Positions 1-64,000 of a stretch of 64,000 nt of DNA are shown here, piece after piece; position 1 is the stretch's first letter; the number at the start of each line of letters is the position of its first letter. The position numbers were made by a program, and so were the translations under genes. Source of the stretch: Monocercomonoides exilis PA203 (taxonomy: Eukaryota; Protista; Preaxostyla); the NCBI GenBank assembly GCA_001643675.2, contig LSRY02000014.1, positions 1,116,001 to 1,180,000 on the forward strand. The letters run 5' to 3'. The notes beneath the pieces were generated by a model. The model was not told where the DNA came from, ran no database searches, and worked only from the letters and a program-made list of their open reading frames with translations.

Positions 1-634
1 TCAGCAATTGATTTAAATTCCCCCTTTTCTGCTAATCTAACTAAGTGAAATAGTATTTCCCCCAAAACGCTCAAAGTTTCATCGCTTTCAGAAGAACGAA
101 TTTGGTTTATAACTGAAGAAATCAGCATTCCATCTTTTATCATATTATGAAGCAAAGGTGACGTGGAATAATGCGAAACTCCAGTAATCCTTTCCGAAGC
201 AAACTTGTAATGAAGCAAGGATCGCTCTCTCATGTTCGTTGATACGATTTTTTGTTTCAAAGCGTTAAAGTTGTCTGAATATGATTTTGGATTAAAAATA
301 ATCTCTAAAATCGATGCAAAAACTCTCGTCTCTTCTTCGTTATTTGTAGAATTAAAAACTCTGATGCAAGCTTTTATCAAAGAGTGCAAAATGCCCGCAG
401 GAACCACATCCATTTTCCCTTTGTATTTCACGATGATGTCATGAATTTCATTTGAACTTTTAAGCAAATTCTGATGCTTAGTCATTGTTGTTATGCTGCT
501 AAAGAATAAAATCAATTTCAATTGGGAAAGCGCGCAAACGTCAATTTATTTGTCAATTCCTCCAATCTTTCAATAGCTGTTGAAAAACAAGAAAAAATGG
601 AAATCAATGTAAGAAAGACAATAATTGCCAACAT
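1..634 (-). CDS. Hypothetical protein with N-terminal signal peptide; 5' part only, runs off the window
   Basis: ATG at 634 gives MLAIIVFLTLISIFSCFSTA. Removing a 41-nt GT-AG intron (499-539) leaves the frame open to position 1 (SITTMTKHQNLLK...LVRLAEKGEF). Confidence 0.6.
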
Positions 635-1239
635 TTGCTTTTCTCTTCATTCATTTTTTTGTTCTGTCGCATTCAAATTCAAACAGCATGAAAAAAAGCA
701 ATTTTTGAAAAAAATAAAAAATGAAGGCAAATTGCGAATTTCTCGCATGAAAATATATATTAATGAAATAAAAATTAATTATTGAAATTGCCATAAACCC
801 CTGCAACCAATTTTATAACTTTTCCTTTGCTTAATCTTGACGCTATAATTTTCATTTTCTTCAAATATTTTGTTTATGGGATGCAGATTCTTTTAAATAT
901 TTTGAGTTTGACTTTTTTAAGAGTTGTTTTCTCAAAAAAAGTTATTTTCTTTTTTTGAATTTTATCCAGCCAGAACCGTTTCAGTGAATTATTTTTTTTC
1001 TTCAATGGATAATGAAAGAATCAGAATTGTTTTGAAATAATAAACTTCTGAATTGTTAAAATGAATCTCATTTTGTAGATTGTCCTTTAAATATGCATCT
1101 TGTTATTCTTCAAAATAGCGATTGAACGGCGAAGGATTCTCACCTAAAAAAAATCAATTTTTGAAACATACTTAAACTTTGAACAATTCAATAAAACAAA
1201 AATTTGCATATACATAACATAAAAGGCTCTAATATTTCG

Positions 1240-1249
1240 AAAAAAAAAA

Positions 1250-1295
<46 letters not shown>
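1240..1295 (+). repeat. Poly(A) tract of about 55 nt, one T interruption
   Basis: Seen directly. Confidence 0.9.
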
Positions 1296-1299
<4 letters not shown>

Positions 1300-1768
1300 T
1301 TTAAAAAAAATCATCTTCGCTAGAAAATAATTGTCACACTAAAATTGAAAGATGTTAAATAATTCATGAATCGAAAAAATGAAAAGCGACAAAAATTTGT
1401 GAAATTGAAATTTTTGATTCCTTGAAGAATATGATCAACGGGGCAGGATTTGCAGTTTCATCAATTATTTTCGATCAAATAAAAATCATAATTAAATTTT
1501 AATAACATAATTAATCCACAAGTGTTTTCGAAAAAAACATTATTTTTTATGACAATACATATACAACAATCATATATAGACATATGCATACACACGAAAT
1601 TAAAAAATGAGCACTATTATTATTAATTGAAGAGCAATGAATAAACACAACAAAATTTCCAAAAAATAAATTGATAAATACTTGAACTTTGTTCAACAAA
1701 AGATTAAACATTCTTTCTTTTTCATTCATCACAGAAATTACTGTAGTTGTATTTGTATCTTCCCCTTC

Positions 1769-4700
1769 CTATTCACCTTCATCGCCATTCTTAACATCAT
1801 TGCCATTATTATTATCATCAACCATGCTTCTTTCCTCTCTCCCCCTGTGTCCATTTCTGGTATCCGCCTCTTTCAGGTCAATCGCATCTGACACTGTGAG
1901 AATCTTCGCCTCTGCTGGGAAATGCTCAAAAAACTCCTTTTTCAGCTCGCTCAGCATAGGCCTCCCCTCCCGCCCAGGCGAAAGGCATACTCTAATCAGG
2001 TTCCCATATGTTGTGTTCTCCACCACATCCAGCTGAGGCCGCTCTCCCTTCACAATCTTGTCTCCTGCAATACCCGCCTCATACTCCCCAAACGGGATAT
2101 CCAGGGTCAGACACTCCCACAGCATCATCCCAATCGAGAATGCAACCGATTCCTTTGTTGCTCCCATCTTCTTGTTCATCAGCAGCTCTGGCGCCTTCCA
2201 CCTCAGACACTCCTTCCTGTTGTCTTCACAATCCTCAAACGCTGATGAAGGTGGTGGTGAGTCGGTGAATCTCTCGCTCATCACTGAAACATTTGACGAG
2301 GATGAAGAAACGATGGACATCGAACAGATGGATGATGAATCAGAATCATCTGAAGATGAGCAGTCGGAGTGGAGGGCAATGCAGATCACCATGTGCTCAG
2401 AAAACAGCACAATGTGAGGACTCAGGTTGGCCAGCGAAGGCAATTCCTTTTCTTCATCAAATGAATGCAGTGCTCCATTCGCCACCCAGAACAGAATCTG
2501 TGCAGCTGTCATCTCCCTCTCCTTCAAACTCCCAATCGCCATCTCTTTCTTCTCATTCCTCCCATGAAGCAGCATGAACAGTGAATCCCTCAGATCCACA
2601 ATCAGCTTCTCATGCGGTGACGAGCAGGCCATAGCATCCACCAGATTCGACATGGATGAGGTTGTTGGACACAGATCCTCACCCCGAACAAATGTTGAAT
2701 CTGAATCAGTTGTTGAAGTGGATGAAATTGATGAGATGGATGGCGATGTAGTTCTCTTCCTTATCTCTTCTTCTTTTTCATCAACCTTCTCCAGCATCCA
2801 TTCTGGAATCTTGTCTGAATCTTTCCCCAGAATGTATTCAGTTGAACCACTCTCAGACAGAAGATGCTCTGATGACTCTGAATGTTCCATATTCCTCTCA
2901 TACACTCTCTTTTTGATCCTTTCATCGTTCTTCTTCTCAGCCCCCCTCTCTATCCTTCTCCACTGCTCCTCTGGCGACATCTCCATCGTCACCATCTCAA
3001 ATGCCTTCGGATCCTTTCTGAAGTTGTCATTCACAATCTCTCTCAGATCTTTGTTCTCGTTCTTTGCCTTCTTCCATCGAACAATGAATATCACAAGTGA
3101 GATTAGAATTATCAACAATATCACAACAAGCACAATCACAATCAACAACCAATAAGATTTCCCTTCTTTTCCTCCTTCAACAATTCTGTCATCTCCTTTT
3201 CCTTCGGTTTCGCTTCTGTTCTTCAGGATGAAAGAATCAGTCAATGAAGGAGAATCACCTTTTCCAAACAGAAGACTCACAGACACTTCTGTCTCTGCTC
3301 CCACTGCTCCCATCTGAACCGATGAAACAACTGCAACAATTTCGTTCTCTGACACACTTTCCTTTTCTCCAATCCCATAGCTCTCAACCACCTCTTCCCT
3401 TCCATTCCTGAAGCCCAACTTCAACGATACGTTGCAGGGGAGAAGAAGTCTCCCACTCAGCGCGATGATTGTTTTCCCATCAGATGCTGTCTCATTCCTC
3501 GCCTCTTCCACGACTGGGATGAAGAATGATGATGCTCTCTCCTCAATCATCCCTTCAAACTCACATCCTTCATTCAATATCCAAAGTGATGTATTTGGCA
3601 AGACTCCATCTCCTCCTTTCAAACTCATCACATTCAATTCGCCATTCCCTTCACAAATAGCATTCCTTCGCGCTGATCCGTATCCCTCAATAGAAGGATT
3701 GTTGTTCTCAAATTCACCTTTCTCAATCTTCACATTCCCTCCACCCACCCACAGCCCACCTCTCTTGCTCTTCATAATCGTTGTTTCCCTCATCACCACT
3801 TTGCTATTTTCAATATCAACCAATGACCCATTCCATTCACATAATCCTTCTTTTCCTTCAACCTCTTCATTGATAATCTCAACTTCTTTTTCTCCATCAA
3901 ACACACATGCCTCAACCTTCACTTCCTTGGATCGTCTCATCTGCATCATGCTTCCCTTGTCCACCGAATTCACACATTTTCCAAATGAGCAATTCAGCAC
4001 ACTCACCTCTTGTTCTGCATCTTCCATCGCAACAACACATGTTTCTGACCCAAGAGTCACATTCTCAATCACCATGATCTTCATCTCCACTTTCGCCTTC
4101 CCTCCAACACTCACAACATCTCCCTCACATTTGATATTTGACATTCTTGTTTCAACAATTATCACACTCGATTCTTTGCAAAATGAAAGTATTGATTTTG
4201 TTGAATGAATGTCCCTGAATGTTGTTTCTGATATCTTCAGCTCTCCGCTTTCATCGCTTGCAATTGAACTGTTCAACTTCAACTCAATCGTTGTTGGAGA
4301 AGAGAAGAATTCACATTTCTGTATTTCCATTGACCCATTCTTCACTTTCATGAGACAATTGTGAGTTGACACAAATCCATCTTCAAACTGGAATGAGCAC
4401 CTCTCTACTGAACATTCATTCACAAACTCCATCACACAATCCTTCTCAGCTGATTTCTCAATCTTGCAGTTCAATCGAACAATTCCCTGTGTCTTTTTCA
4501 ATGAATTCACATCCAGGTCTCCAACCACACATTCCTTTGTCACAGCCCCTTCCCCATCAATCAGAATTGCATTCATCACACCTTGCTCAATGTGGTCAAC
4601 CCCACAATTGATGCTGGAACAAGGATTGGTCTGTGCTCCACATTGTCTGCCATCACTCCCTGTTCCATTCAAAAACACCTGTGTCGAATAATAGTATGTG

Positions 4701-7700
4701 ATAAGCGGAATTAGATCAACATCTCCCTCGCTTTCAATATCCCTCCCACAGATAGAGTTGTTCGAGTTCAATGACTCCTGGTTGTAGTTCAACGCAAACA
4801 GCGTTTCGTTGATCTGATGGGCGATTGAGAAGCATCTGATGAATATGTCTTTCCCCACATGTGCCTCATTCATAACGAACAGGATGTTCACAATCTTGAA
4901 TTTCAGAGATGGAATCTGAGTTTCATTTCCATAATTCGCATTCGGATCATATCCATCAATATGCAGCCCTCCTCCACACCCTGAACCAGTCGAGCACTTA
5001 CACATCGAAAATGAGCTGCCATTAACTTTCAAAACTGATTCTTCGCTCTTCTGCACCACTCTCATTCCTCCTCCTTCTGCACTCGAAGCGCTCTTGCAGT
5101 TTGTGATTGAACACTCTTCTATCACACACTCCACTCCATGTTCAAATGATCCCACATCAATAACACTCGCTCTGCTTTCTTCGTTTGTGATGTTCGCAAA
5201 TGAACATCCCACGATCCTCAAAACTGGTCTATACCCATTTGAAAAAGTGCATTCCTTTCCATTCGTCTGGTTATCCTCTTCTATGATCGAAATCAGACTT
5301 CTCTCTGTCACATCAGCAAATGAAATGTTCACATTCTGAACAGTCACCTCATGTGCACTTGGACTGAACGCAATCAACCCTTTCAACTCTGAAATCAAAC
5401 TCAACGAACACCTCTCAATCACAACACTCCCCAAATTCACTCTCATCACACAAAATCCAAAACTTTCTGCCACCCCTCTCCCTGGGCCAAATGAACAATC
5501 TGAGACAGACAATAATGTGTTTGTTCCTGACGATTCAATGAATACTGCATGATAAGTGGAGGTGCTTTGCATTGTGAATGACACATTCACAAATGACAGA
5601 CTCACATTCGAGGATATCATTGAACCATCATTCATATCATTCTCATCTTCATCACTTATCGTCACACCTGTCCCTTTCTTTGTCCCTTCAATCACCACTT
5701 TTGGTGACTCTGAAATTGATGATGAAGAAGACAAAAATGAAAATGAAAATGATATGGAATGGCTCAGCAATCCTGATCCCGCAATGGCAATATGTGTCTC
5801 CCCTCCTCCAAGTGTTGAATATCGAAGTGATATCAAGTGGTTAATCGATGAGCATGGTGCTTCAGAATATCCACATCCACTGAAGTCACCTCCTTTCTCC
5901 TTTGAAACAAACCCATCCCCACTCCAGTTCCTCCACAAATACACAACCAGTGGAATCACATATCCATTTTCTCCTGTCGTCTTCCTCTCCCATCCACTCA
6001 ATTCGTCCAATGATCCCAACTCCTCTGAATTCATTTCCCATTTCAGGTGCTCCTTCTTCACAATCTCACTCAGATCCCATCCTGAAACAAACACATTCTT
6101 CCCTTTCCAGGCATTGCATCTTTCAAATTTCATTCCTTCAAGCACAAATGATCCAATTTGGTCTGACAGCTTCACAAACATCCCTCCTCCCATTCCTCTT
6201 CCTCTCTCTGAGTTATCCTCTGTTGGCACTTCGCATCCCTAAAACTTTACATTTTTCATTTCCAAACTCCCTCCCATTCCCATTGATATCATCATCCCTC
6301 CCCCTTTCATTTCATTTCCATCTGAGCATTTTGATGACAAATTGCATCCTTCAATATTCATATTCCCATTTACACACATCTCAACATTCAAGCATCCTCC
6401 TCCAGCACCACCTGTCACTTTCACTGCACTCATTCTGCTGTTATTCATCTCCAATTCAACCCCGTTCGAAATAACAATTGGAGATTTCCCATTCATTCTC
6501 GCTCCCCCTTCCATTATAAATCCATGAACAATCAGCCCTCCTCCCTCAATGCATATCACTTTGTATCCAATCAATTCACAATTTCCAAACGAGACTGAAC
6601 AGCTGGTCATTGTGATGATTGATGATGATGATGAGGAGTGGATAAATGCATTTCTCCTCCCATTCATTTCTTCATTCATCACAAATGACAAATATCTCAT
6701 TTCAAATGATTTTGAACATTCAATAAGGTTGTTTTGATTTATCGATCCTTCATCCCTCACAGCCACCTTCATCCCCTCTTCTTTCCCTGAAACACTCACC
6801 CCAAATGAAGCCACTTTCATTTCACTTTTTATTGATGATTCAGAAGCAATTTCAATTTCATGAATGGTGTTGTTCGCCCTCATATTCACACAATAATCAA
6901 TCGTCAAACACCCAAACTCCTCAAACCCACAATGGCTCTGATCCAATGATCTCTCTCCTCTCCCATCAACTCTCAACTTTGCGCCAATTGAGCACAAATA
7001 CACAAACAGTGGAATCACTTCACCTTCTCTCCCATTCTCACTCCCACACAACTTCAGGGCATCTGAGGGAATCACACTGGAATCAAAAAACTCAAATGAA
7101 CTCACATTCACTTTCGACTCTAATAATACATCTCTTCCACAATCAACAAACACATCTTTTCCATATTCAGCTTTGTTATTCTCCCCAAACAAACCCTCTC
7201 TATCTGATTTCATTTTCAATGAACCACCCCTGCTTTCCATCATAATCATCATCCCTCCTCCTCTCTCTTCACTCTCCCCTGAACTCTTTGCCTCACACCC
7301 ATCAATTACACAACTCCCATTCAAAACAACACTCCCTTCCCCCTTCACTCCAACACATATCCCTCCTCCTCTTCCACCAACACACCTGCACCCCTTCACA
7401 ACACACGATTCAAACACAATAATCCCATTCTTCCCCTCATCTCTCTCTGCTCCAACAACTCCACTCACCCATCCTCCATCTCCACTTCTCTTCTCAATGT
7501 TGTTCACCTCACACCCACAAAACACAACTGATTCCACCCCTTCACCAAACTCAACCAGCGAATGCTCTCCAAATCTCAAGGTCTCTGTGATCGCCAATCC
7601 CTCTACTTTCACTTTTCCCCCAATCACATTCACAAAACAATATCCAATGGAATTCTCAGAGGAACAAACAACAGAACAGTCAGTGAGTGTGAGGAGAGTG

Positions 7701-10700
7701 GAATTGGATGTTATCAAAGATGATGCACCGGACAGAGCATATGGAATACAGAACTTGATGTTTCTCACTGAACATTTGCTCAACACCTCAATCAGACAAG
7801 ATGACTCAAAATTCTCTGGTGCTTTCGCCCCAACTTCCATCCCTTTTGTCACACATGAAATCTCCCATTCACAGCCATCTGTCATTCCAACTGCCTCACA
7901 AAGCTCAAATCCTGAATCCAATTCGATCTTCTTGTTTGTGTTGGGATATCTCACCTGCGCTGCATGGGTGATGGTGGCACACGGATAATAGTCAAACCCA
8001 CAGAACCACGAGTCGTATCCACCCACCACATCTTCTCCCTTCCCCACATGTGCTGCATCTGGATATGAATCCAAATACACATTCAATGGGAACAGCCCCA
8101 TTGTTTTGTCATTCCGATCATATCCCACCAGCTCATCGTATTTTGAATCTTCATGTTGAACATTCAGCGTTGAGGAGCTTATTCCCCAGCTCACCGAATC
8201 GCTCCCATTCACAAACACATTATTCCCTCCCAATGAGGCAGAACACCCTGAAAAGTCAACTGACACAATCGAGAAGTCGTGTGAGTCATCAGCAAGATGC
8301 AGCATCATCCCTCCTCCATATCCGCTGCACTTGCATCTGTTGATTGTTGATGATTCAACCTGATACTTGCTCGTATCTGTTTCCAACTCAACCTTGATCC
8401 CTCCACCACTGCCATTCTCACACCCACAATCCTCGACTGTCACATTCCGAACAACAAATGTCTCCCCTTCCTTCACACTCTTTGCCACAACCACCCCATC
8501 TCCTTCTGTCAGCTTCACATTATTCACCGTCAAGTTCGCCAGAATACTTTCTCCAGATGCTGTGTCTATCAAAAAAATGGAAGATGAGGAGGATAAAGAA
8601 GGAGACAGAACTGGTTCAGACAACAATGATTTTGAGACATTCATATCTTTGATCTCCACATCAGCCATCGACAGCTGTGACAGCGGCACCACAAACACTG
8701 ATGATGATATCACATATTCTCCTGTTTCACTCGTGGTAATCACAATATCTTCCAATGAGAGTGACCCACTCCCATCAGACACCACAACCACACTCGGTGA
8801 AGAAGGATTTGTATTTGAGTTAAAATCAACATTCAACTGACTTATCCACAGATGACCTGTTGACACAATGAATAGCGCTCCTGCTGCTGATGGAGATGAA
8901 AGTGCTCCTGTTCCAATCGAACTTGCTTCCCTTCCCTTCCCAATGACCGAAATCTTCTTTGTCCCAATTTCAATCGTTGTTGCCTCGCTTGTGTGATCCC
9001 CTTCAAGCAGCGTGATTGATAAACTAATCTGTTCCTCACACATCTCAAAGGCCTTCTTAACAGTTTTGCACGGATTTGACTCCTTCGTCCCACACAGCTC
9101 ATGCAAGTCATTTCCATTCACTGAGACATAAATCGTCTTGTCTTTCAGCCAATCCTTTTTAGCAATTTGGTCAAATGTCCATGCACCTGCATTGGAGTAA
9201 TTACACAAATAGCAAACTCTTTTGTCATTTCTATTTGTTGTATAACATTTATGGAACGGATTTTCAGAGTTCAAAAACAGATTAAATGTGTCTGCAAATT
9301 CAGCATCATGCCCATATGGAGTATCTGAAGATCTGCAATGGCATTCATGAAACAACAAAAAATAGCAATAAATTCCATGATCTGGCTTTGAGGTTTTTTC
9401 TGGTCTGAAGCAAAATCCCCCTCCCTCTCTAAATGCTGAACATGAGATAAATTGAATGTTTCTCATTGAAAATGAGAAAGGAACAGCGTAACACCACATC
9501 CCACCACCTATTATATTTTCAACATAGCACAAAGAATAATTGCAGTTAAAGACACATGCGCTCTCCCCTTCTCCAGTTATTGATCCTGTGCATTCTGTTC
9601 CTGAAATTTGAAAAGAATGAAGCAACAAACCTCCTCCTTGACTATTTGCCTTGCAATTCTTCATTTCACATCCAATAATCCGAACACATGATGAAATCGA
9701 ACTAATGAACGCTCCTCCTCCGAAATGATTTTTCGCTGTACATGAATTGAAGGTGTTGTTAATTATCTCAACAGATTTTATATTATGGCACATAACTCCT
9801 CCCCCATCATAATGAGAAAAGCAGTCATTGAAAGAACATTGAGAAACAGACAATGAGGCTGATGATTGATCAAACATGCAAATCGCCCCGCCACTCGATA
9901 TTCCATCAGAAACAGAATCGCTTGTTCCAGTCGTCCTTGATCCGTTCCACTCACACCAAGTGAATGAATTTACTCCGTTGAATGTTTCGTTCTGTCTGTC
10001 GGGTTTCAACGGAACCACTGAAGTTCCTTCACATTTCACATTTCTTGTCCGACAACACCCAACAAATGAGGTTTGAGGCGGTCAAAGAGGCCAAGGGGTT
10101 GTTGAGGGAATGAACAATCCCGCCATCATACGCATCACAAACTGTTGAGAATGAGCAGCAGCTCATGACGCAGGTGGTTTCGCGGGAGGAAGCTGCTCGC
10201 GAAGTGCCAGTCGAAGATGGAAATGAAATATTGGAAAATTTCAGACCAGTAAGAATAACATTCTCAATCAATGAAGAAGCCAGAAATGGAGTAGAGGAGA
10301 CAGAAAATGAAGAAAAACATGAAAGGCAGACAAAAAGGAAGTTTAAGTCGGAATTTGTGCTGATTGTGCCTTTTGATGAGAAAAGCGGAGAAATTTCGTT
10401 CGATAATGGATTTGATGATTGCAATGTGATATTTTCCAGTAATGCACAACTCCCATTCATTTCAAAAAGAGATGTTCCACAACTCATTATAACCATGCAA
10501 CCTCTTAAAGCAGCTAGACTCCCTTCAGTTCCGCAAATTGCAGCCTTTTCATTCACAGATACCAATTCCAATCCACTCCATCCAACTGAAGCATTCTTCA
10601 AATCAAAGCACCCTTTGATCAAACATTCTCCTTTCTTTGAATTGAATTTTTTCAGAATTGTTGAGCTCCTATTGAAAATCTGCCGTTGATTTTTCAAATT

Positions 10701-11048
10701 GCAATCTTTTTCGCATTCGGGAAATCTGCCTTCTTTGCATTTCTCATTTTCGAAGATTTTCCTTTCTGTTACCTCATTTTCCTTCATGATTTTTTTGTGC
10801 GATGAAGAAGATAATTCGTTGTGAATATCACCGCTGATTTTGTTTTTCAATTCTTCATTCGGAAATCTATTTCCATGTGCAGGAATAAATTTCTCATTAT
10901 TAAAATCATCACTTGCGCAGATCACTTCAAGTCCCACAGACTCGATGAAATCTTTACGAAGTATTTTCTGTTCACTGATCATAATAGCTATCGCAATTAA
11001 CAGCATTTTTGGCTCGAAATCTTTGTTTTTTATGTTCGAATTATCCAT
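1769..11048 (-). pseudogene. Giant single-pass surface protein (GG[A/G]-FxxC beta-helix-like repeats, TM helix, degenerate TKL-type kinase C-lobe), broken by a frameshift and a nonsense codon
   Basis: Three consecutive ORFs: 10029-11048, 6239-10039, 1769-6229. A frameshift near 10071 joins ASN to SFVGCCRTRNVKCEGT. TAG at 6239-6241 is in frame (VKF*GCEVPTE). TM segment YWLLIVIVLVVILLIILISLVIFIV; kinase-like RWKAPELL and SIGMMLWECLTLDIPF. Confidence 0.8.
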
Positions 11049-11533
11049 ATTTTCATTATGGGTAATTTTGATCTTCCATATTTATGTTTTGTTTATTTCT
11101 TTTTGATTTATTTTTGTATTTTTTGGGCAAAAAATTTCAATTATGAAAACAATAGAGATTTATTCCAATCTTTTTCAATATATTATTATTATTTATTTTC
11201 CATTGGTATACAAAAAAATACTAAATTTTTTTATATGTAAATGATGATGATAAAAAAAAATTGCGTGGAACAAAATTCATTATACGTAATATTTATCTAC
11301 GTTTCTATGAAAACAAATACAAAATAAAGAATTGAATTTGATATCACACGATTTATACACGAAATTGTTTATTGTGGGCGTAAACAAATACAAAAAGTTC
11401 AAAACAAACACTAAAAATAATTTTTTCTTTGAAAAATTATTTTTAAATTCAAAACAGTTTTATGAAAATGAAATTTTTGAATCAAAACACTTAATGGTTA
11501 TTTGATCAAGTTATTTTTTAATTTGCTCTTATA

Positions 11534-13465
11534 ATGTCTGTCAACGATGAAAACGATGTTCAAACGTTATTAAAGCGTGTTAAAGAACTTGAAGAAACAA
11601 TTTCACAACAAGCTGTTCAATTAAACGAACAAAAAAAGAAGATTGAATCGTCAAAACCAATTTCTGTAGATGTTCATTGCAAAAATATGACTCGCACAGT
11701 TATGGTTGCACGCTCGGATAAATTAGAAGACATACAGGGAAGCATTAAAAGTGCATTTAACCTAACTACAATGCCTACACTTTATCTTGGAGAAAAGCAA
11801 ATTACTGAAGAATATTGGGCTTCTGCTCCTCTGTTTACGTCTAACGTACCAAAACTTATAAAATGTGAAATATTTTCTCCATGGGATGTTGCAGGATCCG
11901 AAGAATCAGGAATCGATTACGATAAACTTGTTACTCAATTTGGATTGAAACATATTGATCATGAATTGATCGAACGCTTTGAACGTTTAACTGGAATGCC
12001 TGCTCATCCATGGTTGCGCCGTGGATTTTTTTATTGCCATCGTGGCTTTGATCTTATTTTGGATCACTTAGAACAAGGAAATATTATTTATTTGTACACA
12101 GGGCGAGGCCCATCTTCAACATCACTTCATCTCGGACATATGATTCAATTTATGTTCGCAAAATATCTTCAAGATGCTTTCAAATGCGTTCTTGTTATCC
12201 AAATGTCAAATGATGAAAAATTTATTTTCAAAAAAGAACTTTCAATAGAGGATGTGGAGCATATGACTTTTGAAAACACGAAGGATGTGATGGCGTGTGG
12301 CTTTGATCCTTCTCGTACATTCATTTTTTCTGACTTGGATTATATCGGAGCTATGTACCGTCCTGTTCTGCGTCTGTTAAAGAATACAACAGCACACACT
12401 GAATCAAAAATCTATGGTTTTGATGGATCTTCTCCAGCTGGATTTTACACTTGGCCTTCAATTCAGGCAGCTCCTAGTTTTTCGTGTTCGTTCCCGCATT
12501 TATTTGGGCCTCCATATACGGACACAACAACAGGCGCTGCAATTGGTCCATGCAAGCCATGGAATAGAAAATTGAAGAGAAAGGAAGAGCCAAAAAAGGA
12601 AGAGGAAAAAGAAGAGAAAAAGGCAATCGAAACAAAAGAAGCCGCACCAAAAGAAGAAGGAGGAAAAGTGCAAAAACAAAAATCGGCCTCTTCATCTTCT
12701 TCCAAAGGCAAAGGAAAAGGAAAAAGCAACGAATCACAGTGGGCTGTGCAGTGCCTCATTCCCTGTGCCATTGACCAGGATCCATATTTCCGGATGAGTT
12801 TGGACTTGGCATCGTCGTTAGGGTTCCCAGCGCCCTGCACACTTTACTCGCGCTTCGTTCCTGATCTGAGCGGAGGCGCCACGAAGATGAGTGCATCAGC
12901 ACAGCTTGGGGCGTCTGCGTCTAATTCAGATAGCGCCTCGTCTTCTTCGACGCCATCTGGAAAGGCAGCAGCAGCGCAAGGCACCCCGAAGACGATCTTT
13001 ATGAGCGACACCCCAAAATCCATTGCACGCGCAGTGAACAGCGGTTTCTCCATTGGCGCAGACACGAAAAAAGACCAGGCCGAAAACGGAGCGAAGATTA
13101 AAGACCTCAAACGAGATGCAGCGTTTTCCTATCTCGAGATCTTTGACCTGGAGACGCCTGATGAAGAGCTGGCAGAGCTAGGACGGAAGTACCTGGCGGG
13201 TGCAGAGGGCGATCCGGACGAGTCGCATCTGGTGATGTCAGGGACAATCAAGCAGAGGCTGATTAAAGTGCTGTGTGATCTTGCAGCGAAGCACCAGGAG
13301 CGCAGAAAGGCGATCACTGATGAGCAGGTGAGGGCGATGATGAGGCTGCGCCCGCTGGACATCAAGAGGCTGATCGAAGAGAAAGCGAAAGAGGCGCAGA
13401 TGGAGAAAGAGAAAGAATGTGAAAAAAAAGATGAAGCAGAGAAGGAAACTGAAAAGAAAGAATAA
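11534..13465 (+). CDS. WARS: Tryptophanyl-tRNA synthetase, eukaryotic cytosolic type
   Basis: Motifs PWDV, IDYDKLVTQFG, RRGFFYCHR, YLYTGRGPSS, HLGH (HIGH), QAAPSFS, CLIPCAIDQDPYFR, KMSAS (KMSKS). Confidence 0.97.
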   Translation: MSVNDENDVQTLLKRVKELEETISQQAVQLNEQKKKIESSKPISVDVHCKNMTRTVMVARSDKLEDIQGSIKSAFNLTTMPTLYLGEKQITEEYWASAPLFTSNVPKLIKCEIFSPWDVAGSEESGIDYDKLVTQFGLKHIDHELIERFERLTGMPAHPWLRRGFFYCHRGFDLILDHLEQGNIIYLYTGRGPSSTSLHLGHMIQFMFAKYLQDAFKCVLVIQMSNDEKFIFKKELSIEDVEHMTFENTKDVMACGFDPSRTFIFSDLDYIGAMYRPVLRLLKNTTAHTESKIYGFDGSSPAGFYTWPSIQAAPSFSCSFPHLFGPPYTDTTTGAAIGPCKPWNRKLKRKEEPKKEEEKEEKKAIETKEAAPKEEGGKVQKQKSASSSSSKGKGKGKSNESQWAVQCLIPCAIDQDPYFRMSLDLASSLGFPAPCTLYSRFVPDLSGGATKMSASAQLGASASNSDSASSSSTPSGKAAAAQGTPKTIFMSDTPKSIARAVNSGFSIGADTKKDQAENGAKIKDLKRDAAFSYLEIFDLETPDEELAELGRKYLAGAEGDPDESHLVMSGTIKQRLIKVLCDLAAKHQERRKAITDEQVRAMMRLRPLDIKRLIEEKAKEAQMEKEKECEKKDEAEKETEKKE

Positions 13466-13860
13466 ATTTATTTATTTATTTATTTTATTTTTTATGAATC
13501 CTCTTTTTTCATTGCATTTTTCTTTCTTTATGTGAGTACTATTTTTTAAACTTTCTCCATTTACCACACAATGGTTTCTTTCTTTTTCTTTCCTTCTTTT
13601 TTTTTAAATGTAAAGTCATATTTTTGTGACAAGAGAGACAAGTTTTCAGATCTTTGAGGTGAGAGCAAGTTTGTTGCGTTCGTGAAATGTCCGCAAAAGC
13701 AGATGATGAAGTTTTTTTAAGAAAGTATCAGAAATATCTCGTAAAAAATTAAAATAACTAAAAATCGAAAAAAAATTATCCAATTGAATGAAGTGTGTTT
13801 GAAGTGCAGAGGCAGATGAAATAAATAATAGAACAACAACAATAACAACATTGAATTGCT

Positions 13861-16800
13861 TCAGTGAGTGCACTTGAAGCAAAACATGTTGACTCTGCGT
13901 GTGTGAGCAGATTGCGACGAAGAGGACAAAGAAAGAGAAGAGGAAGAAGCGGTGCTGGGTGGGTCTATTCCAAACATCTTGCGCTCTTCCATGGCTCGTA
14001 TGTGGCACTGTTCATGGCAGCCATGCCCACACAAATACAGAATAATACGCACTGGTGGACGAGAAGAAGAGGAGGATGAGGATGAAGAAGAAGAAGAGGA
14101 AGATGGTGAAGATAACGAAACAGATGCAGATGAAGATGAAGATGCAGAAGCAGAAGACGATAAAGATGATGAAGAAAGAGATTCACTCTGATTTGGCAGT
14201 GATAAAACCATAGATGACTTGCTCGTCTCAGAGCCGTCGTCCTCAAACAGACGCTGTCTGCAGATGGGGCAAGTCTCTCCCCTCTGCAGTTTTATGCCCC
14301 TTTTCGTTATTCTCACAAGATCAGTGACTGAATTGAAGCTATCGCATTCAGTCGCTGTCTGTGAGGCAGACACGACCGACATGTGCAACCGCCACTCGTT
14401 CAGCAGCGAGATGATCGCTCGCTTAAGCCCCAGGATGATCCGCCCGGAGGGAATGCTCCGGATCAGCAGGTGCGCATCCACCACGCCCTGCTGCATGATC
14501 GACTGGGCTGTGCCTGCTATTGCTCCTGCTGCTGATGAGGAGGAGGAGGAGGAGGAGGATGAGCCGAGCGGAGCAAGCGCAGCAGCACCAGAAGATGCAG
14601 GTATCGACAGCGCAGCTGCAGAGGCAGGCCCGCCCACAGTGATCTGGGGGTAAACTGAAGACAGCTCTCTGCCCAGCCCCATGCCCATCTCAGACGACTT
14701 CCGCACGAGCTCCTGCACAACACTCGTTCCAAGCGTCTCCGAACAGAAGTGGCGCACCAGCTGTGGCAGGTCGTCCTGCGACAGGCACATCAGAAGTAGC
14801 TTGCTCATCGGATCGCTGCTGGTGCTGCTGCTGCCTCCAGATGGATCGTCGCGCATCCAGCTTGGGTTGGATGAAGAGAAGGAAGAATTAGATAGGGAAG
14901 AAGAAGAGGAACCCATGGAGGACAAGGAGGAGTTGGATTGGGATAAAGGTGATGAGTTTGAAGAAGAAGAGGAGGAGGATGATGATGATGACGAAGATAA
15001 GGAAGATGATTGAACACCAGAATTGTGCATTGAAGACGGAGGGATGGTAACACACAGCTCGACAGCTGCTTTCACATCGCCAATTGCTTTCACAATGACT
15101 TCAACCGCTTTGAAGCGGAATCCCATCAGCGTCAGCAAATGTGCCAAGCCTGCAGCAAACTGCCTGTCTTCGCAGTACTTCAGCGCCCTCGTCATGTTGT
15201 AGCTTGAACACTCTGTCAGGAAACTCAGCAGCTCGCTCGGCCGGTACATAGCATACAGCACCACCATCTCGTCCTCCCACCCCGAGCACCGCTGCCTCCG
15301 CACCCCCCACACAGCACGCAGATACGTGAAGATCCGCCTCCCTCCTTCGCTCTCCCTCAGCCATGGAGCCAGCCCACACCCAACCACACGCCCAAGCGCA
15401 CCGACTTGTGACAATGCGCTTCCTCCACGTGCCATCTGCAGCTGCTCTGACACCACACCGACACCGCAGCTCAGTGCATTTACAACAGAAGACACACGAA
15501 AGTAGAACTCGTCGGGGGATTCCAGGCCAGAGGCACCGCCTGCTCCACCAATAGAAGAAGATGAGGAGGAGGAGGAAGACGAAGAAGATGAAGAGGATGA
15601 ACCAGAAGAAATCCCAGAAAGAGCAGCTATGCCTCTGTCATCAGCGTCACCCGGGAGGAGGATGTTGCTTCCTCTGCTCCCGCCAATCGAGTCCCTCTTC
15701 GTCTGCACCAGAATCTGCAGCGTCTTCTCCTCGTCCATCTCCCACAGCTCTGCCAAATAGCAGCTCACAAACGGCAGTGAGCGTGTAGGAAACTGCTGGA
15801 TGATGTCGAACACGCGCCGGTCAGCTGTCCACATCCGCAGCGCAAACTGCTCCTGCCACAGGCCCAGCCGCTCGAGGAGCTCGAGGCGCGGCTCGACAAG
15901 CTCTCTGAGAAGAGAATCGAGCTGAACGACGACAAGTGTCACGACTTCAGACAGAATGCAGGGGAATTGCGTGAGGGCACTCATGGTGGCTTGGGGGATG
16001 GGCGTGGATGTGTTTGGGGAGGAGGAAGAGGAAGAAGAAGATGATGATGACAATGAAGTGGATGGAGAAGTGAAGCCAACACGTTTTTGTGCTGCTGCTA
16101 AAAAGAAAGCTGGGCTGTTTGCTCCGCTTTCTGCAGCGGTTGAATCCATCTGAGTTGCTCCGGCTGTTTTTTTATCACCCTTTTCATTCATTTCCTTCTC
16201 AGCATTTACAGAATTAGAAGAAGAAGAAGCAGAAGCAGAAGAATTTGATGACTTGACCCAGAGTGAGACAAGATGTTGAAAAACAAGAATGAGCCTGTTG
16301 CAGTGGAGAAGTGCAGAATGTATTCTTTTGAGCTCTTTCTCCATCAGCCACAGCACATCGCGTGCTGCCTGATGCTCCTTCCTTTGCAGCTGCAGCGACA
16401 GCGATGCCATCAAATTCGCATCGATTGAGGAATCATTGGATCCATTGGATTCATCTGAACCTGAATCTGAATCTGAATTCATCAACTGTCCCCGATACTG
16501 CGATGAAGATGGATTGTGCTTTGCTTTCTGGTTGATGAATGACTTGGATGTGGGAGAAGGGTAATTGAAAAGAGGCCTTTGTTCAAGAGCTGTGTGAGAT
16601 GGGCAGTTACATGACGACACGTGGAAGAAGGAGAAAAGAGAGGAAAGAGTACAAAAAATGGAGCAGCAAGAGGATGAACCAGCGCTTCCACTCATTTGCT
16701 GTGGAGAATTATAAGCGTTTTTCATGAATCTTTTGTTCTTCTCCATCTCTCTTTCTCTCTCTCTTTCTCTCTCTTTCTCCTTCGCATAATTCTGCATCTC

Positions 16801-19140
16801 CAGTTTCTGCAGAGCAAAAGGAGAATACGACTCAAGAAACGCCCTTGTGAAGCCAGCAGGAATGCCGCCGTATGCTCCCAGTGCGATTCTGTCTCTAATA
16901 AACTGCAGCTCATCAGACGTCAAGTCAGAAAGTCCGCTCAAAAAAGACTGCGGAGCAGATGAATTAAACAGATGGCTCTTGCTATCACTACCACTGTTGT
17001 TGTTGTTATTTACTTTGTTGCTGTTTCCCTGTGCCCTTTCCCTTTCATCTTCTGCTGCATCGTCTTCTTCGCAGATCTCCTGCATCTGGTTCATCCGCTG
17101 CATGTACATTTCATTCAAGCTCTCAAACTCCTTCTGAAGTGCTATTCGTTTGGACTTCAGCGCATTCCCCACGCTGCTCAGGCATTTGCTCAGAATCAGT
17201 TCGCGTGTTATGCATTTGTGTGTCACATTGCGGAGAAACAGAACTTTGTCAGGCAGACTCCGAAATCTTATTGGCTCAAATCGCTCAGTTTCTGAAAAGT
17301 TGTTTGTTAATAACATGATTTTTTATTGTAAAAAAAATAAAACGACATAAATATAGTTTATCAAAGAAAAGCATAAAAGGATATCCAATAAATACAATTG
17401 TAAAACAATAATAATAACAGAAACAGCAAACTATCAAATATCGGCTGATCCGTGACCACAGACGCAACTTCCTTGTACAGTCCGATAATCTCATTCATCT
17501 GCATCAACACTGCACTTGGCTCATACAACTGGCGAGGAATGCGCCTCAGCTCCGCTTTGAACCTACCCACATCGCGACTCAAGAAATAGCACAGCGCCAT
17601 TCCGTATGTCTGTTTCCCCAACTGCGGCTCAGCGACTGGCAGCTGCCGCAGCTCCTCCAGCCGCTCCATGCTGATCAACCAGTGCACAATCATCTCAAAC
17701 AGCTGCACGCTGCCTCTTAGATAGCGCTCTGCCAGCTGAATGGCCTTTGCCCAGTCACCTTTGCCCAGCAGCACATTCAGATACTGTGATACGATATCTG
17801 GAATCTTCGTCTGTTTCAGCTGGCCTGGGCGAGACGATTCTGCGTCCTGTAGCGCCAGCTCGTACTTTTCGTGGGACAGGAGCCATTGGATGTGGTCATC
17901 CATTGTGATGTGGGTGCCACACACCACACTTCCTGCAAGCACTCCGCCATTTCCTGAACCAGAAGCAGGATCAGCCCCTGGGCTTGTTCCAGTGCCTGAG
18001 AAGAACACAAACAGTCTGAATGGATCGCAGAGATGAAGAAGCCTCAGGTTCGAGTGCTCGAATGAGGCATATGACGAAGCAGATGAGGAGGTGTCCTTTT
18101 CATTGTTTATGTTTTTTCCTTCGAATGGAGAAACGACAAGTGTATCTGAAACAACCGTTGCATTTCGGAAGTCCTCGTATGAGACCTTTCCAGGCTTCAG
18201 CATGTCCAAGCGAATGATATGCAATTCTGGTGGATCGCGAGGTGTTGTTGGTGTGGCTGGCTCGTAATTGCACAAAATCGCCAAGTGATCGAGAAACGGA
18301 GCAACTCCACAAACACAGCAACACAGGTTGTCCATTTGATAAATAATAGATGAGAGTCTACCTTTTTCATCGGGTACTTCAAGAACGCGAAATAGGAACA
18401 GTTGGTTTCCAATTGAAACAAATAGATCATTTGTTCCTCTCCAGCACAGGCAAAACGGGTATAATTTTGTAAGTGCTCGCTTTTCTGCATGAAATAAAGT
18501 GTATCGTGCTATTATTGCTTGACGTTCACAATTGTAAATTCTTATTCCAAGTGATGTTGCCCAGGCAATGTACTTTCCATTCCATTTAATATTTAAAATT
18601 TCTCCATCACCAGCAGAAATATCTATTGTATTTACCCTGAAAACACCTATTAGAATTCAAAAAACAAATAAATATATCAAAGAAACAATTGGCTTTGTAT
18701 TTACCTTTTGAAGTGTGTGTCAACTTTTCGTCCAATCCTCCAGCTACGAATTCTTTTTGCTTGCCGTAATTCGGATGAAGTGCTATTGCGTTTATTGCTT
18801 TTGAAAACTGATGTTTAAACACCACTCCTTCTTCAGTTGGTGAAATGACAACAGCAAGACCTTCTTCAGACGCAACACCAATAAAATGGTCATCCGAAAG
18901 TGTAAGCGAAGTGATTGGAGATGATACTGGTTTGTAGGCTTTTAGCAAAATGCCTTGATGATTCACAACGTAAACATGTCCACTTGAAGTACCAACAATT
19001 ATCTGATTTAAATCAAGGGTTAAACACGTTGCAACCAAGCGTATATCCGAAGCAAAAGAAAGAGGAATATAATTATATTTAAGGAGAGGCTCAATGTCTT
19101 CGGCTAAGCCATCAATTTCCTTTTCTTTTTCGCTCTCCAT
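13861..19140 (-). CDS. VPS41: Vps41-like HOPS subunit (WD40 propeller, clathrin-repeat solenoid, C-terminal RING-H2); 3 exons, about 1690 aa
   Basis: EPLLKYNYI; IALHPNYGKQKEFVAGG; DGEILNIKWNGKYIAWA; DDHIQWLLSHEKYELAL; LYAMYRPSELLSFL; CPIC...CGHGCHEQC...CFKC. Introns 18647-18704 and 17292-17431 join the frames. Confidence 0.88.
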
Positions 19141-19317
19141 TTCACGAAGATATTATTTGAAAGATCAATGTTTTTCTCAGAAAACTTCTGAAACACTTTG
19201 ATGGGGTATATAAATTGTTTTTATTTTAATTCCATTTTTTTAAAGAAATTTTTTGATTAAAAAATTAAGGTAGTATTAGAAATTGTTTTTTATTTATTTT
19301 TTAAATATTTCTGGAAA

Positions 19318-21172
19318 ATGTCGATGATAGAAATTCAAAAACAAATTCGGCAAAATGCCGAAGAAACTAGACAAACAATTGGTGCGTTAGGTTCTTGGTT
19401 TGAAGAGATCAGGAAAGAAGATGAAGCATTAACGAAAATGGGCAGACCTGACATGTCTCACTTACCTCCAATAAGAAGAAAAGAAGCCCAACAAGAAAAA
19501 AAGGCGGAGCCTTCACCATCCACTCAACCAAAGAAAAAAATAAGGAGAGACGAATATGACAAATGGGAAAAATTTGATGTAGATGCTGCTCTCAAAGAAA
19601 TTGATGATGAAGAACAAAAAAGAGATGCAATAAAGGCTCGAGAAGAAAGAGAGAAAAAACTTCGTGAAGCAGAAAAGAAAAAGCAATCTTCGTCGGCCTC
19701 TTCTTCATCTTCTTCGTTTTCAAATGTTTCTAAAATACCAACTTCTAATGTTAAAGGCGGTCCAAAAATTGTTGAGTTATCAAAAGACGAAGAAGATGAA
19801 TTTAATGCAAATGAAGAAAAAGAGAAAGGCAATAATTTATATCGAATTGGCAGATACTCAGAAGCTGTTGAGTGCTATGCTCGTGGTATTGCTTATAATC
19901 GGAAAAGTGCAGTATTATATGCAAACAGAGCTGCATGCTACTTAAAAATGCAGAGACTTAATGATGCAGAAATGGATTGTAGCACCTCAATTTCCATTGA
20001 TCCCGGTTATACAAAGGCTTGGGTCAGAAGAGGATATTCCAGGAAAGCGATGGGAAAATATGCTGAAGCAGTTGACGACTTCAAAAAGGCTTTGGCATTA
20101 GAGCCACAAAACAAAGAGATCAACAGCGAACTTGAAAAAGTGCAAAAACTGATGAGAGAGTCAATGTTAAAGACTTCTTTGAAAATTACAACAAAAGAGC
20201 CGGTAAAATCCAATGAAAAGGAAACAGCAGAATCACAGAAATCAAAACAGCAGCAAAAACAACAGCCCCAAAAGGAAGAAGACAAGACACCAAAATCGAC
20301 GCCTGTTCAGCCAGTCAAAGCGCCACTTCGAAAGAAGTTGACCGTGATTGAGGAAATTGATTCATCTCAGGCTTCATCTGCTTCTTCTTCTGCTTCTGCT
20401 TCTGCTTCTGCTTCTGCATCGGCTTCTTCTTCACAACCAGCAACCACCACATCTTCATCGTCTGTAAAATCATCTTCAAAAAAAGAAGAACAAACACCCA
20501 CTTCGTCGTCAACTCCATCATCATCATCTTCTTCTTCTTCTTCTACAACTTCAAAATCTTCATCTTCAAGTAAATCAACTCCTTCAACATCACTCAACAT
20601 CACTTTTGCACCGTCTGTGCCTTCTGAGCCTCCGAAGACTTGGGTTGAGTTTGAGAAAGTCTTCCGCAACATGAAGAAGCATCTGAATGTGTTTTCAACG
20701 ACCATGTTTATGATCCAGCCTGAGTCCCTGCGCCACGTGCTGGGCGATAAAGTGTCGCCAGACCATCTTGTTGCCTTTATGGGGATGATGCAGGAGGAAG
20801 GCTCAGAGTTCACTTCCACGCCGGATGGCATCTCCCGCGCAATACAGTTTTGGAAGGTGGTTGCATCGCTCCCCAAAATTGAAACTGCGTTTCGCTTTTT
20901 GAGTAAAAAGGAAAAAGAAGGTTTGCGCTTTTTAACTTGTCATGACTTGCAATCAATTTTAAAATAACCTTTTTTTTTATTATTTTTAATTATAATTTTT
21001 AAAAAAAATTTTTTTTTAAATCACGAATCATCCATCGACTTCAATATTTCTCATTTGACATGTCTAAACTTGCTATTCAATTTGGTACTGGTCAGGATTA
21101 AAATCATTATTTACACGCCTTTCTGAGTCAAATAGCGAAGGACAAGCATTAATGCCTCTGTTTTTCAAATAA
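19318..21172 (+). CDS. RPAP3: RPAP3/SPAG1-like TPR co-chaperone (R2TP complex)
   Basis: N-terminal IQKQIRQNAEE, YDKWEKFDVDAAL, three TPRs (KEKGNNLY...NRAACYLK...KAWVRRG), C-terminal PKTWVEFEK...FLSKKEK. Intron 20921-21095 leads to a last exon GLKSLFTRL...FFK*. Confidence 0.85.
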
Positions 21173-21293
21173 TTTTTTTTAACCATTCGCTCAAATAAAA
21201 TCAATAACTGGCTTTTATTTTTGAGTGTGTGTCTTTTTTAATTTTTGAATTAAAGAGAAAAAAAATATGAAGATTGAGAGGTATGATAAATGA

Positions 21294-22017
21294 TCATCTA
21301 TGTCTCTTTGATGAACTGTGGGCGTGATGATGATGTGAATGCTTATGATGGTGTCTACGCCTTTCTGGTGATGATGACGACGACGAAGATGAACGACGAG
21401 AAGAACGAGAGGACGAAGGGCTGGATCTGCTGGATGATAAACTACGAGATTTGCGTGACCTTTTTTTCTCTTCTTTTGAATGTGAATGCTTTTCTTTTCT
21501 ATACTTCTTTTCCTCTGACTTCTCTTGAGAATGATGTTCACTTTCGCTTTTATGTTCTTCGTCTGAAGAATCATGAGAAGATGTTTTAACAGGCTTCATA
21601 TCAGCATCATCAAGAGCATAGTCATCTCCTTCATCAGAATCCAGATCTGGTTTAACTTCAGTTTTTTTCTTTTTTTCATGGGACTCCAAGCGAGCTTTTC
21701 TTATCCTTTAATAGGTCAAATTGCAAAAAACTAATTTTAACCAAAAAATTCAAACTTTTTGAGCTGTTTTTTAAAATCGTCACCTTCTTGTTCTTCCCAA
21801 AATTCCAGACTGCTTTTTTTTCTTTTTTCTAACTCTTTTTTCACTTCATCAAAATCAGGTCTGTCTCGTTGAAGATAATCTTTGATGGTTCTGTCAGGAG
21901 GTGGAGCTGGTACTCTGTTGAGAAGTGGGTTGTCATATCCACGTTGTTGGAACCCTCAAGGGATTCGTAAAACAATGGCAAACGAAATAATAAATAAAGC
22001 AAACCGTGTCTTCCCAT
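21294..22017 (-). CDS. FAM133: FAM133-like small basic protein; 3 exons
   Basis: Spliced product MGRHGFQQRGYDNPLLNRVPAPPPDRTIKDYLQRDRPDFDEVKKELEKRKK resembles the FAM133 N-terminus ([22 protein letters not shown]). K/E/S/H-rich tail. Confidence 0.75.
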
Positions 22018-22543
22018 TTTCGAGGAGAAACAAAAAACTGATCAGAAGTAGACCATAACTCATCAATGGTGAAAGATGAAAAAGTATGTAATTTGCACAA
22101 TTCAAAAACAAATTTATTTCTCTGTAAATCGAAATGATGAATTATAATATATGTGAATCATTGTTTAGAAATTTGATTAAATGTTCAAAAAATGAAAAAT
22201 ATTAAATATAAATGTTAATTTCTTCCAAAAAAGAAGCCAATGAACATACAAAAAAAGGAGAATTACAATTGGATCGCTTATGCAACTAAATCTATCTGAT
22301 CCAATAAATTATATAATGTATCGCCCATCAACAATAACAACAGCATTATCTGAAAAAAAAAAAAAAAATAAAAACTAAAAAAAAAAAAAAAAAACTATTA
22401 TCTCAAATTATTGTTAAACAAAACAATGAATGACAAGGCTGCATTGAAAATAGACTGAAAATATATATATATACTTTTATGTATTCATTGGTCAAAATGA
22501 GAATAAGGTTGCTTAATTGTTATTAACCTCACGTATTTTCCAT

Positions 22544-24670
22544 TCATTTGATCTTTGAATATACTCTCATAATTTTCATTTCATTAATTCTTCCCAAAAA
22601 TTTCCTCATCTCTTTGATTATATAAATATAATCTCCGTCATATATATTCAAGCTCGCATGCGTGAAAAGATCAACAATATCCTTGCAACCTTCTTCTTCA
22701 AAAAGCTCTGCTAATTTCTCACACCGTATAACAGCCATCTTCAATTTGCTTCGGCTTAATTCTTCAGTGTGACTACAATTTAATTTATAAGTTCTTGATT
22801 GCTCATTTGATAAATTCTTTCCTTCCTTCAACTGATTGTTGAGACATGAATACATTTCCAAATACATCTTTGTTAATGTCTTTTCAAATACATACAAAAT
22901 ATCCAGTCGACCATAAACACTATGCGCGTGTGTAATGTAATCGAAGGCACGTTTAAATATTTCAGGGTATTTCGAGAGCTCAAGCATAATGAATTGTGAA
23001 CGAAATAGATTCATCAAAACAACATTTAAATGAGACTGCCATTTAGGCGATGCATATTTTACAATAGGTGGTAAGTCATGATTAGACAATAAAAGAGAAG
23101 ATAAAAAAATAGAGCTTCTCTTCACGGCACGCAAACTAGCAACCAAAAGCTGCAGATACACTGGATTTCTTGTCAGTCGCGCTGCTTTAAATTCGTCTTC
23201 AGTCAAATATTTAATAAATTTAACAACTGACGAAAATGGATCGTTCAATCCGTATTTTTCAACATAATGAATTACTTCTTGGCGGTGATTTATTTGCGAA
23301 TTATTTTCATTAGATACAGAATAATCAACAGTTATTGGATGCAGGTAAATTCCTTTTGTTTGCACAAATGCAGGCCGTATGTGCACAAACGAGAGTGGAA
23401 CGAAGCAATGCTTTCGAGTTGATTGATGAAATGAACAATTTATCCTTTGAATATTTTTCTCTTGCATTCCTTCACTTGTATCCTTACCTTTCAACTGACG
23501 AACCGGAAAATTTAAATTCTTTCCGGGATTTTGCAAGGAAGTAACCTTGTGACAAGAAGCAAACGATTTTGTGCTTTCGGAACATGAAATTATCGCTTTT
23601 GAGATTGTTTTCTGTGGAGACGATGAAACAGAAGATGAGCTTGTAAAGCTTGTTGGCTCGGCACATAACACTGAATTTGATACTGCAGAAGAAGTACAAA
23701 TTGAACTAGTGTCTGATGATGAAGCAAACTGCTCTGATTCGCTTGCATTTAACGAAGAAGATTGCTGAGGGTAATTGTTATCATCTTCAGGCAACTTGTT
23801 GAACCATTCTCTTGTAAGTGAATAATATAATTTCATTACCATTTGAACTCTCTCTTTTCCAAGCCGTGAAATTGTCTCATGATTATAACAGAAAATATAA
23901 TTTAATGATTCAAGGCACAACCATTGATGCAACGGAGGAAAAGAATATGCATTATAAAGCAAAGAAGTGAAAATATTCAGAATTTTCTTTTGCTCCTTCA
24001 ATAAACCAACTTAAAAGCAAATTAAAAGAAATTGTTAAATCTATATATATCATAAATCATTCAGCAATTCCATACTACGACGTACAAATTTCCAAAAGGA
24101 GAAGTACGTAATAAACGAGTCTTCTTTGTTTAATGTTTTATTCATAAGAATTTCAAAAGTATCAGCAATTGCCCTCGTTTCTACAACTGTCAACTTGAAG
24201 CAATTCATTGCCGCAATGCGCGCAATGATGTTTTTCAAGTGCTGAGGCGTTCTTCGCAAAACTATTTGGTTCAGAAGTATTTTTTTCATCTTAGAACGCT
24301 TAAAAATAGATCTAATTTTTGCTTCGTAAATTAATGAGCACGAAGACGACGCTTTAAAAGCAATAAGCTCCAAAAGGGAAAGAATTGAACTTGTCAATTC
24401 AATTGAATGATTTTCAACATAAGTTGAAAGCATCCCAAAAGAATCGGTTGTTAATCCCTGAACTTTATCAAGAGAAATGTTTGCAAGACTTATTCCAAGC
24501 TGCTGAATAATGTCTTGTTGAATTTTTTCATTGCTCTTCTGTGAAAAATAATAAACTGTTTCATCAAAAGATAATTCTTTTCCAGAAGTGCTTTCAAAAT
24601 CTTCTTTTTCTTTAGCCCTTCAAATCTATAAAATTATTTTTGAATTTGCGAAAAACAAATATCAAACATT
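22544..24670 (-). CDS. Lineage-specific hypothetical protein with introns; 5' end uncertain
   Basis: ORFs 22544-24001 and 24050-24433 are joinable by a short GT-AG intron, and the frame extends upstream to about 24620. No recognised domain. Confidence 0.55.
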
Positions 24671-24761
24671 GTGTAAATCCACTTGCTGATTGCTTTTATC
24701 CTTCCACTTAAATATTGATCATGAATAATATAATTTTTTTTGACAAATGAGTTTCTTTATT

Positions 24762-24852
24762 CCTCTGGAACCTGACAAATTGGTTGAAGCCTGGTCTGTC
24801 ACAAAAAAAAAAAAAGAAAAGAAAAAGAAAAAGAAAAGAAAAAGAAAAAGAA

Positions 24853-24889
<37 letters not shown>

Positions 24890-25318
24890 GAAAAATGAAA
24901 AAGAAAAATAAAAAGAAAGTTTTTTAGTTTAAAATAAATATGAAATAAACTATTGCTAAAACTTCTAAAGACTTTTTAAAGCACTTTGGAAAAGATTTGT
25001 TGATAGCATCTGTAATATCTGGTCGTTTTTTGTATTTTGTCAGTGACCGTCAGTGACGGTCAATGACAAATTGTGACAAAAAAATTCATCAACTGACATT
25101 TCGTGACAAAAAAATGAAATATTGGGAACTTGATCATCTTAATCAAATATTTGATTTTTTCAAAAAAAAATAAGAATTGTTGTATGTCGATTTTCAAATT
25201 CATTATTTGAGTAATAAAGAATTGTGAAATCGTTAGAAATAACCATTTTTAACAAATCATAAATATCGTGTCAGTCATTTTGTCATTATTTCAATTTTCT
25301 CTTGTCATGTCACAGAGG
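24762..25318 (+). repeat. Left arm, itself bounded by ~17-bp inverted termini
   Basis: Starts CCTCTGGAACCTGACAA and ends TTGTCATGTCACAGAGG. Contains an (AAAAG)n tract and a central palindrome TGACCGTCAGTGACGGTCA (25044-25062). Confidence 0.88.
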
Positions 25319-25599
25319 GTTTATTTGAATTAATATTTAATAATCTTAGCATAATAATTATAACATTTGCAATTGTAAATTTGACATAAAAATTGTCTCT
25401 CGATCGGTCATGAAACCAATTTTATTTCTCAATTGTCACAAAGAAAGCGTGGGATTTTTTATTCAAAATGATTCAATAATTCATAAGGATCTTATTCGAA
25501 AATTTATTCTGTGAAATTTATATGTTTCTTTCTTTTTTTCATTTCTCTTTTTTGAAATGAAAAAATAAAACTCGGACTTGTTAACCATTTAAAAGGAAA

Positions 25600-26900
25600 T
25601 TCAAATTCACCCGTCCTGATTCCTTCTGAAAACTTAGGGTTATCTGTATCATCAGAAACATATGGATTTGAAGCAAAGATTTATGGATTGATTGGAAACA
25701 ATCCGGTTGTGTTGAATCCGTTACGCTTGTGTAGAAATGATGTTACTATTTTTATTGCTTCTGTTACACGCTCAACTATTATTTTTCTTCTGTCTGCAGC
25801 TTTCATTTTTGAAACATCATTGTGATCCTCCTCCTTCCCAATTTTTCTTTTTCTCAGCAGCTTTCTGAATACGTTGCGAAGAAAACATGCAATTCCAACA
25901 ACAAAAGGTTGCATTATATGATTCATATTTCTAGGCAGAGTGAAAATGAAAATAAAATATTGGCAAATTAAACCAACCCTGAAGAACAAAGACGAGATAA
26001 ATGACCATCAAGAATTGAAAAAACAGAAGAATTGAGTGGAATAACTCCAAGCGACAGACAAATTGTAATCCACGAGCAAAAATAAACAGAAGAACAGAAT
26101 AAAGCATTATTGTCCATCCATCCTGATGCATTGATGTGGATTTCACACGAGCCTGCTTTTTTGTACTCAAAAAGTTCACGAGGAACCGTTTTCAAGGGAG
26201 AAATTATGATTAATGGTGGAGGTGCTGTGCAAGATGGTCCAATGGTGGTCATTATTGATATATGATTTTTTGTGTGATCTTCTGTGGAAGCAGGTGTTCA
26301 TTTGGCTTCGGACGGCACGATAAATTAATGGGAAGAACAAAAAACACCATTCCATTCGTCTGCATTAAATATATTAAGCTTGTTGACAGATGGCTTGATA
26401 TCTTTGTTGAACATAAAATTGAACCATTCTCTGATGTTTGATATGAATGATGAGTTCAATTTGACTGGGGAAATATTTGAGGGAGAGAGTTCTTTCAGAA
26501 TGTGCTTCGAAATGAATCCGGACTTTTTTGTTGGAGAAGGTGGAACAAGTTGTTTAACAAAATGATTAATTACAGGATAAAATCCAAATTGAAGAGATAT
26601 CTTTTATGATTTCGAATTTTGCCTTTGCATTTCCGAATTAATGATTTCACTTAACTCTTGTGTTGTAATTGCATCATATTGTTGAAATTTTTCGTGAACA
26701 ATATCCAACGCATTTTTCTCACCCTCGAAGTGAAGCAAACATGGACTTGTGTGAATTTCCTTTTCGTTCCAAGTTTGTCCGGAGAAATGACATCTGATAG
26801 CGCTTCAAATTTTTAGGGTCGTAATGTTAAACGCTTCTGATATCAAGCAAACCTTCTGTGAAAAAGCATCAGAACATAAATAACTTTTTCGAATAATGAA
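25600..26900 (-). pseudogene. Degenerate pogo/CENP-B-family (DDE_1) transposase
   Basis: Fragments in different frames: IFNADE (first catalytic D), INASGWMDNN, ILDGHLSR (second D), LPRNMNHIMQPFVVG (third-D region altered). Several stops and frameshifts. Confidence 0.8.
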
Positions 26901-27108
26901 TTAGCGTTTTTAACTTCAAATGAAAATTTAATATCTCAAAATTTTTGTTTTCGTGATATTTTTGAAATCGTTGTATTTCTTGAGCAATAAAGTTATGAAT
27001 AGTCAGAAGCAAATATTTGATCAAAATATATCATTATGATTTTATATTATGTTTTTAGAAAAAAAAATTTAACACAAAACATGTTAATATTATACATTTT
27101 CAAGAAAA

Positions 27109-27537
27109 CCTCCGTGACATAACAAGAGAAAATTGAAATAATGACAAAATGACTGACACGATATTTATGATTTGTTAAAAATGGTTATTTCTAACGATTT
27201 CACAATTCTTTATTACTCAAATAATGAATTTGAAAATCGACATACAACAATTCTTATTTTTTTTTGAAAAAATCAAATATTTGATTAAGATGATCAAGTT
27301 CCCAATATTTCATTTTTTTGTCACGAAATGTCAGTTGATGAATTTTTTTGTCACAATTTGTCATTGACCGTCACTGACGGTCACTGACAAAATACAAAAA
27401 ACGACCAGATATTACAGATGCTATCAACAAATCTTTTCCAAAGTGCTTTAAAAAGTCTTTAGAAGTTTTAGCAATAGTTTATTTCATATTTATTTTAAAC
27501 TAAAAAACTTTCTTTTTATTTTTCTTTTTCATTTTTC

Positions 27538-27574
<37 letters not shown>

Positions 27575-27586
27575 TTTTTCTTTTTC

Positions 27587-27619
<33 letters not shown>

Positions 27620-27660
27620 GTGACAGACCAGGCTTCAGCCAATTTGTCAGGTTACAGAGA
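27109..27660 (-). repeat. Right arm, inverted copy of 24762-25318
   Basis: CCTCCGTGACATAACAA ... TTGTCAGGTTACAGAGA. Confidence 0.88.
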
Positions 27661-28348
27661 TTTATAAAAGATGTCAGAAATTGTTGTCCATAATGGCTGA
27701 AACATGGAAAATTATTTTCTTAATTATATTTTTTTTCGGAATTCTGATTCTTCAAATGTTTTATTTCTTTTAAGAGGAATTCATTATTCAAAAGAAAAAA
27801 TAAGAATATTGTTTCTTGAAAAATGATGTTTGAAATAACATTCATAAAAATGTTATCTTCGAATGGAGCAATAACTTTTCAGTGTACAATTAACAGTATC
27901 CAAAGTGAATTATCAAACCGATATTTTTGATAGAGGAAACAAAGATTCAAAAAATATTCACCCAGATGATTATCAAAAAATATTCTCCAAAAAATAATAC
28001 TCACCTGGGGAAAATTCGGACTTTTAAGCTTTTAATGCACAAAGCAAGAAAAAATTAATTCACTCACAACTTTATTTCACTTTCTCAGTTTTCAAAATAA
28101 ATTTGATTCACATTTCCGTAAACAGGCATCGTTGTAATCAAAGTGAAAAGTTCTCCAACATTTCACAAATGTCTAAAAAAAAATGGACCCATTTTTGTTG
28201 TGTTTATTGATCTCAAAAAGTCAATAAAAAGTGCATAATTTTTCAATGAAAATGCCAGAAGGAAAATATTTTGCCCCACCGGATAAAAAATATTCATTGC
28301 GAAAAAAATATGTATTGAATTGGTTAATTATTTCGAATTATTGCAAAA

Positions 28349-28770
28349 TGTGTAATTCTTTTTGAAAAGTCGCAAATGTTTAATTTTCAAATAAATCATG
28401 AATTTCATGATGTGCTCAAATATCTGTTTCTTCTCACGAATCTTTTTCGGAATGAGTGAAATAGCATTATTCAGAAATAGATTGCATATTAGTGAAGTTT
28501 GGAGTACGTTAACAAAAATTTGAACAAAATATGAAAATTTTAATTTATTTGGAAATTAAACATTTGAAAGTTTTCAAAAAGAATTACCCATATCTTGATC
28601 AAAATTCTGTTAACACTCTTGAATCAACACACAAGAATGTGTGCAGTAGTTTTATCAAGAAATAGCTTTTTAATTAGTGAAGTTTTATAAGTATGAACAG
28701 AAATTTGATCAAAGTTAGAAAAAAAATACATTATTTGTCAATTACACATTTGAGACTTTCCAAAAAATTT
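28349..28770. repeat. Degenerate inverted repeat (28349-28409 vs 28531-28590) plus a diverged direct copy near 28670-28770
   Basis: TGTGTAATTCTTTTTGAAAAGTCGCAAATGTTTAATTTTCAAATAAAT pairs with ATTTATTTGGAAATTAAACATTTGAAAGTTTTCAAAAAGAATTACCCA. Confidence 0.7.
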
Positions 28771-28833
28771 TCGACATGTCACAAATCGTAATATTATAAT
28801 ATCAATTAATATTGTTTAAAGATAAGAAAATGC

Positions 28834-29047
28834 TAATTGGCTGATTCTTTTTGAAATCATACTTTCGTTCGAGTTTTGATCAAAATTTTTTTCTCAATGG
28901 GATTTTGAAAAATTGAACAAAACTGATAACACACGTTGTTTCTGATGTTGTTATTGCAGAAACATATTTTAACAAGAATCCCATTAAAATAAAAATTTTG
29001 ATCAAAACAAGAATGAAAGTATGATTTCAAAAAGAATCAGCCAATTA
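28834..29047. mobile_element. MITE-like hairpin, 214 bp, ~70-bp arms, TA at both ends
   Basis: TAATTGGCTGATTCTTTTTGAAATCATACTTTC... pairs with ...GAAAGTATGATTTCAAAAAGAATCAGCCAATTA. Confidence 0.75.
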
Positions 29048-29062
29048 TTAAGTGATCCGAAA

Positions 29063-29580
29063 CAATCACATCAATTCATGATAGAAACAATTTTGAAACG
29101 ATTTGTGCTAAAAAGTTTGAAAATACAAAAAACCACACAATAAAATTGAAAAACAAACAAATAATGTGAATTGGGTGAGTATTTTTGTAATCATATTTTT
29201 TCATTCTAATTTTTATGTTCAAAAATTTTCTTTGTGTTAAAATAAATGATCACTGAAGAGTGAAAAGGCTCATTTTAAAAGTTTAAATTATAATTTGAGC
29301 TGATTCATTTATTCTTAAAACATTTGTGATAAATAAAACATTTAATTTCAAAAGCTTTTCCCAACGACAAGCAGAATTTGAAAAAATAACACACAGAAAA
29401 TAGTTATTATTTCAATAATAATCACCCAATTTTTATATTTGTCTTGAGTTTTGTATGTTTCTTTTTGATATCAAACAACAAATATCAAAGACAAAAATTT
29501 CAATAATAAAGTGAAGAAATTATTTAATAATTCAAAACGAGAAATGTTCTATTTCACAAATTGATTTCAATCTGTGATTA
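29063..29580. repeat. Heavily decayed inverted repeat
   Basis: Co-linear inverted matches: AATCACA/TGTGATT, AATTGGGTGA/TCACCCAATT, TTTTCTTTGTGTTA/TAACACACAGAAAA. Confidence 0.5.
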
Positions 29581-29590
29581 TCAATGGAAA

Positions 29591-29996
29591 TAATACTAAT
29601 ATCGCATAAAATACCGGACATCGCACAAAATACCGGACAAGATCGATATCTCAATAACTGCAAGAGAAATAATTCTGACAATTTTCCTCAAAATATATTT
29701 CATTAATACAGACTCATTAGATAAACGTGACTTTCAACACAGCTTCATTTGTGCTCAGAAAGAATTATTTTTGAAATTTCGGAGAAATAGGATTTTGAGT
29801 TTCTCTGAGATTTAATAATTAATTCTTTCTGAGCACAAATGAAGCTGTGTTGAAAGTCACGTTTATCTAATGAGTCAGTATTAATGAAATATATTTTGAG
29901 GAAAATTATCAGAATTATTCCACTTGCGGTTATTATGAAATCGACCTTGTCCGGTATTTTGTGCGATGTCCTGTATTTTATGCGATATCCGTATTA
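29591..29996. mobile_element. Near-perfect ~405-bp palindromic MITE (Tc1/mariner/pogo-like, TA-flanked)
   Basis: Arms of about 180-200 bp are reverse-complementary. Each end has two tandem 20-bp ATCGCAYAAAATACCGGAC units. TA at 29594-29595 and 29992-29993. Confidence 0.85.
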
Positions 29997-30704
29997 AACT
30001 TCAACGAACATTTTACAAAATGCATTTGACAAATCAAGTCATTTCTCCAAAATTTTATGTTAGATTTCGAAAACCAGTCTCAAATTTTGAAAGGTTCAAA
30101 TGTGCGTTTTTGTGAATTCACAGTCTTTTCTTGACTTTGAAAATGATATTCATTTTTCAAAGTCAAAAATCTTTTCTTCGAAACATTAGCCCAAAATAAT
30201 TTATACAAGAATTTCATGTAATAAAGATAAATTCCTTGAAAGTCGACATTTTCCACAATTGATTGAAACAAAGAATTCTAAAAGATCGCCACAATTATTT
30301 TTTGTCAGTCGTTGAGATGATGGTATTATCCAATATTCTCATAAATTTCAAGCAAATTTACTTAATATTCCTTTTTGAAAGTGTTTTCTCTCTATAAAGA
30401 ACTTAAAAAAAATACTGTAAACAAAAAGCATTCAAAAATTTGATATTGAACGAAGAAAAAATACACTGCTAAATGGAAAGGATAAAATCAAAATGTCTAA
30501 AAACAAATAACAACATAAATGATCAACGATAAATGAATAATCGAGAAAGGCGAAATGGAAAATGAATAGTTATATGAACTGTCTGAAGCAGCAACACTCC
30601 GAACTTAATAAAAGTATCAAGCATTTAAATCAGAAACTATTATGACTTCTCATTGCAAAATACAGAAATTACAACTATTAGTGGAAATCTTCATGAAGTG
30701 AAGG

Positions 30705-31509
30705 TTATGCGTCAAGTGTTTTTTGAGCACATCTTCGTACACGTTTATTATATTCCTAAAAATAAAATTAATTATTGATAAATAAAGGTTTAAAAATCAC
30801 ATACTTTTCTATCTGTTTGGTATAGATGCGCAGCTGTAACATTAGCAGGAGAAGAAGGATTTGGATCAGTCAAAAGAGATTGTATTGAAATGAGAATTGA
30901 TGAAACAGTAAAAATTGGCGTCCATAATTTTTGTATCACATCAAGGCAAATTTGCCCATTTTGAAAAACTGTCCCACATAATTTTAAAATACATATCAAC
31001 CATTTGAAGATATAAAACTGGATTAAAAAACATACCATTTGGATGAAACATTTCACACTGAAAACGAATTGACGGTGGCTTTTCAGGATAGTTGTCCGGA
31101 AATTGGAGCCTCAAAGGAAAAAGCCCTCCTGCATAAAAGAAAAATAAATAATGAAAATGCATCACTAATGTTTTGCGTTATTATACCCTCCCATGGAGTT
31201 TCACTTGGACCAACAAGTATTGCATCTAAATACATTCATAAAGATGAACACAAATCAAAATCGCAAAAAAATAGCAAAGAAAACAAAACAATTATTTTAT
31301 GAATAAAAAATTAAGTTTTAACATTGATTCACACCCCAAACAAATAGATTTTCCTCTGAAACAGGGGATGCTGTTATTCCTTCTGGAGGTGTATCACGAA
31401 TAGCCTATATGAAAAATATTGAAAACAATAATCTAAAAATAGAAAAAAATTAACAAGCCTTTAGGTCATTCATCAACCTTAGGGTCGCTGCTCTCGATGG
31501 ACCTGACAT
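30705..31509 (-). CDS. RAD6: Ubiquitin-conjugating enzyme E2, Rad6/UBC2 type; 6 exons
   Basis: Spliced: [31 protein letters not shown]...[18 protein letters not shown]...[23 protein letters not shown]...[12 protein letters not shown]...[16 protein letters not shown]. Confidence 0.92.
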
Positions 31510-31749
31510 TCAGCTTGATATATATCTGTCTTTTGGTAATATTGATCTGTTTGATTATTTTATTCTTTTTTTGTTTTCTCTGTTTTTTTATTATTCTTAT
31601 TATGCATCAAAAAATTTGAATCCATATATAAATAAAACCACAAATTAAAATTTGCAACGTTCACTTAAAATTGGATAGAAAAAATGAAATGATAAGATAA
31701 TAAGTTAATAAACGCAATTTAAAAAGAAATGTTGAAAATTTACTATTAA

Positions 31750-33184
31750 TTAAATAGCTGAAGAATCGCTATTACCTTTTCTTTTCACTTTTTCATCCTC
31801 AAAAAGAGTGTCATGAGATGAAGATTCATCAAAGTGATCTTTTGTTTCTGGTTCAGATGAAGTGTTAAGGAAAGAAGGCATTTGAAACAAAGATGAGGAA
31901 GATGGCGTTGTCGTGTCAGAAAGTTGAAGTGAGGAATCTGGCTCTTCTTTTGAAGAGTTATCTTCTAATGGTGGATGATTTGATTCAGTTAGAGTGCTAT
32001 CAGGCTGTTCTGGCAGCTGCTCATGAGAAGACGACAAGGATGCTGAATTGCTTGCATCTTGTTTCTGAGGTGATGATGCAAATGGAAGAGAAGGAGGCGC
32101 AATGTCTGAAAACGGGTCGTCATCATTATCAGCATCATTCGACGGAAACGGATCATTGCTGCTGTCATTCTGCGCATCATCATTTTCTATGTTTGAAGAT
32201 ATACTGCTTGCACGTTCGTCTGCTCCTCTGTCTTCCCATCCGCTTTCCAATCCAAGAAAGTCTACACATTCACGTTCTAGTTGTTGAGTTTCCATCAACT
32301 GACGGATATCTGTGTCATCCAATTCTATTCCAGCCTCTCCAAATTCTCGCTCTATTTGTGTGATATGAGCAAGACATATTATTTTCAATGTATCTAATCT
32401 TTCTTTGGGTACATTTTTTATAATGTTAAGTGAAGGAAGTGTGTACTTATCTACTCGTAAGTCGGGCATTGATTGAATTTTCTCCAATGTCGGTATGTCG
32501 CGAGATTGAGGTGGATTGTATTTAGCTGGTGCAGTAGATCCCCGTGTTCTTGGAGCCTTCATTTTTTGCTTTGATTTAGGTTGTGGAACAACAGGTTGGT
32601 GCAGAACAGATGGGTCAAATTCCTCCTCCTCCTCTTCTTCATTTGGCTCTCTATTTAAATGCAAAACAATGGTGTTAACGTAAGTTAAATTGAGTGCTCA
32701 TATTTCAAATAACAAACATTACATCCACAAAATGAAAATGATTTTGTTTGTCATGAACAATTGCTAAATTTGGTCGAGTAAGTCCAGGATGTGGTAAACT
32801 AAATAAATTGTGTGGCGATAATAATTTTAAATGTACAAAATAAAAGGATTAAATACGATTGGTTCAATTGCGCAATTTTGGCTAATGAAGGGTCCATTGT
32901 TGCGCGTTGAAGTTCTCTCAATGCTATATCATCTGGCACGTGAAGTATTGATTTAAGAGTTTGAAGAAGCAACACCTGATTCCATGTCGGTGCAACACTT
33001 TGAGAGCGCAAAGCCCTTAAAACAAAAATATACGCTTGAAGCTCCTTCTCATGGATTTTCCGAATAGCTTCACTCACCTCTGAAGATATCTCAACTTTTT
33101 GATCAGAGAACAAAGCTTAAATGTTTTTTATTTCACACAATAACTTCAGAAAAAATAAAATCACAAACAAGCGTCTTCTTCCAT
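31750..33184 (-). CDS. ENT (EMSY N-terminal) domain protein; about 4 exons
   Basis: IRKIHEKELQAYIFVLRALRSQSVAPTWNQVLLLQTLKSILHVPDDIALREL fits the ENT pattern (LE.EAY..VLRAF.AQ....W....L..L...L.VS...H..EL). GT-AG introns link it to ORF 31750-32664. Confidence 0.75.
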
Positions 33185-33430
33185 AGCATTATATTTGGGA
33201 ATTGATCAAAGAAATTTGTTGTTATCAAATTGAATAAAAATTAATTAGCCACATGTCATGAAACATTACGATAAAAAAGAGAATATAAATAATTTTAACG
33301 TGTGACTTATTTCTTTTTGTTTGTTTGCATTATGCTTTATCTCTTTTTCTTTCTTTCTTTTTTTTTCATTGATTCTTCAAATATTTGTCTTTAACTTAAA
33401 ATATTTGAAATCCAAAAGAGCACAAATGCA

Positions 33431-35656
33431 TTGGAACAAGATGTTTATGGAGCTGTACAGCTTAACTCAAGCCTTTCAGATTCAATGTTTTCATCTTGTG
33501 CGGGAGAAAGCAGCATTACAGCTTTATATCGTTCTTCATCCAAGGGGAAATACACAGTTGAATTGAAGCCTTCACATTCAATAAGTTCTTCTTTGTCAAT
33601 GCCTCATAATCCTTCTTCTCAAACGTATAAATCAATTGGGCTATCTTCTTCTCCATTTCTTTTTGATGCTTCTGAGAATACGAAAATGAAAACTTCTATT
33701 CAATTTCCTAATTGTAACTCACATTTTGCTTTCAATGACTGTCTTACGGAGATACCAACAAACAAATTGCCTTCTCGTTTACGCAAAAAGTATCTAGAAA
33801 CTGTTGTTGACAAAGAACTTTTCAAAGAAAAATTGGATGACTTTCAAACAATACGAGACGACGAAAAGATATATGAACCTCGAAAATTCGTCAACGAATC
33901 AAGAGAATATGTTGCTTCATTTTCTGCACAGATAAAAGAGTCCTTAGCTCAAAGAATGAAAATCGAAAAATTAATAAAGAATCAGCCTCATGAGCAGAAC
34001 GAGGAAAATGATAGCTTGCAGTCTTCTAATGATAATTCAATATCAGATGAAAACTCTGACAGACTCTCCTCTCAGTCTCAAATTTCTGATTCAGAGCAAT
34101 TTGACCAGCTTCTTTTCGAAAACTTCTCGAAGTGGCGGCCTCCGCTGAACAGGATCAGAGAATTTGTGCCTGATGTGGATTTTCGGATGGAAGGAGAGAA
34201 GCGCTCAATGCTGATGAGGGTGACGTTGACGGAGATGCTGAAGAGATGGACAAACATGGATCTGAAAGCACAGTCACACACAACACAACTGCCTTCTCTG
34301 CTTTATAAGGAGAATGTCAAGAATAACAGTGGAGAGGGGGAAGAAATGGAGGATAATGTCGAAGAAGAAGAAGAAGAAGCTAAAGAGTTGTCCAGAGAGA
34401 AAACAAATAGCGAGATGAAGAAAATGGTTAAAGAACGAAGCGATAAGAGGAAGATTATCAAAGAAGAAATACGCGAAGCTACTGAATTCTGGAGCATTTT
34501 TGGGATTTGGGTGCGAAAGCCCTGGATATCTTCAGCCAGCGAGCGAAGGATATGGGAAGAAGCCGAAAAGAAGCTGGAGACAAAGGAAAAAGCGATTGAG
34601 AGCAGGAATATTTCCCAGTTGACAGAAAATGAAACAATAGAAGAAATGAAGATTTTACTGAAAGAGAAGGAGGAGGCTGGGGCAGAGGAGGAAGAGCTGG
34701 CTAAGCTGAGGCTTCAGATAGAAGAAGGCAAACGGAAATTAGAGAAGGAAACAAGACTGAATGGAATGAGTGATGTTGAGAGATACACCGAACACATTCA
34801 TGGCACATTGCAAAAAAGACAATTGGAGCATTTAAAGAACAGTGGATCACATTGTGAAAAATTAAAAGAAGAAGAAGAAGAAGAAGAAGAAAGAGAAGAG
34901 GAAGAAAAAGAGGTTGACTTTATCAACTCATTCAATTCAAAGATGAATGCTCTTCCGAAATACAGCGTTTTTGATAGCTATTCTCATGATTTGTTTGATG
35001 ACACTTTTTTGGAGTCTCACCAGATGACAGAACAACAAGACAGTTACAATAAACACTCACTTCCACAACATTTGAACTCTGAGTCACATTTATCGTACAA
35101 TTCTTCAAATCTTTCTATTTCAAAAAGTGACTTTTCATCTTCGGCTCATGAGTCATCTTCCTATTTGCTTCCTCAATCAGCAGATTCTCGCTTGCTTCAT
35201 AATCGTCCTCTTGCAAATGTTTATGAAAGTTCGAGCTTCATCCAGAAAGAAGATACATACGAAGACTCAGATGCACCAATGCTTTCTTCTTCTTCTTCAG
35301 ATAGCAGCGAGGCAAATGAAAATGTCACAGTAATTTCATTTTGCTTCGAAGCACATTTACCACAGCAAGAAAATAAATCCATTTTTCAGCAGATTCTAAA
35401 CAAGAAGAAAGAGAAATATCACAAAACAATAAGCACTGTGCGCCATCGGTGTCTCTTACCGACTCCTCCACAACGAAAGTTCCTGTGGTCCTTTGATGAG
35501 ATGGAGGTGAGTCTGAAGAGGAGATGGAAGAGCTGGTTTCAGACACAAGGGAAGTGGAAGCGCTCGGCCACGAAGGAGGAGTTGGAGAGCTTGTATTACG
35601 AGATGCACAGCGTGGACAAGAAAAGCGATCTGGAGATTCCACTGTTTGGAAGGTGA
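33431..35656 (+). CDS. Hypothetical Ser/Glu-rich coiled-coil protein
   Basis: 741-codon ORF; first in-frame ATG at about 33486; no recognised domain; a 3' intron is possible. Confidence 0.65.
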   Translation: MEQDVYGAVQLNSSLSDSMFSSCAGESSITALYRSSSKGKYTVELKPSHSISSSLSMPHNPSSQTYKSIGLSSSPFLFDASENTKMKTSIQFPNCNSHFAFNDCLTEIPTNKLPSRLRKKYLETVVDKELFKEKLDDFQTIRDDEKIYEPRKFVNESREYVASFSAQIKESLAQRMKIEKLIKNQPHEQNEENDSLQSSNDNSISDENSDRLSSQSQISDSEQFDQLLFENFSKWRPPLNRIREFVPDVDFRMEGEKRSMLMRVTLTEMLKRWTNMDLKAQSHTTQLPSLLYKENVKNNSGEGEEMEDNVEEEEEEAKELSREKTNSEMKKMVKERSDKRKIIKEEIREATEFWSIFGIWVRKPWISSASERRIWEEAEKKLETKEKAIESRNISQLTENETIEEMKILLKEKEEAGAEEEELAKLRLQIEEGKRKLEKETRLNGMSDVERYTEHIHGTLQKRQLEHLKNSGSHCEKLKEEEEEEEEREEEEKEVDFINSFNSKMNALPKYSVFDSYSHDLFDDTFLESHQMTEQQDSYNKHSLPQHLNSESHLSYNSSNLSISKSDFSSSAHESSSYLLPQSADSRLLHNRPLANVYESSSFIQKEDTYEDSDAPMLSSSSSDSSEANENVTVISFCFEAHLPQQENKSIFQQILNKKKEKYHKTISTVRHRCLLPTPPQRKFLWSFDEMEVSLKRRWKSWFQTQGKWKRSATKEELESLYYEMHSVDKKSDLEIPLFGR

Positions 35657-36288
35657 ATTATTATTATTATTTTTCTTTTCTTTTCTTTTTCATTTTATTT
35701 TTTGGAGTTTTATATGAAAAATAGGATGTTTGAATTGGTTGGTGCTTTTTTTAAAAATATTAAATATTTTTAGAAATGATAGAAAATTCGAGAAAATCAT
35801 CGTTTTATCGAAGTACTTTTGCTGAATTGAAAAAAAGCATAAGCACCCAATGCAGTTTGTGAGAATTCGAAAGACACCAAACGAAAAGAAAATGAGACAT
35901 TTTTGTTGATTCACAAAGCTGTTAATTTTTCCTAAACCAAAAACATTCGTTACAAATGAATAGAATACTTATTTTATCAGAGGGTTTAATTGGTAATAAT
36001 AAAGTGATGTGTTCATAATCAAAAAAAAAAAATATTCAGTTGGAAGTGCAAAATAAAGAAAGTTAAACCATTCGCTAAAAAAAAATAAGAGGAAGAAAAA
36101 TAAAAGAAAAGAAAATAAAACACATTTTCTACTCTTTACATGAAAAACCAGAAGACGACAAAACTACAAAAAAGACGGAGGCATAAAAACAAAATGTCAA
36201 ATATATGTCAAAAAAAAAATGAGAGAGAAAGAGAAAGATTTCTACATAAATTCACCACTATCACCAGTACCACCATTATCATCAACCC

Positions 36289-39200
36289 TCACGACAGGTT
36301 CAGCCGCTTCTTCGTCTCCTCTTTCTTCAGCTTCAAGCTCTCCTTCAGCTTCGCCATCTTCTGGTCTGTCGGGTGCAGAGGAGTTGGTGTGCCTGAGCGG
36401 CTGCCCGCGGGTGTCGAAGCAGCAGACGAGCGAGCACTTGCTGTGCGGGGGCGAACCATGTCGAGGAACGAGGAAGGCGGCTGAGGAGGAGGAGGAATGG
36501 GATTGCTTGAGACAGGGAACTGGCTGTGTGAGGGGAATGATGATGATGACGATGAGGATGAGGAAGATGAAGAGGAAGAGGAGGAGGAGGAAGAAGAAGC
36601 ACCATTTACAGCAGAAGGGTTCATGTCAAAGGGTGAGATGGGTTGTGGCGGAGTCTCTTGTCGCGGGATGGTCTGCACCTGATCGGCTTCTTGGATGGAA
36701 GAGGAAGAATACGAAAGAGGAGAAACCTGACTGGTTGCCAGTGAAGATGAATGTATTGGTGTTGTGTTAGAGGCATACGGCGACGAGCCAAACGAAGGCG
36801 CGGCGGGTGAAAGAGGTGTGAGTGAAGAGGAAGAAGAAGAATTGGGTGAATACAGATTGTATTGCGAGTGGCTTCTCCCTCCGCCCCGGATCGTCTTCGC
36901 GACAGCACCGCCACTCAGAGGAGAGGACGAAGCTGACGAAGAAGCAAGTGCCATGTGCGGAGTGTAAATCTGAGGCGATCCAAGAACAGAACCAGAAGAA
37001 GAAGAAGATGATGATGATGAAGCAGAAGCAGAGGCAGAAGCAGAAGAAGCAGATCCAAGCCCTTGGGCTGTGAGCTTGATGCCAGTTGCCTCCAGTTCAT
37101 TTACCGTCTTCAGTGACGATGATGGCGAGCGCATAAGCTCCGAATACGATGCTGGGGGAAGGCCACATTTCGCGCGGAGGAGCGAAATGTCGTGGACAAG
37201 CTTGTCCTTCTCTATGCGGTGTGAGTGCGCTGCCTCTTTGATCTGCTTCTCCAGCACCTCCACACGCGACGAGGCGAGCGAGAACTGAGTCTGCAGTGTT
37301 TCTCTCTCCACATTCAGCACTCTGTTCAATCGCTTCTCATCCAGATTGCTCTGCGACAGAGTCTGGATGTTGTCCTCCAGCTGCACAATCCTCTTCTTCA
37401 GCATCTTCATCGCAGTGTCTGCAGACACATTGGAAGAAGAAGAAGAAGAAGAGGAGGAGGAGGAAGAAGAGCCAGAAGACGTTTCAGTGAGAATATGCGC
37501 AGACTGCTTCATCGAATCCAGCAGCAGCTGCAGCTGCACCACTTTCTCGATCCTTTCTGAGAGATCGTCCATCAACCCTTTCTGTGCTTTCTCATTCTCT
37601 CTCTTCTCTTCCTCCAGCCGGCTCTTCGCCTTCTGCGCCTCGTCCTTCACGCGGGTGAGCTGTGTGGTTGCGTCTTTGACCTTGTTCCGCTCCACATTCA
37701 GCCTCAACGCCCATTCGGTCTCTCTTTTCATCAGATAGAGCACACGCTGGTGCAGCTTGCTGGCGGTCTCCTGCGCCGTCTTGTGCGACTCCGTCAGCAC
37801 ATTCTTCTGCCGCTCCCAGTCTTTCTGCGCAAGGATCAGGTTCTCGTTGAGTGTCTTCGCCTGGAAAGCAAAGTTTTGTGCTTCTTTCTTCTGTGCGGTC
37901 AGTGCATCTGATAAGATCTTCTGCTGACTGTACAGCTCTCTTTTTTCGTCCTCCCACTTGTTGTTCTCTTGGGCAATCACATCAGCCGCTTTAGTCTTCT
38001 CCTCACTCAGCTTCGCCACTTCCTCTTTTAAAGTGGACGATTCCTGCACAGAATTATCCAGTTGCTCTTTGATCGCCTCAATCTCCTTCTTCAGCGCCAG
38101 CGTTTCTTCGTGCTCTGTCTTCAGCTGTGTCTCTGCCTCTTCCACTTTCTCCCGCGCCACTTCGAGTTCACTCTTCAGAAGATGTTGTGCATCTTCCAGT
38201 GAATGTTTTTCTTCTCTCCATTTCTCTGTCCGCGCAGCCAGCTGCTCATTCAGCGTCTCGTGTTCTTGCAAAAGCACTTTCTTTGACTCTTCAATCGCAC
38301 TCAGCTTCTTCTGCAGTGCCTCTAATTCATGTTGATTGCTGTTCTTTGTGTCATTCAGCACAATTTGCAGTCGATTGAGTGCTTCTTCCTTTTCAGCAAG
38401 TGTCTGCTTCGTCTCCTCCCATCCATTTGTGATGCGGCTGATTTCGTTGTTTGCATTCTCTTTTTCCTTCTGCCCGTTCGCCTCATTCACTTTGATCAGA
38501 TCGCTCAGCCTCTTCTTCTCTTCTTCACTCGCTTTGCAGCTCTGCTCCAGCTTTTTCAGCGATTCTTTCAGCTCATTCGAAGATGTTTCCATCTCATGCA
38601 CTTTCTTTTCGTGCTTCTCCTTTTCGCTTTGAAGTTCCTCTGATGCCTCTTTCTTTGCCTTCTCCTTCTCCTCCTTTTCATCCTGAATCTCCTTCTCGTT
38701 CTGTGCCAACGTCTTCTTTAGCTCTGCAATCTCTTTCTCAAGCACCTTCACCTTCTCCTGTGCTGTCAGCATGCTCCTCGTTGCGCTGCTCAGCTCATCC
38801 TCCTTCGCCGACAAGGAAGTCTTCACAGCACTCAGCTCCTTCTCATACCTCTCCCTCATCTCTCCCAGCACCTCTGCCTCTTGCTTCCGCCCTTCGCTGA
38901 TCTTCGTCGCTGCATCCGCCGCCTGCGCCTCCATCTGCGAGCGCAGCCACGCCATCTCAACAGCATCGCGATCTGCCCTTTCCTTCATTGTTTTTTCTCT
39001 TTCTTCCAGCGTCTTCTTCAGCTCGGCAACGGACTGCTGCAGCTCCACCACACTCGCGCTGGATGTGTTCAGACTGGCTTCCAGCTCTTTCTTCTCAGCC
39101 TCTCTCTGAGACAGTTCTCCTTTCAGTGCTTCGATTTGCTTGCTCCACTCCTTCTGTTCTGCGCTGTGCTGTGTGCGGATGCTCTGCTCCTGCTGCACAG

Positions 39201-42200
39201 CAGCCTCATGCATCTCTTCTTTCTCTTTCTCAACAAGTGTAATCTTCTCCTTCGTGCTCTGTACTTCCTGCTCAGCTGCCTGTCTCTTTTCTTTCTCCTC
39301 TGAAATCTCTTTCTCCAACACTGACACTTTTTCAAGGAACTGCGCAACTTTTATCGTGGCATCTTTCAGTTTGTCTCCTTCTGCTTTGATTTCGGCTGTG
39401 AGCGCAGTTTTCTCCTTCTCGTGCTCTTTGGCTTGTGCTTCAAGTGTCTCTTTCTCCTTTTCCAATGATTCAAGTGCCTTCTCACTGCTCTGAATCTTTT
39501 CGTTCAGTTCTGCCATTGTTCCTTCACCTTCTGCAACTTTCTCCTTCAGCGCTTTCAACTCTTTCTCCTTTGCCTGCATGGCATGCTCGTTGTCTTCTGT
39601 TTCCTTTTCCCTCGTTCTCTCCATCTCGACAATCTTCTTCTCCACATCCGCTTTCTCCTTCCGCGCCTCCTCCAGCTTCTTCTTCAGATCCGTTTTAATC
39701 CGCTCCTGTTCTGCCATTTCCTTCTCTGCAGCCATCTTCCTTTCTTCCACTTCCTTCTCTGTCTTCTTCACCAGAAGCTCCGCTGCTGCCAATGCTGACA
39801 CTTTGAGCGCAAGCGTCTTCTCCACTTCGTTCTTCTCTGCCTGTGCTGCTGCCAGCGCAGCCGCTGCCTTCTGCTCTTTCTCCTTCCACTCGCCCTCTCT
39901 CTTCTCTTTCTCTTCTTCTGCCATCTCGTTCGTCAGACTCCGCGAATCCATGTCATTCTGTGCCATTGCCTTCCTTTCCTCTGCTGGATCAACACGCACA
40001 GACAATAACAGTGCCTCAATAGACGCTCCATCGCTCCCAATTGCAAACTCCTTTTTGTCGCGTGCCCACTTCTTCTTCTTGTCTTTGCTCTTCAGCTTGC
40101 TGTCCTTGCTCGCCTTCTCCTTCTTCTTCTTCTCAGCCTCCAGCGACAATGCTCCTGTTGGCGCGCATCGCACACTCGCATCTGAAGAGGCAGCAGCAAA
40201 CGGTGTGACATCCATTCCCGGAGCAGACTTCACAACAGACGAAGCAGCAGAAAACGACGAGGCAGAAGCTGATGGCTTCCCTTGAGTCAGATTGTCATAT
40301 GCGGACAACTCATCGTCTCCATCATACACCTCGTCCTCTCCTTGCTCGTCAGCCCCGCTCATTCTGCTCCTCTTTTTGCGGCCTCTGCCATCGCCCAGCC
40401 CGCCCGTAAACGGGACTGTGCTCCCAATCACTTTGTTCTCTTCGTCGAGCTCTTCGCTCAGATGCTGCGCCTCGTCGCTTCCTCCTTCTGCTGTGAGGAA
40501 CGAGCAGATCTTCGCCACCTGCGCAAACGAGGCCATTCCGAGGTCAATCGGCGGATGCGACGCCATCCAACCCGTTTTGTGGAGGGACTCGAAGCACGCC
40601 TCACAGAAGGGAGCTTTGCAGACGGTGCAGAAGTAGACAGCAGGCACAGAGTGCGAATGGGAATGAGAAGAGAGTCCATCATCAGAAGAGGAAGAGGAAG
40701 AGGAGGAACCGGAAGAAGAAGAAGAAGAAGACGATGAAGAGGCACTTTGACATCCGTAGCAGTTGGCGCAGCGGAAAGTGGGCCACGAGTCCGCATCATC
40801 AGCCAGCAGATCGACCGACAAGTTGTTGGCCGAAGGAGCAGACAGAAGCGACGGCAGCCCGCTCCGCAAAGAGGATGTCTTCGGAAGCACCACCAACGAC
40901 GACGGAGTGAACGGCGCCTGTGAAGCAGAGCGCGAGTGCTCAAACCCTTCATCGGGACTCTCGTCTTCTCCTTCACTCTCTTCTTCCTCTCTCTGCAGTC
41001 TGTACATGTTCCTGCTGGGGTCGGTGAGGCAGAAGAACGCTGAAAGGAACTCCTCAGGCGAGCGCTTGCGCGGCTGCGTAGCCTTTTCTGAGACCTCCAT
41101 GAGTCTCTGGTGCAGCGAGGCAGCAGATTTGGCTGTGTCGTCGTAGTCTCCACTCAGAAAGACCTCACTCGCATCGGTCTGCACAGACGCATCGCTTGTC
41201 TTTTTTGAAGCACCAATCCGAGTCAGCGTTAAAAGCCGATCCAGCTCAGCAATGGCACTCCCACTGCCACTTCCTGCTCCTTCTGCTTTTGAAGCACCAG
41301 CAGAATCATCTAATTCTCCATCTCCTTCTAATTCTGCTCCGATTCTGCTTCCCGCTTTGCTCCCCTTCGAGTCCCCCATCAGCTCCATCAGCTCCCTCGC
41401 CCTCTTTTCCAGCCCTGCCTTCACTGCCTCGCTGCTCTGCAGTGCAAACTTCAGTTTCTCGTTCTCCATCGCCAGCTCCTCTGCCCTCGCGGCTGCCTCG
41501 TGCTCTCTCTCCTGTACACTGTCCAGCGCCTGCCTCAGCGCATTCATCTCGTCGAGCTGCGTCTCTGCTGTCTCCAGCTCCGCCAGCAGGTTCTCCTTCA
41601 CCATCCTTTGCTCTTCCATCTGCTGCTTCGCCTCGAACAGCTCCATCTGGATCGTCTCCAGCGCTGCCACTTTCCGCCGCATCTCGTTGAACGCCCCCAT
41701 CATCGGGTCTCTGCTGGCATCGGAATCATCGCCTTCTCCTTGTCCTCCCAACGATGCATTGCCAGAGGAAGAAGATGACGATGATGACGACAGCAATCCA
41801 GCTGCTTTCCTCTTCTCGGCAAACTCCTTCTGCCTCTTCGCCCGCTCTTCGGGTGTCATATTCGCGTTCCCTTTGTCTCCTTGCTGGTAAAACGCCAGTT
41901 CTCCCTCCAGCAGACTCAGCTGCCCTTTCAGCGACTCGATCTCTCTCTGCGCCTTTTCGAGCAGCTTCTTCAGCTCCGCGGCGCTCAGCTCGACGTTCAC
42001 TTTCACTGCGTTTTTGACGGCCTTTGCACGTTTCCCGAATTGGAGTGTGGAAAGTGTCTCGAGGGCGTTCGTGCTGGAGGCTGAGCAGCAGATGATGAGC
42101 ATCGTGCGGGAGTTCCCACCAAAGGTCTCCTGCAGCATACGCGTCAGTTTGGAGTTACGGTAGGGAATGTGGGTGACTTTCGGGTCGGTCAGGGCGTTGA

Positions 42201-43623
42201 TCACATTGCCAAGGGCTGAGCAGATGGGATTTTTTGAAAAATAACAGATGAATTCGAGATATAACATGAAGTGAAAATAATTGAATGAAGATGATTAAAA
42301 TTATTGTTTTCATAAAACAAAAGCCAAAAAACTCTTCTCAAACCCGAAAGAGACATGTTGATCTTCTTTGCTTCTTCGAGTGTCTGCCCTTCTGCTCCTG
42401 TTTGTGAGATCTTTTCAGAGCCAGCAAGATCCACCAGATACAGCCGCCCTGTCTTCACACCGCCTGTGATGCTGCTCTTCTGCTGGACGGTGACCATAAA
42501 CACAGTGTGGGAACGAGACGACCGCTCGTTCATTCCTGTTGGAGTTTGAAAGGAAAGGGATGGAATGAGAGGGAGGAGGCGAATAGTTAAAAAAAAAACA
42601 ATTTCAGAAGAACATCAGTTACAAAATGTTGAAATATTGATAATAAATAAAATGAAAATTTGTAAGTAATATAATCTCATTTTCATTTCTGCTTTAAAAA
42701 AATCAAACCAGTTGCAGCAGTTTTTCTTGATGAATCTCCCTTTTTTAAAAGCATCATAAAGTCTGCAGCATTTGAGCAGAAATATTCAGTAACACCAGCA
42801 ACGTAGATTCCTTTCTCAACACTTTCGTGGATTTCAAGATTTCCTTTTGTAGCTATAAATAGTAATTACAAATTATTGTTAAATTTATTCGTTAACAACA
42901 AAATATCATACGATCGAGAAGATCAAGAATTCGTTCCATGTAGATTTCTACATAGCTAGCTTTGACAGTAAATTCAAGTTCTCTATCCGCATGGGAAATA
43001 GAATCAAAAAGATGGGAAATCATTCTTGGAACAATTCCTGCGGTATTTTCATCATAATCATCAGGTCCCTAAAAAAGATAGATTTTTAAAAATTTTCAAC
43101 ATGAAAACGTATACCATCATTGTGAAAGTTTTTCCTGAAGAAGTTTGGCCATATGCGAGAATTGTTCCGTTTATTCCTTGGAGAATATCTGCATACGTAA
43201 GTTTTTTTAACAGTTAAAAGAAAAAATTATTGCTTCAAAAAAAGAAAATTGTGAAAAAACCATTTATAATTGGACGCGCTGACTCATCGTAAACAGATGA
43301 TTGCTCTGTATTCAAAGGAAACACTCTGTCGTAAACAAAATCTTTGTTTCCACCATCCATCTTTTAAAAAAAGCAAAGAAACAGGATTGATAGGAAAGCT
43401 ATCTAAAATTTTAAAACAAAAATCATTACAAACAAGTAATTCTACGCTCTTTTTATCTGCTCCAAGATTCACACAAATTTTGCCATTCTTAGAAAGCTCG
43501 AGACCATTTAAAGGACGAAATCGACAAATAACTTGGACATTTCCACTGGGAGCCGCATTTGTCTATAATTGGAAACATTTGTTCAGACTTTCTAGCAAAA
43601 ATAAAATTTGTTCAGCACACCAT
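36289..43623 (-). CDS. Kinesin-1-like heavy chain with B-box zinc finger and long coiled-coil; many 5' introns
   Basis: Exon fragments [89 protein letters not shown], and a kinesin-1 neck [12 protein letters not shown]. Confidence 0.92.
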
Positions 43624-43712
43624 TGGCCAAAAATAAACCTTCACAAAATAATAGATCTATCCCGCAGTTATTTACATAACTTGATTGTTAAATTTTTGAA
43701 AGAGTGGTGGAA
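43624..43712. promoter_or_regulatory. Putative bidirectional promoter, about 89 bp between divergent start codons
   Basis: Inferred kinesin ATG at 43623 (-) and NT-C2 gene ATG at 43713 (+). Confidence 0.5.
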
Positions 43713-46700
43713 ATGAGTTTTTTTGGAAAAAAGAAAATCAAACAACGATTTCAAATTCGAATCAGTGAACTAACTCGTCTTCCTCCTGCTTTGTGTGGAG
43801 CTACCTTTTCTGTGGGATGGGTTAGAGGTAACATGCTCTCTGCTTCAACAAGAAAATGTAGTGTTGATCATGGTGCTGCATCTTTTGCTCACGATATTTT
43901 TACCTTTGAAGGTCATATCATTGAACAAAAAGGAGAACCAAATCCCAAACCAATTATATTTTATGTAAAGTGCCATCTACCACCTTCAATTCATCGGGTT
44001 CTTGGTGAAGTTAGGTTAGATTTAAAGGATGTTTATTTAGCAAAGGGTATTTTTAAAGGAACTTTCCCTATTGCTAAAACATCCATGCTACCTGGGACTC
44101 GGTTGTCAGTTGAAATCGTGTCATCTGATCCAACAGCACCACTTGCTCTCATGCCTGATTCCACCTGCAGAAACGTTGTTGTTAAAGAAGGAGATGCTGC
44201 TGCAAAGCGTGGAGCTGAAAGAGCAGCAGCATACGAAAACGTAAAATTGTTTCCATTTTTCAATGCCGAAGAGTTAGAAAAACTTCGAGAACTTCAGCCA
44301 AAATCTCCGCAAATTAGTCCAGTTGTAGTTGAAGAAACGATTGAGCCTGCTGAGCAAAGCGATGCCCTTGTAGATCAACAAGAGCATCGCGAAGAGCCCG
44401 TTAAAAAAGAAGAAAAACAATCTGATGTTGATGAGGAAGATGAAAATGCTGGGAATAACCAGAGGGTACGTGAGTTGGAAGCAGAATTAATTCGCGAAAA
44501 GAAGCAGAGGGAAGAAGATGTCGAAGAACTGAGGAGAAGAAACGTTGAAACAGAAACAGTTTTAGAAAAAGAAAGAGAAGAAATTGCAAATAAAGAGATA
44601 AAATTTGGGAAAAGTCTTGCTGAAGCCAAAGAAGAGATCGAGAAACTGCACGTGGCTTTGAAAGAACAAGAATTGCAGAATGAGAAAAACTGTCTTGCTG
44701 AGAAAGAGAAAATGGCAGAGTTGGCTGAACTGCGCAAAGAACTGGAAGCGAAGAGCAGTGAAATGCAGATGTTGAATGAAGAATATCAGAAAGCAGAAGA
44801 GAAGATTCAGGAGCTGAGTCAATCATTTGAGTCCTCAAAGCAGTCTGTCGAAGTATCTCAACAAGAGAAAGCGAAGATGGAGCAAGAAATTAATTTACTG
44901 AAGGAGCAAGCTGAGGCAGGAAGAATGGTCAGTTCAGAAGTCGATGACTTGACTGAGCGGCTTTCAGAGCTTGAAAAAGAGCTTGAAAAAGAGAGGAACG
45001 AAAAAACAGCTATTGAAGAGAGGATGACTTCAGTAGAATTACAGCTGCGTGCTGACATTGGAGGAAAAACGGAAATGATAGCAGATAAACAGAAAGAGAT
45101 TGAAGAATTAGAGCAGAAAATTCAGACTGCTCAGGGATCTTTAAGAGATGCTTGTCTGATGCATGAGAAGGAAATTTGCAAGTTAAAAGAAGAGCACGAA
45201 ACCACTCAGAAAACACTGCTGAGCAAAGAAAACGAGCTCAGGCAGCTCGAAGACAAATTAGCTCAAATGGAGCAGAAGCATCGTGAGTGCGTTGACTCGA
45301 ATGAACAGCTCATTTCCGCCAAGGATGCAGAAATCAGCCAACTGAAAGCAGATCTGAGTGTGCACACGCAGGAGCTGCTGGGTGCGCTTGACCGGCTGCA
45401 GAATGCGATTGACGCGAGCAAAAAGCTGGAGGAAGAGAAAGACGAGCTGAGCGGGCTGAACTCGGAGGCGTGAAGCATCAGCGACAAAATGAGGGCGGAC
45501 TGCGAGAAGCTGGAGGAGGAGAACAGCGAAAAGGAGCAGAGAATCGCAGTGATGCAAGGAGAAGCAGAGGAATTGAATGAGCAGATTGAAGCGTTAAGAA
45601 AACAAGTGATGGAAGAAAGTGAAAAGAGGGAGGAACTGGAAAAAGAACAAGAGAAGATGAAAAGCTTGATCGAAGAGGAAAAAATGAGATTTTCTGAGGA
45701 GCGGCAAAATATGCAAGAAGAGATGGAAATTTTGATTCAAAATGCTCAAAGGGCTGAAAATGAGCTGAAAAGCCGAGAAAAGCAGTGGGTGAGTGAGATT
45801 GAAGAGAAAGAACGGCAATTGAAGCAGAATTTACAGGTAAGAGAAGCACTGGAGCAGAAAAACGAACAGAACATGCGGTTGATGAGACTGAATGCTAAGT
45901 TAGAAGCACAAGTCGCTGCTTTGGAGCGCGAGAAGGAGGAGACTTCAATGAAACTTGCTTAGATTGAAGAAAACTTCCAAAAAAGCAGTGTAAAAGCGGA
46001 GGCAGAGAAGAAGGAAATGGTCTTTACGCTAAGTGCAATGCAAAAGGATCTCGTAACAGAAAAAGAGCTGAGGAGGAAGATTGAAGAAGAATTCAAGATA
46101 GAAATAGACAAAAGCCAGACAAAAATTGAAATGATTGCAAATAAGAGCAAAGAGGCTATTAAAGCGTTGCAACAGAAGGAAAACGAAATGAAAGACTTGC
46201 TGAGCAGCCAACAGAAGACAATGAAGGAGGAGCAGGAAAAGAATGCGAAGGAAATTGACCAGCTGAAGGAAGCAAGAAGGGAAATCGAAGAGCAGATGAG
46301 GAAAAGGGAAGAGGCGATGAAGTTAGAGAAAGAGCGGTTGGAGGAGGAAGTGGCTGCGGCAGAAGCGGAAGCAGCAAAAGAGAAGGAAAAGAAGGAAAAG
46401 ATGCGCAGCCAGCTGGCTATTTTGATGGATGGCCCGGCGACAGAATCAGACAAGGCAGAGATCATTGCAGAAGAGAAGGAGAAAGAGGCAGAGGAAAGGA
46501 AGGAGCTGGAGGATGAGATCAAAAAATTGAAGGAGTTGGCAAAGAAGACGGAGGAAGAGTTGCGAGAGGAAAGCAAGAGAAAGTTGCAAGAGCAGAAAAT
46601 GGAATGCAAAATGGCCATTGAACTTAAAGAAAAAGAACATGACGCAGAGATAGAAAACTATTGCGACATGGTTCAGAAACTGAAAAGGAAAATGGAAGTA

Positions 46701-49700
46701 TTGCTTGCAGAAAAGAACGAAATCGAAATGCGAATGGATGCGCTTTCGGAGGAGATCGAAGCACATTCAATGGATGAAACAAATATGATTGAGCGTCTGA
46801 AGCGCGAACGTGAAGTGCTCCTGCAGGAAATGGAGGAAAGAGAAAGAGAGCGGAACAAGAAGTATGCAGAAGAGATAGCCCAGCTGAAGGAAGCGAATGA
46901 GGACGCGATGGATAGGCTGGTGCAAGGATTCGAAGAAGAGAAGGCGCTGCTGGAGGCGGACGAGATGCTGACAGCACAGAAGTTGGATGAGGCACAAAGG
47001 GAAAATGAAGCATTGCTCAAGCGGATTGAAGAACTTGAGAATGATGGCTTAGAATTGAGGGAACAGCGGAAGGAGGTGGATGCGCTGGTTGCAGAAAAAA
47101 TGCAGATGATTGCTACTTTGGAGCAGGAAAATAACAACTTTGAGATGGGACTCGCTGAAGTGGAAGGGGAATTTGCAGAAAGATTCAAAAAACAAAAGGA
47201 AATTTCCTTAGCACTTGAAAGCGAAAGAGAAGAATTGGTGAAAAGACACTTGAAAGAGCTGGAGGCTCAAGAGAAGGAGAAGCAAAGGGTTTCGGAGCTG
47301 ATCAGCGCCTTGAAGCAGGAAATTGAAGAGCTGCAGAAGGAAATAGATGAAATCAATGAGAATGTTATTCAGGAGCGGCAGGCGGAAGAGGAAGAGAAGA
47401 AGAAGTTGGAGCGAATGATTGAGCAGCTCAAAGAAGAGCAGATGAAAGAAAGCAAAGAGAAAGCCGCAAATGCCCAGGTTTTGCTGGAGACGCAGCAGAT
47501 TTATCAGCAGAAGGAAGGGCTGCTGAAGAAGGAGATTGAAAGACTGAAGGGAAATCTGCTGGCTGTGGAAAAGGAATGCAATGAAGCGAAGGCGAATGTG
47601 ATTCAGTTGAGAGCAGAGAACGAAGAGGTCAAAGAGAGAATTGAATCAAAAGCAGCTGAAGAAACTGCTTTGGCAGCCAAATATGAGAAGGAAGAGAAGG
47701 AGCTGAGTCAAAGAATAGAAGCACTTGATGCTTTGCGGAATGAATTGAAGAGAGAAAATGAGGGACTTAAGAATCGATTACAGAAAGCAGAGGCAGAAAA
47801 AGCAGAAGCCGCAGATGCTGCCAGAGAAGAATTGAATGAAAAAGAAGAGGAGCTGACGATGGCGAGCGAGCAGCTGTTGGATCTTGATCAATCAGTCAAA
47901 GAGAAGGTGAATGCGATTGAGAGATTGAGCCAGCAAGTGAGGGAGTATGAGGAGAAAGAGGAAGAAGAAGCCAAAAAAATGAAACAGAGGAAAGACGCTA
48001 TGATGCAAACAGATCAAGAAAAGAAAGAAGAAGAAGAAGAAGAAGAGAAATTGGAAAAAGATGATTTGATCGAAGACGCTGCTTGTGATACTTCAGATTT
48101 GTGCTTTATGGAAGAATTTGGTGTTCAGACTGAAGAAGAAAGTGTTCAAGGATTAGCTGTTTCTAATAACGCTCCACAAGAGGAATCAACAGAAATGAAG
48201 ATGACAAAAGACGAGCCTAATGAAAGTGCAATAAAATCTGACGAATCATCCAATGAAGCAGAAGAATTGAATGAAAAGAAAGAAAAATCACAGAGCGAAG
48301 CTGAGTTTATTAAAGAAGACAGTTTGGAAGCTGAGCTTAGCCACATGCAGTTTCAGCTGAAAATTGCGCAGAAAGAAATCGAAGACGAAAAGAGCAGAAG
48401 AGAAGCTGCTGAAAAGGCGCTGGCGGACATTCAAGAAAAGAAAGCTAAAAAGGAAGCAAGAAAAATGGAAGAAGAATCGAAAGAGAAGGAGAAGAAGAAG
48501 GAGGAAGAAATAAAGGAAAATACTTTGTTGAGTGAACAAGGCAAAGACAATTCAATATTAAAACAAGCAGAACAAGAATCTCTTTCTGTGAAAAATCCTC
48601 CGTCTCCTCGTTCGTCAATAGCAATCTCTACACAAATACAAGAAATCCCGTTGAAGCAGCCAACGTCTCAGTCATCATTACAGTTTGCTTCAGATGCTGC
48701 GTCGCTTCTGATGTGGAATCCAAATGTGCCATCTTCGCAGAGCTTTTATTCCAAACAGCTTTCTGAGTTTATCTCCACTCTGCCTTCAATCCTGTTTAAT
48801 TCCTTGTTTTTATACCCGCATCTCTTTATTAATTCTCCTTCTGCGTATTCTTTGCTTGTCCCCATTCCAGCTTCATTCCCACCGCTGCCTCAGCTACTGC
48901 TTGTAATGGCCCGACCAGAAACGCCACTGCACATCATCAAGTATCCTCCAGTCACTGAATACCCTGTCACATATGTTCGCAGCATTCCCTTGCGTTTTGC
49001 TCTTTCTGTGCCAGCTTCTTTTTCACCGCTCCATGTTGCAGAATATTCGGAAGATGAAGGCGGATCATCTGCTGCTCCGATGTGTGTTCCGCTGGCTGCT
49101 GTGCTTCTCTGCCGCGTCTGCTTCCTTCTGTTGAACAAAGACCAGACACCACCGGTACCAGCTTTGAAACATGCTGCCTCGTTCTCAGTGTCACCTATCC
49201 TCGCTCCTTCAAACGTCCCTCCGCTTCCTCTGGACTCTTCTTCTTCTTCTTCTTCTTCTTCTTTGTCTTTGTCTTCCTCTTCCTCTTCCTCTCCTCATTC
49301 TTCTCTGACACATTCAGATTCCATGGTGGATATTCACAGCCCTCGCGAGCCTCCGCCAATGTTCCGTCTGAACGAAGCAGCCGACTGCCCTTCTCTGCGC
49401 CATTGCTTATCTCTGCTGCTTTCTTTGCTCGTGCCAGCCATCGTCCGCGACTTGTCTGTGTCTTCACAGTCGCCTCTTCTGCACTCAGCTGCCTTTTGGC
49501 TCGGCATCTGCTTCTGCCTCCTCTCCTTTTTCGCGAAGATGAGAGAGAGCACAAAAAGCCCTGTTGCTCTTGCTGTTGCTGCTGCGACTTCGACGCCGCT
49601 GCGTCAGAGCGTTCCCCCTCGACCTGCTCAGAAACGAGGACTGCACTCAAAAACTGGATCGTTTTCTTTGCGCTTTCTTTCGCGTTCGTCATCATCTTTG

Positions 49701-51451
49701 AACTCTCCTTTGGCGGCTTCTTCTACTACTTCGTCTTCTCCCCCACCTTCTCCTTTGTCTGTTTCTTCAACTTCTCCTTCACCTTTTTCCTCTTCCTCTG
49801 CTTCTGCTTCTCCATCTCCTTCTTCTCTGCAGCATTCTTCGAGTTCTCTTCGGTTCAGTGAGTCTAACTCCTCAATGCTGCTTTCATTGCTGAATACAAC
49901 CATTGAGCTTTTGCTTAGCTGCTGCAATTACATCATCCATCGGGTGGGCAAGTTTTATCTCCAGACAGAAATGAACAAGCATGTTACAGTGGAGATTCTG
50001 AGAGCACTGGAAATGGAAATCAGAGGGGGATTCAAGCACACAAAGAATGCAAATGTGTTAGAGTTTGTTATTTTCTTTAGTGTTGTTGTTTCTTTAATAT
50101 TGGCTGTGAAAAAAAAAATAATTAACATATTTCTTTAAAATCGTTTGATTTTCTCTCTTTCTCATTGTCAACTTTTGTTTTTCGTTCACACAGATATTCT
50201 GACGACACAACAGCTGGTCTACTAGCCACATTAACCAGCATCCACGCCCACCTTCAGAAGCTGTCATCACCCGACGACCCTCAAAAGCGAATCTTATCCA
50301 CCTCTGTTGTCGATGCCATTATAGCTGAGATTCTGCAACAGTACTCAGCATCACTGGCCAACCACCTTTTGAACTTCGAGACACGCTTCTCCGTCTCAAT
50401 GGGCTTCCAGCTGCGGATGATGTGCACAGAGATCGGTGACTGGGTGCGCCTGCACTGCCCGCGCCTCAGCCACCCAGCCTCACTCTGCCGCTCGTCTTCC
50501 AAACAGCCACGTGCAGCTTCGCCTTCAACTGCCTCGTTGATGTTCGTTCCGCCATACTCGTCGCTCGACGACCTGCTGAATCCGCTCTGTGAGATGAGCA
50601 TCGCTCTGACGACGGACATGACGCTGCTGCTGTCGTCTGCCACGCGCAAGGAGCTCTGCCGGTCGCTCTCTGTGCGTGCACTGGCAGTGCTGCTGCAGCG
50701 CATCCAGCCGTGTCCCATGTCTGGCACCGTCCCACCAAAGGAGGTGCTCGACGACATTGTGGTGCAGCGCCGCTTTGAAGAGAAAGAGGCGCTGTGGGAG
50801 AAGGAGACGGAGTGCCGAGCAGCAGAAGCTGATATTTGCGCAAAGCGAGACGACACGCTGATAGAAACAGATGCAATTAACGTTGAAGTATTCAATCACA
50901 TGCTGTATGCAAGTAATTTTGTGCATGTTGCTCCTGCTGCTTCCGCTTCTTCCGTTGTGTCTGGAGCAAGTCGTATTTCAGCGTGTTCAGCCACTTCGGA
51001 TTCAGCTTCAGCTTCGTCAAGTTCGAGTTCCTTGTCAGATTCTGTTGCTGAATCAGTGGCCACACAAGAAAAGGAAACATCAACAGTCATTTTGATTGAG
51101 AAAGAAGCAAAAGAAGCAAAAGAAGATGATCAGCCAATGACGGAAGATGCGAAGCGCATGGAGGAGCAAAAAATGTTAGCGCAGTTGACTGAAAAGATTG
51201 AGCAGCATGTGATTGATCAGCTTGACAGCCAGAGCAAAAACAAAGGCAAAGCCAAGGGAAAAGTAAGTGGTCAACAGGGTCTGCTTTTGTCGCCTGTGCA
51301 GTCTGCACATCGCAATTTCAAATTGCTTTGTTCATCGTTGACTTTGTTTTTGGAGCCAAGAAATTCAGATAATTCGACGTTTCCAAGTGATTCTTCATTT
51401 AGTTTGCTTGACTGTAAACTTCAGACAGTTCTGTCTATGTCTATTGTTTAA
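43713..51451 (+). CDS. NT-C2 (EEIG1/EHBP1) + long coiled-coil + Dilute (DIL) domain protein, with two in-frame stops
   Basis: NT-C2-like KQRFQIRISEL...VGWVRG...VLGEVRLDL. ORFs 43704-45473, 45489-45962 and 46017-50138 share one frame. Intron 50063-50193. DIL-like SLANHLL...SMGFQLRMMCTEIGDW...LLLSSATRKELCRSLS. Confidence 0.75.
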
Positions 51452-52265
51452 ATGTTATATATGTAGATTTTGTAGATTTTTGCTTTTCGGAAAATGATTT
51501 TGATATGTACATTAAACTTTTATTGGTCAGATCGTCAATTAGTTGATTTTTCATTTATTACGAGCATGCCTCTTAATTTATTGTTTTATTTTGTGTGAAA
51601 TTGTTCGAATTCGATTTGTTTTAATTATAAAGATGTTTCCTATTAGTTTCTTCTTCTTCTTTGTTTTTCATAAAAGTTTCTTTTTGATAAATAAATCTCT
51701 CTCTTTATTTTTTCGATAACTTGTGTTTGGTGTAGTTATCCTTATATTTTTGTTTTGCAGTCCGAACATTCTGTCAAAATTCTTCATTTTGTTAATATTT
51801 TTCGTTTCTCATTGATATGTAAAAAACACTAATTGATTAATGCAATGTCTTTTTTGGAAACAGTGACTTTAAAATAAAATCAAAAATATCAACTTCCTTT
51901 TTGAAAATCAACTGAGCGAGGAAATACATGCAGATAGCAAAAAGAATAACATGACAATATAACTATGAAAGAAAATATACGACAATAAATAATTTTCAAA
52001 ACATATTAATCAAAAATAGCTAGAAAATCACAGACATAGTTTTGAGACAATTGTTTATGAAAAATCTATTTTTCGTTCATTTTGAAAAAATGAAAGGAAT
52101 AATAAATGAAAATGAAAATGAACAGTCATGAGAAAAAACATAAAATAATAATAATTATTATTATTATTATCCTATTTCTTTTGGTTCATCAATCCATTTC
52201 ACTTGCAGATTCAAAGCAACTGTCCACTGGAAAAGTCCACAAAATATAGCAAGAAACATGTTGTT

Positions 52266-53600
52266 TCAATTAAAATGAAGATAAATGTCAATTTCATGAG
52301 GCAAAAAATAGATAAATTTCATTTCATAAGTGTGATAGCTGATGATTGCATCTTCATATCCTTCTTCCTCCATTTTTTCAAATATGTTTCTTTTTATCAC
52401 TTTCTGTTTGATTCTATTTTCCTTATAGTTTTCTTCTTCTCCTTTTGTTTCATTTGTTTCGTCAGACTCATCGTCCAATCTTCGTGAAAGAAGGTGAAAG
52501 AATTTCAAACATGCCTCCGTTTTCTCTCTTTCCGTACTTAAAAGCATTGTTTCTTCTAATATCAAATTAAATGCACCGCCTTCCAGCAAATATTCAATTT
52601 TCAAACTCCTATTTTCAATTATTCTGTAAAAAAGATAAAAGTATTCAAAAGTGATTTCTTTGAAATTTTTCTTTGATGATCTGTACACTTTAACAATGTT
52701 TTCAATCAGATGAATATTATCTTCGCCTCCACGACATCTTTCAGAAACGTAATATTCTATAATTGATAAAGTCCATCTTTTAATTGTCCACACATTTGGC
52801 TTTTCTTTTTCTTTTTTCGCATCTTTCTTCCAATCCACTCCTCTATCAAGCTCCTCTAATTCTCTCGCAGCTTCACTCACGAAATGAAGCTCTTCCACAT
52901 ATTCTTTTAATTCTTGTTGATGGACAATTCTGTAAAACAAAAACTTCCAAGTCGATTGATATGCAAGTTGAGTGAGGTTGCGATGTTCCTGGTGGTATTT
53001 GATGATTTCCACAATCTGATTCAAATACAACTCTTTTCTAGCTTCCTATAGATTCATTTTAAAATTAAATAAAGATTAAAAAAGATGTAATGATCCATGA
53101 TACCTTGACATTTGACAGTTCACTCAAAGATAGCAAAGCCATTTCTACGTCTTTTTGTGTTTCTTCGTTTTTCTCCTTATTTGAAGAGACTTTTAAAAGA
53201 CAACGTAAACAAATTGAAAGAAATTCATCTGTCTCGTATATTCCAAATAGTAATGCATAACATTCACAAAAATCAACCAGCAAATTTCCATTCATATCTT
53301 CTTTCTTTTCTTCATCAATTATCATAGTTTTAAATTGGTAACGCAACCAAGAATCGCAAGTAAACGAAACGTGAACACGTTTCAAAGCTTTTAAATATCC
53401 AACACGTTTTGATATCAAAATGAAATTTTCCAATGAAATTTTCTTCCCTTTCATTATTTCTTCAATTATATAATACACATCGTCATTGTAGAAGGATTCC
53501 AATTCTTTAATATTGATTTTGTTCATTTCATTGTAAATTTCATCAAATTTCTGTTTTTGTTCAGAAGTTGTACAATGTTCAAGTCGAAAAAACAATTCTG
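52266..53600 (-). CDS. Member of a lineage-specific multicopy helical-protein family
   Basis: ORFs 53065-53595 and 52266-53030 are joined by an intron (~53048-53103). Motifs EETQKDVEMALLSLS, ELYLNQIVEIIKYHQEHRNLTQLAYQ, FEKMEEEGYEDAI. Start uncertain. Confidence 0.7.
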
Positions 53601-54284
53601 TGGATTAGATATTAGCGAAGAAAAAAAAAAGAAAGAAAGAAAGGATATTTAAAAAAAAAAAGTAATCATTAAAACCGAAAATGAAAGAAGTCTGATTATG
53701 TTCTTGTTGATAAGGTCTAAGGTGTTATTTCATCCATAAATCAAAGAATCAGAGCGTTCAAATTTGTAAAAATTTTTTGATATTTCATTATTTGATGTCT
53801 CAAATTTAAAAAGAAACAAAAGATAAACTCATTCATATTTATGTTGAGATTTGCTATTACGATAATTCAGTTAAAAAATAATGGTTTTATTTTTTGAATG
53901 CATCTGATATTTGATGCACTGTATTTGTCAACTCTATTCATCATATTATTAAAATTATTTAGAAAAAAATCTTTGTGTAAAATTTTCTCATTTTTTTTAT
54001 TTTTTGTTTTCTTTCTCTTTCTATTAAAATTGAACAAAAAATGCATATTTCGTTTTTGCAAGGGTTTTCTTTTGTTTTTTTTTTTAATTTTTCCATAAAA
54101 ATCTGATCAAGAATACAGAATTACGAGAGTGTGACAAAAGAATAGAAACGATAAGTGTGTCGAATCTGCTTCATATCCATTCTCTTTTAATTGCAAATTC
54201 ATTTTTGAAAAAAACAAATGTTCTCAGAATTAACAATGAAAAATTTTCATTTTTGCAACTCAAGTCGAACAAATAACAAACAAG

Positions 54285-54974
54285 ATGGATGCAATTGCTG
54301 AAAAAGGGGGAACAAATTTTTTTCAAGAGTTATCTTCAAAAGAAGAGGTTTTAAGTTTATTTATTTTTTGATATTGAAACATTCCACATTTGTTGTTAAA
54401 ATTATTTATGTAGAATTGTTTTCTGAAACAGAGCACTTCCACTGAAAGAATATATTCAGAAAATCCACAAATTGAATGGAAGGATTGAAGAAATAGATAA
54501 AAGTGAACTTTTTTTATATTTTTTCAACAGAAATATTTTTGTGAATTTTCAGAATGATCAAAGAAATGAAAGCGCATTTGGACAATGTCCTGATGTTATT
54601 AAAGCAAATAGGATATTGCAAAATAATCAATAGAACAATTAGAAATGATGCATATTCTATTCATTGTCAAAAAAAAGCCAGAGATGATGATGAAAATGAG
54701 AAAATAAAAAGATGAGAAGCTTATGACTGATCATTGCGAATGTTATCTTTTGCTTAACGAGGAGCTTTTGTGTGAAGTGCTTTCTATTTGCGTGCCCTGT
54801 CTTCTGAAAGTTTCTTCGAAGAAAGAGGAAAAAATGGAAGCTCAAGGGGAAGTGGAAGTGGCATTGCTTGCATTGAGCAAGACAGGATATCAAGAATGAG
54901 TGTTTATATTTTTCTTTCATTATATTGATTTTTTTCCCCTATATTTCTAATATGTTTATCGAACGAGAACTGTC
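54285..54974 (+). pseudogene. 5' half of a decayed paralog of 52266-53600
   Basis: CVPCLLKVSSKKEEKMEAQGEVEVALLALS...IERELx, with stops and frameshifts. Confidence 0.7.
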
Positions 54975-57550
54975 CCATTGGTGCTTAACCCGCACCCTGG
55001 TGCCAAACCCGCCCCCTCTCAATTTTGCAAAACACAAATATAATTGTTTTTATTTCTACAGATTTCTTCATATTCGCTTAAAAAAAGAAAAGGAATATAT
55101 GATTGAAATGAAATGATTTCATTAAAATGTTCTGCAAAAGTTTATAAATAATTAAATATCAATCTTCAAATAACTTTGAACAAAGCATTCTCCATTGTCG
55201 CTAGAAGTGAGAACAGCAAAAGCATTATTCATTTGTTTTTCTTTATTGATCTCAACATTTCGCGGTTCCAAACTTTTTTATTGATAAAAGAAAGATCGAT
55301 AGAAAGAAACTACAACGACAAAGAAGAATAATATTTTTTGCGATATTCAATTTCTTTTTTACTAAAAGCCGGTGAAAGTGCTCTTTGAATTGGCTTTTCA
55401 ATTTCCATTTTTCTTCTTTCCTCAAAATAGCTTCCTCTACTTACATCATCGTGCACGATTTCATATATTTTCTTTTTCTTTTTCTGCTTCATTTCTCTTT
55501 TATCTTCATCTGAAGTAGAGCTTTACAAAATAATAAAAATTTTTTTTCAAAAATGCTTTGTTTAAAGGTTGAAGAAGTCGAAGAAGCTTTTAAATTTTCA
55601 ATTTCTTTATATTTCGATCGAATAAATTCAAAATACTTTTCAGCATCTTCAAGTTGTTTTTTCAACTCAAAGCTATCCAAATCTTCAATAATTGTTGTTG
55701 AATTTAATTCGTGATCATCAGATGGAGAAGAACAGGTAGGAATGTTTGATGAAGTTGATTTTGCGGAGTTTTCTTTTTCTACAGAATAAATATCTGATGG
55801 TTTTGATGAAGCTGAAACACTTTGCCTTTTTGGTGGAGAATAGCCTCCAAAAAGTTTTTCACGCCAATCTTGAGACGAAGAATGAAGATCTTCTTTCAAT
55901 GCAGAGGTTTCAATAGGTGCTCCTGCCACTCTTGAGAGCACAAGGGCCGCAGCAACAGGCCAAACTCCTTTCTTTATGAATGCTGCTTTTATTGTTGAAA
56001 GTGTCCATGCAGATGCCAAGGCTTCAGGAAGAACTTCTGCGAGTTGTGTTCGATAAGAAGAGAGGGAGAATGGAGATGGAATGACAAATTTGTTGTTCAA
56101 TGTTGATTTCAGTCGAGAAAAGATACAGGAATCGCACGGTTGAAGAAAGTGTGTCATGCTGGGTGGGAATCGCTTCAAAATGATGTTGTTTTTTTCAGCG
56201 GCTTCTATTACAAATTCATCATTATGTGTTGAATGATTGTCCATCAACAGAAGAGCGCTATGAAAGCTGGTTGGTTTGACTTTCTCTGCGATTAATGGAA
56301 TCCAACAATTGATCATGATATGTCTGAAGATTTCTTTCGAAATCCACCCCGAAGAAGAGTTGATATATCTGATATCAAATGATGATAGAGAACGAAACTC
56401 TTTCGGGAGTGTTTTCTTAGGGAAAAGAAGAAAACGAGGCAACGAAGATCCGTCAGCGCAGACACAGAGGCAAATTGTGGCATTCGGTTCTTTTGGAGGC
56501 GATGGAACGGCTGGAGGAGTTTGATCTTTGAAGCAAACAACCAATTTTGATGATGATTCCCCGCAAGTGATTGAAGTTTCGTCGAAATTGCATATGTCGG
56601 ATGATGTGATGTTATAGTCTGAAATTAAAGCTGACAGTTCTGAAAACCATCTGCTAATTCTTTCTTGTGACTGTGCTTTGATTTTTGCAACTTCTATTGG
56701 CCTAGCAATAGCGGCTTTCAAAATTTCGCTTCGTAGAATTAATTTGTATGTATATTTTTTATTGATCATTTTCAAATCATTCTTAGTTTTTGGATCATTT
56801 TCAATCAGATCAACACACCAAACCATTTAAAAAAGTTTAAAAAAACTTTGAAAATGAATATTACAAACCATGTTTTGCACATCACGAATTCGAACAATTG
56901 TTTGGTTAGACAATAGAACCAAAACTTGGTTTTCAATTGTTTCCAACTGGTTGTCTGTGAATATTTGTGGATGTCCATTCCTTCCGACCTCTCTTCCTGC
57001 TTCCTCTGCTCTTATCCCTCGTTTCCAAGCATCCTTTGGAATAACTTTGGCTTTCATAGCAGTTGAATATTTAACTTTGAAACTCTGCCGAATTGCAAAT
57101 AGCTTTTTTGATGGGGATTTGAACGCGCGATGTTCTTAGTTGCCAGAACTCTGTTCAATTGAGATGATGATAATTCTGTTTTTTCTGTCATCAAAATTGG
57201 GAATGATCAATTACTCCAGAATTATCAAAATTAATGTTTCTATCATAGGCAATCCTTTTCAGATGGATGGTTTGTTATTTTGTAAATATATATCTTTATT
57301 GAAACAATGAAATTATCAACTTTCCAAATTTTTGCAGAAAATCAAATATGGGAATGAAATAAAAAATAGCAACATTCAGCTGGAAGAAGACATGATGAAG
57401 AAGAAGAACGATTGTTTTTTCATTATAAAACACAATTTCGATTGTTTTTGAAATGTTTTTATTTCTATTGTTTATAATAATAAAAAACAACAGAATGCTG
57501 CATTAAGAGGGGGCGGGTTTGGCACCAGGGTGCGGGTCAAGCACCGATGG
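54975..57550 (-). mobile_element. pogo/Tigger-like (DDE_1) DNA transposon with ~48-bp TIRs
   Basis: CCATTGGTGCTTAACCCGCACCCTGGTGCCAAACCCGCCCCCTCT at 54975 and its reverse complement ending at 57550 (2 mismatches in this stretch). Right flank TA, left flank TC. Confidence 0.93.
55489..57191 (-). CDS. DDE_1 transposase; catalytic ORF 55489-56826 intact, N-terminal part damaged
   Basis: CNFDET, CVCADGSSLP, NSSSGWISKEIF, LLLMDNHSTH, FPPSMTHFLQPCD. Upstream exon ...EVGRNGHPQIFTDNQL...VQNM. Confidence 0.85.
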
Positions 57551-58230
57551 TATTTGAATGAAATCAAAGAAATCATCAAAAATCATCAGGAACGCAACAA
57601 TCTTTGAAAGTTCGCATGTCAGCGTGCTTGGCGGTTGTTGATAAATCGATTATTTTTCGATGTGAATTTAGAAGAGGTGATTGTGAATGAGCTGCATTTT
57701 ACGAGAGAAGCAAGAAGAGAATTGGTAGAATCGATGAAATGTGTAATTTGGAGAGAAGGGAAGAGGAAAAGGGAGGAAAAATTGAGAAAGAAAAGATCAT
57801 CATCGGGAGATGGTTATCAGAAATTTATGATTTCTTTCATTTGTGCAAATTGAGGAATGAAGAATTTTTCGACTTATCAACAGCATTGTGAGAGTGTTTC
57901 GAGCTGCAAGAAAAAATAAAAGAGAAATTTGCGACTGGCGCATTTATTCCTTGAGGAATGCAGCAGAAAATAGAAATGTGAACGTTGAAGGGTTTCAAAA
58001 AGTCGGAGCTGTTGATGCTGTTTAGGAGTGACACAAAAACGAACAATGCATGTTATTTTTTATGAATGTTTCAAGGAAATTGAAATGGAAGAAGAAAGAT
58101 GGAAAAGATAAAGCGAAAAGAAAGGACCAAAATAGAGATGTTTGAAAGGATGAAAGAAGAAGTATGAAGATTGCGTTATCGAACTGCACTTTGCCCAAAT
58201 CAAAGGAGTTCATCGCGATTATTATTTGAG
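57551..58230 (+). pseudogene. 3' half of the transposon-interrupted paralog
   Basis: Resumes YLNEIKEIIKNHQE...LEEVIVNELHFTREARREL, with stops and frameshifts. Confidence 0.75.
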
Positions 58231-59553
58231 CAGAAAGCTGGAAAGCTATTCAATACATCCGGAAAGAAGATGGCTTTTTTTCATTGAGTTCGTGTGACAC
58301 ATCGTCATCTTGGAAATGTGGAAAAAAAGAATGCGGAAAAAAAGAAAGAGAAGAAGATGAAGCATGATGATAACGGCAGGAAATAAATAAATGAAAAGAA
58401 ATATGAAGAAAAGAGACAAACCATGATATTATTTTTGATTCTGAAGAGATGGCTTCAGCTGGATTTGCTGTATTATCAATAAAAAGCATTTGATTCCCAT
58501 TCATATCAGTCTTTACCCTGTTGATGTCTTTCGCTTCTTCTTCTTCTTTTTCTTTTTCTGCTATCACTCTTACTTGTCTTCATTGCTTTTATCGACATTT
58601 CAATAATAGACCATTTTATCCACCATTTTTGCTTTGACTTCGTCTTCATATTCATCTTCATCTTTGTTCCGCAGGTTGTTCGTTGGAAGCGTTCAAAGGA
58701 TGCTATCAAACATATACAGCTGATTTATGCTGCAGTTGCTGGGTCGTGAGAATGCTGAGTGAGTGAGCTTTGGGAGAAGACAATGTGAATGTCTTTGGTT
58801 TGGATCGCTGTTGGAAGAAGAGGGGAAAGAGAGGGATATGGAATAATATTCGAAAGAATGAAAGAGGAGTTTGGGAGAAGAAAGGAGGACGAAATGAGGA
58901 CGAAAGAGGACAAACAGTAATAATTGGAGATTATTATCTGAAAGAATGAAAAAAATGTCAAACAGAAGCATTTTTTGGGGAGAAGAGGTTGTTAGGTAAA
59001 AAAGAAATTGGATGACAGACGAGCCAGCTGTCTCTTACAGAAAGGCAATTTACACTCACAAAAGACTGCTTGTGAAGAGGAGTCATTCGAAGCTAGAAGA
59101 AACGCAGGCGCGAAATAAGAAACTGTTGAATCTGAATGCGTTCATGTGTCACAATTCTTTTTGAACTGTTTGAGGTTTCAATGAATTGTTTTCTTTGCTG
59201 TTGGAAATGTTGGAGCCGAAATAGGAAAAAATGAATGGTTATATGTGTTTTAAATTCCAGTTTTTTACTTCAGGAATGTTCCTTTGCACTTCAACTGTAA
59301 ATGAAGCATGCGATAAAAAAAAAGAAAGTCTCATCACTTTTGAAAAACAAATAAGTGAATAATGAATAGAACAAATATTAATTTGAAAAGTTTGTTAACA
59401 AAAGTTAAATGAATTTTTTTTAACTTTTGTTTTAATATTCATTTTTTCTTGTTTATGTCCGATATTAATTTGCAGAATCATATTTATGTGAAAAATTTTT
59501 GATCAAATAATATAATATTTAATCAATTATTTAATTATCTGTTTTAATTGGGC

Positions 59554-62500
59554 ATGAGCGGATGTTCGCTTTTTTTGATTTGTCTACTCATCGCCAAAGC
59601 GTTTGAAGAACAAGATGTGTTTCGATTTTTTGAGTCAGAACAACAGGATACTTGCTCTGAAACATATCTGCACAATAACCGTGCTTATTCAAATAAAGGA
59701 GGCCCAGAAAATAAATATTTATGTTTAAAGAACGCTCATGCAAGTTTGATTTTACTAAGTATATTTTCTGAAGTGAAAGGATTGCATCAAGTTCCATCAA
59801 GTGCGTTAAATTCGTTTTTTGAATTCTTCAACTCCTCTGCTTTATTACAAAGTATTGCAATTGGATACACAAATTATCCATTTATGATAATTACAGGAAA
59901 ATCAACTGTAATTGTGGATTCCTGCATTTCTCACCAAAAATTGGTAACTCCATTTCATTTGCAAAGTGGGACAATCTGCCTTTCAAACCTGAGTTTGATC
60001 CCCCAAAAGAATCTTTGTCCTTCCAGCCTCATATTTTCATCTGATGATTCGAATTCTGTCATTTTGAGAAATTCCATCGTTGCAGATCTGACTGTTTCAT
60101 CATCGGACTATTTCCTGTTGTCTGGAAAGAGCAAAATGAAACAGATTGATCATTGTGCCTTCAGTAACATGTCTGTGAAATATGACAAGAACAGTGATTA
60201 CCAGATGGACCATTCATACTTGTTCAGTTCAATGGAGAACAGCCTCATTTATTCGTGTGTGAATGTCTTTGAAGGAGGGATTTCGAGTGGATCTTATTCT
60301 TCACACGAATTTGTCTGCAAAAACACAACAATAAGCAACGGGAAAAGAGAAACAAATGCTCTTCAGAAAAAAAGAAAAACTGAATATTACAGATAGTCAA
60401 TCGTTTTCGTTGTGTGAATGGATTGATTGCACAGCACCACAAGGAGGCGCTCTTTATGTTCATGACAATGAAAATGCTATTCTCACTGTTGAAAATTGTT
60501 CATTTTCAAGATGCATTTCTTCAACAAAAGGTGGAGCAATATATGCTTTGAAGATTGCAGAATGTATTGTGCGACACACAACATTTGCTGAATGTTCAGC
60601 ACAAGCCACCTCGGACTTTGGAGGAGGAGGAATTATGGCTGAGAATGCGTATGTCCAGTCAATGGTTGATGATTGCTATTTTCAAAACTGTTCTTCGGGA
60701 AACGATGGAGGGGCAATAAACCTACGACCAACAATGACAATTAAACAAAAACGTTGCATTATTAATTCTGTCTTTTTGCTTTGCCATTCAACACTTGATT
60801 GTGGAGGCGCTGTTATGCATTGGAACTGCACTGATCAAGTTGTAATTTCAAATTGTTTATTTTATCATTGCTCTTCATTTTATGCAGGTGCAGTTTGCTT
60901 GTTGCTGAATACAAATAATAATGGTATTTTGTTTTATTACTGTTTCTTTCATAACAATACTTGTAATGAAGGTGGACGTGATATTATTCTTCATGGTTCA
61001 ACATCTAATAATATTGATCCAACTTGCTATTCGACAAGGCAAACATCATACAGAGTTAGTACAAATTGGAATCAGACTTCAGACAGAAGCGAATGGCTTC
61101 GCAATGATTTTGGAAATGTGAGATTTGTTTCTTCAACTGATTCACAACCAAAAGGCAACGACACATATGCTTGTGGAATTTATGAATCATATCCATGCAG
61201 CACGATCAGCCGTTGCCTCACACAACTCATTCCAGACTTGGTTCCCAATGTAGAAGTATCTTCGGGAACGATTATCGAAACAAATAGTTTTGATTGTGGA
61301 GTCAACACTTTTACTGTTTATGGCCAAAGCAATATGAGCACAGCAATCCATTCAGAATTTGAAGCATCTGGGTTGTCTCTATTTTCAGTCTCAACAGGCA
61401 CATTGGCTGCCAGAGACTTTGTTCTTGTGCATGACTCGGATCATCCGAATAATCGTGGGTCAAGGCTGTTTGAGATAAGTGGAGCAGGAGGAATGAGCAT
61501 CAGCAGAGTGAACATAACTTTTGGGAGCAGACAATCAGCAGAAACAGCATTTTCGACAGAACTGATCAATGCCCAGAATGGGATGTTTCAGATGGAACAT
61601 GTGAACTGGGCAAAGACGATTTCCAGAAATTCACTGTTTTCGCTTTCTTCAACAAATGAGATTTCATTGGCACTTTCCGAGTGTGCATTTGATGGGATTG
61701 AGAGAACAACGAGCGGAGCAGCTGTAATGTCATTTTCCAATGACAAGGTAAATATCGATATGGATTTTTGCACATTTAAAGGTTGTGGAAGCAGAACATC
61801 TGCTGATGGGGGATCGATGATGCTGTGCGTTAGTGATAGAAATGAAGTGAAAGTGAAAGGCGGTAATTTTGATGAATGCTATTGTTCAGCATCATATGGA
61901 CTTGGAGGAGGAATCCTTCTTCGATTGCTGAATGAAAATCCCAATTTCATGATTTCTTCTTCATTCGGAACAAACACAGCCAAATGGGGGAATGATATCT
62001 TTGTTATTTCACCCAATCTGCAAGCAATCGCCAATCTTCAAAAGATTTCTTGCGTTTCAGCCACTTTGGATTCTTTTGACAAAGTTCGAGGATATGACAA
62101 TGGAAACAACAGTGTTGCCATTCCTCTCTGCATCTATCTCCTCCCCACTCCAGAAGAAATACATGTGAGCAACGTCGAGGCATCTGACCATTCTCATTGT
62201 GGAATTGTCCAATTCCCTTGCTTGACTTTGAAGCACTCGCTCACAAGGCAAGAAGCTTCAAAACGTGTGGTTATGAGTGGAATGATTATGATGAGCGATG
62301 AATTGGCCTTAGCTGGACAGAAACATGAAATCCGAGGAAATGATGATCAAAGTGGTTGGACAATCTCTGATTCAAGTTCAACATCCAATTCATCGATGAT
62401 TTCAGCAAGTGTTGAAACAGAATTATCAAAACTCATCTTTTCTCTTCCATCTTCCCTTCCTCTTCACTCCACTTTCATTTCGTCATCTTCATCATCAATA

Positions 62501-64000
62501 ACTCTGTCTCAATGTTCTCTTTCTCTTCAAGATCCATCATCAGAATTGACATTTCTGTTCTTGTCTGTTGAGTCAGGGATCTTAGCCATCGACACATTCT
62601 CAGCTTCATCAATTGTATTGAGAAGAAATCCTCTGATTTCATTGTCTGGAAGTGGAACAAATACCGAGTTGATGAGCACTCTGTGGTTGAACATGACGAA
62701 ATGCCATTTCACAAATGTGGAAAGATCAGCGGGAAGTGGAGGCTGTGTGAGTATTGACAACAGCAACGATGAAAATTCAAATGGTGAAATAATTATTGAA
62801 GGATGTGATTTTGATGAATCCTCTGTTTTCGCTGATGGAAGCAGAGGAGGGGCCATTGATGCTCAGTTGAAAGGGAATACGCATTTGGATATTATTTCAT
62901 GCACATTCACAGGATGCACAGCACCAGCTAAAGAAGAGAAGACTGGGTTTGGAGGAGGAATTGCACTGAAGCTGATTGATGATGATTCTTCATTTGTGAT
63001 CTCATCCCCTGTTTTTGATGCTAGCAAGCCAAATGTTGCGAAATATGGAAATGACCTGTTTATCGAATCATCAAACTTGACAAAGAGCATCACAAACTCC
63101 TCCCTTCCATTTGTATCTGAGCATTTAAATAACATTTCGTTGGATTCATTGAGCGGCTTTGATGGGAGCGACACAACGAATGCCATTCCACTGCTCAATT
63201 TCTGGCGAGCGATTGGGTCAGAGATATTTATTGGGAGCGAAGGTTGCGATGTGTGCGTGTGTGGATTCTCAGATTATCCTTGTCTGTCGATGGATCATTC
63301 GTTGACAAGACTGGCAGAAGGAAATGAAAGGAATATCAACATCATTGGAAAAGGGAATCTTCAGAAAAGTGTTGATGTGAGTGGAATATCAGTGAAATCG
63401 GATAAGAGCAGCATGTGCTCATTGGAATGTGTCTTATCACTTGAACCAGTCCAAGATACTGCAATGAAAATTTCTGGAATTACATATTTCGAACTGATAA
63501 ACTTTGTGATTCCATCGTCATTCACGAATGGGCTGAATGTTTTGTTACAAGTTGGATCGAGTGAAGGATTGTTGACTGTAAAAGATTGTTCATTCAGCAA
63601 AAATGAGGAAAGCAGAGAAGAAGAAATAATAAACTTTGGGTTGATAAAAGCAGATGGAGGAATAGTTCAGTTGGAATTTGTGACGATTCAATCACTTTGC
63701 TTTTCACAAGATATTATTTCTGTGTTGTCAACAACAGCATTGAACATTAATAATCTGACAATGAAGAATGTTGAGCTGGAAGGAGCAAGCGGATTGAGTA
63801 TTTCAAAGAGTTCAATGAGAGAAAAAAATGAAATTGATCAAGATGTTCTCGTTGAGTGGAGCTCATTCGAAGAAGTCACTCAGAACACAATCAATGATAT
63901 TCCTATCATTCGAAATGATAATGATGAGCCATTGAAAATTGATATCAGAAACACAACGATGAAGAGATGCGGAGGAACAAGGTGTAGAAAGGGTGGAGGT
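59554..64000 (+). CDS. Giant surface protein of the same beta-helix-type family; frameshift in an A-run near 60370; runs off the window
   Basis: Signal peptide MSGCSLFLICLLIA. After the shift: SFSLCEWIDCTAPQGGALYVH, GGAI repeats, CGIYESYPCSTI, IPLCIYL. The ORF track lists no terminated ORF in this frame, which implies it is open to the end. Confidence 0.75.

What the first reader, a model, noticed from the sequence alone, without database searches (positions are those of the whole stretch)
24762..27660. Composite-transposon-like structure: two inverted self-contained MITE-like arms around a dead transposase
Seen: each ~555-bp arm has its own inverted termini (outer CTCTG[G/T]AACCTGACAA; inner, reverse-complemented, CTC[T/C]GTGACAT[G/A]ACAA), so the element has four potential ends. 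Known: pogo elements usually have short TIRs and TA target duplications, and Tc1 IR/DR elements have direct, not inverted, inner repeats. No TA abuts these termini; there is only an imperfect TTTATT/TTTATA flank. Inference: a eukaryotic analogue of a bacterial composite transposon, or an unusual long-TIR pogo class whose single arms could move alone.
Basis: partly seen in the sequence, partly recalled or inferred. Interest (0 to 1): 0.8.

Follow-up and report, generated by a model that had tools for sequence, protein, structure and literature searches.

The report
Two mirrored MITEs around dead pogo
In the protist Monocercomonoides exilis, two mirror-image copies of a common small jumping element sit on either side of an unrelated, long-dead pogo-type transposon; this looks like a one-off pile-up of old mobile DNA, and nothing shows that it moves as a unit.

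Summary
Two inverted arms of about 560 bp (24758-25322 and 27105-27664) flank 1.78 kb, and each arm has its own inverted ends.

- The arms are copies of an abundant miniature transposon (MITE): 209 termini genome-wide, with a 21-bp TIR beginning TATACCTCTGTGAC.
- About 24 of 26 solo copies examined keep a recognisable 8-bp target duplication, 16 of them perfect. That is not a pogo signature.
- The internal element (25447-27075) is a separate, full-length but dead pogo/DDE_1 transposon with its own short TIRs.
- The 11 copies examined elsewhere show no arm within 1.5 kb, and most that keep their ends show a TA target duplication.
- That pogo sits inside a ~150-bp fragment of a third repeat, and its empty site is visible in paralogues.

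So this is not a long-TIR pogo. I found no evidence that the four-ended unit ever moved. No second copy was seen. No target duplication fits any model tested. Both outer flanks are rearranged old repeats.

The two arms share 39 derived changes and are 100% identical over about 455 bp. All four substitutions lie within 22 nt of the arm ends. They are therefore copies of one another, by arm-to-arm gene conversion or by a local inverted duplication.

Verdict: an ordinary nested transposon graveyard, of low interest.

The parts
22800..24747 (.). Left-flank repeat. This is a truncated copy of a repeat of at least 2.1 kb that has about five copies in the genome.
   Evidence: 77-86% identity to L062-L065, ending at 24725-24747; the paralogues stay homologous to each other for about 200 bp beyond this point, and that stretch is missing from the window. 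The sequence next to arm L has therefore been deleted or rearranged.
24758..25322 (+). Arm L, an old copy of an abundant MITE with an 8-bp target duplication. Outer TIR 24758-24778, (GAAAA)n microsatellite about 24803-24914, inner TIR 25302-25322.
   Evidence: It is 89% identical to the family consensus. Each terminus differs from the 21-nt consensus TIR at 3 positions. There is no matching 8-bp duplication (AGTTTCTT against ATTTGAAT, 4 of 8).
25323..25446 (+). Spacer part 1, a fragment of a third repeat (the last ~140 bp of a longer element).
   Evidence: 72-77% identity to L058, L059 and L035. In those loci the homology runs on upstream for 45-315 bp, where the window has arm L instead.
25447..27075 (-). 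Full-length but dead pogo-like (DDE_1) DNA transposon, inserted into the spacer repeat.
   Evidence: 1629 bp, 86.9% identical to the family consensus, with sharp ends shared with the full-length relatives; relatives L032 and L033 hit PF03184 at 32.9 and 42.6 bits (cut-off 22), and the window fragment hits it weakly (E 0.0067); two frames and 7 stops; the uninterrupted site is visible in L058 and L059.
27076..27104 (+). Spacer part 2, the continuation of the third repeat on the far side of the pogo insertion.
   Evidence: window ...CACAAAGAAA[pogo]AAAACATGTTAAT... matches the contiguous ...CACAAAGTGAAACATGTTAAAT... in L058 (reverse strand).
27105..27664 (-). Arm R, the same MITE in inverted orientation. 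Inner TIR 27105-27125, microsatellite about 27509-27619, outer TIR 27644-27664.
   Evidence: sister to arm L with 100/100 support, 39 shared derived substitutions against 1 and 2 private ones. There is no 8-bp duplication (TTTTCAAG against TAAAAGAT).
27665..28278 (.). Right flank. It is made of other repeat families and is duplicated, together with the outer end of arm R, on contig C27.
   Evidence: L068 matches window 27562-28278 at 82.8%. The match runs through the arm's microsatellite, its outer 40 bp and the junction, and nothing upstream in L068 matches the window.

Best explanation
This is an accidental, immobile mosaic in a transposon-rich, gene-poor stretch of the Monocercomonoides exilis genome. 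Three unrelated mobile-element families are involved.

Inferred order of events:
1. A fragment of an older repeat lay at this site.
2. A pogo-type (DDE_1) transposon inserted into it. That copy has since decayed to 13% from its family consensus.
3. Copies of a non-coding MITE of about 450-550 bp came to lie on both sides in opposite orientation. This MITE has a 21-bp TIR (TATACCTCTGTGAC...) and makes 8-bp target duplications. It is mobilised in trans by an unidentified transposase of the kind that makes 8-bp duplications, Merlin or hAT.

The two arms are not independent draws from the MITE family. They share about 10% of derived changes and are identical in their interior. One arm was therefore copied onto the other long after the original insertion. 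I think the most likely route is gene conversion between the closely spaced inverted repeats. A local inverted duplication of a single old copy is the alternative.

The flanks next to the arms have been deleted or rearranged, which erased any target duplications. In principle the two outward-facing ends could be used together by the MITE's transposase, as in a macrotransposon. Nothing indicates that this ever happened.

What is shown: the anatomy, the independence of the three families, the solo mobility of the arms, and the sister relation of the two arms. What is inferred: the order of events and conversion as the copying mechanism.
For: Organism: the pogo relative's ORF is 100% identical to a M. 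exilis protein.

Arms are an independent MITE:
- At least 158 candidate copies by DNA search.
- 209 termini by pattern search, against 2 in the control.
- 50 exact outer termini, with only one other convergent outer/outer pair, on C25.
- Of 26 solo copies, 16 have a perfect 8-bp target duplication, 5 have 7 of 8 and 1 has 6 of 8; two more match after a 1-nt shift.

Pogo is independent:
- Eleven copies examined elsewhere (10 near full length) with sharp common ends and short TIRs, none with an arm within 1.5 kb; most that keep their ends are flanked by TA.
- DDE_1 scores above the cut-off in relatives.
- The empty site is seen in L058 and L059.

Arms are copies of each other:
- The family tree is star-like, and winL and winR are sisters at 100/100 on a stem of 0.096, with tips of 0.0025 and 0.0059.
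- They share 39 derived changes against 3 private ones.
- The interior is identical over about 455 bp, and all 4 substitutions lie within 22 nt of the arm ends. My estimate of the chance of that placement is about 1e-4.
- The inverted repeat stops at the MITE ends; flank similarity is not significant, p about 0.6-0.7.

No unit mobility:
- No target duplication in the solo, composite or inversion-swapped models.
- The left-flank repeat is truncated by about 200 bp at arm L.
- The junction of arm R with its flank is duplicated on C27 at 83% identity without the rest of the structure.

Context: other arm pairs on C25 and C47 are parts of 930-bp inverted segmental duplications at 97.8% and 99.2%. 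This shows that near-identical inverted repeats are common in this genome.
Against: - Neither arm keeps an 8-bp target duplication, although about 24 of 26 solo copies do, including copies that are just as old. Two clean independent insertions followed by conversion do not predict this, so extra flank rearrangements must be assumed. One such rearrangement, on the left side, is documented.
- Shared derived states reach to within 7 nt of the outer end. Descent from a single copy therefore fits about as well as conversion between two insertions.
- The genome census is incomplete. Only 40 of 158 arm candidates were scored, and further sequence could not be fetched.
- The autonomous partner of the MITE was not found, so whether the family is still active, or was active recently, is unknown.
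Confidence: 0.7

Rival explanations
1. A recent local inverted duplication. Only one old MITE copy existed here, probably arm R. A replication or repair error, or an aberrant transposition event, then made a second copy in inverted orientation on the other side of the pogo fossil.
For: 39 shared derived changes against 3 private ones, and an identical interior. Shared derived states reach almost to the termini. The junction of arm R with its flank is old. Inverted segmental duplications are frequent in this genome (pairs with identical scores).
Against: - The duplicated segment would have to begin and end at the MITE termini, within about 5 nt. That is unlikely for a duplication not made by a transposase. 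The C25 and C47 duplications overrun the MITE by hundreds of bp.
- A recent transposase-made copy should have a perfect 8-bp duplication, and neither arm has one.
- The substitutions cluster at the arm ends rather than being spread evenly.
Confidence: 0.22
2. A true eukaryotic composite transposon (macrotransposon). The cognate transposase used the two outward-facing MITE ends to move the whole 2.9-kb unit, pogo fossil included, into this site.
For: Four ends are present, and the two outer ones are in the correct inverted orientation. The arms are demonstrably mobile on their own. Precedents exist in the literature: Ac macrotransposons (PMC9910405), the foldback-flanked Ising TE (PMC6431247) and KolobokP (PMC9587614).
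Against: - No other copy of the unit was seen: the 11 other pogo copies examined lack arms.
- Among 50 exact outer ends there is only one other convergent pair, and that one lies inside a larger segmental inverted repeat.
- The outer 8-mers match at 1 of 8.
- The right junction is shared with C27 without the rest of the structure.
- All four termini differ from the consensus at 3-4 of 21 positions.
- The youngest family members seen are about 4% from the consensus.
Confidence: 0.06
3. An unusual pogo lineage with long (560-bp) TIRs, whose TIRs gave rise to the solo elements.
For: Only the juxtaposition at this one locus.
Against: - The pogo family has its own 14-bp TIRs and TA duplications, with sharp ends at 25447 and 27075.
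- The 11 relatives examined elsewhere lack arms.
- The arms make 8-bp rather than TA duplications.
- About 150 bp of an unrelated repeat separates the pogo ends from the arms, and the pogo empty site is seen elsewhere.
Confidence: 0.01
4. An assembly or polishing artefact. Either the inverted arrangement or the perfect interior identity was produced by the ONT assembly or by short-read polishing.
For: The assembly is ONT-based and polished with Illumina reads. Near-identical inverted repeats are strikingly common in it.
Against: - The arms flank 1.78 kb of unique sequence and have different outer flanks. That is unlike fold-back read chimeras.
- 2.9 kb is easily spanned by single ONT reads.
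- The arms differ in microsatellite length and at 4 terminal positions.
Confidence: 0.03

Closest known systems
Nested insertions of DNA transposons and MITEs in repeat-rich regions (a 'transposon graveyard')
   Same: Several unrelated, decayed elements are inserted into or next to one another. The pogo's empty site can be recovered from paralogues. The flanks are themselves repeats.
   Different: The two MITE copies happen to be inverted, and they are far more alike (identical interior) than their age would allow.
Macrotransposons and composite elements in eukaryotes: maize Ac/Ds macrotransposons (PMC9910405), the Drosophila Ising TE flanked by foldback elements (PMC6431247), KolobokP composite-like elements with mobile solo repeats (PMC9587614)
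   Same: Two self-contained elements with their own inverted ends bracket other DNA. The bracketing elements also occur, and move, on their own.
   Different: Those cases have documented excision or reinsertion, many copies, or target duplications around the unit. Here there is a single copy, no target duplication and degenerate ends. KolobokP's repeats are direct and belong to the same element as its transposase, whereas here the cargo transposase belongs to a different superfamily.
Pogo/Tigger-type (DDE_1) Tc1/mariner-superfamily transposons
   Same: For the internal element: a PF03184 domain in relatives, short TIRs, TA target duplication and a length of about 1.6 kb.
   Different: The window copy is dead (7 stops, 1 frameshift), and its flanking dinucleotides now read AA/AA.
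MITEs with 8-bp target duplications (Merlin- or hAT-derived). Merlin families making 8-bp duplications are reported in Monocercomonoides (PMC8101967).
   Same: For the arms: 440-560 bp, non-coding, 21-bp TIR, 8-bp target duplication, at least 100 copies, star-like phylogeny.
   Different: The termini begin TATACC. That is neither the Merlin terminal GG described in PMC8101967 nor the hAT terminal motif as I recall it (YARNG, from memory and not checked here). No autonomous partner was found.
Concerted evolution of closely spaced inverted repeats by gene conversion. This rests on my own knowledge, for example palindrome arms on sex chromosomes. Earlier notes of this scan report long-TIR Merlin arms in this genome that are 'kept identical'.
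   Same: Arm-to-arm identity far exceeds the age of the sequence. The differences are confined to the arm edges.
   Different: Conversion here is inferred from a single locus and is not demonstrated. The arms are only 560 bp long.

Membership tests
Composite transposon / macrotransposon | Two self-contained terminal elements, each with its own inverted ends, bracket other DNA | tested here: met
   four termini are present, and each arm matches the full solo element.
Composite transposon / macrotransposon | The terminal elements are individually mobile | tested here: met
   of 26 solo copies, 16 have a perfect 8-bp target duplication, 5 have 7 of 8 and 1 has 6 of 8; two more match after a 1-nt shift; 209 termini, nearly all in solo-sized convergent pairs.
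Composite transposon / macrotransposon | The whole unit is flanked by a target duplication of the arm's characteristic length (8 bp) | tested here: not met
   AGTTTCTT against TAAAAGAT, 1 of 8. The alternative register gives CTTTATTC against ATTTATAA, 5 of 8, which is not significant in this AT-rich sequence.
Composite transposon / macrotransposon | The same unit recurs at other loci, or is polymorphic | tested here: not met
   the 11 other pogo copies examined have no arm within 1.5 kb; the only other outer/outer pair (C25) lies inside a 930-bp segmental inverted repeat. The census is incomplete, and polymorphism could not be tested.
Long-TIR pogo element | The long arms are the ends of the transposase-bearing element in all or most copies | tested here: not met
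   the family ends at its own short TIRs (GCGTCGTG... / ...CACCGC), and no other copy has arms.
Pogo/Tc1-mariner superfamily (internal element) | DDE_1-type transposase domain | tested here: met
   PF03184 scores 32.9 and 42.6 bits in L032 and L033 (cut-off 22); the window fragment scores only 16.5 bits.
Pogo/Tc1-mariner superfamily (internal element) | TA target-site duplication and short TIRs | tested here: met
   TA is present on the left in 6 of 8 copies and on the right in 4 of 5. The window copy now reads AA/AA.
MITE (arms) | Short, non-coding, with TIRs, flanked by target duplications, high copy number | tested here: met
   No ORF or protein-domain signal was looked for beyond the ORF listing; the arms are AT-rich and contain a (GAAAA)n tract.
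hAT superfamily (arms) | 8-bp target duplication, terminal YARNG-type motif (from memory, not checked) and a related hAT transposase-bearing parent | tested here: inconclusive
   The 8-bp duplication is met. The termini read TATAC and do not fit the motif as I recall it. hAT dimerisation domains exist in the genome, but none lies between arm-type termini in the lists that were returned.
Merlin superfamily (arms) | 8-9-bp target duplication, terminal 5'-GG (PMC8101967) and a related IS1595-type transposase-bearing parent | tested here: inconclusive
   The 8-bp duplication is met. The terminal GG is not met. Merlin is very abundant, with at least 575 candidates, and it lies near arms in L008, L018 and L028, but it is not bounded by arm-type termini there.

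The most novel reading that the evidence does not exclude
The locus is a natural test case showing that M. exilis homogenises any closely spaced inverted repeats by arm-to-arm gene conversion that does not depend on a transposase. Here the process would be acting on two MITE copies that merely happen to bracket an unrelated dead pogo. That would make the 'arms kept identical' property reported for this genome's long-TIR Merlin elements a feature of the host genome rather than of those transposons. A bolder variant is that such converted MITE pairs are the raw material from which the genome's long-TIR elements and macrotransposons arise.
Probability: 0.35. Interest if true: 0.45.

Novelty: new member of a known kind. 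Interest (0 to 1): 0.2.

Why it matters
The locus itself matters little. It is a dead, single-copy pile-up of three transposon families, and the idea of a eukaryotic composite transposon already has better-documented examples: Ac macrotransposons, the foldback-flanked TE of Drosophila, and KolobokP.

There are two modest gains.
- It defines two repeat families, in a genome where 35% of the sequence is 'unclassified repeat' (PMC8767320), that I did not find described in the papers searched. One is a MITE of about 450-550 bp that makes 8-bp target duplications. The other is a 1.63-kb pogo/DDE_1 family that inserts at TA.
- It adds one clean example in which inverted repeats are far more alike than their age allows, with the differences confined to the arm edges. 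This bears on whether arm homogenisation in this genome is a general host process.

Tried and rejected
- **Fetching longer elements.** I tried to fetch elements bounded by arm-type termini as candidate autonomous partners, plus wider flanks of the C25, C47 and C27 loci. The candidates were C8:1092209-1096449 (4.2 kb), C9:232632-239914 (7.3 kb) and C21:937747-939557 (1.8 kb). The partner and a full census therefore remain open.
- **Superfamily of the arms.** Merlin (PF12762) and hAT (PF05699) searches of the genome returned many loci, but none lay between arm-type termini in the lists returned. The Merlin ORFs near arms in L008, L018 and L028 are not bounded by arm-type ends. The supplements of the Merlin survey paper held no matching TIR.
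- **Target duplications.** I tested each arm alone, the composite, and the swapped pattern expected after inversion between the arms. None matched. A register-shifted 7 of 8 match, GTTTCTTT against GTTTATTT, would need two ad hoc deletions, so I did not accept it.
- **Inverted repeat beyond the arms.** Local alignment against shuffled flanks gave p of about 0.6-0.7 on both the inner and the outer sides.
- **Remainder of the left-flank repeat on the far side.** Finding it there would indicate an insertion or an inversion. It was not found.
- **Pfam on the window's own transposase fragments.** This gave only a sub-threshold DDE_1 hit, so I used relatives instead.
- **Solved structures.** The search gave nothing useful.
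- A misreading of the ruler around 27060-27110 was caught and corrected.
Full report
**Organism and setting**

The window is C8:1116001-1180000 of an 82.3-Mb, 101-contig eukaryotic assembly. The ORF of a relative of the internal transposase is 100% identical to a protein annotated in Monocercomonoides exilis. The size and contig number match the published ONT assembly of that oxymonad. In that assembly 46% of the sequence is repeats and 35% is 'unclassified' (PMC8767320). The sequence is not human and is not from a pathogen. The finding lies in a block of 26-32% GC at about 22-32 kb, between denser, GC-richer stretches.

**Check of the observation**

The inverted repeat is real.
- The repeat finder reports a 518-nt pair at 97%.
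- blastn reports 24763-25342 against 27659-27088, 580 nt at 97.1%.
- No TA abuts them.

Comparison with other copies moves each boundary 4-5 nt outwards. The family consensus ends are TATAC|CTCTGTGACCTGACAA... and ...TTGTCATGTCACAGAGG|TATA, which form a 21-bp TIR with one mismatch. The arms are therefore 24758-25322 (+) and 27105-27664 (-).

**What the arms are**

- A DNA search with the unique 416 bp of arm L found at least 158 candidates. The 40 that were scored are 83-89% identical to the window arm.
- A pattern search for the terminus found 209 sites, against 2 for the reversed control. Most lie in convergent pairs 420-560 bp apart, which are solo elements.
- Of 26 distinct solo copies with both ends found, 16 have a perfect 8-bp target duplication, five have 7 of 8 and one has 6 of 8. 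Two more match after a 1-nt register shift.
- This includes copies as far from the consensus as the window arms (L004 and L005, 89%).
- Element length varies from 440 to 560 bp, largely through an internal (GAAAA)n tract.
- The family tree is star-like, with copies 89-96% identical to the consensus. That is the pattern of one old burst of transposition.

The arms are thus an abundant, old, non-coding MITE that makes 8-bp duplications. This excludes pogo or Tc1/mariner mobilisation.

The superfamily is unresolved. Both Merlin (at least 575 candidate loci) and hAT (41 matches) are present in the genome. Merlin families with 8-bp duplications are published for this organism (PMC8101967). However, the termini fit neither the Merlin GG described there nor the hAT motif as I recall it. 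No transposase gene was found between arm-type ends. Candidate longer elements could not be fetched.

**What the inside is**

The stretch 25447-27075 is a complete copy, 1629 bp, of a separate family.
- I compared eleven copies found elsewhere, ten of them near full length. The full-length ones share sharp ends with the window copy at both positions.
- Their ends are short imperfect TIRs (GCGTCGTGTTTTTT... / ...AAAAAAAATCACCGC).
- TA flanks 6 of 8 left ends and 4 of 5 right ends.
- Two relatives keep ORFs of 441 and 403 aa that hit Pfam DDE_1 (PF03184) at 32.9 and 42.6 bits, against a cut-off of 22.
- The window copy is 86.9% identical to the family consensus and has essentially no indels.
- Against the 441-aa ORF it is split over two frames and carries 7 stops.
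- None of the relatives has an arm within the 1.5 kb of flank that I hold.

The 'long-TIR pogo' reading is therefore refuted within this sample.

**The spacer**

About 150 bp of a third repeat lies between the arms and the pogo ends, at 25323-25446 and 27076-27104.
- In L058, L059 and L035 the two halves are contiguous. Window ...CACAAAGAAA[pogo]AAAACATGTTAAT... corresponds to ...CACAAAGTGAAACATGTTAAAT... in L058. This gives the pogo's empty site.
- In those loci the homology continues 45-315 bp upstream of the point where the window has arm L.
- That upstream part is not found on the other side of arm L. The junction of arm L with the spacer is therefore a breakpoint and not a simple insertion.

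**The outer flanks**

*Left.* The stretch 22800-24747 belongs to a repeat with five copies. The paralogues run on together for about 200 bp beyond the point where the window copy stops, 10-20 nt from arm L. Those 200 bp occur nowhere in the window. Sequence next to arm L has been lost.

*Right.* 27562-28278 recurs on contig C27 (L068) at 82.8% identity. This stretch comprises the microsatellite of arm R, its outer 40 bp, the junction, and 620 bp of flank made of other repeats. Nothing upstream in L068 matches the window. The junction of arm R with its flank therefore predates an old segmental duplication. It is not the edge of a unit that moved as a whole.

**Relation of the two arms**

- In the family tree the two arms are sisters (100/100) on a stem of 0.096 substitutions per site, with tips of 0.0025 and 0.0059.
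- They share 39 changes relative to the consensus and have 1 and 2 private ones.
- The best other copy is only 88-89% identical.
- In the pairwise alignment about 455 bp of interior are identical.
- Apart from microsatellite length, all four substitutions lie within 22 nt of the arm ends. Placing 4 changes at random over about 460 positions would give this with a probability of about 1e-4 by my arithmetic.
- Similarity does not extend beyond the MITE ends: p is 0.72 on the inner side and 0.62 on the outer side against shuffles.

One arm was therefore copied onto the other long after the original insertion, and the copied tract equals the element.

**Which copying mechanism**

Gene conversion between closely spaced inverted repeats explains three things: the coincidence with the element's boundaries, the age paradox, and the divergence at the edges.

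A recent transposition would have left a perfect 8-bp duplication. Neither arm has one.
- Arm L alone: 4 of 8.
- Arm R alone: at most 2 of 8.
- The whole unit: 1 of 8.
- The pattern expected after inversion between the arms: 1 of 8 and 3 of 8.

A duplication not made by a transposase would not be expected to stop at the element's ends. The two other arm pairs in the genome show this. On C25 the spacer is about 450 bp, and on C47 it is about 7 kb. Both are parts of 930-bp inverted segmental duplications at 97.8% and 99.2% that overrun the MITE on both sides.

There is an honest difficulty. About 24 of 26 solo copies keep their target duplications, so two clean insertions followed by conversion do not explain why both arms lack one. 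Flank rearrangements must be added. One is documented on the left, and another is implied at the junction of arm L with the spacer. I give conversion about 0.5 and local inverted duplication about 0.2-0.25. Either way the larger claim stands at about 0.7: this is an accidental, immobile mosaic.

**Is chance proximity plausible?**

This is an inference. With about 105 copies (209 termini) in 82 Mb, I expect about 0.4 pairs within 3 kb under uniform placement. The figure is higher if copies cluster in the repeat-rich half of the genome. One such pair in the genome needs no special explanation.

**Test as a composite transposon**

The anatomy fits: four ends, the outer pair correctly inverted, and arms that are mobile alone. 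The functional hallmarks do not.
- There is no target duplication around the unit.
- No second copy was found.
- Among 50 exact outer termini there is only one other convergent pair, and that is the C25 segmental repeat.
- All four ends differ from the consensus TIR at 3-4 of 21 positions.
- The family's youngest members seen are about 4% from the consensus.

Eukaryotic precedents for the concept already exist: Ac macrotransposons with documented excision (PMC9910405), the Ising TE flanked by foldback elements (PMC6431247), and KolobokP with mobile solo terminal repeats (PMC9587614).

**Earlier notes of this scan**

These notes are unchecked leads. They describe long-TIR Merlin elements in this genome whose arms are 'kept identical by copying', fold-back palindromes centred on small hairpin elements, and a 408-bp Merlin MITE with 8-bp duplications. 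They agree with what I saw in passing:
- a near-perfect palindrome of at least 2.25 kb in L059;
- several Merlin and hAT hits that occur as nearby inverted pairs with identical scores.

This suggests that arm homogenisation may be a general property of the genome. I did not test that beyond this locus.

**Verdict**

The structure is an ordinary nested cluster of old transposons. Its one mildly notable feature is that the two inverted MITE copies are copies of each other. Interest is low.

Noticed in passing
window 29591-29996; 28834-29047; 28348-28591: Three further self-complementary (hairpin or foldback-type) elements lie just downstream of the finding. They are 406 nt at 89%, about 214 nt at 77% and about 244 nt at 69% self-complementary. 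Relatives are found in several fetched loci.
   Followed up: no
L059 866-3117 (G000:C42, about 485.6-487.9 kb): A near-perfect palindrome of at least 2.25 kb (98.8%) with its centre near L059:1990. It reaches the end of the fetched locus. Each of its arms contains the spacer-type repeat.
   Followed up: partly
G000: C16:1002503/1012414; C19:624302/625146; C25:1119886/1149312; C80:178071/180449; C50:457757/464043: Merlin and hAT domain hits occur as nearby pairs on opposite strands, with identical scores and identical stop patterns. This suggests that many recent or homogenised inverted duplications of transposon-bearing segments exist in this genome.
   Followed up: no
G000:C8:1092209-1096449; C9:232632-239914; C21:937747-939557; C18:1171733-1173165: Convergent arm-type termini lie 1.4-7.3 kb apart. 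These could be MITE copies split by nested insertions, or candidates for the unknown autonomous partner. The sequence could not be fetched.
   Followed up: no
L035 1316-1452 (G000:C43): A second pogo copy of the same family lies about 48 bp from a copy of the same spacer-type repeat that hosts the window's pogo. This could be chance or a target preference.
   Followed up: no
L073 380-881 (G000:C25, about 2418.9-2419.4 kb): A small element whose two 144-bp inverted ends resemble the inner 144 bp of the arm (74% identity). It is a related family that shares the inner-type terminus.
   Followed up: no
window 22800-24747: A repeat family of at least 2.1 kb with about five copies at 77-86% identity. 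Its nature is unknown. The window copy is truncated by about 200 bp exactly next to arm L.
   Followed up: partly
L008, L018, L028: Three of 28 arm loci carry a Merlin-type ORF within 1.5 kb of the MITE. That is more than the roughly 2% I would expect from the Merlin density. None of these ORFs is bounded by arm-type termini.
   Followed up: partly
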